From positions 8,928,001-8,992,000 of the forward strand of contig OZ004612.1 of assembly GCA_963924565.1 (NCBI GenBank): a stretch of 64,000 nucleotides of DNA, in the 5' to 3' direction. Origin of the DNA: Ascidiella aspersa. Lineage: Eukaryota. The position numbers and the translations under genes were made by a program. The notes below the pieces were generated by a model. The model was not told the DNA's origin. It ran no database searches and worked only from the letters and a program-made list of their open reading frames with translations. Position 1 is the stretch's first letter; each line of letters starts with the position of its first letter. Below, piece after piece: positions 1 through 64,000 of this stretch.

Positions 1-985
1 TCTAGACCGACACCTTAGCGTCCTTTGCAGCACGACGCCGCACTTCCGAATCGGCGACACCTAAACATGGCGATTTCTATCGACCCTGTCATCGATTTGA
101 TCGATCACATGACGCACACGACGCTATCGGGCGCTAGAATTTGAATGTAAACAAACAAGAAACGTAGTAAACAAAACAAATGCGCCGAAGTGTCACGCCC
201 ATCTAGCCTCGCAGCCCGCAGCCTTGGCTCCCGCACGGGAAGTAGCCTTTGCTCGTTGCAACCGCCCCCTAAACGCCCTCAAAACATCGAACAAACAGCA
301 GTGCTAATCACGCCCTCTCTCGTTTTGCTTCTGCGAAACACGACACCTCCTCAAATGGGCGTTTGTCACTCGATGAAGCGACACACGCAAGATACGCCTG
401 GCCATTTTAGGTCATACAGATTCGACCGGTTGCCGACTGCTGTTTACTTTACGGAAGCGGCGGGCGGCTTTGAAATTTGTCGTTACTAATAGGCGCGGCA
501 TTTGTATTGCCCACCTTTTTGGCCCAACAGCATGTCGCCTATTGCATTTCTCGCTCTGATCCACGCGGCGAGTGTACAAACATTCTACTTGAGTGTCAGA
601 CTGTCCATTGTTGTGAACGTCTGACGGACACCCAGGTCTCTTGTGTGAAGGAGCGATCGATTCCCACGCTCGCTGATTCACGACAGATGTCGTCGGTCCG
701 CGTCCCACGTTCTATTCCCGTAAACCATACGCCAGTGTAAACTTCCCGCTTGCTGCTCGCCAGGTGCGTTATCCTACCGTTTTGGCTTGGCATGATTTGC
801 AGTCTCTGGTCGCGGTTAAATTGCTATGTGTTGTTTACCCTAATGGCGGCGTTTTTTGTTGAAGAATGCGTGGCAAGTGTTACGAAACCCTCATTGGACG
901 AAAGCCACGAGGCCTCTAAATGGTACACCGTGTGGATTCGAAAAGCGTGTGCTTTGTTTATGGTAAATGGATCTTTGCTTTAAAC

Positions 986-1289
986 CAGTAGTTCTCAACT
1001 GGGGTGCCGCGGCACACTGGGGTGCCATTTCTAATGCTCAATGGTGCCGCGAGATATTTGAAAATCTTTAGGAATCGGATTTTTGATCAAGTCTTACAAC
1101 TTTTTTGTTATGATTAGAGTGAAATAAACCCAATTATAACTTCCTACGTTGTGTAGAGTTGATGTGTGGTGTTCCAGCTCGGTTTATGGTGACATTCTAG
1201 TAAATTACCGGAAAAATGTTGTAGGGGTGCCGCAAACTATTTGTTATTTCTGAGGGGTGCCGCTAGCTACAAAAGGTAGAGAAACACTG
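986..1289. mobile_element. Non-autonomous hAT (Charlie-like) MITE, ~300 bp
   Basis: Ends CAGTAGTTCTCAAC / GTAGAGAAACACTG (imperfect TIR). Internal GGGGTGCCGC subterminal repeats. Degenerate 8-bp TSD ctttaaac / ccttaaat. Confidence 0.8.
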
Positions 1290-4200
1290 CCTTAAATAGT
1301 GAATCCATTTATATACACAAAAAAATATATCTAAAAGTGTCCTTGCAGATCACGTTATTTAATCAAAAAAATTTAAACAAAACCTTGGGGTTAATTTCAT
1401 TAAAAGGCTTTCGTCGGCTAAGTAAATGTTACCATTGACGGGATGGGTAGGCCCTTAAATGCATATGTGTTGAAGGTTTAACACTTAACACGTGTTAACG
1501 AAATACAAAGGAAAATACAAGGTAAAACGTTTCCTTTAATAGATGACCTTGTGGTCACACCCGAATCTCAAAATTTTGAACGCGACATCGTAAATAATGC
1601 GCCGTACACAAGAAATAAACAGGCAAAAGGGCAGGCGATCTTTGTTTTACTCTACCGCGTCGGGTTTGCGGGTATATAGGTCTCAGAGCAATCTGGCGGG
1701 CCGATGCTAAAAGGTTTAACCTTCGCGTTGTTTTTACAGGATAAACAAGGTCCCCTTTACCTCGCCTGCCAGACCTGTGCCCGTATTCTGCCCTGCCGTT
1801 TCGCCGTGCACCGTTAAAACTGGGTCAAACGCCTCTTTGTGGTGCGAGGTGGTTCGGTTGTTTACATTCTCGGGCGTTCTGGTGTACGCCTTAATAAAAA
1901 CGTGCGGTTGTGCTGCGGTCGGTGTTAAACTGTTAAAATTAATGTCATCGCGGGGGCGTCTACTACAATTCCTTTATGCGGCTCGTTTTTTTTTAATATT
2001 TTAATATTCTCACCTGCGGCCGCTCTGTTTAGCTTCGCGCTGTAAAAATAAAGCTGACCTAAGGTAGGTCATAACACCCTGTTCGGCATTAAACTGCCCT
2101 GCATATGTTGAGCCAAAATACTGGATCCTCTACTTGTGACCTTTCGGATGCTTACGCTACACGAGGCGTCCAATAATTGTACAAAGTATAGTCTGAAAAC
2201 ATGCGAAAAAAATAAGGCGTAAAACGGTATGCGGCCAACGACACAAAGGGTGCTTGAACGTTTAATTTGTAATGTTCAATGGTTCTTACCAGTCTGAGCA
2301 ATGAGCGAAGTGTAAGTGCAGAAGGTAATTAATCATATAACGATGTTATTGTAAAACGTGAAAGAATGAGGAATAATACAGGTAAAATGTAATGAGTGGA
2401 GATAGATGAAAAAGCAAGTGAAAACGCAATGGTGGAAACAACACAAACAAAACGAATAAAATAATCTGTGCAACGCATACTCCACCACCCAGGCGGGAAT
2501 TTATTGTTTATCGTTGGAAATGCAATCAATCCTTCACCCCCACAGTGCAGGCGGTTGAGTGAAAGCATTTGCGTTTCGATTTGAGTCGAACGCGCGAAAG
2601 TTTAAACCTAAACAAACACTTGACTGGCACTTTGCTGCGATGAACAATGCGCCCCGTTTGTCTTCAGCGGTGAAACGCATGAACGCATTGACGTTGGCCC
2701 TCGGCAATTCGAGTGCCTTTCCCTAACGCGGTCAGGTTTGTTTACGTGAGAAAGCCGACAGCCGTTTCAAACAAAAGCAAAAAGGTACAACTTCTCACGG
2801 CCGCCCCGTAAAACATCCTCCCACCCGACGGTCAAGGCTTTTGGAAAAGGTGCCAGCCTCTACAATTTCGAACAAAAGCCGAACGAAACAGGTCAAGAGG
2901 TCGCCTTTTACCTTCACTTTATCTGGGACATTTGCGCTAAACCGAGCAAACTTAAAGCCGCTGTTTCAGCGTGAAAAGGCAGCGGCCCTCTTAGGTACGC
3001 AATACTGCGCATCTGCGCAACTACTTAAAGCACCAACAGACCCTTTGCGCAGTAAACTTTTCTCTCTCGTTATCGCAAATTCCGTTTTCCAGCAAATCAG
3101 CAAGGAACCCTGAGAAGCGTATGAACGTTAGAAAGTGCAAAAACGAGGATACGCTTTGAGCAAACAAAGCGTGTAGTTCTTATTTTAGTAAAATCTTGTA
3201 CAAATCAACGAAATTTCGGCTTTAAACTATTCATTCTTACTAATTCAAGATAGGGTTATCGAGTGGTACTGTAAAGACAAATTGTTATAAATTTTAATAC
3301 AATTGATATAAACCGATTACACTATTTAGAATTAGACAAATACGACCATTGAACAAGATTACTTAGTGAAGCATTTGCTCGTTACAAAACTTTTTCACGA
3401 GCGCACCGATTAGATTGTAAGGGGGAGGGGGGCAGTTTCGAACCCCTGGCCTTCGCGGCGAGGTCACGAAAACAATAGGACGAGTTCAACGAAAAACCTC
3501 CGCCCGGGCGTGTCGGTCGCTCCAGAGCGCGCATAGGACGGTTCACCGAAAATGCCGCGCGCGCTCGCACCAGTTCGCAGGAATCCACTCAAAACAAACA
3601 CGCGGTTTTTCCGCGGGCCGCGCGTATTGTTTTTGTTCGTCGAGCGGCCAGTTCAAAGGATCTGAGCCTCGGCGCCGTCGGGCCCCCCACCCTAGGTGGC
3701 CTGGCCACGAAACCGCGCCGCCAGCTAGGCGGACCTGGCTTGATATTGCAGTCCTTTGGCAATTTACCAACCGCAATGCTATGCTGGTGGAAGAATGCCT
3801 TTAGCCGGAGTAAACAACGAATCCCGAGCATGCGATTCTGAATGCGTGGGCACAGGTGAATTTGGCGTGTTTGTTTCGAGGAATCGGCCTGTTGTTGGCG
3901 AAGTGAAGGTAACTGATTAGTGCTTTATGGTTGCGCGATTTGCAATTGGTCTGCATACCGGGTTTTACTGAGTCTCAGCTCTTGGCAAATTTTCCTTCCT
4001 GGATTTTTTATTTCTGTTAGGAAACTATTTAAAAGTTGTAAATTTATTATGACCGCTTTTTGCTGACTCTCCACTCTAATAACAGCGTTCGTTACGATTC
4101 TATTGCAAAAATAATGAATTGAACCTCAAGTTTTTGTGCCTACCAAAATCAGTTGAGGTTGCAGTCCTAATTAACAAAAACTGATCCTGACTGAATCCCG

Positions 4201-7200
4201 AATTTGTCGATCAATGATGGCTTTCGATGAACTAATGAAACGGAAGCCGCAATCGTTGAAAAGCAGCTTCAGAAGGGTTAGATCTCAGTTGTTAACACAC
4301 ATTTGTGTGTGTATCTTTTATTTTTATATATTTTGCCGTCTTGGCAAGATCTGAGACTAAGTTGGGCAAAGAAACAATCGTCCAATTACGACCACGCTGC
4401 AAAGCAAAACGCTTATTGTCGTACATAGCAATCAGATCGAATCGCGCCTCCATTAGTCTAATCGCGTCTATTTTAAGCACATGGTCGCCCGAAATAGAAC
4501 AACAAGGCGGCCAAAAACAACGGGGCAAGTGCCAGTAAATCCCGACTGTTTATTTTTAGGCCGGTCGGCTGCCACCTGCAATTATCGCGTTTTACGGAGC
4601 CGAAAGTTTTTGCTCTTCGAACCGATTGGAATCCGGTTTTAGCTCAAGACTAAGTGGAAATTACCCAGAAGTTTGCAACAGCAATGATCACAGTCGTTTC
4701 GCTTGGCTGCTTCTCCGGTTCTGATAGACGCGGTAGCCCGTATTTGTGTTCGCAGAAACGATTTGGTGGCCCTTTCTCGTTTTGGGTTGTAATTAGACGC
4801 ACGCCCTTGGAGAAATGTACCTTATAGACCTAAACAACCTTGCACGGAATTATAGCAAAATTCCCCGACCATGGGAGTCACAATTTTAGTTGGGCCCATT
4901 GTCCCGGAATAAAAGCCACAAGACGACTACTCGGGCGTCAAAAAGTTAAATAATTAAATAAATTATGAAAAACCGTACGATCTATACTACTTAATTGAGA
5001 AACAATACAACCCCATGTATATCTTTTTGTGAGCCCCGTAAACATTGGCCACTGACTGCTAAAGCACTCAGTCATTAAAACTATGTGCCGCAAAATATTT
5101 TGCAATCTCGGAAAATAACTTTTCGTGTTAGAAATATATAGGCACGCAGGCAAACATGCCATGCTGAATTCATGCTATTCATTACACATAACTGATAATA
5201 TTCTGGTATTATGAGGAAATATGGTCAAGGTAAGACATTTTTGTTTATAGGAAGTGTGTCACAAATATTTTTTGATGTTATTAGTACGCAGCAAAGTTTA
5301 AAAAAGTTTAAAAATCACTGCACCAAGTACTTTGGCTGTTACAAGGGTAAAACTCTGTTCGAGAACTTTCCTTTCTTGCCAGGCTGGTCCATTGTGCGTC
5401 AACAAAGCAAGTTTCGAAACGAACGTTCTGGAAGTGAACGGCGCTCCGCGAACCGTCAAGTGCTTTCAAACCGACTCCAAATAGCGACGGGGCCACGGCG
5501 GGTTCGAATGCCTTTAGCCGAAAAAAAGGCGCAACGCGACTATATTGCCGCTCTCAAAACTGTCAGGTCATGTTTCGGAGCAATATCAGCCATCGGGCAA
5601 TTTCGCAACGGTCGATTCGAGTCGCGTAACCTGGAGTTTTTGCACGAACCGTAAAGATGTCGCGGAATTCACTTTTCATTTGCTTATTGAGATGCTGGAA
5701 ATTTTGCGGTCCAAATAGGTACACAGGCACTGCGGTGCAGCGGTGCCTTGTCCGGTATTTTGAGTCGCTCGCTCTCAAATTAATTTGCCGCACAATATCA
5801 TACGCTTGTATACTTGGTAAAATTCCAGTGTTTATTGCTGTTGCAAACCCGTTAAGTTTTAAACTACCTTACACCATTTTTTGTAAGTTTTGGTGTACAC
5901 TTGTGCGGACTGCGTTTTTGTTTTGAACTTTGCAAAAGCCAAAAGGCACTGGTAAAATAGTTTAAGCCGGGCGTCGCCGTTTTCCTAACATTCTCAAGTT
6001 ACAAAAAACATATCACATCATAAGGTGTCCTTTAAAAACGGATCATTTTCTTTAAACCAGTTTCTACATATCTTGGATAGCTACATAGCTACGTTTCTTG
6101 GATAAATTAAGTGTTGACATATCAAATTGGTTTCAACTAAATATTTATAAAATGATTGTCGACTATTCCAGACGAAAGCGCCCCTGAAAGACTGGAAAAC
6201 CTTATTTGTTACGCTTTTAAAATGCACAATGTATATAGCAGGCGATTTATTTAAGGTTAGATATACTGACAGTAACTAAGGAAAATGAACAATTGGATAT
6301 ATTTGGTCTTGGTCTGTAAAGTTGTAGGCACCCAAATATACCACAAAGGTTTCTAAAGTTTACCAAATGTTGAATTTTGTTAGATTAATTATTACTAAGC
6401 AAAGAATTTTTTGTTTGGTTTTACATTCTGGAAGTCTTGTGATGGCCTTCTACTTTATTGGTAAGCCCTGGGCGTTTCAAAAATTGCTGCAAGCCTATTT
6501 TGGTAGAGACAGAACACAAACAATGCGCCAGGTCTGGTGGCGTCGGCTCATGTGATGATCCGGCAGTCGGGCGTTTTGAGCCGGAACAGTAAAACAAGTT
6601 GTGGGAAAGTTACAAACGACTTAGGCTGTTCGCAGCAAAATGCAGTCTGTTGATACAAGCTGAGCAAGTCACGGGTCCCGTGTTTCGCGCCTGGCACGCA
6701 GCAGAGTATGACCGCGGCATGTGATCGAGCAAAAAAAGGCGAACAATTCGCTGATGATCAGAGTCCACGCCAGTCAAAAGCGCTTCTCGTCGCTGCTGTG
6801 TTCTGCGGGATATGACGCAGCGAAAATCGCGTGAAAATTGCTGCATCACTTTGTTGTTAAACCAGTCCTACGCGCGCGGCAATACTCCAGGGTTACCCGT
6901 TAGGGTTTTTAAAGCCAAACTTGATAGTTTAGGCGTTTTTTGAACCTCTTTGCATTTTATTTTTCCAAAAAAATACCCAAATAAAATTTGACTTTTTTTG
7001 TTTTTATTAAAAAAATTGCATGAGTGGTATGTTGAAAAGAGATCAAACTAACACAAAAAGAGGAAACTTGCCAAAAAAAATTTACAAAAAGGTAAAAATA
7101 TAAGAAAATTGACACAAAAAGAGCTCCAAACTAACCGTCCCTAAAATCAACAAGTTAGAAAAGGAGTGGTGTTGGGAATAACTGGGCGTTCTGTACAGCG

Positions 7201-9547
7201 CATACGTGGCCCGAATGTCACTTGACTGGCGCGAGAGGCGCGCGTGATTATGGGATGGATGACGAAATGAATTGCCGCACGTGAGGCAAATGATTGGGCT
7301 TCGGCTGCTGCACATCACTCACATTTTGAAAGGTGGCAAGCAGTGTGTCCTCTAAGCCTAAGTGCGCATTGCGCAAATGTACAGCACCACTAAACCATGT
7401 TCGCAGTAAAACAGGGAAATCTAAGCGTTTGTACATAGATTTGTCATGTGAACATTAAGATATAGGTTTGACGCCTTTGGGTTTCCTGAGGAATTATTCA
7501 GTCTCGGATTAACTGTCTTTTCAGCACATAAATAATGAAGGACGGTGTCAACTACATAATAAATATTAATTTTCATTAAAACGAAATGACAAATCCTAGT
7601 TGTAGCACGTAAAGCCTGGTAGCTTGTATGAGCAAAATATTTTACGTTACTGTTACATCACCTTAAAATCAGAAACGGGCAAATATAGTGTTTAAATTGC
7701 TCTGTTACACGTGGCCCAATTGATCGTTTTAAGCCTTGTTAACATTGCATAGGTGACGCAATTTAATCACATTGCGTAACGCTAGTTATGTAACACGATT
7801 GGCACGAAATAAAAATCGCTTGTAGGATGTTTCATTTCCAGAGTTCAAGCGTTGGATAACCATATAAACAAGTTTCAAACGTCATCTTTGTATGTTTGCC
7901 AAAACCTAAAGGTAAAGTCACACATATTTGATCAAACACGTGGCCCAATCTACCTTACGTAATCTGTCGTAAGCGTGTTGTTGTTAAACGGACGTTTACA
8001 TTGCGTCGGACATTAGATATGTTGATGAAAACCCTTGCTTCCAAACCCCAGGTGAAAACCCTTCCAGTGCACTATGCATTGCGCCACGCTGGCACATCAG
8101 GCAGAGCACGCGTCAGTTCCAGGTAACTTTGGAGTCCCAGCCCGCAGAAAAAAACGTCGCCTAACCCAGTTGGTTCCACGCTGGAAGCGATGACATGCCC
8201 TTTGTTGCGACTGCCCTGTCATGGCGCGGGCCTAGCGTGTTCAAAGAACAAGGCGTGCTCCATCCAAAACGGTCTTGTGACTCTGTCACGTGACACGCGC
8301 TCTCTCAATTCTGGTTGGTTTGGCGCGCTTTCGCTTCTCCCACTCTCTCCTACTCTTTGCTCGGAGCGCACAACTTCTCTTTGTTCTCCTGTTCGCTGCG
8401 TAGCGACACGGCCCTGGGCCAAAACAACCCGAAAACATTCCAGTTCAAGCGGCAGCAGCGTTTTTCGAAAGCCGAGTTTCGCCTAACTGCACAGCAAACA
8501 CGTTTTCGTTTTCCATTACACGAGGCATGTGTTACGTAAAAATCACTGCATTACGTCGTGGGCTGACGTGCCAGCGGAATGGCTAGTTTTGGACGAGGCC
8601 GTTCACAAGCTCTGCACAAAAATACAGGCATAAAATTCCACTATTAAAGGTCAAAGATTTGACTTGTGCTTCTCAGTTGCTGCAAAAGTTAACCCTGGGA
8701 AATTTCGCCGTTGTGTAAACAGCAACTGTGCGTTGATCGTGCTCCGTTTTTGCGGGTTTCGGCTGTCCTTATATTTTTAGCTCATTCTTGTGGCCGAAAT
8801 TAGGTTTAGCCCGAGGCAATTAGCGCGCCTGTTCAAAACGGAGTTGAAACTTCAGCGAAACTTTCCATCTCGCGGCACTAAAATTGACGTATCGGAAAGT
8901 CATTGCCGGTAGTTTCCCTTGTCTGGAAGAATTTCTCTTCTGTCTGTCATGCATATAATGTATTTAATGTATATAATATATGTAATTTAAATTTAGGTTT
9001 TCAATTTACAGTATTCTAAACCTAAAAAAGAGACAGCTGACTCGATGAACCGTACGATTCTTTCGCAGTCTCCTGGCAACATCAAATATTGCAAAACGTT
9101 TTGATTTCGTCGACTTTCCTATTGTATTTCATGTTTTAAATAAAATCATATCATGTCATACAGTCGCACAGCAGCTTTACGAGAATTTTGGGCCTGCCGA
9201 AGGTGACTGTGCAAAAATGCTCAATAGCTGGAGCACATGACCCGTTCAATTGCCCCAGTGAGAATCGGTAAACAGAATTCCTGTGGCTGTGGGTAAGCGG
9301 GTGCTGATAAATGATGACTGCGTGCTTTCCAGTTCGTCTGCGACATCCGCTATATGCGCCTCAATAAGCATATGCAGCCTCAGCACTGCTGTCTGATCAC
9401 CGATCATATACAAGGACGAACAAGGACACGCATCCAATTTGAACAGCCGAAAAAAATGTAGCGTTCGGTTTATGATGTATATTTATTTTTGCTCTCGCTA
9501 ACCTACAAACTTTAACAAAAAGTGTGTTTAACTTGCAATCAACGACC

Positions 9548-9978
9548 CAGTGTTGCAATGAATTAAATAAATGACTTGACTTGACCTTGTGTCACTCAAG
9601 TCATTGTTTTTTTTTTTGATTGGGCTTGACTTAGTCTTTTGGGCAAAAGACTAGACTTAATTTAAGTCATTTGGAAAAATGTTTTGACTTGGACAAAAGT
9701 CAAAAAAAAATCATAAAGTAGGGTAATTTTCCTAAACTTTTACACATAAATACGCCTGCTGTTTGTTTCGTTTATGGTTTTGTTTTTGATATGCAAAAAT
9801 CTTTCTGAAAAAATAAAAAAATTTAATAGTTTGTCATTTATGTTTCATTCCAATGAGAATTGACTTGGAAGTAACTTATGACTCGGAGTTGGACTTAGAC
9901 TTTTGTTGTTTTATAAAAAAATAACTGAACTTTGGAATTTTGCTCAAGTCATTCAAAAAAGGCTTGTTTACAATACTG
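9548..9978. mobile_element. MITE of the CAGTGTTG-TIR / GACTT-repeat family (probably hAT-derived)
   Basis: Starts CAGTGTTG and ends CAATACTG. Multiple subterminal GACTT(G)/AAGTC repeats. 8-bp flanks caacgacc / aaacgacc (7/8 match). Related copies occur elsewhere in the window. Confidence 0.8.
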
Positions 9979-10887
9979 AAACGACCTACGAAGTTCGCGT
10001 GCGCGCATTCAGATTTTGGCAATCCGGAAAGGAACTATACGTTTGGTAAAAATCAGTCGGAATGTGGTGAACGTTGTACCTTGCACTCTAATGTTGTCCC
10101 ACAGTCGACTCCCAATTGTGCCCAATCTATTCCAGGCTCCGTATGAATGAACCCGGGCAAACCTATCCAAACACGCCCCCGACTCAGCGAAACGTGGACT
10201 TTGATATCCCGAGCAGTTCCGAATGCAAGTCATTGAGGTTGTTTTGACGGAGCGTTTCTGTTTCATAACCAAGTCAAAAGTTGAACCCTGAGATTTTGTC
10301 AAATGTGCACTTTTTATCAACGCGTTTTAATCGTAGAAAATCGCTTTTGCGCAACCGTGTTAATGTTTGTCGGGCACGCCGAGACACGCCCGTATAGCGA
10401 CGAGTGTCATCAGCCGTTTAACGTGTACGTGTCGCTTTTTTTCAAGTGCTTTTGTGTCGAAATCAGCAACAAGACACCATTCAATCTTGTTGGGTTTTGT
10501 GGGTTTTAAATTATTCTTCTCGCTTTAAAAGCCACTTACTTCTCTTTATCAACGGTTTTTGCCAATTTATTTATTTGTATTAAGCAGATTATCTGCACAG
10601 ACTTGCGACAGCCCCAGTTGGTGACACTGCAATGCGATTGGATTTATTACTTGGTGTCCAAACAGTTCTATCTTACGCCTAAAGTAAAAATTCAACCAAG
10701 GTGACAAATAAAAAACATATGGTTGCTGATGATGTGCCCAACACTCCACTGACATAGGCCTGTCGCCCCTTTAAAACCAGCTGGCATACAATTCCTTGTT
10801 TGCAAATACATTGGTTGTTATGTGCACAGAATTATTTTTATTCGGGGAGTTTAAAAAAATATTTAGTTTAAAAATAACCGTCTAGAT

Positions 10888-11348
10888 CAGTGGTTCTCAA
10901 CCGCCGGTCCGCGGACCGGTGCCGGTCCGCGTCAACTCTTCTGCCGGTCCGCCAAATGTATTACAATATTAAATCTAAATTGCAAAACTCAAGATGTTGA
11001 AGGCTTATCCATCAAATTAAGAAGTTCGCCAGCTTCGTAATTTGCTGCATTGTCACGTAACTTATATGAGTTAGTTGAAGGTCTACTTTGAACTTCATTG
11101 TGTCGTCACAATGCTGCAAGTGTTTTGGCCAACTGTATAAAAGTAGGCTACAACTCGTTGAAGTCTTCAACTTTAAGACCAGTTGTATGTGAAAGATAAC
11201 AGTGTTTTAGTTGCAACTATTGCGTTATTAAATTTTAGGTTGATTTTTATTTTTGAAGGTCCACCGGAAAACCGCAAAACTTGTCCGTCCGCAAAACTTG
11301 TTTTGAAACTTTACCGGTCCCGTAAGCTAAAAAGGTTGAGAACCACTG
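10888..11348. mobile_element. Non-autonomous hAT (Charlie-like) MITE, 461 bp
   Basis: Perfect 15-bp TIR CAGTGGTTCTCAACC / GGTTGAGAACCACTG. Perfect 8-bp TSD gtctagat (10880-10887 and 11349-11356). CCGGTCCG subterminal repeats. Confidence 0.95.
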
Positions 11349-11469
11349 GTCTAGATTTCATTGGATAGTTTATATTTTCCAAATGTTTACCGAAACCTTG
11401 CTCGGAAGAGTTTTTTGCTATACCTTCAGGTTTTTTGGGAATGCTGCCTTTGTTTTATGCTTGTTTTGT

Positions 11470-13064
11470 TTTATTATTAATTCTATACGTTTCAACTGTT
11501 CTAGTTAACGGCAACGTTTTTTTATTGTATGTTTTGCCTAATCCTAATTTTTTTGCCTAATCCTAATTTCTGTCTATTTAACTGTTTAAATGTGTTGCAA
11601 TGAAACCTACTCCTAGAAAGTTTGAAAACTGACGTCACGAAACAGACCAAGCCAACTTTCCGGTTTTGAATTTCTATTCGATAAAAACGCCATGTGAATA
11701 AATCGGTATACGCCGTGATTTCAACTTTAGAAAGAAAAATTGGCAAAGAAAATACAAACAAGACTTTGGCAAAACGGAAAGTAAAAGCACGAAATAGTTT
11801 GGCACGAACTGACACCAATGGGGCGTCGTACCATAAAAGGAAATTATTCCGATCAACACCCGGAATAAGTTAAACACAACAAAAATATGAATCACACCCG
11901 AAGCGATAAACGGCATCTCGGTGAAACGTTTTGCTATTTTTGCCATGGCTCGAGGCTGTAACTGTTCCTCGGGTGCTTTTTCATCGGAACCACGAGTGAC
12001 GTAGCAGCACGAAGATGACGTCACGCATGGCTTGGAGTCAATCTGGAAATGAGGCAAGGCATGTTTAAAGCACAATATGCAAATGCGACACATTTCCAAT
12101 AAGAAAGATCTTAGCGGGAACGTTTTAAGCAAAACCAGTTGCAGTCGTAAAGTCTTAACGGTTATTAAGCGAAATAAAATTACAACGGGCAATAAACTTA
12201 CAATAAATTCGACTCCGGTTGCTCTTCTTCTTTTGCGTTGTACCACACAAAGAGTTTATTTGAAGGCGGGAGAAACAGCATTCGATACACACAATAGTCG
12301 AAACTGCTGATGTAGCTTTCGAGGTGCTTGAGCTTGCTTGTTTTTCGGTTTTCAAACGTGGCTGTCGAAGTCCTCTCATCAAAATCAATGAATCCCTGAG
12401 GCCTCGCAGCTCACAAACAGTCTTTCAATATCAAGCTCAGCTTTCTCCAGTCGCTCTTGCGTTTCAAGAGTCTTTGAATAAAACTAGCGGACGCGCCGAG
12501 AGGCTGATGCAGTTTTGCTTTGGTAGATTTTTTTTCATAGAAACAAAAATTTTCTCTTTTCTTTTTTGTTTTTTCGTCTATGAAGCTTGTGTTTTTTTTT
12601 CTGCGCATCAGTCCCCTTGCAAACGCTCGTGCTTAATAGCATTCCCTGCGTTCGCTCGAGGAACCGGACCCGGAACAGTTCTCGGGCCAGTCTCCGACAC
12701 AATCCTGCTAGCAGAGTTTGTCGGCGTAGCCTTTAAGCCGCTACTAGGCATCAGCATTGTTCTGTATTGTTTCTGAATAGCACACGATGAAATCCGACGG
12801 ATACAGCTTGTCGTTGTCGGCGCGACGAAATACGGTCCAAAAAAGTTGCTTGCAAATCTGCTTTTCCTTTTGCCACCAATGCAAGGCGAGTCGATTTTCG
12901 CGATTCCAGACCGCCGGTCCAGAATCATTGCCAGTGGGGGCCCATGATGAGGCAGTAGACAAGAAAAAACACAACTTTTTTTAAAAGAGTTTTTCAAAAA
13001 GAAGCTGTACAAAGCTAGACACACAAAACGGCACTCTGTACAGTTCGACGTTCGCAGCTAGAAT
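11470..13064 (-). ncRNA. Predicted Pol II transcript without a recognisable long ORF (lncRNA or small-ORF mRNA), possibly 2 exons (13064-12202 and 12042-~11500)
   Basis: Core promoter at 13064-13154. Donor ATT|GTAAGT at 12201 and acceptor CTCATTTCCAG| at 12043. U-rich 3' part. AATAAA on the - strand at ~11521-11526 and ~11470, with an internal one at 12255-12260. Inferred only; no expression data. Confidence 0.45.
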
Positions 13065-13154
13065 GAGGTGACGCAACCGTGCGAAGCTTTTATACGAGCC
13101 GGTCGCGACAGCAAAATGGTCACGAGGGCGCTCTCCTTATAAGGCGACCACGTG
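13061..13154 (-). promoter_or_regulatory. TATA/Inr core promoter with CArG (SRF) box and E-box
   Basis: On the - strand, TATAAAAG (13087-13094) starts exactly 30 nt upstream of the A in the Inr-like TCATTCT (+1 = 13064). Perfect CArG CCTTATAAGG at 13135-13144. CACGTG at 13149-13154. TGACGCAA (ATF/C-EBP-like) at 13069-13076. Lies in a CpG-rich island. Confidence 0.65.
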
Positions 13155-16090
13155 ACAAGCGCGCGAAGTTTCTCGCGATTGCGCAAGATCCGGCGAAGCG
13201 CGCTGAGCGAACGACGACGCGACGTCGCCTGGTTTGTTTGTGGGCGCGCTGGGGGCGTCCGCGGGCGTGCCCAAACACACCACAGGCACATTCCTAGCGA
13301 TCCTAGGTTGGCCGAGGGGCGTCGCTAAGCTGGGGCAGGTGTTTTTTCAGCCTTGTTCCATTTCGAAACACGCCTCGGTCGCCTCGTGTTTAGATTGGGT
13401 TACGAAGTTGCGAAATGCATCGAGCCGAATCGCGCTTTGGAACATGTTTGTCCAACACGTGGTCGAGCTAATGGTTTTGTTCTGCCTAGTTAATACTTTG
13501 AAATGAACAAACTGGTCAAAATATGACGGTAAACGTTTTTCAGGAGCTATCCTACATGGTAAGATCAGGAAGTTATTTTAAAAACAAGGGCCCCACTATA
13601 AAATGGCTAAGAAAATCTATTATTTCTTGTTTTTTCGTTTGTATACTGAAATATATTGTAATTTGATGACTAAAATCAGGGTTTTTTATGATCATTTATG
13701 TTGTTTAAAGAAGCCATCCCACCTGGTAACATCAAGTAGTTGTTTTAAAACAAGCGTTCTATGTATTATTGGATGTGAAAATCTATTATTTCTTGTTGTT
13801 TCGTTTGGATACTTATATCCAGTAATTTAATGACTATAATCAATGCTTTTTGTTCAAATTATGATACTATGGAACTTTTACGCCGTTTGGACACAGTACC
13901 GTAACCACAGATGTGTCTCGACTGGACGTCGGTGTTTAGTGGGTTGAATAGACGTTTAATGATGTACACTTGTAGTAACACTTTGATTAGGTTAAATATA
14001 CCGCGCACCACTGCGCAGTGAAATATGACATCAGTTTAAGAGCATATACTTGGAATTTTTCTTCTGCGCGTAAAGAATTCCTGCTTCATAAACTTATGAG
14101 TTAGGGACAGAGAATGATGACAAGATTACAAATTTGTATTAATTGCCTTTACTATAACTATTACACATGCCACCGGAGCCCAAACGTTGTTTAATGAACA
14201 AGACAAAATAACGGAATTCAAATAAACTCAGTACCAACATCATCTACTGTAGAATAGCTTAATAGTATACATTTAACATAGCTTAAAAGAGCCGTTTTAA
14301 CAAGCAGTTATTAAAACTATTGGATATAGCCGTTGATTTGTACCAACATAAAAGGCCTTTTGATAATTCGAAAGAACGCAGTAACTTTTTGCCGAATATG
14401 GCTATCATACGTCACTGCTTACACCCTTGCTGTACAACGTTACAGTTTCTCCATGCTGTACGAAATGGCATCGTTAGGAGTTTACACAAAATCGTGTCGT
14501 ATTTCCTCGAGATAATGAGGTGAATTACCAGTTCTACGGGGCGCGTGTGATGCCTATTACGTCAAGAATCCCATCGCCTGACGAATTCCAAGCGGTGACC
14601 AGCTTTCTCCGGCGACCCCGGCTAGCTTTCGAGACTCGTCATTTCGAAACACGCCTCTGATTGTTACGTCACAGAAATTCCCCGCGTTCGCCCGACTGGC
14701 TTCGGACTCGGCTGGTCTCGGGGCATATTGGCGTATGCATGCCAGCGCCGATCCGTAGCCGTTCAGGAATGTCAGTCACGAGTTTGCGTCAAAAGTTGAC
14801 TCACACTGCAGTAGCAGGTGATCGGGACAGATTTGATAGGGACGATTTTCTGGGGATTGAATAGTCTTTTGTACGAGACCTGGACAACTAGAGTTTTATC
14901 AGTTATTTTAAATTAGATTGGATTTTTAAAATAAAGCATTTTTTTAATTGGATTATAATATAAATTACAGAAATCGTAAAACTAGCAGTTAAACTAGAAT
15001 GTGGTTTAATCAACCCACAATCATTTTTGATATAATCGCATTTGTTCTCATAGGAATGTTGGAGTCAAAGGTTTAGAAACTTTTCAGGCTGTAAAAATTA
15101 ATAAATCTAACTACTTATTTCAATATTTGTAAAAGTGGCATTTTAGGTTCAAGTATAAATTAGATTAAAACTGAATTAGGGCACACAAACTTTTCACAAA
15201 TTAGATTAAAATTAGCAGAATATCGCTATAATTTGTTGAAATATCCAACGAGAATTATTTAGTTGTCCAAGTCTATGTTTTCTACATCCCTGATTGACGG
15301 CTATGGAAGGAAAATAAAACGATTCCCAACGCGATGTTTTTGTCGTATTTTTAACCGAACATTTCGACAGTGCTGGGTAAATTTACAAAAAAAGGTTAAG
15401 ACCCTGAAAGCGTCCCACCACCCATATTTACCAAGTCCGGAAGTGCGACAAAAGCCAAACAGAAAACCAACAGGACGCCTTAAAATAGGTTTACGATAAT
15501 TGGTGATTTCGTCGGCAAACAGATGACCGTCGAATACGGTACGTGGAGTGGGCCACTAAGATATCCGGTTAACTGTTTGGAAACGTGCACAAAGAAATTA
15601 TGTGTTTCTAGTGACGTACGCAAAGACCCATGTGTCCGTATGTCCTTCATTAATATTTAACCGACGAGCCCCCCTTTAGGTTTACGACGGATTATGCTTT
15701 ACTCTGCTTCAAGCTATCAATGGAATCGTTGTCGGAAAGTTTTTTTTTTTAAATCCGAGTTTTAAAGACTTGCGCATTAATTCCGTCTATTTTAGTATGC
15801 CTAACGAATCTGTTTGTGCACATGGCATTCTAGTTGCCATGGTAAGTCGATCATCTCATGAAATTCACAAATAAATACTTTTGCAATCAAAGCACCAATG
15901 TCTCCACATATTATCATCTAAGCCCCTTGCTATAGTCAAAACATTTTCAATCTCTTATGTCAACAAGATAGAAGGCAACATCGTTGAATTACACAGCTCC
16001 AATATAACGTAGCCATGTGTTCCCGTGTCGAATAGATCTTTATTTTTAAGCATAATGGCTGGCAGTTGTATTTATGACGTATAGTAAGGT

Positions 16091-16209
16091 TATCAAAGAC
16101 CATTCAGAAGTAGGTATATCATTTTAAACGTTTCGAATAACTATTAGTTACTAAGAGTTATTTGAAACGTTCAAAATGACACCTATATAGTTCTGTCTGG
16201 GCTTTGATA
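16091..16209. repeat. ~120-bp imperfect palindrome (foldback/MITE relic)
   Basis: Inner arms TCATTTTAAACGTTTCGAATAACTATTAGT / ACTAAGAGTTATTTGAAACGTTCAAAATGA pair at 27/30 around a 1-nt centre. Outer arms TATCAAAG..CAGAA / TTCTG..CTTTGATA extend the pairing. Confidence 0.8.
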
Positions 16210-19200
16210 TTTTTTTTAAATCTTAGTTTCTAGGAATAAAGATTCACACAAATGTCGTTCACTTTTACGTTGTCTTTAAAATGACGTGTTACTCCATCCT
16301 TGTAGGTTATGACTATTTTATTTTAGGAAAAGTAGTTCAATAATTACTAAATATAAGTTAAAGCTTGCTAGATTGGCATAGTTTTTAAAAACATATGAAG
16401 CAACCTAATAAACTTTTCCATATAAACCGTTGTCCAATGAAGCCTATAAATCATAATAACATTTACTCAATCAACAAGATGAATGAACTATACATTTCAT
16501 TTTTTAAAGCGTGATATCTGACATTCACTTTAATTGTGTGTTTGATGGCGAAGGATCCAACGTTTAACTGTTGTTGGTGTCTGCCGGTTCGACGGTAAAA
16601 ATGGGCACCTCACTTTGATCTTTTCAAGAGGCCTTTGATTTCGCTTGCCTTCAATAGAATTCCCTTCGGATTACACGCGTACCAGCTTGGCAGAGTGCCT
16701 GGTTAAACCTCACTTAATTGGTTTGCGGTAACTTCGTCCATTTACCCAGTGTGAAAAATTCTTCTTTTTCATCTTTAAGCATCTAAGGTACCAAGAGGGT
16801 TATACCAATATTCACAAGTAAACGCATAAAATGTATTAGTTTATTTTGTAGGCTGTAGGCCTAATGCGCTTTGTCATTTAAAAATATTTAACCTGCTTGT
16901 TAAAGGCTCAAGCTGTCAACAAATATTTGATATTGTATGTTAGGGCAGCATATGTTTTTATAATACAACAGATGTATTAGTGTCTCAAATCATAACAGTG
17001 TATTTAATTTAAACAATGAATTTATATCATTTTAATAGATATATTTTAAAACAGATTGTTTTTTAAATTATACTAATCATGATAATTTATCGCAGTTAAA
17101 CTTTGGCATTCTATCGGAACATTTTAAAATGGTGTAATGGCTGTTGTTGCCAATTTTTCCTGTGCAGAAGTTAACCATTTTACCCTTTTTGTTTGTGTTG
17201 GTGGTATATGTAAGTTTAAACTATGGTAGGTATTTAGGTTATTCTTCCCAAACTAGGTTTCCCCAGAAAAAAAGGCGGGCTCTTTTCGTGACACACAAGG
17301 CTTTAACCATCATGAACAGCTTGCTTATAAACTTGGTATAGTATTAGTATTTAGTATGACCAACGTTTGTCGTGCGTTACAAGTCGCATTGTTGCCTAAA
17401 AAACGCACCGTCACCAATGACAAGGGCTGAAAAAACTGAAACCTGTTATATTGGGAAGATGTGCAACTCGTGACTAGTCGTCGTGACAAAAACACCTCCT
17501 ATGGGCAAACAGGCTCCAGTGTGGAGAAACTGCCGGCCTGGCTTACCGGCGCCATGGTCCAATGCGGCACCAAACAGTGTCTTTTCGTGGATTTTCCAAA
17601 AAAAGAACTCTCAAAGAGATAATCCGGGCGCTTTGATGAAGTTGGAGTATTTGCCTTAGCACGGTTAGCAACGATTTTCGAGCTCGGTGCTTTTGTAGTC
17701 CAAAAGCTTAAAACACCTCAGCAGCACAACATCAACACGATTTTATCTGTAAAAAAGGCACATAAAGGTATATACACCGCGGTCTTCTCTTCAAAATTGT
17801 GCGAAAAACGAAAATCCAGATAAGCAAGGCACCATTGTGCATACATTAGCGCGCTCGTTATCGACCCTCGAAAATGGATACTTCAGAGGAAAATCGGTTT
17901 TTCATTGAGGATTTGGCGTAACCTGATGCCTTAAATGCACCGACGACCGCTGAGTACAAGGCTTAACGCTACGGCTTACTGCAGGTGTAATTTGACGCTC
18001 GTGCTATGAGTTTGAGTTGACAATCGGCGGTTTTGTGTTACCATTCTCAATAGGTTGTTGTTGTCCTTTCGCAAAGGAGAGGTCCATGCCGAACTTGGCA
18101 TCTCGGGTGTCATGGGTCATAGGCCGAATGTACTTTCGGCGTTTGATTATGCGCGTCACAAATTAAAAATGGTAATGCCCAACCCTGGTTAGTCATTCAC
18201 TCGGCCGTATATGTACGGAAATATGTCTTTGCACTGGGCTCTAAAGAGGTTGGGAGAATTTTTCGAAATACACTCATGTAACGCGAACGCCTATATGGCT
18301 GTTTAACTTCAATAAACTTTTAGTTTGACGTAAATCGTGATCTGGTATTTAACATCACCTGACATTGTGTGCCAAAGGAAATTTCTTTTTAAATCATATA
18401 GCTAAACTTTTTTCGGTTTTAAAATGATGATACATCAGCATTTTTGCCTTTTGTCGTTTGGAAAAGTGAACTTTGTACCATTTGATTGAATTCAAGATTT
18501 TGTGAATCTTAACTAATAACTAGATAAAACAGTTCTAATGGCAAACGATGAACCTTATGATTTCAATTTAAACCCACCATGGTCATTTTTTCGTGTTTTT
18601 CTGTGAAGTATACTCAATAATTATAAAATTTCGAACTAAAGGCTAGACATTTGTGATTAATATTGAACAGTTATAGATAGTAACCAACTCTATAAATCAT
18701 GTATTGCAAAGGATATTACAAAAGGATAGAATTTATTTATGTTTTCTAATACCTCTTTACGAATCTCGGGTTGAGAAGCAATGTTCCTATAGGCAGGTCA
18801 CGGGCAGAGGCTTCTCAAACCGAGTTTAATAAAAAAGTATTTTAAGTGTTTTTACGAAATGCGTTTAACTATATGTTATTTGACTTTGGAGCATGATGGT
18901 TTAAAGTAGTAGTAGGACGTAGTAAGAATATCAAAGCCCATACAAAAGCAACCTTCTTCGGGACCGTAAGAAGTTGCAATCCACTGGCCTATAAAATTAA
19001 GGTGACTTCACACTTTGCATATAACAGACGTGGTTGTTCGACATCTCCAAAATAGTCTCATTCGCGCGTCAATCGCACAGTGATTGAAAGCCAACACCGT
19101 TCAACCGCTCGGCTATTTTCGGCCGTTGCGACTGACGCAGGCGACCTTAAGAAACACCAACACTGGTGTTACCTGTGAACCACAAAACAGCAACAAGCGA

Positions 19201-21708
19201 ATCTTTGTTGCGGCCCAAAAGTCGGAAATAAATCTGTAGCGAAAGCGCGAGTGCAGTCTTCCGTTTTCGACTAACCCTAAAATACGTTTCCCTTGTACGC
19301 GCGCGCAGCGATGGGTGTCTGGGTTTATTTTTGAAACGCCAAATTGCAAAGTGACGAACGCAGGACGAGTAAAAGCAAGCTCAAGTTTTAAGGGAAACGG
19401 CAGGAGGCAAGAGGGATAAACACAGTCTGAAATGCGGTTGTATGCAAGATCGCCCATGCGTCCACCCCTTTGATTCTAAAGAGCCGACGCACATTACAAT
19501 GTCTGCGGTCACGCCCCCTATTCACTGTCTGCTGTCACACCCCCCTATTTAGCGATCACAGCAGCTCGCTTGTTTCGTCGACAAAGGGCACGTGACGTAA
19601 TTCGGCGTATTTTTTCCGGCCAATGGCAAAGTCACGTCGACAGGGCGCACCCTTTATCTTATTGCAAGTTTTTTTACAGTTTGCCTATACCCCTGTGACG
19701 TATCTATCGTTTGTTTCAACCACGTGGCATATCGCAAACAGAAAACCCGCAGCCCCGTCTCATTCTGACGTCATCAAAAACCCAGGGAGAAGGGGCCGCC
19801 GCCTTTCGCCCAAAATCTTCCGTATCGTCTGCTTTTAACAAAGCACCAAGTTGTGCGGTTATAAGGTGTACGGCGGTAACTTAAGGTTATGAGCGAAGCC
19901 CTTTCAATATTGTTACACGTGCGTTTCAAGTTGGGGAGAACGGAAGTAGACTGTCTGCGGTCGTGCACCCCTTTGCGGCCGCATTCAATCCCCGTATGAA
20001 GGCTTGCAGATAAAATCGCGGGGCCCTATAGATAGAAAAAACACAAGGCAAGAGCAAACAAACATGACGTTCGCGCTATATTTTCTTGCATGCGTGATAT
20101 GTGTTATTATGGTCCTTGTGGACCATAACAATCTAAGACAAGCGTCTGTTGGAGTTTCGGAATTCTCACGATGCAATACAGTCAATATGGGGAATTGGTA
20201 GTTTTGTTAGTGAAGAGCTAGTATATGGAACTAGACATTTTTTTAAAGACATTTCCGACGAAATAAGTAAATTACGTTTCGCAAACATTTACAAATAATT
20301 TATATATATTTATGACATTTCTGTAGCTAACATGATAACTGTCTCCACAAAACAATAGCAATATAGTGTTTAACACCAAACAACAAGTAAAAAAGGCATC
20401 AGTGCAAACCGGGAAAACGGAGAAAGGTTTGCGAATTTGCTCATGAGATTAAAACATATTTTCTAAGATAAATAAAGCGCGAAAATAAAAAGCCTCTAGG
20501 CAGGTAACAAGGATTGTTAGTATTTTACTATACAGGGCACCTTTTCCTATTTGACCAAGAATTATCACGAAGATACGTTTTGGGTCATATGATATGAAAA
20601 AATATGATATATCATAGTTAACAAACATACTTGAAACACAGAATAAAAATAATACTCTAACATTTTGATCGCTATTTTGAAATTAACGTCCGTATCGTGT
20701 TGCGATGGTTTGACGTTTGTGCCCCAGCTGTTTATAATTGCGGGATTTCACCGACACAAAAATACACCTGAAGAGTCATCGAGTTCCGACGATCGTTGGT
20801 ACTTGAAATGTATTATCGGCCACCGTCGACCGTCACACAAGTGGGACTTTTCTGACGTTATGGGGTTGTTGAGTAGCGGCAAAAAAAGTAACCGGGCTCG
20901 CCCGTGTTTGAACGACGACTCGCTTTCGACAAATGGCACTTTCTCCCGTTAAACTGCGCGCCCAAGTCGTGAACTCCTGCTGTAGCGCTTCGTAAAAGCT
21001 GGATAAAATCTGAAAGGCGTATCACGATAAACCAATATAGCGGGCAATGAATTAACGGTGGTATCAGCAGTTTAATCAGCGGCATGTCGCGGGTGTTTTT
21101 TCCAATAGGCATATGAAGCTATGGAGAAAAGTTTTAGCACCTCGTACCATCTGCGATTAACGGCGTGTGTGTGTGCATCGAGCGCCACGCTCTCGTATTG
21201 CGTATTGTGCAAGCGCACGCATACACAATGCCGTTGTGTTTGCTTAAAAGTCGTAAAACCTCGGCGGCGCTGCGCCTGGCCGTTAAAGCCTTGGAACTAA
21301 TAATTTCCTGTGTGTATTTTGTCCCCTGGGCAGCAACTTCGAGTTAACAACATCCGGCCGACCTTTGAAGTTCTGCCTTAGGACCAACTGAGATGATTTG
21401 TAGCCTTTATAGCGCTGTTTGTATTCGAAAAATGTTGCTGCTATTTAGCGGTATCCGGTAAGGAAATTCTGTCGATCTTTAGTTTTTCTGGTGCTTAGCC
21501 GTATAGGGCTAATCATCGCGTCGTTTCTGAACTTTCCCGGTTTCAGATTCGACTAATTTTAAAAGCGTGTTTTTTGCCACTGCTCGCTATTTCGGGATTT
21601 CAATTGTGCCCAAATGGGATTTCATTCGAGCATGATTGATTACCGGGTTAGAAGTTTGCGAAATATGCTTCTCTAACACAGTTTGGGGTTGTTTTCTACT
21701 ATTATGCT

Positions 21709-22068
21709 TGGGGATGTCCGATAAAATCGGATCGGAGCCGATACCCGCGGTATAATCCGTACTCGTCTGACATTTTAGGTGCTCATGCGATACCAAATTA
21801 ACACAGGATTTTAAAAGACATATCCGACCTTAAACTGTAGTTATATCTTGCAAGGTTAAGTTATCAAAAAATAGAAAAGCACAACTATGTAACTAAACTT
21901 CTTAGTTTTTTAGCTAAAACAAATGATGGCCTACTATAGAAAACGAGAAAAATGCCATTTAACTCTTTGGGCATAGCAATGACGTCATGTGGTTTTGGAT
22001 TGCGGAACATTTTGTTAAACATTACGGGTATCGGTTCGACATAAGATTTCAATTATCGGAAACCCCTA
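21709..22068. mobile_element. MITE of the TAGGGATGTCCGAT-TIR family
   Basis: Starts TGGGGATGTCCGATAAAATCGGATCGGAGCCGA (near-identical to 48368) and ends ATTATCGGAAACCCCTA. CCGATAC/GTATCGG subterminal motifs. Confidence 0.7.
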
Positions 22069-25000
22069 GTTATAATTATAGGGTCGTATTCAGGGATGTA
22101 GTGAAAAAAAGTTCAAAAGCGCAGCTATTTTCAATGATTGCGGGAAAAAGGTCACAACACCGCTTTCCGAAAATCACGTTTTTTACACGTTATTGCAACC
22201 GATATGACGCCCTCATATAGTGCTGGTCATCGTATAAAAACTTGGATCCTATGGGGGGGGGTGATTTTTTCACTTTTGGGGGGGCTCAGGAACCTAAGAG
22301 GTGGTTGAGGATAAGGGTTGTTGTGTTCCCTTAAATCCCCATAAAACACAATAGGTTAAAAGAGATATAAAACAACTTTATTAACATACCAAATACTACA
22401 GTATTTTCTTTGTGTTTTCAGTTTTTAGCAGAACTGATGTTACTGTTTTTTGTGTAAGTGCAGTATTCTGTCTTTTAGTAGAGTTGTTTTAGATCTTTTT
22501 TCACTCTTTGTGATTCTACTGGCAGTGTTGACAGGCTTATATCCGAATATGAACAATGAAAATGAAATGGCGTTATTTATTATAACTAACTATTTTCTTT
22601 TCGATTTATCGTTTATGGATCAGGCGTCCTCTGAATGAGATAATGTCCACGCCGTATATGTCATATGGTTTAAAGAATTGTTAAATCGAACTCGAGCCAT
22701 TTGGCGAACACAAAGTAAAACGCGAATTTTTTTCATATGCTTCAGATAGAATTGGCATTACAGCACAAACAACGGTCTTAAGACAGTGGTTTGCACAGAT
22801 CACAACGTAAAATTCCGCCACTTAAGCGCCTCGAGCATAAATTCATTAAATTGCGGAATCTCGTCTTAAATTCGGAACTTCCAGAGCGAATAAACATCTC
22901 GGTTTTCACAAGCAACCACATGGAAAGTCATCTGCGACTTTTTAAGCCGGTTACAGGCGTTAATTCGAAACCACACATGCAATTTTGGCTTTACACGTAG
23001 ATCACCGAGGCAGACGCAGAAACAAAAAACCCGACGTATTTCTCGTCTAAATGTATAGTGATTGTTGTTTCGCACAGATTTAATTGAGGTGAACTTGGCT
23101 GTTCTAACTTATCAGTGACATTTGCTATTAGGATGAGGAAATAGTAAGCGGCCTGCACGAACGGTTAAGTTACAAATATCGGGCAAAATTTGTAGTAGAT
23201 TGCTGACAAACTAACTATAAACTGTACGATAGTTACAAAACGCCGTTATCAAAGGAATTAGACCGATACCACCCCAATATCGGATGACTACCAACCCCAG
23301 TTCGGCTACGATCCTAACATTATCCGACACCCCTTTAATTCATGTATGCCAAGCAACACTTTATACTTGCGAAAAAAGCTTCACACTTATACGCATTAAA
23401 GAGGCACAAAAACACTCTCTCGTGAAATAAACTCGACGGGCTGATTCCAGCAGCAAAATTGACCGCGGAAAACCTTTTATGACGTGCATTTTGAGCGAGG
23501 TTATCGCAGTCGTCCCATCTGCGACCGCTCCCCGTGGCATTTAGCACATTTTACAGGCCGTTGAGCGTCAAACGTCAGTCCAAACAATCTCGAGGTCGCC
23601 AGCGACGAAAACAAGTTTATTGCGCCGAGCTCGGGAAATGCCGGATGCTAAAATCGTCCGGTTGTTTCAGGTCGAGTGCTTTTTGCCGCGCTGAATTCTT
23701 TTCGCGGTGCCGATGTTAGGGTCGCTTGAATATCGTGTTGTGATTGCTGGGGGAGAAATCGTTGTCTGCGCTTCTCAGGGAAATTTCAGGTTGTTTACCT
23801 TGTTGTTTCAGAGAGAACTTGAATCAAATCCTAAATCAATTTCGTGGTAAAAGTGCGAAGTGGCTTTAAAGTGTATGTACCTATTCTATATGTGGAAAAC
23901 CTTAACGGTAATTTAACAAAGATTGTACCATATTAGTAGAATTTCGCGTGAAACAGGGTCACTAAGCAAACTTCTTATTTTATGTGTCTACAGCTTGTGA
24001 AATCGTCTATCATTTTATAAACGGATTCTGTTTTTTTTATTAAATTCTGTCGTCATATTGTATGACGTTACTGGACAACGTACACTCGAACCTGTTATTA
24101 AAGATGGAATCTATCCTTGAGAGGAAATATCAAACATTTATGTCGAACTTCACGACAAGACTTGAAAGCCGGTATTGGCCACTTGGTGGAAACACAATTG
24201 AGTGTTTTATAAAACACCTGGTGATCAGAAATTCAAGGTGCGATCGTATCGTTTTTTTATTTATTTTGTTCAAACAACACGAAAAAGTCAACTTCGGCTG
24301 TTTCAAACGTATTTTGGGGGAATTATGTAGCAAGTGTTTGCCTATTTAACAAAACGAGCAACTGAGAAGTTCTAATCTTGGTATAGTGTATCCGTTAATA
24401 GCCGCTGGCGTCCCTTGAGCATACGTGCATTTCAGAACGTGCCGATCGGTGTGGGCGACACACTGCAAATTGGCGGGCGACACGCCGTATTAGTGACGCG
24501 TCGACGTCGTCTACGCGCTTCACGTTTTCCAGCAAAGCCAGCTGTACGCTTGCCGCAGCACGTGTAGTCTCAGCGCATCACCTCCCAAAATATTGTATTA
24601 CCGTCGCCGCGAACGTTCTGGCTACGTTTTGTAGATTTTATCTCTTCTAACCGTTTGCAATTTTGTCGGCGATTTAACTATGCGTGAATTTCTTTCTTCG
24701 CGACTATTTTTGTTTCTTTTTTTGGGGTCGTTTCTACATTTTTCCTTTAGCCATTTTCGAGGCTTTTTACCGAGGCAAGATTCGCACGTTACTTTTTTTT
24801 CTTTATTGCAGGTTACGCTTGTTCATTTTTCAGCAGGTTTGTGAATTGCTTTAGTGACGGAACATACTTCGCATGGATCAACACCCGAATTTAAATACGC
24901 TCACATCAGAGCATGCATTTTTGTAACGTTTGAAGAAAGTTGGCAAAAAAATAACAAAAAATACAAACAAATCAAAAATGGCAAGGGGTATAAATCGACT

Positions 25001-28000
25001 TTCAGATTAAAAAATTTCGCAGCTGCAGTAATTCTTCCAATGTAAGTTTTGCAAAACAGCTACACAAATCCGATACGGAGTTTTCCGTTCAAAAATTCGC
25101 TTGAAGGCAGTTGCAAAATGTATTTATGTGTTGAGTTTCAGACAAAAAATATGTCTAACATGGGGGCCCTCACAAAGTTGTGTGGCGTATTTTTAATTTT
25201 CTGTTAGCCAAATAATATGTATGTAACCTATCTGCTCGTAAGCTTTTTTGTTTTCGGCATAAACGTGACCAGTAAACATGCAACTACATAAATATTGCAC
25301 ATTACCATTAGCCCTTTTTATCGCTGGTAATCGCTCGCCAAGATCGCAATCGCAGGCCATTTTAAGAAAGCCATTAGACGTTTTACAGCCGTTGGTGCAT
25401 TAAACCTCGTAAATGCAGTGCACAGGAATTTAACAATATTGAATCTTCGATCATTCTAATAAACAATTAGCCTTTTTATTGCTTTTAGCTCAGTAGAATG
25501 CAGCAAAATTCATGTGCATGAACGTTAGCCAATTTTCGACTTGAGAAACGCCCGTAAATGCCCAATTTGTCAGATTACCGCAGCAACGCACCGCTCCGGT
25601 TAACACAAACATCGACCATGCCAAAATAAATTTTTGTGGGCCGTAATTGCGGTTTGCCCAAGTCATGTGAAGCATACCATTGTCGCAATGCAAAAATAAC
25701 CTGTTTGGTCTAACGCTTTTTCGTAATGTAAGACAACACTTGTATTTACATGGCGGCGGGCTGTTCAGATTTTGAAGATAGCCACGAAGGACAAAGAGTA
25801 TCCAACAAACGGGGGTTAAATGTTTGACCTTGAAGCGTTATCGGGAAAGAGTCAAGATCACATTCTGCACGGCTGGAGGCCACGCTCATTTCGCCTCGTG
25901 TTTACGTTGATAAATGGTGCGATAAGCGTTGAGCCGGAAGAGTGCTGTTGGCCGTTTCATTGTTATCTCTTGATAGCAGGATGCAAAAAGCAAGTCCTAT
26001 ATTCGTCAGGATTTATCGCCCCCAATCTGCCAGAATCGAACCGGTCAAAACCGGCTCAAAGCGGTTTGGCTTTCTCACCTCGGATACTCAGTTCACGTGT
26101 CTTTATTGCTGCGACTGGCGACTGCCTTTATTTTGTATTAGACCGCCACATTGTACAACTTATGTAGTAATATTTTGCCAACATGGCGATGCTTTAATCC
26201 TGGCGCCAGTCGCTTAAGCTAATAAGCTTTGGAAGTGGTCAGTCTTTTTACCTTTCAATCTCATTTTCGAAAGTTTATTGATTCAAAGCGTTTGACTAAA
26301 CAGGTGTTCCATCTTTTGTGATCTTTGACCTTTTTTAAACATAGCAAAACTTGGCTTACATTTACAAATTATAGCAAACTTTAAATGCCAGATGGCACTC
26401 AACGAATGTTAAAAAATGCTTAAACATAATATGTTATATTAAAAAGCCGCTTTCTTAAATTTAAAAAAAAAATCCGCAAATTTTCAGTGTATTCACAGAA
26501 CCCAGAAAACGCTATAAATTAACAAGAAAAAATGCTATAAATTAACAAGAAAATACCGTTAAATGTTTACAATCTCATGTAGACTCAGGCTAAGTGTGAT
26601 ATTACGCCTTGGAGTGCTATAGACGCTGTCCTTAAGGCCAAAACTCAGCTGATATAAAGGTGTGCACGCGCACGGCGACTTTTAGTACATTTAATCGGTC
26701 GAAATTCTTTGCTAAATTTGTTCAGCCGAATTGTGACGGACAGCTCGAAAAACCGGCGCCTGCAAAACTACGATTTTCTCGTGATTAAGGCTCGTCAAGG
26801 AAAACGCCCGACAGACGAGGAGTGCCATAGAGGCAGCGCCGTGTCTTCCGCTTAATGTTTTTTTCTGGCGTGTGAAGGTTATGTCCGGGTTAATCCCGGC
26901 TGCACGTTCGGCTCAACTTGTTTGCAGCCAATTTTCGCCATCGAAAATTGCCTTGACCGCAAACAAGTCGCCTTGCAAGCCAAAACGGGCGATGGACACT
27001 CACGATTTTTTGTGCTGTTTACCTTTCTCGTGTTGTTTTCGCCTGTATTTCAACTATAATACGACCATATATCGCAGATACGTAAAATATTCGTTGTTAT
27101 GTTCGTATACCATTGCTGTTTGTGACCGTATTTGTACGCTTGACTTTTCCAATGAATCTCACGCCATTATCGATGTAAAATCGCCCTACTAAATTTTTGC
27201 TGCGATGTCTTTGGCCAGGCGTTCCCGTGCAGGAAAGGTCAACAGGCAAAAGTTTTAATTTGTTGTGATTTCGAGCACGTGCGTCACGATAACAAGAAGC
27301 ACAATTTACCCTGGTCGTTAGTGGACGCATATAGCCTGTTCCATGCGCTTGTCCACCTTCGTTGTGTGGTTCCGGGAAATATCCGACGGTGAACAGTTTA
27401 ATATTTTAGCACAATTGCTGTTGTATTTTTATGGCCCGCGTAATAGGCACTGCTATCTGTTTGTTTTGCCCACTTTAAAACCATGGGTCAAAAAGAAATT
27501 GTTATTTATGACCCATGTTTCAATTATGTTGTGTATAAACTACAGAAATAAGGAACACGACTATTTGCTCAGCGGAATTAACCTCCCGTGGCAATAAAGA
27601 ACGAGTTATGCTTTAAGACTCGCCAATGAACCCAAAAAGCAGTAACACAGTAAAAATGTACAAAATCAAGATAAATATACGTAAACCAACTCTCTAACTT
27701 GTTATAATACAGTTTTTTATTACATTTACATAACTATACTTGTATTTCAATAGGAACTCAGCATCCTAAGCCGTAAGTATTTTTACTCACTCAAAAAGGA
27801 TAAAAACGCTTTAGAAGAAAGAAAGAGTGGGTATGACGCAATTGAACCGCATCGTTATCAGCAGTTGCCTTATTAATTATAAAAGATAGTCTTGTTACAA
27901 AAAAATATTCATGTCGTTCTGCTTTAACGTTCAAGGTTTTTTGCCTCATCCAATGAGAAATTCACTCGAAAAAGTAAACAAGTATAAATAATGTAATATC

Positions 28001-29071
28001 ATGCGCATAACAGAATAAGAAAAAGTACAATCTTGAAACATTCGTGGTTGTTCCAAGATGCTGACACTACTTATTCGGGTGTAATTTAGTTTGCTTCTTA
28101 CCAAAAAATTGTTATTGTTACAAAATACACTGGTTTAAGTACCATTCATACATGGCAACTCAGGCTAATTTTTATTACATTATTGCTTTATTTGATCTGC
28201 ACAGCACTTCTTAAGATGCCTTATATTAAATCATCTTCTTTAAAAAAAAGAGTAGCTAAAGCTTTGAGTAAATACCTGCAATTTTCGTAATCGTTACGAA
28301 GGTTGATTTTTGTTTGTTGTGGGTGTTGCACTCCGTGCGTCATCACAACTGTTACAAGAAGCGTTTGTTTAGTAGCACCTCTTATCTCCACTGTATCGAA
28401 TCTCTACCGAAATGTCTCGCATTTACCTCGAGCGGGGAAAGTTTGCAACAGACCGGCCTTGTAAGGATTAAAAAGGCAGCACGGCCAATTAAATTGTACT
28501 TTAAATCAATACAATCGGTTTATGTGCGTTTTGTTTACAGCCGGCGTCTTTTCGTTACTTATTTTTGTTTATGCAAGCTTTGCTGTAAGATCACTATGCG
28601 GCATTGGCATCGGGACATCGGGTCCGACAATTGCTTTATACGTTAAAGCGAATCCGTCAAATCGCAGTCAACGTAAACCTTTGCATTTATTTTGATAATA
28701 AAATAACCCAAACAGAATGTACATTCCGAAGTAATTTGTTTTCGATTTTTTGCAAGGCGCGTATACCGCAGCAGGTCAGCAAAAGTTAAGTACAAAATCG
28801 CCCTGCTCATTGAGAACACGGCCCAGAAGCGAAAACAATGGAGCTGGCCGTTTTTTGTCTCTGTTATTTTCAGGCTTAGCACTTGGCATTGAAAACGGTC
28901 CTGTTCGCCAAAAAGGGGGGCCAGAACTTTTTAAGTGGCCTTAAAAGCAAGCCATAATCTTGACCGCTGCAAATAGAACGGAACCATGTGGGCAGACACG
29001 TTTCCACAAGAAAAATAAACGCTCCTTTCTGCTGCGATCGTTCCCCCGCAAACAATTGCCCCGTAAACGCT

Positions 29072-32000
29072 CGGACGGTTTTCGATCGAACGAAATCCCA
29101 CTCTCAAGGCCCGAGTAAATAAACTTGTCCCCAGCGAACCCGACAGAACGTGGCCAATGTCACATTCTTGCGGCCGATTTCGCCAGGATCGCGATAGAAA
29201 TAAAGCAATTTTGCCGCGTGGAGCGCTGAAAATTGATGATTTCAGGTTTCCCTTATCGTACAGTAGTTTTAACTTCCGACGCTGGCGCATTTTAAGTGAC
29301 GTGTTGGTATCGTTCGCCGAAACGTGGCGATATTGACGTTGCGTACAGCGATAAGTTGTTGTGATTTATTTGGGCGTGCCTAACACAACAAGATGTATTT
29401 TTTAGTTACGTCGCATACGTAACCTTAAAAAGGTCAAAGCAGCACCAGTGTTCACCCGAAGAAATTTTCCTGCAGATCGAATGGTTATTTTGGTGAGAAT
29501 CAGTTTTCAAGGTTGAGTTGGTGGAGTCCCAAATAACTCACAAACTTTATAGTGCAGAAATCCTAGTCTTAACTTACTAACAACTTACACGTTTAATTAA
29601 CAAAGCTTATCCTATTTTTTTGTTGCTTGTTCAGTGTGTATTAACTTTGGAAAGGTTCTTTGCTGAATCTTGATTGATGACGAAAATAAAATTTTGCGAG
29701 CAAACGCTTTGGTGATTATGCGCACAGTGGCCGACCTCGGAGGAAATACTGGCAAGGAACGTCGCAGCCTTGGCAACTGAAAGTCAAAAAAAAAGTTAAA
29801 GTGGATCACGACGCCCCCACGTGGCCGAATCGTTCGTTGCTTGCGCCTATATACTTTTGACCTTTCGTCCGACCATAACTCACCCGAAGTTTTGGCTTCG
29901 TTGGTCATTGTAATTGCGCATTCCGTATAATGTAATCGGCTTTAAGTTTTCTGCTGTCGGGCGTTTACCTTTTGTCAAATTTAATCAGACTCGGGCGGGT
30001 CCGTGTATGTTTTGCCGAATCAACCGCAACTGCGTATTTGCTTATCTCTAGACAAAGCGCAAAATTGCAGGTTTTTGTACGGCTGCGGTCGGAAAAGCAC
30101 GGATAATGGCGAACGCGGCCTTAACTGGCAGATATAATTTTGCTGAAGGGCGCGTCCTCTTAAACCCACGCTTCACTTTGTCAGCAGTTGTTCATCGGTC
30201 GGCAAAACCTCGACCCGGACGGTTTTCGATCGAACGAAATCCCACTCTTGGCGGCCCCGAGTAAATAAACTTGTCCCCAGCGAACCCGACAGAACGTGGC
30301 CAATGTAACATTCTTTCAGCCGATTTCGTCAGGATCGCGATAGAAATAAAGCAATTTTGCCGCGTGGCGCGCAGAAAATTGATGATTTCTGATTCCCCTT
30401 ATCGTACAGTAGTTTTAACTTCCGACGCTGGCGCATTTTAAGTGACGTGTTGGTATCGTTCGCCGAAACGTGGCGATATTGACGTTGCGTACTGTGATAA
30501 GTTGTTGTGATTTATTTGGGCGTGCCTAACACAACAAGATGTATTTTTTATTTACGTCGCATACGCAACCTTAAAAAGGTCAAAGCAGCACCAGTGTTCA
30601 CCCGAAGAAATTTTCCTGCAGATCGAATGGTTATTTTGGGTGAGAATCAGTTTTCAAGGTTGAGTTGGTGGAGTCTCAAATAACTCACAAACTTTATAGT
30701 GCAGAAATCCTAGTCTTAACTTACTAACAACTTACACGTTTAATTAACAAAGCTTATCCTAGTCTTTTTGTTGCTTGTTCAGTGTGTATTAACTTTGGAA
30801 AGGTTCTTTGCTGAATCTTGATTGATGACGAAAATAAAATTTTGCGAGCAAACGCTTTGGTGATTATGCGCACAGTGGCCGACCTCGGAGGAAAAACTGG
30901 CAAGGAACTTGGCAGCCTTGGCAACTGAAAGTCAAAAATGAAGTTAAAGTGGAGCACGACGCCCTCACGTGGCCGAATCGTTCATTGCCTTGCGCCTATA
31001 TACTTTTAACCTTTCGTCCGACCATAACTCACCCGAAGTTTTGGCTTCGTTGGTCATTGTAGTTGCGCATTCCGTTTAGTGTAATCGACTTTCAGTCTCC
31101 TGCCGGGCGTTTTCCTTTTGTCGAATTTAATCAGACTCGGGCGGGTTCGTGTATGTTTTGCCGAATCAACCGCAACTGCGTATTTGCTTATCTCTAGACA
31201 AAGCGCAAAATTGCAGGTTTTCGGGTCGGCTGCTGTAGGAAAGGCGACGAACACGGCCTTAACTGGCAGACATAATTTTGCTGAAGGGCGCGTCCTCTTA
31301 AACCCACGCTTCACTTTGTCAGCAGTTGTTCATCGGTCGGCAAAACGTCGACCCGGACGGTTTTCGATCGAACCAAATCCCACTCTCGGCGGCCCCGAGT
31401 AAATAAACTTGTCCCCAGCGAACCCGACAGAACGTGGCCAATGTAACATTCTTTCGGCCGATTTCGTCAGGATCGCGATAGAAATAAAGCAATTTTGCCG
31501 CGTGGCGCGCAGAAAATTGAGGATTTCTGGTACCCCTGCTCGTACGGTAGTTTTAACTTCCGACGCTGGCGCATTTTAAGAGACGTGTATACGTGTCGTT
31601 TGCCGAAACGTGGCGATATTGACGTTGCGTACAGCGATAAATTGTTGTGATTATTTGGGCGTGCCTAACACAACAAGATGTATTTTTCAGTCACGTCGCA
31701 TACGTAACCTTCAAAAAAAGGTCAAGGATATACCAGTGCTTACCCAGAAATTTTCCTGCAGATCAAATGTTTGTTTTGGTGAGCATCATTTTTTTAAGGT
31801 TGAGTCCCAAATAAATTACAAATTTATGGTGTAGAAATCCTAGCATAAACTTTTGCCAAAATGCAAACAACATACGCGTTTATTTCACAAAGTTTATCCT
31901 TGATTTTTGATGTTTGTTCGATGTTTGCACCTTTTGTGAAGGTTTATTGGTACGCCAAAAATATCGAATCCCTACTTCACAGCCTGTCAGATGTCTTAAC

Positions 32001-32947
32001 GCTACACGGGACGTATTTTACAGTTGTACTCAATGGAAGGCGATAGAGGCGTACTTAAATGCAAAACAAAAAAGGGCGTAAGGAGTATTGACCAGCCACT
32101 TTGTAAACGAGGACAATCTAAACTGGTGGAATGTCTGCCCTGACTGTCGACTCCCTACAATATTTCACAAAACTGCAGACGAGAAGGAAAAATGTGAGAG
32201 CCAAAGTAATTGATGAAAAGCTGTCAGCAAACGTGTTTAGACAAGGAATAAACGGGTTAAAGGTGAAGTGCAGAAGTGAAGAGGCAAGAAAACTTAAGCT
32301 TGTAAGAACGCAATTGTGAACACAAGGTGAAACCAACATAGAAACAAACAATAAAATAATCTTTGCAACACTACTGCTAAATTTTAATTTTGATTGATTT
32401 TGCTAATTGGAAAGAAGTCAATGTTTTCCAGCAAATGCTTTGGTGGTTATGCGCACAGTTGCGGCCCCTTAACGTCACTGGCAACTAACTGGTGAGAAGA
32501 AAGCAGTCGAAGTGGAGCACGACGCCCCACGTGGCCAAATAACGACGCCCCACGTGGCCAAAAAGTTGCCTTGCGCGCACTTTTGACCTTATATTCGACC
32601 ATAACTCACCCGAAGTTTTGGCTTCGTTGGTCATTGTAATTGCGCATTCCCTGGAGTGTAATCGGCTTTAGGTATTCTGCTGCTGGGCGTTTTCCTTTTG
32701 TCAAATTTAATCAGACTCGGGCGGGTCCGTGTATGTTTTGCCGAATCGACCGCAGCGGCGTGTTTGCTTATTTCCAGACAAAGCGCAAAATTGCAGGTTT
32801 TCGGGTCGGCTGCGGTCGGAAAAGCACGGATAAAGTCGACTAACACGGCCTTAACTGGCAGACATAATTTTGCTTAAGGGCGCGTCCTCTTAAACCCACG
32901 CTCCCCTTTGTCAGCCGTGGTTCATCGGTCGGCAAAACCTCGACCCG
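29072..32947. repeat. Tandem triplication of a ~1.14-kb non-coding unit
   Basis: CGGACGGTTTTCGATCGAA recurs at 29072, 30216 and 31354 (periods 1144 and 1138). Copies 1 and 2 are highly similar. Copy 3 is more diverged, carries ~450-500 bp of extra sequence (~31930-32425) and ends at CGACCCG (32947). Confidence 0.95.
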
Positions 32948-35399
32948 CTCCAAAACGCAAAATTACCCCCCTTGAAACTTAACGTTTACCGACATCGTAA
33001 GTACAATCGGTCGGGTGACAATTAAGCCTAGAAAGCCACGCGTTACGCTTGTAATCCTACCGCGTGGGCAAGTGTAATTTTCTCGAGTTCGGCTCGGACA
33101 TTATGTTCTGTCTTTTGTCGCTGCTCCAGCAAAACCGCAAGGCTAATCCGCAACTGGCATTATAAGCGTTGTAAAACACAAAACCTGTTTACGTAGAAAG
33201 CAAGGCGGAGCCGTTATTAAGGCCGCTTAATGGGGCGGTAATTTCAGGGAGACATCGATCATTGAGCTGCAATTAGTTTCTGCTAAACGCCGACGTTCAG
33301 GTTAAGTCTTTGCAGAGCGGCGATGACTTAGCATCGAATTTACACGCGCATCCGGTTCAAAGAGGTGGACTTTTAAAACTAAAAGATTTAACCATTTGTG
33401 ATGAACCTATGTTGCAAAGGACTTAATTCAAAATTCTTAAGAGCTGCTACGTAAATAAATTCGCTCTACCCGAGGTTTTTTTTATTTTTTTTACCTTTGT
33501 TTACATTTTGCAATATACAGAAACTGGTAAGAATCCAATTCAGCACACATTTAACGCGATATACTTGGTCGTTTTGATTTGTTCACTTGGAAAGAAATAT
33601 ATACGAAAGCGCTATAGGCCAGCAACGTGGCTGACCCATTTTCCGAAATTAGTTATCTTATGGACGCAAACCAGCACCAATTTCTCACGAAACTCTCAAT
33701 TGCGTTGCGTAAATAGCTTTCCTTGGCGAACGCCAAGTTGAAAACGGCAACAGGGCGCGCTGTACATTTCCCACCGTGTCTACACAGTACACACGTGCAA
33801 GGGCCTCTGCCTTTCACGCAAGGTGCCGTGTAGCGTGTGACGTGAAGCTTGCGCCAAATTGCGCCGCAGAGCGCTTTCCCAGGCAAGCAACGACGTCTCC
33901 CATTTCCGGTAGGTACAAGCCTCCCAGCAACTTTGCAGCCGTCCAGCACCTGCAACTCTATAGCAACTGGCTCTCGCCGGGCGAAATGGCTTGAATGCAG
34001 CAGGTCGATTCGAGTACATTGTTTCCTTGCCGGTTTATTTGCTGAGCAAATTACAAGACCCAATTGACTTATCTGAAGGGCTTGAACTGCTGGTAACGCA
34101 TCCACGCCTAACATTTTAAAAATCCGTGTGAGTTGTATGCAATGAGTCCTGCAGCACTTTTCATAGAGATACTTCAACCAACATGGTAATCATGTCTTTG
34201 TTTTAGTTATAATACTGCTGAATCAGAGTTAACGCGTTGAGACTAGCCATTTCACCTTCTGTGAGAAGGCTTTTTTGTTGGTGTAAAATGTAACCAAGAA
34301 AAGAGCCCAGTTGGTGTTTAAACTCATCATCTTTCAACAACGAGCTACAGTTTGCTCGCTATATGTAACGGTTTGTTGTTTGCAAATCCAAATATCGCTT
34401 TTAATGATATTTTACCTGGAACCAAATTTCTTGGCTAGGACTTGGTTTATTCCAAAATGAGTTTGTACAAACTGCCTAAAAAATCGTTGCCCTTAATGCC
34501 AATCCATTTCCTTGCGCGAAGCAGAATCGTATCGTGGACTAAAGCATTGCTGTAAGGTTTGTGGCCAGGCGCAAATGGAATTGAAGGCGAAATATTTCAG
34601 AAAGCATGCACGGCATTTTACGGCTTACATGTTAAACTATGGCAATCAGGGGTATTAACAAGGACTGCGAAATTATTTTTTGAAAAATGATATAATAATG
34701 AAATTATGGGTGATTCCGGAAATCAGAAACTCGTCGCAACAACGTCATGCGTCATCGGCCTACGTCACTCGCGCTTACTGTCGGAAACTTGGGTGACGCA
34801 TATTTTTTGCAGTTGGTAACTTTCGAAAAGATCGAAAAACAGATAAGGCGGACTTGGGCAACTCGCCCAGCTGCAACTTTGACCCTCGAAACGTGATCAA
34901 ACCACTGGAATACCCCGACCCGGCTTTCCTCAAGCGCCTTGACATTTGCACGCGAAAACACCATCGATTTCCTGCACTCCAAAGGCCGGGTAGAAAGAAG
35001 AACGCTCGTTGGGCCGTTTCCTGATTTCGCCGCTGCGACGCACGGCCGATTTGCTCTGGCGTCACTCTGCGTCTTGACGTCACGTGGTGCTGCCGCAATA
35101 TCGCGGGTCGAGAACTGCGTAACTGTTGGCACCTGGTCGAACGCCGTGGGATTTGGACCAATCCGAGGTTGGATTTTTCGCTGGGAAATATTTATTTAAG
35201 GCTGCTTAAAGGTTGTGCGTTAAGCGGTGTATATGTCCAACCATTTAATCTCACGTTTTTGTTCAGTTTGCAATATTCTCACCCTTGTAGTTCCGGGTAC
35301 GGTAGAGACAACCTCCAGGATGCCCGAAAACTGTACAGAATTTGCCAGTGTTAGTGAATTTAGTCAATAACTTTACGTTAGTATACTTAAGGCACGGTT

Positions 35400-35714
35400 T
35401 TCAAACGACTTGATTAGACTTGGCTTCAGTATTTTGATAAAAAATCACCTGAATAGACTCAATTCTTTTGGACAAATAACTCGGTTTGAAATGAAGTGTT
35501 CGTTTAGATCATTTTTCATAAAATTCAGTTATGTATCTCATTTTTTGCACCTAAAACAATTGGCTTGCTATATGTTTCGTTTGCGTCGTTTTTTAGTTAA
35601 GTTTGCTTATAATCGGGCGAGTTTAATAATTTTAATAATATACCGTCCAATAGTTGTTATACAAGGTCTTGATTTGGACTTCAGTTATTTTAAAATGACT
35701 TGTTAACAACACTG
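35400..35714. mobile_element. Partial CAGTGTTG/GACTT-family MITE
   Basis: GACTT repeats. Right end AAAATGACTTGTTAACAACACTG matches the family end at 9978 and 52262. Confidence 0.6.
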
Positions 35715-38671
35715 AAATTTGCTGGTTAAGATCCACATCATACAATTTAAAAAATTGTATGTTAAAATATATCTAGGTATCCTTAATGTGATTTTTCTCA
35801 CAAATCCATAAATGACGACTGTCTTAAAATATTGCGAAAAACTAAACATATAGCGTAGGCCTATATGTTCAATCCAATGTAAACTTTGAACTGCTAAATT
35901 GATCATAGTAATTGTTGACCTTAGGCGCCTTAACAGAAGGTCGCTGTTGTTTTCAAGTAGACCTATAGTGGCGACAAACGCCTCGCGAGAAATGGAATTC
36001 ACACAAAAATCGATTGTAACAGATTTGTTTTCCTCCGTGTGCATAAATCACCAGCAACCCGAGCGTTTATCGATTTGTCCTTTGCACAGAAAACTGAGTA
36101 AGTTGCTGACTTTTTCCGTAATCTGTGCATGACGTGGCCGGAATTGAGGCTTGCCTCAATGAAAAGCCAAGGCTTTTCTTTCACGCAGCCGAAAGAGATG
36201 TAAATCGACGATAATTTGGCATAGAGGATGACGCTTGGTTGCAAAAATGCCAAGTCAGTGCTTTGCCGTTTATCGATCTGTTTCCGGGTACTTTCCATAG
36301 AGCAATGTTTCATTGGCAATCCGTGCGGCGTTTTGGCTGGAATTTCAAAAGGAAGAGAGTCCTTGGAGACGACGGGCATTCCCTGACAACGTTTATTGAC
36401 ACAAAAATCACCCTGAAACACGCGGTTTTCTTGCGTCATGCCGAATGAATAACGCCCACTCGAATCCATTCCGCTTCGCCCCTTATCGAACACGTCGCTG
36501 AGATAAACAAGCCGAGTGGAGGACATGGCATGTGAAGTGCGCACTCAAAACGCACACTCGTACAACCAGATCACTAATTTGGACGGACGTCGACGCCATT
36601 TCGCGGTGGCTCGACGTTGTCATTCAAACATCTCATGTTGAAAGGTGGATTCTTTCTGCCACGTTACAAGAAGAAACATACACTTTTATAGAATCGTTAT
36701 TTTTTTTTTTTTTCAATTGGCATTGCGAATTTCCAAGGTCGATAAGAAATTATTAACTGGTCCGCGTAACATGTTTGATTTTTTTGACCGGTATCATGTA
36801 TTAGCCTAGTTAGATTTTTTATTTGATGGCTTGTGTATAGTACTAAGTTTGTACAAGAATTGGTTTGGATTAAGGATTTAAACATATACGTTAGTGTTAT
36901 TTTTGAAATTATTTTCGTTTTAAAAAGGACTGGGCTCTCTATACAAAAGGGGTCCGCCAGTCGAAAACTTTGCGAACTACTGGCTTCACTAATCTATTAA
37001 GTAAGTGGCCACAACAATTTACAAAACATGAAACTTTGATAATCTAAAGCAAAATGATCAGAGTTGAAGAATATAGAAACCATTGCGTCAATAATTTTTT
37101 ACCTCGAGGATGTACCTTTTTGGTCATTTATGTCGGCTAAAGTGAAACATGTTGTAACCCAATACATGGGTTTTCGGCGTAATGTTATAGAAAATATCAA
37201 ATCCATAAGGCTGAACTTCATTTCTACACTGATGATGGCCAGGCTACATTGCATCTTAAAACAGAGCAATTTCACGATTTTTCTAATTAACGTTATATAC
37301 TGAAACAAATTGTTCTAAATATACAGCAAACAACAAAAATAACACAAAAGGCCGACGTGCAGCTTAGCGCTGGTACTTTACCGCGCAAAGGCCAAAGGGT
37401 GCTAACCTATTGTTTTATGCATTTCGAAACCAACAAGTATTATAAATAGCGGATGGTCTTCAAACCTTGACAAAACGGATAAAGTTTTCAAAGTTTGGTG
37501 TTTATTTTTGGTTTCGGTTTTCGATTTCAGTTTGGATCCTTCCTTTTTCCAGAATGTTATTGTTATTGCAATGACTAATGGTTTCACTTTTCAATGTCAC
37601 AATGATTAACTGCTACGATGCTGGTGCTTTACCGCCACCTTCCAGTAATGTTTTATTGTATTTAACTACTGGCGGCACTGTAATTTAGCGCGCAGCACAC
37701 TTTCGCACAAACAGGAATATTTATAATGCCTGATTCTATTTTAATTAATCAAACGTATAACAATTAATCAAGAATCGTATTGCCACTAAAAAAATAACAG
37801 TTGCGGATAAGGTTCGCTAAGTGCTGCCTCTGAAAAGTGGAATCGTTTTTGAATCTTTTTTAGATCGCTTTGTTGCAGTTTAAAATTACATACAGTTTAG
37901 GTTTCCCTTCTATTATCATCCTGGAAGTCAAAATATTTCTCTGGGACTAATTTTTGGCCTACAACTGCAGTCAATTATTTCGATAACAAAAATATATCCT
38001 TATGACCCTTTACTGACACCGTGTGGCATATTAATAATATAAATTCTGCATCCAACCATTCCAGACGAACTTGTTGTCAACATTTGTTACTTTTTCGACG
38101 ACTTTATTAATAATTTTGGTACGTATTGCTTTAGGTATAAATGCGCTCAAATCGATAAAGGTTGCAAGTACTGAAGGTGCATGCTGTGCAGTTAAGGTGA
38201 TGACAAGCTAAAGAAGGAAGTAAATTGGACGAAGAAAGCATTGTAAGATATTTTTGAAAGGCCAGGAAACCTCAGTTGGTCACAGCTAACCAAAAAAGGT
38301 TTTCGGTCTAAACGATAGAGGTCTGCCAGGTAAGCTGGTATGTGACTGTAAATACGTTCTACTATTTTGACTATTTGAAGCTGGAGTGGTTAGTTAACTG
38401 TGATTTGAGCAAAAAATCCTTATTCCGCGGGCGTTTAAATCGGCGTTAAACAGTAATTCATCATCGAGAAGAGAACAAAGTTGATGGCAACTTTATAAAG
38501 TATTTTTTTACTTAACAGGCAAGAGTTGGGTGCAAGAACATGTGCATTCCGAAGCGCACGTCTCAAAGCGATAAGCAACGTATCGTGTGTTTAAAAACGA
38601 ACATAACATATATGGTACAGAAAAAATGCGTTTTCAAAGCGTTCAAGTGCGGGCGTGCTTGTCACACATTT

Positions 38672-38721
38672 TCATTTACTATCATCGTAGCTGTGGCTTT
38701 CCGTTCCGCCGTGGCCATAAC
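38672..38721 (-). CDS. CRIP: CRIP exon 4 (GYGHGGTESHSYDDSK*)
   Basis: Acceptor TTTTCAG|, phase consistent with exon 3. Gly-rich tail matches CRIP1 GFGRGGAESH. TGA stop. Confidence 0.92.
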
Positions 38722-39525
38722 CTGAAAATAGATCACCATTAAAGTGCATCTTTTACATGATATTTAACTTAAAAAGGACAAAATCATAGGAATAACTACA
38801 ACAATTCATGTTCATTAAAATTTCACAACAGCGTTCCAAACTGAAGTAAAGAGGGTTTACCTTAAAATGAAGACATTCACATTTTTAAAAAGAAGAATTA
38901 AAAAAAAGGAAAAACTTGACCTATTGTCCTGTGAAAAGATGATTTTTTTAATTCGGTGCTTTAGAATTTTTTTGTTGTAATTGTGCGGCACACTAAACGA
39001 AATTTCTAATATTTCATTTTTATCCTTTACAAAAAAATTAATAAACGTTGTTAAAATCGACAGTTTTGTCGCAGGAGGCATGTTCACATGTCTCCACCTT
39101 GGATTTGTCCTGTAGTGGATAATTACTTTTATATATTAAAAACTACTTAAATCCATTGTGTTAACCAGGGATTTTCAAACTAGAAATTTCATTTAAAACA
39201 CCTCACTATCTTTCACCACCGATTGAAAATCTTTGTTTTAATTGATGTAAGTGCAGGGTTTTTTGTTTTAATTGATGTAAGTGCATTTAAACTATATTAT
39301 AATACCAACCCTAACCAAGCGGATAAGCTTCTTTGGTTGTATTCAAACACTTACTTCAGATTACAAATTTTAATTTACCAAATCTAAAACGTATCGGCTT
39401 ATGTGTTAAAGTACTCGGCGACCCAAGTGCTTTATTTAAGCCCATAGCGTAAAACAAGTAGTTGCAAGTTTCACATCACAACGCCATAAGATTAATGTTG
39501 CTTTTGGACAGGTATTTTTTCTTAC

Positions 39526-39583
39526 CTTTGGGTCCAAAGAGCGCAGAATAGCAGGGGATGTCGCAATACGGCTTGTTGTTGTG
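39526..39583 (-). CDS. CRIP: CRIP exon 3 ([19 protein letters not shown])
   Basis: Acceptor TTTTTAG| and donor G|GTAAG. End of the LIM domain, matching CRIP KPYCxxPCYxxxFGPK. Confidence 0.93.
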
Positions 39584-40142
39584 CTAAAAATCGGAAAATA
39601 CGTTTTATTGAATTGTATATTAAAGGACGAATCAAAGGGATTTCTAACATGACCACTTGCCTAATATGGCCCCTCTATACTAATGCGTCATCGTTTACAA
39701 GTTTACCACTTTTTAAGCAATTTTATTTTTTTGCATTTTCTCAAACCTGACTGCAGTTACTGATCCAGAACGGCCGAACAACTGGCATTTATTCCCCTAA
39801 ACGTTCTCTTGAGTATCATGAAAATCGCAATACTACTATGGGTAGAAGTTGAAGTACAGGGGATTTTAATTACAATATTTTGTCAGAAAGTAAGAAAATT
39901 GTGCCTTTCAGAAAAACATTTTCTATTACAGCTCTTCTCTAAGTAAGTGAACATAATGGAATCAAATACACTCAAAAAGGAAATTTTGTATGCAGCAGTT
40001 AAAATTTATCTTCGATTGCATTTTTTTCGATCACAGCAGAGAAAAAAGGCCGCTCAAAACTCGGTGTGAATAGCTGTGCGATGCTCGTTACACGGTCGAG
40101 TCAAGCCTCTGGGAAAATTCCTCGTTATTCAATCAATCTCAC

Positions 40143-40237
40143 CTCGGAATGCTTTCCGGGAGTCAGAGTTTTCCTGCATTTGTCGCATCTCAGACAGGCT
40201 TTGTGCCAGATCTTTTCGATTGATTTGATCTTTTCAG
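40143..40237 (-). CDS. CRIP: CRIP exon 2 (AEKIKSIEKIWHKACLRCDKCRKTLTPGKHSE)
   Basis: Acceptor TTTTGCAG| and donor GAG|GTGAG. LIM motif WHxxCxxCxxC. Phases 1 and 0 fit the neighbouring exons. Confidence 0.93.
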
Positions 40238-40304
40238 CTGCAAAACACAGCGGAACTGCTTTGTAATTCGTCGCTACTCAGCAGACGGGATGACCAATGA
40301 TAAA

Positions 40305-40669
40305 AGATCGGATCCTATACCCGATACCAAGTGCTAGTATTGCTACTCGTTTTATATATAGGGTGTTATAGTTGTAGATCCGATACGAAATTACATAGGA
40401 ATTTCACCTTTGATTTGCGATTCAACACAACGATTCTACATTGCAGGCTATATTATTCAAAAAATAGTATTTTCAACAATTGGATGCTGCTAAACTTCTC
40501 AACGATAAAGCAGATTGTGACCTAATAACCTGGAAATGCTTATTAACGTTTTAATTTTTTGTACTTTGCTTGTTTGAGCATAGTTATGACATCATCTGGT
40601 ATCGGATCGCGGTGATTTTTGTCTACAATTTCGTGTATCGAAATAAAATGTTAAGTATGGACATCCCTA
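40305..40669. mobile_element. Degenerate TAGGGATG-family MITE in CRIP intron 1
   Basis: GATCGGATC/CCGATAC motifs. Right end GGACATCCCTA is the reverse complement of the family TIR. Confidence 0.55.
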
Positions 40670-41779
40670 CTCAACAGGGTTGTGCATATCTGGGTTTGAA
40701 CATCACACTTTCTTTATTTACAGTGGCCGCAACGGCGTTCCGGTAAAGCATTTTTGCTGGTAAACCGTACAGGTAAAAATGATGTTCTTAATTCCACTGT
40801 AGAGAGACTATAGATCACACCCCAGATTTAAATTTGCCAATTTGACCTTCATTCTTATGCATGACATTAAACGATAAGCCAGGGTTTCTCTAAGTTGTTT
40901 GTTTTATAATCTAACTTTGTGACGTGATCTCTAGAAAATTATTCCACGCTCACATCTGGTTATTTACTTCATTGCATCATGCGGAAAACATTTGCCGGGG
41001 AATTTGCCTTAAGAACCTATATATCGGCCCGCAATAATTTTAGAATTCAGTATTTATGCGATTGTTGCCTTTTAAACGTACAGGCAGCAAAGTGTACACC
41101 GATGCATCAACACAATAACAAAAACCCTACCCTATGATCAGGAAGAAATTTGACATTTTCAGTAATAAATTTTACAATTATATTAAATACTGTCTTTATA
41201 GCTTTGGAAATTACATTTTAATGCATATTGCGATGCCAAATAGGTTGATTTTAAACTTCCTTTTAAAGGTATACTCAAAAGGAGCATTAAACTAACCTTA
41301 AATAAACAGCTGCTACCAGGCATAGTAATATAAATATTAAAAACACCTCGTCTTGTAATTATAATTGTAACATTGGTTAACAATTACAATTTCAAGAGGA
41401 GCTTACTTTGATTACTATAACCTCAATAGGGCTGACAATTGGACTTGAAATCGCAAATAGTTAGCGGTGTAGGACTAATTAACGTCAATGACATATTATG
41501 CCATATAATTGACTATTGTATTATGTATATTTCCAACAGTGCTGAAACTGCCGAGGGATACCCGCGAGGCGTGAGCGGCCTTAATCTGTGACTGAAACAT
41601 AATGGTTGTTGCGAAGCAAAGCGCACTAAAAGGTTCCTTTGTTGCCCTTGTTTAGGCAACACATACTTAACAGAGGCTTTCTAGAGGTCACATTCTGGTG
41701 AAACACACAAATCCGGTTTTTAACGCGTGTTTCGAGAAAGCAGGCGAAACCAGAGTGGGAATGCTGAAAGACAATTTAC

Positions 41780-42110
41780 CAGTGTTGTAATGACTTGAAG
41801 TTTTGTCAAGTTGTTAGCCCAAAAGACTTAAAAAATGACTTACGTTAAAAGAAGTTTTTTCATTGAGCATTTGTTTTATAAAATGTGGTTAAATATGCTA
41901 TTTTTTCTGCAAAACAATTTGCTTGCTATATGTTGCGAGGTATTTCTTGTAGTCAAGATAGTTTACCGATTTTAGTATTTTATTGTCTAATTTTTATGAC
42001 AAGGACTTGGCCTAAAATTGACCTACTATTCAAATGACTTGATTGGACTTAGGTTATTTTACGAATGGCTTGACTGGGACTTCAGTCATTTTAAAATGAC
42101 AATCTAATTA
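41780..42110. mobile_element. Degenerate CAGTGTTG/GACTT-family MITE
   Basis: Starts CAGTGTTGTAATGACTTG. GACTGGGACTTCAGTCATTT near the right end is shared with 63670. Confidence 0.6.
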
Positions 42111-43135
42111 CTATCCAACAATAATGGTTTATTCGGCTGTCCCGCCAACAAGTTTTGCCCATTGCCCCCAAACAATTAAGAGTGGCCTTGCCTAATTACA
42201 TTTGCGGGGTGGGTTTACAGTACACCGGTGTCAATGGATGTGCACCGTAGACACTAGGGAGGTGCACCAAAATACGTATGGGGTACACGTACACTAGTAA
42301 AAAAGGGTGTAAAGGGGTGCATGACGAACCTTTAACACTAAACAGATGTTTTTTTCAAGAAAAACCTTTTGTTAGAGCCAGTGGTGAACGTAAGCCGGAC
42401 CTGTTCGAAACGGCGTTCTGTCAAAATAATTCTTGCATGTACGCCGTATCAGTAAAAAAATACAAATTTTACCAGGCCATCTTGCCATCACCTTAAATGC
42501 GTTTAAACTAAAATTTAGATTGTTGTACTTTACATCATTCGATAACCTGAGGTCACTTGTGTTAGATGTTCGTTGCGTTATGACGTTAATTTGTGACGTC
42601 ATATTTCAAAAATGTTTGCGTTTCGTTAAGAAAATTATTCTAATTTCACCACTATTTGGAACCAACCAATGGCCTACATAATTTGACACTAATTCTGCAC
42701 ACATGTTAAAGTATGCTGCGTAACAATCAGGCCACAAGCAGCAGACAATACGCCATTAATTGAATTGTATAGCTAATCTATTCAATCAGGATACTTTATT
42801 TACAGGGAAGCACACAATAGGACCTGTAAATCAATAATGCTTACATCGGATTATTACCATAGTATTAAGCTATTTTGCACCTGTTTACCCTTGGTTGTGG
42901 GTGGGTAATGTATTTTAAAGTTAATGGTTTTGGTCTTATTCAGACGGGTTTAGGTCATATTCCGATGTACTGTAGCCTGTGTGATTTAAATCTTGTTCAA
43001 AATCCTAAGCCCGAATACAAACAAAATAAATTCTGAAAGAAAACAGAGATAGAAAAGGCGATTTCTGGAAAACAAATATGTAAATTTAAATCTCGGAAGA
43101 CGAATTGAATCACACATTTCCATTTATTAAACTAT

Positions 43136-43490
43136 AGGAGTGTTTCGTAACCTTTTTAGCGCTCGTACCCTATGAGTATTCATGAAATTTTTTCTCGTAC
43201 CTCTTGTCTACAATGGTCGACGGAAGTAAATATAATTGTAATAATAGACATTAAACTCAGTGTATTTATAACCTAAGTGTTGAGTGCAACAGTCTTGTAG
43301 GTTTAACAAAATTTACAACGCCCAAACAATCGGTAAGTTTACTAATGACTTTTTATTTTTGCTTTTCGTAAATTACGCATTCTTCACAAATGCCTAAATA
43401 GCGCATAACTTTATAATGCATGTCGTACCACTGCTTTGGTGCTTCGTACCACCAAGGGATATACGTACCCCTGGTTTAAAAAACAGGATT
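43136..43490. mobile_element. Degenerate hAT MITE related to 53871-54362
   Basis: Repeated CGTACC subterminal motifs at both ends. TIRs are decayed. Confidence 0.5.
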
Positions 43491-43683
43491 AGAGAGACAA
43501 ATAAACTTAAGTTTAATTAGTTGTTGGTTGATAACACGTAACAACAAAAGTCATTCAAAGAGATTTTTAATGTTGTAATGCAACAGTATTTTAGCTATAT
43601 TAAAATGGGTGCATGAGTTCGTCAACATTCTACGTGTTTTCACCGTAAAAAAACGGTTGAAAAGCACTTCCATACACACTCAC

Positions 43684-43726
43684 CGAAATAAACAGTTTTC
43701 CCGCATCCTGCGCACTTGTCCGGCAT
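43684..43726 (-). CDS. CRIP: CRIP exon 1 (MPDKCAGCGKTVYF) of an 81-aa cysteine-rich intestinal protein (single LIM domain)
   Basis: ATG followed by CxxC..VYF, donor G|GTGAGT. The four exons join in frame to give 81 aa with the CRIP1-type LIM plus Gly tail. Confidence 0.92.
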
Positions 43727-46700
43727 GTTTTCGCCTGAATGCGACGTTCCAAGAGCAGAATTAAACGTTAAATTGCTTGCTAATAACTGAAAAGAGAACA
43801 ACACTGTTTTTAAGCTCAGCATTAATTGCGTTGTATAAACTGTTGCTACCATGCATAGTAATACAAATAAAAAAACAGGCTCCTCTAGTAATTTAAATTC
43901 TTGACCAACGTTTCGGCAACCTATGCAAGCCGCCTTCGTCAAGGTGAATGACACCAAACGCTTGTACGGATTGCGTTGTGCTGGCAATCGAAAGGCACTC
44001 TATAATTCGCTCAAATCAAAATCACGTGCTTGGTTAACTGTTTGCTGCTACGGTGAACGACCCCCGTGTTCCGTTCGAACGCATATATTTATTATATTGA
44101 CAACAATAGTGCTCTAAATATAGCGAGAGGCACATCGTAACCGAAAACCAATCAAAGATAGATGATTAAGTTTACGAACGCTATTTTCTAAACACAGCCC
44201 AATACAGGTTTGGCGATTGATAGGCGGCTGCTTTTAACCCTACTAAATCGCCAGCAACGAACACTCGAACGTGTATGGCTGGTCGCAAGAGTCCATTCCG
44301 AGTAATTTGCATGCGTATATTGGAGCGTTTGTTTACTACAGCGCTAAATCTCTACACCGAATTGCGTGGTAACAGATATATATCGTGTTTATAGATATAC
44401 GACTGTTTGTAAAACGCTGCTCTGGCTGCTTGTTAATATATTTCCCGATACAGTACACACGTCATATCAATCTGATTTGACATTTATTTTACACTATTTG
44501 AAAAAAATCATCACCGGTAACCATTGCTAATATAATAAATCAACTATTTCTGCTCCTAACTATTTAACTTTACTCACTGACAGTTTTCATACTCCGTATA
44601 TAATGAAAGCCTGTTTACAAGTTTACCCACTTCACTTATCGTATCTCACTCGAATCTTCTGTTTTTGTGGTGTAACCAGACCGTATTTAAGGATCATGCC
44701 CCTTCCTAACTGAAGTTCCACCTTTAAAATATTTCAATTTCTTCAAGGTGCTAAATTTATTCTGCGCTTTGATGGTATATCCACATTTTACAAAAATATC
44801 CAAACGGACCAGCCAAATGTTGGCGTTACAAGAACGGCAGCGACCAGCTTGTTAAAAATACTTAACGTTTGTGCTTTGAACACTTGTTTGTATGGGCGCC
44901 CGATGTACACAACGCTGTCATAACAGGGCCTCGTCCCGTCGACATCGTGTTCATTCAATTGGGCTACACTGCAGGTCTGACCACTATGGCTGTTTACTAC
45001 CAGGTACAACATCAAAACAATTTCAATGTACGTTGGCAATGAAAGTAAGTTCTGCGAGCCAATTCTGGCATTTCAGATTGACATTTGCTGTTCACTGCTG
45101 GCAACCCATTCATTCAAACCCGCTTTGAGATTCGCATGACACCTCGATACAACACAGCACACAACAATGCAACTTCAGCTCTTCTAGCAGCCAACAGTTA
45201 AACGCGGCAAAGCTATCGTCGTTATTGCTATTCTATTCTATCCTTTGTAACCAACCGCAATTCAGAACCAGATTGTCCCGTCCAGAATAAAGGAAAGTGC
45301 TTGCACGAATGGCGAGAAACCAGCACAGTGGACTGCAGAGATGAAACCCGATGCCGACTGTTGTCGCAAAGCCTTTATGCCGCAGCCTCCCCGAGCCAAA
45401 TTTGATTAGCAATGGTGCGCGGCAGTTGGCAGATGGGACGGCCGAGCTTCAAAACCTAATTCGCTTGTTAAGCTATACTAGACGCCAAGTAGCCGATAGA
45501 TCGCAAAGGTTCGGTTTTACCTTACGCTACCATTGCGATTACCGGGATAGGTGCTCGCAATGCAGATTATTTGGCGGCGTAACCTTCTAACTGTTTACCC
45601 AAAGAATACAGCACGTTTAACTTGTTTTGCTGAAAAGTGTCAACGCGGGGAATAAGTATAGGCGCTTTACCTTAGTTCGCCACATAACGTCGTTGTTTTA
45701 TCGTAAAAACCTACGCTCATGATGCATTTATTTCAGAATTCGCTTGCGTATAAACGTTGAACACCCCCGACCGCACTTTCGAATACCAAAGTACAATACA
45801 AAGTTATAATTCAGTGTGAAATTTAAAATATGCGATTTGGTCTTGGCTTTAATACGGACTTTAAATGTTCGAATTCAACTATTTTTAGTAAATTGGCCTT
45901 AGTGATTCTTGTTTGATCCTAATGACTGGCATTCCATCCAGCCGCCGTACTATATTGGACATTATTGAAGTTATTAGTGTTGGAATGCCGTACATATCTT
46001 AAAACAACAATATTTATAAAAATTTCCAGTAGTTTAATTCTGGTATCTGAAAGTGCAATTTCTTTAAAGCATTTTTCAACATTTCGAACTCCGAATACCA
46101 AAAATTGTGAGCGAAACAAAACTGAAAGACTTGTGGTGTTTATATACGTATGCAAAGCCCCGACGCAACACAAAGACTTCAAATCAAAAAGTCTAAGATT
46201 GCCTGTTGACGGCAATTTACTTTGCTTATGCATTATTAACAACCGCGGCGGGCGGCTTAGCCGGAACGTTGTGCTTACGAAGTAATTAGCTGCAAAGCGT
46301 GCTACTTGGTGTACCTTTGTCAAACTATAGTGGCAAATATTAAAAAACTGTTATATTTCGAACAAAAAACTCACACTAGGGAAAATAACTGAAGCGTTCA
46401 ATGAAAATCTGTAAACTATTACCAGTATGTTTTCTTCCATTTTAATTTGTTCACGCTGAAACCTTAACTGCAACATGAACAATTTCAAATGTGTGCCATC
46501 AAAGATATGTTTCATTTACCAACTACAGTTGCGATAATAAAAAATCTAATTTGCTAGGCTTGCCAAAATTTCAATACGACTAATCATTTCGTCTTAAATT
46601 ATGCCCTGTCTTGACTGTGGGCTTCTCCGAAACCGCAAAAAGCTAACAAAAAGAGTTTAAATTATTAACCTTAGCTTTCACCTGAAACTGTAACGCGAAC

Positions 46701-48367
46701 GATTCGGAGTATATCGCGTTCAAAGCGGCTCGCGTTTTCAATTACAACAAGAAGTTTCTTTGCGGCAGGGCTTTACACCAGAAACCGTCACGGCCATGGC
46801 GTGTATATGCCACAGCACACAAAGCTCTCTAACTACCCTCAAAACTAATTAGCGCGCCGTCGCCTGAACGCCGCGGTTCGCCTGGCAATGAAATTGACAC
46901 AAGTTTTACCACCGTCCGGGCAAGTAGTTTATCGATTCGCGTTGACCTATAATCCGCATCGAGGGCGCTCTGCGAATTCGTTTTACGACGCCCGGGCCCG
47001 GCCATTGGATCTTGTATTTGCACAGCATCTGTCGGACATGTTAACGCATTCTTGTGTATACTGTTTATGTTCAGTAGCCGGCAAACATAAGGCGACTCAA
47101 TTTTATCGCTTTGCTTTCACGGAGTACTGTTGAAAATTTTTACCCTATACAGCAGTGGCTTTCAAAACTTATTTTAGCTTGCGGTTCATTGCTTACATAA
47201 TAAAATTCGCGGCACACGGCATTGGACCATTGGTAATACAAGTAGGTTATATTCCAAATCTCTACAAAACGTTTTGCGGCACACTTAACAATCGCACATT
47301 TTACTACACACCACTTGATCTCAGAAAAATCTATTTTTTGTCTCTCCTTAATCGTAAAACACACAAGTTAATTAGCCAAACACTTAACGAAAGGCGCAAC
47401 AAGACGGTCCCTGAATATACAAAGAAGCAATAGCTTGAGCGGGATGATAAATTAAACTTGCATAACAATTTTCCGCTGAAGGGCGACAAGCTGCTCGCGT
47501 ACCGCTTGGAAACAGTTCGCGTAAAACTAGTGGTACGACAAGAAAATGTTAAGGCGGTCACTAAAGCAGCATTTCGCTTTGAATATTAACAACCGTGAAG
47601 TTACCTTGTGTATCGTCTTTCATGCTCGAAGTTTCGTATTGGCTTTGCGCAACGCTGTGCTGCCGTTACAATGGGTCATTGCCAAAACGGGCAAGGGGCG
47701 CAATACTAGATAGTTTTCTTTTTCACTTTAAGAAATCAATAAAAATGGTAGTTGTCTATAAAATACATTTAAATGGTACATTGCCTACTATTAAAACCAA
47801 CTGTAAACAAAATTGAAAGACGGTTAGTCCCAGCAAAAATTAGTTAAAGCTTCGCCTACATAAATTGCAGAAAATCATATTCACAACATGCCTTTAGAGA
47901 CCAGTAAACAGCATTTGACAGGCACTTCAAATATTCCAAGCAAAACGCAGTACAGCCTACGCTATTCAGTAAACAGTCCTGGTCGCGGCTTCTCTAAGTT
48001 TGCTAACACGGATTCCTTTCACCCTCTGACGCACAGCTCTGTCCCCCTTGCTTTCCAAAATTGGCGCGGCCAGTCGCTTGGCAATCAACTTATTATCGCA
48101 AGAGATTGACTTGGGTGGCAGTTGACGGTACGCAGCGGGCAAGATGACATTTCCAAGTGTCGACTCCTGCGCAACAGTGACAGCCCGCGTATTTCTGCAA
48201 AATGACCGCACTTTATTACGCGCACAGCGTTGTGGCTAAGGGGTGACCTGCTTGACTTTGAACATCGTTCAACGTAGGCGAGTATCTTACGGAAATAGTC
48301 ACGTGCAGTGCACTAGTTTGCACTTAGTGATCGATAATCCTGAAAGCTATTTTTTGCACATCTACAC

Positions 48368-48810
48368 TAGGGATGTCCGATAATATCGGATCGGAGCCGA
48401 AACCCGATGCCGAGTGGTGGAATCGGTAAACGTCCGATACTCGGGTGGTATCGGTGCCGATCCGATACCAAATTAGTTTGACCATTTCCGATACCGAGTG
48501 ATAGTATCGGTGCCGATCCGATACCGAGTGATAGTATCGGTCGATCCGATACCGAGTGATAGTATTTTGCAAAACTACTCCGAGTTTTCCATTTAAAAAG
48601 TTATTTTGTTAGAAAATAGCATGATTACAATAAAGGTAACTAGGCTTCCAGCGATAACCTTCGCGCGTTACAATTTTGCCAATTTTGCGTATTTGACAAT
48701 AACAATGACGTCGTTTGGTATCGGATCAGATCGGCGGTACGTTTGCCAAAAATATCGCATATCGGTATCGGAATATAATACGAAGTATCGAAAATCTGGT
48801 AAGCCCTCTA
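48368..48810. mobile_element. MITE of the TAGGGATGTCCGAT-TIR family with internal ~29-bp tandem repeats
   Basis: Starts TAGGGATGTCCGATAATATCGGATCGG. About three copies of CCGATACCGAGTGATAGTATCGG at ~48488-48565. GTATCGG motifs at the right end. Confidence 0.75.
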
Positions 48811-50019
48811 TTTAGATTTATATGTAAGTGTTAAGGCTAAACTTTGCATACAGTCTTATAGCGATAACTTTGTATACTTTTCTATACAAGTTTCTCTATA
48901 GACCATCTAATGCCAAATATTGCAAAATATAAAAACCTTTTACTAATTCTAATCTACCACTGAAGGAGACTATTGGATACATTGAAAATCCAATGTTGCT
49001 CGCTACGTTATAGCATAAGTATAAAGCTCTTACCGTTCCTATTCCTAAATCCTGCAGTAATAACGTCGGACTTCCATATTTATTGGCCCTCATTAGGGAC
49101 GCCTAATCCCACCGGTAAACGACGTCAGGCGGTATAGGTTAGCGCGCGTCTTTAATATTCCCTCCGCCAAGACGGTTACAATTGTTTCCTGACGGGTTCC
49201 ATTCAATGGTGATCTACCATCAAGAAGCTATTGCGCTCATGTGCTTGCGTATTATGCTTTTAAGAATTTCAAGCAACAGGACCGTTTTGGCTATACAGTA
49301 AGAGGAGCTTTACAGCACAGTTGCGTATTTTGAAAGTTTTCACATTGTGAATCTCCCCTGACTTTATCAATATCTTGGCCTTCTGCAAAAGATTGAAGAA
49401 AAAACAAAAACGGTTTTACATATTTAATACAATGGTAAGTGGGTGGTTTCAGTTTGTTGCAAACATAAAATCCAACTTTGAAAGTAGAAATAAACAATAT
49501 AAGGTGTCCAGGTTACTGACCATACACAAGGTAGCATGTTGGGAAAGGACAAACAACTGAACATCGTTCAAACGATTCTTTTTTCTACCTTGGATTGAGT
49601 ATACAACTCGTAATATTCTCTCGAAAGATCGGGTTAGAAACACCCGTATAGGAAGTGATTTACTGATGATTTGGTCATAGGCTTACAGGCAATACAATGC
49701 AAGATAAATCAGTGGGGCATTTGTCTCTTGATTTCCTTAGTTACGACACATTTCTTGTCGCTGGTTCTTTCCTTGCACAAAAAACCGATGATCACAAACA
49801 GTTTGTAGCCACTTTATGATCGATTGAATTGAGCGTTTTGACGTTCAAATCTTTTAGCCGCGATCTCCCTATAAACCATTTAAAGACGATCCACAGTTTG
49901 GCACGGATGAGGTACAGAAGGATATGTGTGTTACAGACATCGCAGGGCAGACAAACAATACAAACGGAAATCGCGCGAAGTCGTGTAATACTTAAACGAT
50001 GTCATAAGTAGCGGAACTC

Positions 50020-50046
50020 GGTGGTGGTGGTGGTGGTGGTGGTGGT
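50020..50046 (+). repeat. (GGT)9 microsatellite
   Basis: Read directly from the sequence. Confidence 0.95.
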
Positions 50047-50328
50047 TCGTAGAGTAGTGGCCATAGTGTATCAGGCGCAGTAGAAAAGCTCAATATTTTC
50101 TAAAAATATTTGTACTTTTGCAAACACATTAATTTCCCCAAATAATAAACAGACAGTTTATGTGTGAGCGGTAGTTATATCATTTATTTAAGGTGTAATA
50201 CTGACTTGAGTTACTTGTGCAGCTCATTTCTTGCATTTTTAGAAAACGGTTTCAATCATATCTGAAAAGATTGCTGTTTGATGGTGATGGTAGTTGGCCT
50301 TTGAATTTTTCGAACCAACACCATACTG

Positions 50329-50493
50329 ATGCAATTCGTTAAGCACTGGTTTTTCAAAATGCGATTTCATACGTTCAAGCGGAATTGGAAAAAGTTTGTC
50401 GTTGCATCTTTGCTTATTATGCTTGTTGCCTTTATGTCTTTGGAATCCATCCTGAGTGAAGTGCTGGTAAAAGTGGAACACATCAGGAGTGAG
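50329..50493 (+). CDS. Glycosyltransferase coding exon 1: basic cytosolic tail plus signal anchor (..KRNWKKFVVASLLIMLVAFMSL..)
   Basis: Type II membrane N-terminus. Acceptor upstream at 50242 and donor GAG|GTACG, phase 0 matching exon 2. The start could instead be the second ATG at 50359. Confidence 0.7.
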
Positions 50494-51256
50494 GTACGAA
50501 AAATTCGTTTTAGGGCGTATTGCAAAACAAATTCCGTATTGCAAAACAAATTTCGCTTAAAGTAATATAAAACCTCTACGTTATGACTAAACTCTTTTAA
50601 ATACAACAGTAAATTTAACTAGACTGGTTTCTTTTTTAGAAAAGTACTTAAACTTTATTTGGCCCCTAAACATTTTATGAAAAGTGCGCCAAAGAATGTT
50701 TAGAGATGACGTCATGAATGGACGTCATACAACAAGTAGGCAAAACCTGCCGTTTTCTGTCCAACAAATGTGAAACTTTAAATTCGCTGACGTTCGCAGG
50801 TTATGGAGTAGTCATTTGAACCCGAACGTTCAAAGTCGTTCACCATTTTAACCCCATTTAATACGCCGCTGTCTATACGGGCCTATATAAGCGTCGTCTC
50901 TTGGTAAATTGCAGCTTTAGCATGAAATGAACAGTTTGTATCCTTTTTTCATACGACCGAGCGGTTTGTATTATCTTATTAACGGCGTAAATCAACTTAG
51001 TGTAGTGACTTTGTCTGGAGTTCAAGAAGTTATAAGAACTCTAGCGACCTGCTACTTGCAGTCAGATGCACCAAAAGACGTGTAAGAGACTTAGGCAGCC
51101 GTCGGCTCTCGCCTAATGGTCACGTGCCTCACCTAAACACCCTAAACTGTACAGCAACCAAATTAACTGGTGTAAATTGTCCCCGGAGCGCAGCCTTTTT
51201 GTGGTATATATACAATCAAACCACGGTGCACGATAGTAACGTCAGTTCATTTGCAG

Positions 51257-51557
51257 GCGAAGAACGAAACCCACCGGGACAGGCTAGCGCGGCGCGCAAG
51301 ACTCAAGGCCAACTGCCGGGTCCCCAGCGATGGCGGCTACGTCATATGTGACCGGCTACCGTTTACCGAAATCGAGTGCGGCGCGAGGCCGACGCAAAAA
51401 GGCGCGTACAAGATTAACAACACGGTGCACTTCGTCTGGCTGGGCGACGAGTACAAGATGAACTTCTTCCACGAGTATTTGGCAATGCGTTCGGTGGCCA
51501 GCATCCAGCGTCCGTCTGTCATCTACTTCCACCAGGGCCACAACAAGGAAAACATAA
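51257..51557 (+). CDS. Glycosyltransferase coding exon 2 (stem plus INNTVHFVWLG motif)
   Basis: Acceptor TTTGCAG|. IxxxxHFVW motif typical of GT32/DXD sugar-binding enzymes. Donor A|GTAAAG, phase 1. Confidence 0.85.
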
Positions 51558-51879
51558 GTAAAGGACACGCTGCTACTGTTCTGTCTTCATGCCGCTTACC
51601 AGTGTTGCGTTTTCGAATAACTTGAACTGACTAGAGCACATATACACTATAGGCATACACAAGTATACGCACTATACGTAAAGATTTATGTATCCATCAT
51701 GGTGAAACATTTAGCTTTGATCACGATGATGTCAATTTATTCGATAATTTTCGACTTTGATTTGAGATTCATTTTTAAGCTACATTCTACATCCGTGCAT
51801 AGTACCATAAGTTTATTGGTATCCATTAATGCATTCAAGATTTACTCCACCTTTTTGGTTTAACTTGAGTAGTTTTGAT

Positions 51880-52262
51880 GGAATTACTTGACTTGACTTC
51901 AATCGTTTGTACATAGGACTAGACTCGGACTTATGTCATTGAGTCATGCGACATGAGGTGAAATTAAGCGTTTTCGTTTGATATTTTAGTATTAAATGGA
52001 GCTATTTATCTCAAGTTTTGCACGTAAAACAATTTAATTGCTACGTGCTGTATTTATTATTTTTATTTGACAATTGCTCATATTCAGGTGACTTTTCCAA
52101 TTTTAATGCTTTATTAGCGATTTGACCTAAAGAAGACTTGCTGTAAAATCTGCTTGACTGGGACTTGACTTAGGCAATGATGAGTTGGACTGGGGTCGTT
52201 AATTTTTAAAAAGACGTACCATTTATTTTCACAAAATTTAAAACGGCTTGTTTACAACACTA
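51880..52262. mobile_element. Degenerate CAGTGTTG/GACTT-family MITE in GT intron 2
   Basis: GACTTGACTT repeats. Right end GGCTTGTTTACAACACT matches 9961-9978. Confidence 0.6.
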
Positions 52263-52606
52263 CTGCTTAACATTTAATCCCGAATGTTCGACTAAAGTCA
52301 GATTAATTCGTAAAAAATTGCGATTCATTTCAATAATAATAGGTTTGCTTGAAACTTGAGTGGTTGTCTTTTGCTTATTCTGTTTATTTCGCCACAAGAA
52401 AAAAGCGCAAAACTTCACGGTAAAATCGGTTGGTTAAAATTATAACTATATAAATCAGCATTAAATATCACGCTACCGGTATTTATGTAAATATTATTTG
52501 TTGTGAAAAGTAGCCGCTAGTTGCTAACTAACATAGTTGCATAATTTTTAGTTTGTTAATCACAAGCACGCTTTCTGATCTAAAATAAATTTTGTATTCC
52601 TTGCAG

Positions 52607-52698
52607 AAAAGACGGAACTCTGGAAAAGAGTGCTGAGAGAAATTCCATGTTTAGAGATTTTGCAGGTTACCGCTCCTTCAAACGCTTTTGGTAATCAG
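52607..52698 (+). CDS. Glycosyltransferase coding exon 3 (KKTELWKRVLREIPCLEILQVTAPSNAFGNQ)
   Basis: Acceptor CCTTGCAG| and donor CAG|GTAAGT. Frame is preserved. Confidence 0.85.
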
Positions 52699-52845
52699 GT
52701 AAGTTCAAAACTATCTGAGTAGTGCGTAATATTTTCTCATAAACTATTTCTTTATTGATCACAGGACGTTTCACTAACTTGCAATAAGAAATGCAACGAT
52801 AGGAAGCTTTTGGGAATTAGTTTATGGTTTTTCCTTTTATGCAAA

Positions 52846-53236
52846 CCAGGACTGCAGAGTCGGTTTGAAACAACTTGAATCCGACTCAGGCCAAAAAGTA
52901 AATTCATGCCCGACCCTATACATATATTACCCAACTCTTTGAGTACCTTTGACTTAATAGCACTCTATTCCACCCTTCCCATTAACCAAAATAAGGAAAA
53001 CATATAGCAATCCACTAATAATTGGGCGTCAAACAACTAACCAATCCACATAACGTTGGTGGAAAATATTCCACACTTTGCCTTTGTGATTTACAACTTG
53101 TGGCCTAATCGTTTCCGGGCGTGGTACTGCACATGCCGAAATCGGGATTCGTGTAATCTCAAGTGGTCTTACTCCCGAATACCGAATCCAATTCTTGTCA
53201 ATAAAACCGATGCCGTCGAGTCCCGAGTCTAAATCC
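52846..53236 (+). mobile_element. CAGGGCTG/GAGTCGG-family non-autonomous DNA element, degenerate
   Basis: CAGGACTGCAGAGTCGG start. Internal GGAAAATATTCCAC and GAGTCCCGAG are shared with 63450-63950 and, inverted, with 53668-53860. Confidence 0.6.
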
Positions 53237-53295
53237 AAGTATGCAAAATTTGCGTTTAACATATCGGATTCACGCATTGTTCTCCATGTTCTTAG

Positions 53296-53432
53296 TTCAC
53301 CAAGGAAATCTCAAGATCGGATTTTTACCGACTGCTGATGCTGCAAAACATGGGCGGAATTTATTTGGACCTTGACGTAATAACCTTGCGAAGCTTTGAT
53401 CAGCTTCGGGTTTATGAGGCATGCATGGGAAC
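53296..53432 (+). CDS. Glycosyltransferase coding exon 4 with the catalytic DXD (SDFYRLLMLQNMGGIYLDLDV)
   Basis: SDxxR..GGIYLDxD is the hallmark of GT32 (A4GNT/A4GALT/Och1-like). Acceptor TTCTTAG| and donor AC|GTAAGT, phase 2. Confidence 0.92.
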
Positions 53433-53667
53433 GTAAGTTACCGGTACTTTTAGTTTCGTTTGGCGTTTTCCTTTCTCGTTGTCATTATATACGAGTTTAT
53501 TATTTCTTTATGAAAAAATTAAAAATGTAAGTGTGGCAATTTTAAAAGACAAACAGTATTTACCCTTTTTTAGGTACGTTTTCTAATAAAATTTTGTTAA
53601 ATTTTAACGACTTTGAAATTCCTTTTTCGCTTAACCAAATTTCCCAACCTTACTTTATCAGTTCAAA

Positions 53668-53860
53668 GCAGGGCTGGGGAGTCGGACTCGGGACTCGAGT
53701 AAGACCTTGTAAAACTACCCGAGTCCCGAGTCCGACATGCGCATGCACACTACCGAATTTTAAAACTGATATGGCCACCAAATGGAAATTGTAAAGGTGG
53801 AATATTATATGGCGGAATATTTTCCAACCATGTAATGTGAGTGAATGAATTATTCGACAA
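53668..53860 (-). mobile_element. Same CAGGGCTG/GAGTCGG family, opposite orientation, followed by the hAT MITE at 53871
   Basis: CAGGGCTGGGGAGTCGGACTCGGGACTCGAG. Its reverse complement aligns by eye to 53045-53235. Confidence 0.65.
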
Positions 53861-53870
53861 CCCTATAAGT

Positions 53871-54362
53871 CAGTGATTCCCAAACTTTTTCTCTCGCGTA
53901 CCATTTTGAGCTTTTGTACAGTGTTCATGTACCACTTAAGTTAAGCCTACATCTGACTAGAATATCTCAAACTATAGCTATTTTAGCATATAAGAAAATG
54001 AGCATGTAGCTGTATTAAAGTTTGACATATGTCATTCCAAGAAGACATAAAAGCCATAAATTAAACAAAACACAGCAAATAGTTTTAATGCGATTTATGT
54101 AGTTGTTTTTTCTCCACCAGCTGCTAACAATTAACGTTTTATTTTCCTGAACAACATAAGTGTTACGTCATAAACAAGCGAAACCTCAACTTAAAGGTAA
54201 CTAAAACGCAAGATTGCAAATTACCCAATCTGAAAGTTTTCAAAGTTGAAAGTTTTCGGAAATGTATACAGATGCTTTGAAAATTTTATACGTAGTCGCG
54301 TACCACCTGAAAGACTCTCGCGTACCACCGGTGGTACGCGTACCACAGTTTGGGAACCACTG
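53871..54362. mobile_element. Non-autonomous hAT (Charlie-like) MITE, 492 bp
   Basis: TIR CAGTGATTCCCAAACT / AGTTTGGGAACCACTG. Perfect 8-bp TSD ctataagt. CGCGTACCAC subterminal repeats. Confidence 0.95.
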
Positions 54363-54895
54363 CTATAAGTGGATCGGTGAATATCCACCTTAATTTAGTC
54401 ACGTAAATTGGTTAAATACAGGCTGTAGAGTCGTCTAAAGCTTTGGTAGTAAGAAACGCATAGATAATAACTTAACTCCCTATCATGATGACCTACGGGT
54501 TGTTTTGATAATGGCATTGTCTTTACAGACAGTTTAATATGATTTCAATTGTAAAACAATTTTATTGTAACTATATGAGGCAAAAGTACATAATTTATAC
54601 CAGGCGAACAATAAACGAAATTATACATTTGTCAAGCAATCGGGGGTTTATCCTGCTTTTCTTGCATTGTTGTTTGAAACGTTTGTTTGGTATATTTTTT
54701 CGTCTATAGTTGCAATAATATTGCCATGTAGAATATTGCCCGAATAGGTGGTCGACACGTTAGAAGCCTACATAATAACATTTGCCGGAAAACAGTTTTA
54801 CAATTGAAACAATGCCTGACAGCAACAGTGCGTGTTCGTTTAAACGGATTTGCTTAGAATCCTAATATGCTGTAAATGCAAACGTTTCTTTTCAG

Positions 54896-55349
54896 CTCGG
54901 TCACAGACAGTCTGAGCAACGGCATTATCATGACAATGGCCGATTGTGATTTCATAAAGCGCTGGGTGCAGGCGTACCGAAAGCTGAACACCAAGAACTT
55001 TCTCACCTGGGGCATCAAGGTGCCCTTCGAGCTCTACAAGGAAGACGGCGGTGTTAACGTTCACGTTGAGCAGTACACAATCAACCGGCCCAACCCGTAC
55101 ATCGACAGCAAGTTCTCAACCACCAGCGACAACTACAACCTGTCCGAAAATTTCTTTCTGCACATTCACCCCTACTACCATGGTAAGCTGCAAGCCGAGC
55201 ATGTGCTCAATGCCCGCGAAGAGCAGTTGCGCACCATGGACAACACGTACGGCGCCGCGGCACGGGTGGCCCTCTTTGGCTCCGAGGACCTCGTCTTTCT
55301 CACCGGCGAGACACCGTTTAAAAGAAAGCGGTCAAAACTCGTAACGTGA
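54896..55349 (+). CDS. Glycosyltransferase coding exon 5 (final); total ~382 aa, GT32 / alpha-1,4-glycosyltransferase-like
   Basis: Acceptor TTTTCAG|. NGIIM..FIKRW..Y..W pattern of this family. TGA stop. Phase matches exon 4. Confidence 0.88.
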
Positions 55350-56127
55350 AGCTCGTATGGCATAGGTGCCTTCTTGTCGGTTCGGACACTGCACAGCGCC
55401 ACCCGAAGCACTTTTCGTGTCTCGGTCCCACAGGCGGACCCGGTTTTTGTCCCGCTGGAGCCCTGAGACACTTTTACACCAAGGTTTCTTGACCAAGGGT
55501 GCGAGGATGCTGAATTAGACACAGAAAATTTATTACTGTAATTTGTTTCTTACCTCAGTTAAACGTAAAACTAACTCACAGTTTGGTATTGCGTTACTGT
55601 GTTATCAGGTACTTGCATGGGAATTAAATTAGAATGGTTTTGTTATTTGCGCAGTTCTGGAAGGGGTTGGAGAATTGGTTGTTGATTTAAAAGGGGTACA
55701 GCAAGAAAAAAGATACATTACCACTGGTTTAGACTGTTGGTTTTTATTTGTAGAAAATTAAAAATAAATAATAAGCTTCAGATTATGGAAATCCTTGCAA
55801 TGTTGGCCTTGTGGACTTTTCACTCAGAGAAAATCAATTTATGACGTTAAAAACAGTAAACTAGAACTTCCATTGTAGGCCTCCTTATTGACACGACCGC
55901 TTTCGAAAATGAACAGAACGGCGACAGCTATAGTGTTGTATTTTTTATTATAAACTTACATGATATATCGTTAAGATACTCGTGGTTAATCATTTGCGTC
56001 ATATAATCAATAAAATCTTTAGGAAATCGGCCTATTGACACACGAACCTATGCAAAGCAGGAAATGGTAAACAATTGACAAAACGCGGTGGGTATTTGGT
56101 AGTTTTGCCATACTGATAGCCAGCTCG

Positions 56128-56520
56128 CAATGTTGTAATTACTCAAGTCAATGACTTGTCTTGACTTAAATCATTTGGGAAAAATCACTTTACTCGATTT
56201 AAGTTTTTCGGGCAAATCACTTGACTTGGGGTGGGGTGGGGTGTTTCCATTAAGCATGTTTTTTTTTATAAAAATGGGTTATTTATCCTAATTTTTATAC
56301 ACAAACAATTCGCTTGCGGTACGATATGCTGCGTTTTTTTAGTGAGATCGTAATCGAGACAGCTTACAATTTTTAGTAGTTTAACGTTGACATTTTATTA
56401 CTATAGGACTTGGCTTGAAATTGATTTGCTATAATTATGAGTTATGACTTGATTAGGACTTGACTTGTGATTTATTGAAAAAAAATGAAGTTGGACTTAA
56501 GTTATTTTACAAATGACTTG
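56128..56520. mobile_element. Degenerate CAGTGTTG/GACTT-family MITE
   Basis: CAATGTTGTAAT start and multiple GACTTG repeats at both ends. Confidence 0.55.
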
Positions 56521-57648
56521 GAAAAAAATTATTCTGTGTGTGTTTTAATTAGTAAATGTTAACATGACGATTAGTCGTTTTGCTATTACAAAGTCGGTAA
56601 AACACCACGTCGTTTCTATTCTGGCGGTAAAAGCTTTCAAAATGCAATAAATCATTGTGAACATAACAGTGTTGAAATACAGATGGTTGAAATTTATGAG
56701 TATTCTATGTTTAAATGTAGTCATGCGTTTCCTTACATTTTCTGTAGTAGCATAGAATACTTACAAAACGCTAAAATTGTATGATTCAGCTAAAATGAAC
56801 TAAATCAACAAAAATATGCCGGCATACGATGTGGCATTTTGTGGACATTTCTTTGAAACGATTTTAAAAATTTTTTGACAGTTTTACAGTAATTCATATA
56901 TTCATTTATTTAACTTCAGTACCGGTCCGGTGGTACGGTACCTATAATATTAATATGTACATACGATTTTATATCAGTAGAAAGTAATATAAAATCAATA
57001 TTATTCTATTACCAGCTTAGTAAAACTAAGTTAGTAAATATAATTATAAACAATAATCATCATCGCTTTTTAAAATTCCAGAGGGTGGCAAGTCCCCCCG
57101 TAGGGTCGCCCATGGTAAGAAACAATAAATGTTGTCCGTACAATACAGGGAAGTCGTGTAATTTTCCTGTCTGAATTTGTGCAGGCGGGGCACAACAGAG
57201 AAGAGATTTTTAAGCAACCGTTTTTAGTTTGCTCACATGATTTAATGCAATGACACACACACACCTAATTTTAAAACAAAGGTTAAATTGTCAAGCCGTA
57301 GCCTGTACAAAAAATGTTACTGATACTTAAAAAATTGGTGTTGCAAACCCAAAATCTGTGTGAAAAGTGACATGAAGTGCAGATTAGCCTGTACAGTATG
57401 ATTGTGTGTTCTTTTGTAATTTTAGTAGATCTTTTGTCACATTTTTTAAAAGTTTAAGGAAATTGCAGTAGAGATGATAACTTTTTTTATTGAAATTGTT
57501 GTAAACCTAGCATACTCTAAATGAAACATGAATGTACCATTCACATAATATTAATATACCTGCAGTAGAATTACAAATTTGTAAAGGATTTGTACCTTTA
57601 GTTTCTTAGGTAGTGGTATATAATCATAAAGGTTAGGTAGCATTCACA

Positions 57649-57783
57649 ATGTCCAATGGCGAACTCCTATCGCATGGAATCATGCTGTGTTTCCTGTGCG
57701 TTGGCTTTTATACATTGCTTTTGGGATATGATGAAAATCAATGCAAAATGACCTACATGTATAATCCGCCAGAATATGCAAAG
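57649..57783 (+). CDS. PGAP1: PGAP1 exon 1 (N-terminal TM plus ENQCKMTYMY)
   Basis: Hydrophobic anchor followed by the CxMTYM motif of PGAP1/Bst1. Donor AAG|GTTGG, phase 0. Confidence 0.9.
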
Positions 57784-58258
57784 GTTGGTTTGATATTTCC
57801 AAGTGAGATTGCTGTAAATAAAGTACATTTTATTAATAGGGTTATAATTTATAAGACTGAACTTCTGTTATTTTTGTGCACTCAATCTACAATATTTATA
57901 TTTGCGTTTGCTGCGAAAGAAATTCATCTGGTTTAAAGTTATTCGGAGTTGATTATATGTAAATGTTTTTATAATGGCTGTCATCGTTTATTGCGAAAAT
58001 GCAACTTACTTTTTCCTTTTAATGTTGGTTTTACATCCAAAAGTGTAAAGTTTGACGTAGAAACTATTTTACAAATTACCTTACATTTACTGAAGCACAT
58101 AATTAAAATATTTTTTTACCATGGTTTATACCTGATTTTCCTTAGTATAATTATGTTTTGGCATGTTCAATTTGGTCAACTATAAACAGTTTTAAGGTTA
58201 AAACCTTATTTATTGTTTACCATTAACCAATGCCTGACAATTGCTCACCAATTTTTAG

Positions 58259-58408
58259 GTTCCTCTTGAAGATGAAGTAACCGAGGCATTTCCAAGGTAC
58301 AACCTCTATTTGTATGGGGAAGGACACTATTTTCAACAAGTTAAAAGTCTTGATCTTAGTGGTGTTCCTGTTTTGTTTATTCCGGGCCAAGGTGGAAGTT
58401 ATAAGCAG
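58259..58408 (+). CDS. PGAP1: PGAP1 exon 2 (..YNLYLYGEG..GVPVLFIPGQGGSYKQ)
   Basis: Matches the PGAP1 LYLYGEG and PVLF(L/I)PGxxGSYKQ motifs. Canonical AG/GT, 150 nt. Confidence 0.95.
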
Positions 58409-58732
58409 GTCAGCAAAAATTATTTTTTTTACTACATATAATTTTTTAATATTTTTTGGTTTATTTCTTATTTATTTTTTTTTATTCTTTATCTAATACA
58501 ACAAGCATCCAACTTGATAATGAATTTCAAAGCCATATAGGTCAAGTTGATTAACATAATTTTGATTAATACTTTCGATACGTACTTGTATTATCTTCGA
58601 TTAAACTTTGTGCGTCTTAATCAAGATAATTAAGCTTTGAAATTCATTATCATGCAGCTACATTATTTTAGATCCATGCATAGTGTACCCAAACATGCAT
58701 TCAAGTTTGTGATTTTTCTTTAACCTTTTTAG

Positions 58733-60999
58733 GCTCGCTCAATTGGTTCTGTGTTGCTTTGGAAACACATCAACAAGCCAGGAATTAACCATTTTAACGT
58801 CTTCACTCTGGATCTGAACGAAGAACTGGTGGCATTTTACGGTGGGACCCTCCAAGCTCAAACAGAATTCCTCAGGCACTGCATAGAGAAGATCTTATCC
58901 TTGTACAAAACAACTGAAAACAAACCGAAGTCTGTTGCAATTGTTGGTCATTCCATGGGTGGAATTCTTTCAAAGGGAGTTTTCACGCTTAACGGTTTCG
59001 ACCCAACCAAAGTGAGCACCATTGTAATGCTAGCAACCCCAAACTTATCCCCGGTCTTGAGTGTGGACTCGCTCATAGCCGGTTACTACGAGAGGGTAAA
59101 CTCCTTCTGGCGTAAAAATGCCCAACAGCTGCAAGACGTCAACATTGTATCAGTTGGTGGCGGCCCGAGAGACTACCAGGTGCCAACCGCCTTGACCAGG
59201 CTCCCCCTTAATAGCAGCTCCAATACGTTTTCCACCATCGCCACCACAGTACCGAGGGTACATGTCTCGACCGAACACCAGACCATAGTCTGGTGCAACC
59301 AGCTTGTGCTTGTCACTGCCCGATTTTTTATTGACCTCCTGTCGCAAGACACTAAGCAAATCACTACCGACGTGGCGCAGCGCACTAGGGTTATGGATTT
59401 CCATTTCAGGCGGAACCCTGGTTTTGATGTTGTCCCCAAAAGCGACAAGCCGAAACTAGTGCGTCTATCAAAGTCCCATGCCTGGAACGAGGTGCACAAC
59501 GATCGCTGGTCGATGAACAAGCTCGAAGCGGGGCCTGGTACATACTTTAGCTTTTCGATTGACCGCTTCTTGGAGCAGATTTCGTCCCATTTTGTCGCTC
59601 GCACTGACAGCCCTAAGGAAAAATGGATCCTGGCCTGTTCCGTCGACGAAACCGGCGCCTGTCAGCAGGCCACCGACCTTTCGGCTCAAGGCACTTTGAC
59701 CGACAAATACAAGATCATCCACCTGGACTTGGTCGAAATGAAAGAGCGCGGATTTACCCACGTGCTTTTTCCAATGACCAAGAACTCCAAAGCAAACATC
59801 CTGGACGTTAACGTTTTATCTGACGGCGAGTTAAGCGCAAGCGTTACGGTACCGCATGTTTTCTCGAACCTATGGACTTACAACAAGGGCGCAAGCCACA
59901 CGCTAGAGTCTGGCGGCTCGGTTGAGGACAGGTTCTACTACCGCGTAACGCTGGAAGGGTTTCAGAACATCTATCAGTCGTTTAAGATCTCGATGGCCGA
60001 TTCAGGCGCCAACCAGCTGCTCAAAATGGAGGTGCCTTGGGATGAAGGCCAGACCATCTACGGATCCGGCAGCATTTTGGCCGGCCTATACAGCGGCCCC
60101 ACCGACTTGAAACAATCGGCAGTGCTGCATGTTTACGCAGACGCGGGTGACCATAAACCGCCGCGCTTTAACCTCAAAGTCGACTTCTTTCAAGTTCTTG
60201 GCAGCCTGGTTCGCTTTTTTGGCGTGTCATTGCCCGTCTACGTTGTCTGCAACATTTTGCTTACCTACTTTTACATGGTCAACCAGATGCAGCTCGCCAA
60301 GCCTTGTCACTCTATCTGGGACGCGCACAACCTTACCGCCAAGCCCTACAAGATTCAACCCTTCATCAGCCTCTTTAAGTATTTTTATACCACTTTTGCA
60401 CTGTTCTCTTCGGGCTGGACGGTTGCCGGGCTTCCCCTGCCCGACTCTATCACGATGGAAAACGAAAACCAGACGTGGTTCACATTCGCGCCCCTCGTTC
60501 TTTTCCTTTTTGCGTTTGAGCTCTTCTCTGTGACCAGGATCATCCAGCGCCTTATCATGGTCATCATTACCCCGCTTTTGCTGCGACTCTCAACCCTAGC
60601 TCCCTTCGCGCTGCTCACAGATTCGGCGACGGCGCGCTTCGTTCTCCACTCCGTTGTGCTCGCCGCCGCAGCCCAGCAGTTCAGCTCGCTAGCCTTCCTC
60701 TATATCGCCGCCGTTTCATTCTGTAACGTCTGCCTGCTGCGCAAAACCGCGCTTGACAACCCGGCGCCGCCTCCGCCGCCTTTGGACGTCCAAAAGCCCG
60801 CGGAAGGCGGCGAGGACGAATCGGCCTCCAAAGAGGAAAGCAGCGAGGCCGCCCCGAACCTTTCACCCGCCAAGAAGGAGCCGGATCCCACTTCGCCCGA
60901 GGACGACACCTTCTCGGTCAACTACCTTGTGCTGCAGATGTGGATTTGGCTGGCTCTCTTCTCGCTGCCCTCTCTCGTCGTGCTGCTCGTCAACTTTAG
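58733..60999 (+). CDS. PGAP1: PGAP1 exon 3 (2267 nt): alpha/beta-hydrolase domain, luminal domain and TM helices
   Basis: Begins ARSIGS. Lipase motif GHSMGG at 58946-58963. GGPRDYQVP and STEHQTIVWCNQL motifs. Donor AG|GTTTGT, phase 2. Confidence 0.95.
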
Positions 61000-61439
61000 G
61001 TTTGTGTGGATTTTCGTGTTTAGTTTAAGCATTTAAACACTCAACAAAAACAAAAACTGACAACGATTGCGTTTCAACGGTGCTGGTCATATGCTTGTCG
61101 GCCAACGACAATCTACACTACATTGCTTTTAAAGAACAGACAACATTATATCGACTAAATATAAGCAACGATTTGCACAAATTTTTGTTATTAAATTTAT
61201 AATTTTAATTTTGCTACAAACTTTAACACATTTCGGTTTTTTGAAGTGCACCACCCAATTTCTCATTTTCAACGTTTGAAAAAACTGGCACGCAGTTAAA
61301 CTAGGTTTTACTAATTTATTTTATTGCCCGATAACTAACTTTAAAGTTAACTATCGCGGGCCGGATATTAAATTTTGTATCGAGTTTTAACAACTTGATT
61401 ATCGTCGTTAAACGAAGGAGATCCAAATAGCTATTTTAA

Positions 61440-62140
61440 AAAAACCGTAGTGATCCTCACCAAATTGTCGTTCGGTTAAATTTTCAGCGATATTTAGTTC
61501 GGAATTGCTTCGGACACCATTTCCAATGCATTATTTGTTAATAAGCGCAAATAAGTCGGGGGCCGAATCATTTAGGTGAAGGCAAATCTTGTCGGCATTT
61601 TATAGACTCAAGTAAAAGTTTATTTGACACTTAACCCTTGTCGCAGTAGGAGTTTTAGGTATTACAACAGTTTTAGTTTTGTGTTTAAAATTTATTTAAG
61701 TTTAAATATAAATCCGCTAAGTCAATGTGTAACTAACAAATTTTTGGCACACTGATGGTACCTGGAGTCTCAGATTGAATCCGATCTTTGCAGATTTCAC
61801 TAACAAAGTTTTGAACTCGCGAACTTTATTCAACGTTAAGAAAACATAAAAAAAATATTAATAATTTCCGTGCAGATCATTATAAATTGTCGTTCGGTTT
61901 AAAATTTCACCGAAATTTAGTCTTCGGACAACATTTTCACTGTATTTTATGTTAAGAGGGGCTAGGGCAAATAAGCCGGAGGCCGACACAATTAGGTTTC
62001 TAGGCAAAGTTTGTAGTATCGATCTCAAATAAAATGTTATGAAAATAAATTAATTTTTAAAGAAAATAGTTTAACTAAAAACTAAACGTTTTTGCACTGA
62101 ATGTATTTAGACTCTATCTCAACACAAGATTTGTGAAGTC
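61440..62140. repeat. Diverged ~420-bp tandem duplication in PGAP1 intron 3
   Basis: AAATTGTCGTTCGGTT..CTTCGGACA..GCAAATAAG..GGCCGA occurs at ~61462 and again at ~61884. Confidence 0.7.
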
Positions 62141-62290
62141 ATTTCTATTGCAACGTCAGGTTATGACGTCATTTTAAAAAAAATTGCCTGCCCTGGTTCA
62201 GGCTATGCAACAATATTTTTTGGGGGGTCCGCCGTAAAAAAAGTTTTGGAACCCATGCTCTAACTTTATCCAACGCCTTGTCTCGCGCAG

Positions 62291-62534
62291 GAACGAAGGG
62301 GCTCTCCCCAGCGACCCCATGCTGCCCCAAGCCGCGATCGCGTCGGTCATCTTCGTGGCGCAATCGGTCTACCCAACCCACGATGGTATCGTGCGATCCA
62401 AGGTGGCTTTCCTCTCCTGGTTGAAGATGCCTCTCCTCGTGTTAATGGCTCTCATCTCCAGCCATTCCTTTCACAGGGCGCCCTGGTTCATTTTGGCATT
62501 TCTCGGCTTTCATTCCCTTTGCCAGATTGTGTAG
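62291..62534 (+). CDS. PGAP1: PGAP1 exon 4 (final TM helices); total ~931 aa GPI inositol deacylase
   Basis: Acceptor TCTCGCGCAG|. The phase puts it in frame with the hydrophobic ORF at 62319-62534. TAG stop. Total length is typical of PGAP1. Confidence 0.85.
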
Positions 62535-63032
62535 AATCGCTCGTTATTTGTTTTGTTTTTGATTTCGGCTGCTTTGGAGTCCTCCTGCTGTTGTTTACGA
62601 CTAAATTAAAGCGCCCTTGCGTTTTCTTCAATATATGCGATCACGTTCTTTTCTGCAGTATATTTGCGCGCGTGATTTCCTCCTCAAATATCGGACGGAA
62701 AATGAAGCAAAAAGACGTTTCCGGGTTTCTTTCTGTTTTTACCCAATTTTGGTTTATCGGTAAAAGGGTTGTTTTTTTACTAAACTAATATTTGCAGTCA
62801 TTTTGCATGCCAGATTTTGTTTAAGGTGGTCCATTCGACAGGAAAAGAATGGGTGCTATTTAATTGGCCAAGCAGTTTGTTGTTATATCCATTTATTTTT
62901 CGTCTTGAAACTTGCATGTTTAATTTGATACTCGGCGGTTTTAATTAAATAATTTTCAATCCTCGAAAACGAACTGCTATTTTTCAGATAAAAGACTATA
63001 AATTAGTAGCGAACGACCAACCATGTTTAAAG

Positions 63033-63370
63033 CAGTGATTCCCAAACTGTGGGCAGCGTCACACCAGTGTGCCTCAAGAGATTGTCAAGCGCGAAACGTT
63101 TTTGTAATTTCTGAAAAGAGAGCATTTGTATTACCCATAGGCATACCCGCAAGCATTTTAGACTTAATTACGCACTATTCATTACAAATTAATAGTTTTG
63201 AGACATTTACTTATAGCAGTGCTTTTCAACCTTTTTCTGGAGTGGAACCCTATGGAAACGTTCCACTGGCTCGAGGAACCCCAGTGTTGTTCTGTTAAAA
63301 GTGTCCTGCGAAATAGTTAAGATTTGAGATTTTTAGTGTGCCGCGAGCCAAAGAAGTTTGGGAACCACTG
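63033..63370. mobile_element. Non-autonomous hAT (Charlie-like) MITE, with a nested fragment of another hAT end at ~63217
   Basis: TIR CAGTGATTCCCAAACT / AGTTTGGGAACCACTG. Perfect 8-bp TSD gtttaaag. Confidence 0.93.
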
Positions 63371-63449
63371 GTTTAAAGTTTCAATGAGAAAAGTCCGATC
63401 TTAAGAAAACAGTTTGCGGTAATTTACTTCTGCGTTAACATTGCTAATC

Positions 63450-63950
63450 AGGTCTGCCGAATTGGTTTAAAATAACCGGAGTCCGATTCGGGCCGAAAAA
63501 GTCCATATTCAGCCAAATTAACTGACTCTGTCGAGTCAGGTGTCCATCTCTGAATTCATTCCCCTGGATTCCAGTTATTGCTAAGGACGTGACTTAAAAT
63601 TGACTTGCTCTAATTACGACTTGACTTGCGGAACTGATGACTTGGAATTAACTTGTTATTTTACAAATGACTTGACTGGGACTTCAGTCATTTCAAAATG
63701 ACTTGTTTACAACACGGGTAATAAACACATGATTGTGCCACACAACTCACCCAACCGCATAACTTGGATGGAAAATATTCCACCCTGCTATTCCACATTT
63801 CTCATTGACACTGGGTAGCTTTACCGCTGCCGAACTTGCTAATAATTAAGCGCACGTCGGACTCGGTATTGAATTATTCTCGTATCCTTACTCCAGCCAA
63901 ATAAACCTCCTCTCTCGAGTCCCGAGCCCGGCTCCTACTCCGCAGCCTTT
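63450..63950 (+). mobile_element. CAGGGCTG/GAGTCGG-family element with a nested GACTT-family fragment (~63590-63716)
   Basis: Similar to 52846-53236. Ends CTCGAGTCCCGAG..ACTCCGCAGCC. Internal AAATGACTTGTTTACAACAC. Confidence 0.6.
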
Positions 63951-64000
63951 TTACTAACCACGCGTATTGGCCATTCAAAGCAAGAAGTTATATTTTAATT

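What the first reader, a model, noticed from the sequence alone, without database searches (positions are those of the whole stretch)
11470..13154. Hidden - strand Pol II unit with an immediate-early-type promoter and no recognisable protein
Seen: TATAAAAG exactly 30 nt before a TCATTCT Inr, a perfect CArG box and a CACGTG just upstream, a strong GTAAGT..TTTCCAG intron (12043-12201), a second CArG (CCATAAAAGG, 11831-11840), two perfect CREs (11630, 12016) and a U-rich 3' region with AATAAA. Known: TATA plus proximal CArG/CRE is the architecture of SRF/CREB-inducible immediate-early and muscle genes. Inference: this is the gene served by the surrounding ~35 kb of coding-free, island-rich DNA, and it is a lncRNA or small-peptide mRNA.
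Basis: partly seen in the sequence, partly recalled or inferred. Interest (0 to 1): 0.75.

Follow-up and report, generated by a model that had tools for sequence, protein, structure and literature searches.

The report
Expressed spliced orphan RNA gene, probably non-coding

Summary
RNA reads confirm the transcription unit. In run X5, depth is 9-12 from 11700 to 13099 on one strand only, and zero from 13100 upward, which fits a start about 30 nt after the TATA box. The 12042/12202 junction (GT..AG on the minus strand) is read by 9 reads. A marine metatranscriptome contig from a second study shows the same junction. About half the molecules keep the intron. Coverage ends near 11.69 kb, so the AATAAA signals at 11470-11526 are not reached. 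The unit is single copy. Its two long frames (106 and 90 codons) match no family, homologue, paralogue or solved structure. Their codon usage looks like that of non-coding control frames. No Rfam family matches, and folding is only mildly better than shuffles. The "immediate-early" reading is not supported. Both CREs lie downstream of the start, and the CArG-to-TATA spacing occurs genome-wide no more often than a control pattern. The claim that the unit is served by 35 kb of surrounding DNA could not be tested. The scan noted this same stretch once before (s1-802494), not on other DNA. Verdict: a real, ordinary new lncRNA-type gene.

The parts
13149..13154 (.). CACGTG E-box, -85 to -90 from the inferred start
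   Evidence: The motif is present; binding was not tested.
13135..13144 (.). Proximal CArG-type box CCTTATAAGG, -71 to -80
   Evidence: Present; function not tested. The CArG-to-TATA arrangement is not enriched genome-wide.
13087..13094 (-). TATA box TATAAAAG; its first T is 30 nt upstream of the Inr A
   Evidence: In Ciona intestinalis TATA boxes lie preferentially at -32 to -29 (passages of PMC4691747).
13060..13066 (-). Initiator-like TCATTCT; inferred start at A 13064
   Evidence: RNA depth is 9.96 in bin 12900-13099 and 0 in 13100-13299. This has bin resolution only; no start-site mapping was available.
12202..13064 (-). Exon 1 (863 nt if the start is at 13064)
   Evidence: depth is 9-10 on one strand, with a dip to 3.16 in the A-rich bin 12500-12699.
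12925..12945 (-). First AUG and a 6-codon upstream frame; its TGA stop overlaps the next ATG (ATGA)
   Evidence: context atcATGg. Translation was not tested.
12608..12928 (-). 106-codon frame (stop included), the 5'-proximal long ORF
   Evidence: Searches found no relatives. Codon score is -0.116, and 14 of 59 non-coding controls score at least as high. It is invariant in the two DNA runs.
12043..12201 (-). 159-nt GT..AG intron, removed in about half of the molecules
   Evidence: the 12042/12202 joint is read by 9 X5 reads and 1 X1 contig. Unspliced depth inside the intron is 8 (at 12142-12145).
11690..12042 (-). Exon 2; the 3' end is approximate (about 11.69 kb)
   Evidence: depth is 12.3 and 12.0 down to 11700, then 0.28 in 11500-11699. 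No AATAAA lies within 11640-11800; the only variant found is AATAGA at 11678-11673.
11674..11946 (-). 90-codon hydrophobic frame (stop included) in U-rich exon 2, preceded by 11 upstream AUGs
   Evidence: 40% T, context gccATGg. No relatives. Codon score is -0.159, and 22 of 59 controls score at least as high. Its stop lies at or beyond the apparent RNA end.
12016..12023 (.). TGACGTCA inside exon 2, part of a predicted hairpin
11831..11840 (.). Second CArG-type box, inside exon 2 and the 90-codon frame
11630..11637 (.). TGACGTCA about 55 nt beyond the apparent 3' end; it may not belong to the unit

Best explanation
This is a real, single-copy RNA polymerase II gene on the minus strand of a probable tunicate genome.

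Shown: RNA covers about 13064 down to about 11690 on one strand only. The 159-nt intron 12201-12043 is removed in about half of the molecules and kept in the rest.

Inferred: a TATA box at -30 and an initiator-like TCATTCT set the start near 13064. The spliced product would be about 1.2 kb (863 nt plus about 353 nt, added arithmetically; the exons were never joined).

Inferred: the RNA is a lineage-restricted long non-coding RNA, not an mRNA.
- Its frames have no relatives and have non-coding-like codon usage.
- If the 5'-proximal 106-codon frame were the coding sequence, the spliced junction would lie about 400 nt downstream of its stop. That layout is expected to trigger nonsense-mediated decay.
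- The 90-codon frame follows 11 upstream AUGs.

Inferred, weakly: because the promoter has a TATA box, expression is probably tissue- or condition-restricted, as shown for TATA promoters in Ciona. The RNA, or the act of transcribing it, most likely acts locally on neighbouring chromatin within an RNA-gene-rich, protein-poor domain. No experiment here bears on that function.
For: Transcription, strand and splicing:
- X5 raw RNA reads give depth 12, 12.3, 10.3, 9.77, 3.16, 9.33 and 9.96 in the seven bins from 11700 to 13099. All have the first mate on +.
- Depth is 0 in all bins from 13100 to 15299 and 0.28 in 11500-11699.
- The joint 12042/12202 reads CT..AC on the plus strand, which is GT..AG on the minus strand. 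It is seen in 9 reads with 9 different starts.
- It is also seen in one 269-nt contig of the metatranscriptome X1, which comes from another study.

Other evidence:
- The unit is single copy: 1 match in G000.
- The start matches TATA/Inr geometry. In Ciona intestinalis, TATA boxes lie at -32 to -29, CA and TA are frequent start dinucleotides, and TATA promoters show higher expression specificity (abstract and passages of PMC4691747).
- Pfam gives nothing for either frame.
- The word search gives 0 hits for the 90-codon frame and 0 for the 106-codon frame.
- The exhaustive HMMER search gives 0 of 1.84 billion representatives at E<=0.001 for the 106-codon frame.
- There are 0 PDB matches at E<=1 for either frame and only self-hits in the own genome. 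Two metagenome scans found nothing.
- Codon log-likelihood per codon is -0.116, -0.159 and -0.228 for the three frames. The 59 control frames average -0.205, and held-out coding sequence scores +0.12 to +0.26.
- Natural 1-nt indels at 12528 and 12591 frameshift the 65-codon frame.
- There are 9 AUGs in exon 1 and 2 more before the 90-codon frame.
Against: - Two ATG frames of at least 90 codons on one strand within about 1.4 kb exceed the background rate. There are 14 in about 108 kb of strand in window 1-54000, two of them here, against a simulated 8.98 +/- 2.54.
- The 90-codon frame has a strong start context (gccATGg) and two hydrophobic stretches.
- The 106-codon frame shows no difference in the two other individuals. 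X2 has 4 differences in 11327-13285, none inside the frame. X3 has 0 in 12499-12982.
- Absence of relatives cannot exclude a young lineage-specific protein.
- The codon test rests on a single reference ORF.
- Only one RNA library of unknown tissue was read, and only about 6 in 100 of it.
- Cap, poly(A) tail and the exact ends were not seen.
- The depth dip at 12500-12699 means continuity of the 5' and 3' halves is not proven read by read.
- No related eukaryotic genome could be searched, so conservation is unknown.
- The proposed local (cis) function is pure inference.
Confidence: 0.6

Rival explanations
1. It is the mRNA of an orphan small protein. One candidate is the 106-residue basic product, reached by leaky scanning or by re-initiation after the 6-codon upstream frame whose stop overlaps its ATG. 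The other is the 90-residue hydrophobic product of exon 2.
For: Both frames exist on the expressed strand. Their start contexts are adequate to strong. Frames of this length are denser here than the background rate. The 106-codon frame is invariant in two other individuals.
Against: No family, homologue, paralogue or solved structure was found. Codon usage is indistinguishable from non-coding control frames. An intron about 400 nt downstream of the 106-codon stop would make the spliced form a decay target (established knowledge of EJC-dependent NMD). The 90-codon frame has 11 upstream AUGs, 40% T that by itself yields Phe/Leu/Ile-rich frames, a common Cys45Arg variant, and a stop at or beyond the apparent RNA end.
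Confidence: 0.2
2. These are two exons of a larger gene whose other exons lie outside the 6-kb stretch that was read, possibly a conventional coding gene.
For: Exon 2 ends without a canonical AATAAA. Only 9300-15299 was laid. In table 7, 110 loose-end rows were not shown.
Against: At a depth of about 12, a splice leaving the stretch should give about as many loose-ended reads as the known intron gave joints (9). It would then rank among the best-supported rows shown, which include rows with only 3 reads. No such row is listed near 11700 or 13064-13099. Depth is 0 in all bins from 13100 to 15299. Low two-strand signal at 10700-11499 lies in a high-copy MITE. No Pfam domain was found among the six other long ORFs tested before 58 kb; one had only a sub-threshold match.
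Confidence: 0.08
3. It is functionally inert transcription: a chance TATA/Inr, or an enhancer-associated promoter, producing an unstable by-product RNA.
For: The TATA-Inr pattern alone arises by chance in 11 of 60 simulated windows. Half of the molecules are unspliced. Folding is only mildly better than shuffles, with z -1.74 and -1.62.
Against: The boundaries are sharp, one strand only is covered, and the canonical intron is used in two independent studies. About 90 read-equivalents were seen in 7.8 million records (my arithmetic). Few differences are seen in two other individuals across the promoter and transcript: 4 plus 1 gap in 1,959 nt in X2, against 17 in 918 nt just upstream. Other flanks are as low, however, so this is weak.
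Confidence: 0.07

Closest known systems
Intergenic long non-coding RNAs of tunicates. A Styela plicata genome annotation lists 2,451 lncRNAs (passages of PMC12627437). Many unannotated intergenic promoters were reported in Ciona intestinalis (passages of PMC4691747).
   Same: It is a Pol II-type promoter, a few hundred to about 1,200 nt of RNA, has one intron that is spliced inefficiently, has no conserved frame, and lies in protein-poor DNA.
   Different: No orthologue or annotation could be looked up, because the organism is coded and no tunicate genome collection was available. Whether it is already annotated somewhere is therefore unknown.
SRF/CREB-driven immediate-early gene promoters such as c-fos and egr-1 (recalled, not looked up here)
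   Same: A TATA box with a CArG-type box within 100 nt upstream; perfect TGACGTCA octamers nearby.
   Different: The octamers are at about +1,040 and about +1,430 from the start, not in the proximal promoter. No Ets-type site flanks the CArG box (by eye). The CArG-to-TATA arrangement is at control frequency genome-wide. Inducibility was not tested.
Yellow crescent (YC) RNA of Styela eggs, a maternal RNA of about 1.2 kb regarded as non-coding, whose 5' part is complementary to the PCNA mRNA 3' UTR (recalled from Swalla and Jeffery; papers not seen here)
   Same: An ascidian-type genome, about 1.2 kb when spliced, and no convincing frame.
   Different: PCNA lies on another contig (C7). The unit shares no significant similarity or complementarity with that locus: the best hit is 18 nt at E 0.02, and there is only a self-match genome-wide. 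It is not filed as YC RNA.
The neighbouring five-gene cluster of structured short-ORF RNAs, 4.6 kb before the window
   Same: It is also a TATA-driven, expressed RNA gene without a recognisable protein, and it lies in the same ~100-kb domain.
   Different: There is no sequence similarity to the 50 kb that hold the cluster: the best hit is 38 nt at E 0.013 in a T-rich tract. No TATA-Inr pattern of this type occurs there. This unit is spliced and about 1.2 kb long. The cluster units are described in that unchecked note as mostly unspliced and about 0.8 kb.

Membership tests
Long non-coding RNA (operational class) | Transcript longer than 200 nt made by RNA polymerase II | tested here: met
   About 1.37 kb is covered on one strand, and a GT..AG intron is spliced. 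TATA/Inr lie at the 5' boundary. Cap and poly(A) were not seen.
Long non-coding RNA (operational class) | No conserved or family-assignable open reading frame | tested here: met
   Caveats: the 90-codon frame was not put through the exhaustive search, and no sister-species genomes were available.
Long non-coding RNA (operational class) | Not translated | not testable with these tools
   This needs ribosome profiling or proteomics.
Known RNA families (Rfam 15) | Match to a covariance model | tested here: not met
   0 matches at gathering score in the window. 0 matches at E<=1 in 11400-13300.
SRF/CREB immediate-early gene | Rapid, protein-synthesis-independent induction | not testable with these tools
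   Only one RNA run, of unknown condition, was available.
SRF/CREB immediate-early gene | CRE in the proximal promoter | tested here: not met
   TGACGTCA is at 12023-12016 (in exon 2) and 11637-11630 (beyond the RNA end). There is none between 13065 and 13400.
SRF/CREB immediate-early gene | Serum response element: a CArG box with a flanking Ets (GGAA/T) site (definition recalled) | tested here: inconclusive
   The CArG box is present at 13144-13135. By eye, no GGAA/GGAT or its complement lies within about 20 nt. Not every SRF target needs the Ets site. CArG-N35-45-TATAAAAG occurs 47 times genome-wide against 65 for the control.
Ascidian YC RNA | Complementarity of the 5' region to the PCNA mRNA 3' UTR (recalled) | tested here: not met
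Neighbouring short-ORF RNA gene family (s1-790847) | Shared conserved core sequence | tested here: not met
   Sensitive blastn of the unit against the 50 kb upstream gave no hit better than 38 nt at E 0.013.

The most novel reading that the evidence does not exclude
The unit is a stimulus- or tissue-gated, taxon-restricted regulatory RNA. Its compact promoter carries an E-box, a CArG box, a perfect C/EBP-type palindrome and a heat-shock-like GAAnnTTC, all within 130 nt of a TATA box. Under this reading it makes an early-response lncRNA in a tunicate, one member of a ~100-kb chromosomal domain devoted to RNA genes. Alternatively, it is a newly born microprotein gene that uses an ATGA stop-start overlap to re-initiate on the 106-codon frame.
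Probability: 0.1. Interest if true: 0.55.

Novelty: new member of a known kind. Interest (0 to 1): 0.3.

Why it matters
The finding shows that a reader working from sequence alone correctly predicted a start region, a strand and an exact intron for a gene with no coding signal. It adds one verified RNA gene to a protein-poor region of a probable tunicate genome that already holds a cluster of unusual RNA genes. For biology at large it is modest: lineage-specific lncRNAs are numerous, and the function of this one is unknown. It would become interesting if expression proved inducible or muscle-specific, if the locus were conserved among ascidians, or if one of the frames were translated.

Tried and rejected
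1. A known small membrane protein for the 90-codon frame. Rejected: no match in Pfam, the word search, PDB or the own genome.

2. A known protein for the 106-codon frame. Rejected: all found nothing.

3. A sixth member of the neighbouring RNA-gene cluster. Rejected.

4. YC RNA of ascidian eggs. Rejected by the recalled PCNA-antisense criterion.

5. A snoRNA, miRNA or other Rfam host. No support.

6. A strongly structured RNA. The z-scores are only -1.74 (20 shuffles) and -1.62 (100 shuffles).

7. A regulon defined by CArG-to-TATA spacing. The genome-wide count is at control level, and 17 of the 47 hits belong to one promoter family. That family is upstream of frames with a short Gly-X-Y stretch; the Pfam Collagen match is only 16.5 bits, below the cut-off, and no lectin domain was found.

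8. Naming the organism through an exact look-up of its PCNA. The sequence is not in the collection. The Styela plicata assembly is 419.2 Mb against 308.6 Mb here, so the size does not fit that assembly. A Glyco_hydro_6 exon match of 28.1 bits (cut-off 27) fits a tunicate cellulose synthase (the link to tunicates is recalled).

9. Finding transcript contigs or relatives in JGI metagenomes. None found.

10. Literature. The first search was swamped by 'cargo' matching 'carg'. A search for 'ascidian' plus 'lncRNA' gave no paper on a gene like this among the 10 listed of 80. The review PMC7816648 mentions ascidians only in its reference list. Supplements of PMC4691747 and PMC12627437 were not opened. 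Their promoter lists or lncRNA annotations could bear on whether similar units are already catalogued.
Full report
WHAT IS IN THE SEQUENCE.
- CACGTG at 13154-13149 and CCTTATAAGG at 13144-13135.
- TATAAAAG at 13094-13087.
- TCATTCT at 13066-13060. Its A at 13064 is 30 nt after the first T of the TATA box.
- A 159-nt intron, 12201-12043, starting GTAAGT and ending TTTCCAG.
- A second CArG-type box at 11840-11831.
- TGACGTCA at 12023-12016 and 11637-11630.
- AATAAA at 11526-11521 and 11475-11470.

MOTIF STATISTICS. Taken singly, the motifs are unremarkable.
- CArG: 9 in the window against 4.83 expected; 8 of 100 shuffles reach 9.
- TATAAAAG: 6 against 4.96.
- A relaxed TATA-N20-26-Inr pattern occurs once in the window on both strands. 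It arises in 11 of 60 simulated windows, with a mean of 0.23.
- TGACGTCA (8 against 0.83) and CACGTG (23 against 12.14) are over-represented. TGACGTCA is similarly dense in other DNA of this genome, with 3 in the 50 kb upstream and 9 in 91.7 kb of 30 other loci. It is a genome trait, not a mark of this unit.
- CpG observed/expected averages 1.14 over the whole window. 'Islands' here are G+C-rich patches, not CpG islands. The 500-nt bin 13001-13500 has 56% G+C.

RNA EVIDENCE. One search for sequencing runs gave five runs: a 2026 RNA run of the same coded organism (X5, raw reads), a marine metatranscriptome (X1), and three runs of unrecorded kind. I laid four of the five on 9300-15299; X4 was left out.
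- X2 and X3 cover all 30 bins at flat depths near 53 and 100, so they are genomic DNA.
- X5 gives depth 12.0, 12.3, 10.3, 9.77, 3.16, 9.33 and 9.96 in the seven 200-nt bins from 11700 to 13099. Every read pair has the first mate on the plus strand.
- X5 depth is 0 in all eleven bins from 13100 to 15299 and 0.28 in 11500-11699.
- The joint 12042/12202 skips 159 nt and reads CT..AC on the plus strand, which is GT..AG on the minus strand. It is seen in 9 X5 reads with 9 different starts.
- The same joint is in one 269-nt X1 contig (11954-12042 joined to 12202-12381). Two studies therefore show the spliced form.
- The splice-site orientation fixes the RNA strand as minus, independently of library chemistry.
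- Inside the intron, X5 depth is 8 (at 12142-12145). Three of those 8 reads carry an allele also present in the X3 DNA. About half of the molecules are therefore unspliced.
- The 5' boundary falls in bin 12900-13099, consistent with the TATA-directed start at 13064. It has bin resolution only.
- The 3' boundary is near 11.69 kb. No AATAAA lies in 11640-11800; the only variant hexamer found is AATAGA at 11678-11673.
- The low signal on both strands at 10700-11499 belongs to a high-copy element (see NOTICED IN PASSING).
- About 90 read-equivalents lie on the unit among 7.79 million records read (my arithmetic), about 6 in 100 of the run.

COPY NUMBER AND NEIGHBOURS. The stretch is single copy in the 308.6-Mb assembly. 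Earlier notes of this scan describe a cluster of five expressed short-ORF RNA genes ending 4.6 kb before the window, and call the genome a probable sea squirt (s1-790847, s1-790830; unchecked notes).
- I fetched the 50 kb upstream. Sensitive blastn gave no hit better than 38 nt at E 0.013 in a T-rich tract. No TATA-Inr pattern of this type occurs there. This unit is not a member of that family.
- A Glyco_hydro_6 exon match of 28.1 bits (cut-off 27) elsewhere in the genome fits a tunicate cellulose synthase. The tunicate link is recalled knowledge.
- In the window, the only clear protein gene among the long ORFs tested is a PGAP1-type GPI inositol-deacylase exon at 58751-61033 (PF07819, E 4.9e-56).
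- The four long ORFs tested between 5 and 46 kb had no Pfam match. One at 54876-55346 had only a sub-threshold match (C5-epim_C, 16.6 bits against a cut-off of 23.3).

CODING POTENTIAL. Exon by exon, the first AUG (12945, context atcATGg) opens a 6-codon frame. Its TGA overlaps the next ATG (12928), which opens a 106-codon frame ending at 12608. Exon 1 holds 9 AUGs. Exon 2 has two more before the 90-codon frame 11946-11674 (context gccATGg).
- Neither long frame matches Pfam, the word-indexed protein search, solved structures at E<=1, or anything else in its own genome.
- The 106-codon frame has 0 hits at E<=0.001 among 1.84 billion representatives and no relative in metagenome contigs.
- A codon log-likelihood trained on the one long coding ORF of the window gives -0.116 (106 codons), -0.159 (90 codons) and -0.228 (a 65-codon frame). 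The mean of 59 non-coding control frames is -0.205; 14, 22 and 37 of the 59 score at least as high. Held-out coding pieces score +0.12 to +0.26. The reference is a single gene, so this test is weak.
- The 90-codon frame is 40% T, which alone gives Phe/Leu/Ile/Val-rich 'membrane-like' frames.
- That frame carries a common Cys45Arg variant: 4 of 12 RNA reads and both DNA runs. Its stop lies at or just beyond the apparent RNA end.
- The 65-codon frame is frameshifted by natural 1-nt indels at 12528 and 12591.
- If the 106-codon frame were the coding sequence, the intron would sit about 400 nt downstream of its stop. That arrangement is expected to provoke nonsense-mediated decay (established knowledge).

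Against the non-coding reading:
- Two ATG frames of at least 90 codons in 1.4 kb of one strand exceed the background: 14 in window 1-54000 on both strands, against a simulated 8.98 +/- 2.54.
- The 106-codon frame shows no difference in X2 or X3.
- A young lineage-specific protein would also lack relatives.

RNA FEATURES. No Rfam family matches, either at gathering score in the whole window or at E<=1 in 11400-13300. Exon 1 folds with z -1.74 (20 shuffles; 1 folds as well). Exon 2 folds with z -1.62 (100 shuffles; 4 fold as well). The exon 2 TGACGTCA lies in a predicted hairpin. Nothing suggests a strongly structured RNA.

THE PROMOTER READING. In Ciona intestinalis, TATA boxes sit at -32 to -29, CA and TA are the frequent start dinucleotides, and CpG islands are absent. 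TATA-containing promoters (15.6% of non-ribosomal-protein promoters) show higher expression specificity than TATA-less ones, and many unannotated intergenic promoters may make non-coding RNAs (abstract and passages of PMC4691747). The unit fits that picture.

The 'immediate-early' label does not hold up:
- Both CREs are downstream of the start.
- No Ets-type site flanks the CArG box (by eye; the definition is recalled).
- CArG-N35-45-TATAAAAG occurs 47 times in the genome, against 65 for the reversed control pattern.
- Of those 47, 17 belong to one promoter family: 16 tandem copies on C3:33.40-34.13 Mb and one look-alike on C8. The three copies I inspected lie upstream of frames with a short Gly-X-Y stretch.

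Diversity does not single out the unit. It is low across promoter and transcript (X2: 4 differences plus 1 gap in 1,959 nt). It is higher just upstream (17 in 918 nt). Other flanks are as low.

COMPARISON WITH KNOWN THINGS. The nearest class is the ordinary intergenic lncRNA. One ascidian annotation lists 2,451 of them (passages of PMC12627437). I considered the maternal YC RNA of Styela (recalled: about 1.2 kb, non-coding, 5' part complementary to the PCNA 3' UTR). PCNA is on contig C7, and the unit has no meaningful match to that locus. I do not file it there.

VERDICT.
- The 3' end needs correcting to about 11.69 kb.
- The immediate-early label is unsupported.
- The claim that 35 kb of surrounding DNA serves this gene is untested.
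- My best reading is a lineage-restricted lncRNA with regulated, TATA-dependent expression (about 0.6).
- The rivals are an orphan small-protein mRNA (0.2), part of a larger gene (0.08) and inert transcription (0.07).
- It is a new member of a known kind, of modest interest.

LIMITS. One RNA library of unknown tissue was read, and only about 6 in 100 of it. Ends are known at 200-nt bin resolution only. No eukaryotic relatives could be searched. The exhaustive search was run on one frame only. Paper supplements were not opened. The organism's name was coded and not established.

Noticed in passing
window 10881-11355: A 475-nt MITE-like element with 22-nt terminal inverted repeats (95% complementary) lies just downstream of the unit. 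The first look found at least 1,384 candidate copies in the genome; 40 were scored, at 78-90% identity. DNA-run depth rises about 200-fold there, and low RNA signal is seen on both strands.
   Followed up: partly
window, whole; L002-L006; L011-L040: The palindromes TGACGTCA (8 against 0.83 expected) and CACGTG (23 against 12.14) are strongly over-represented relative to dinucleotide shuffles. TGACGTCA is similarly dense in other loci of this genome (3 in 50 kb, 9 in 91.7 kb), so this looks like a genome-wide trait. At 35075-35086 the two motifs overlap (TGACGTCA at 35075-35082, CACGTG at 35081-35086).
   Followed up: partly
window 13165-13186 (minus strand): By eye, the G+C-rich 130 nt upstream of the TATA box also hold a perfect TTGCGCAA palindrome (13186-13179, C/EBP/PAR-bZIP type) and GAAACTTC (13172-13165, two units of a heat-shock-element-like nGAAnnTTCn). 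The motif names are recalled, and nothing was tested.
   Followed up: no
G000:C3:33.40-34.13 Mb (L021-L036) and C8:4070937: Sixteen tandem copies of a conserved promoter, a CArG-like box placed exactly 35 nt before TATAAAAG, plus one look-alike on C8. In the three copies inspected, the downstream frames start with a signal-peptide-like stretch and a short Gly-X-Y run. The Pfam Collagen match is 16.5 bits, below the cut-off, and the larger downstream frame has no Pfam match.
   Followed up: partly
L013 (G000:C1:20050732) and L016 (G000:C2:1457634): Two loci share a conserved promoter: the same upstream ...caataagaytatca, then CCTTATAAGGATACG, and TATAAAAGTTTGCTG after it. No open frame longer than 85 codons lies in the next 1.5 kb. 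They may be another pair of non-coding RNA genes.
   Followed up: no
window 58751-61033 (+): A 761-codon open frame carries PGAP1-like alpha/beta and beta-sandwich domains (GPI inositol-deacylase). It is the only clear protein-coding exon found among the long ORFs of the window.
   Followed up: partly
window 11532-11569: A perfect tandem duplication of a 19-nt unit lies just beyond the RNA's apparent 3' end. In one DNA run (X3), depth drops to 78.4 in 11500-11699 against about 100 in neighbouring bins, and no long X3 contig piece is listed between 10740 and 11667. That hints at a structural polymorphism there, which could also blur the mapped 3' end.
   Followed up: no
L009 (G000:C7:174069-174857): PCNA is encoded by a single uninterrupted 262-codon frame (no intron). 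That exact protein is not in the 15-billion-sequence collection.
   Followed up: partly
window 12945-12925: The first AUG of the transcript opens a 6-codon frame. Its UGA stop overlaps the AUG of the 106-codon frame (AUGA), a stop-start overlap of the kind used for re-initiation. It may be chance.
   Followed up: no
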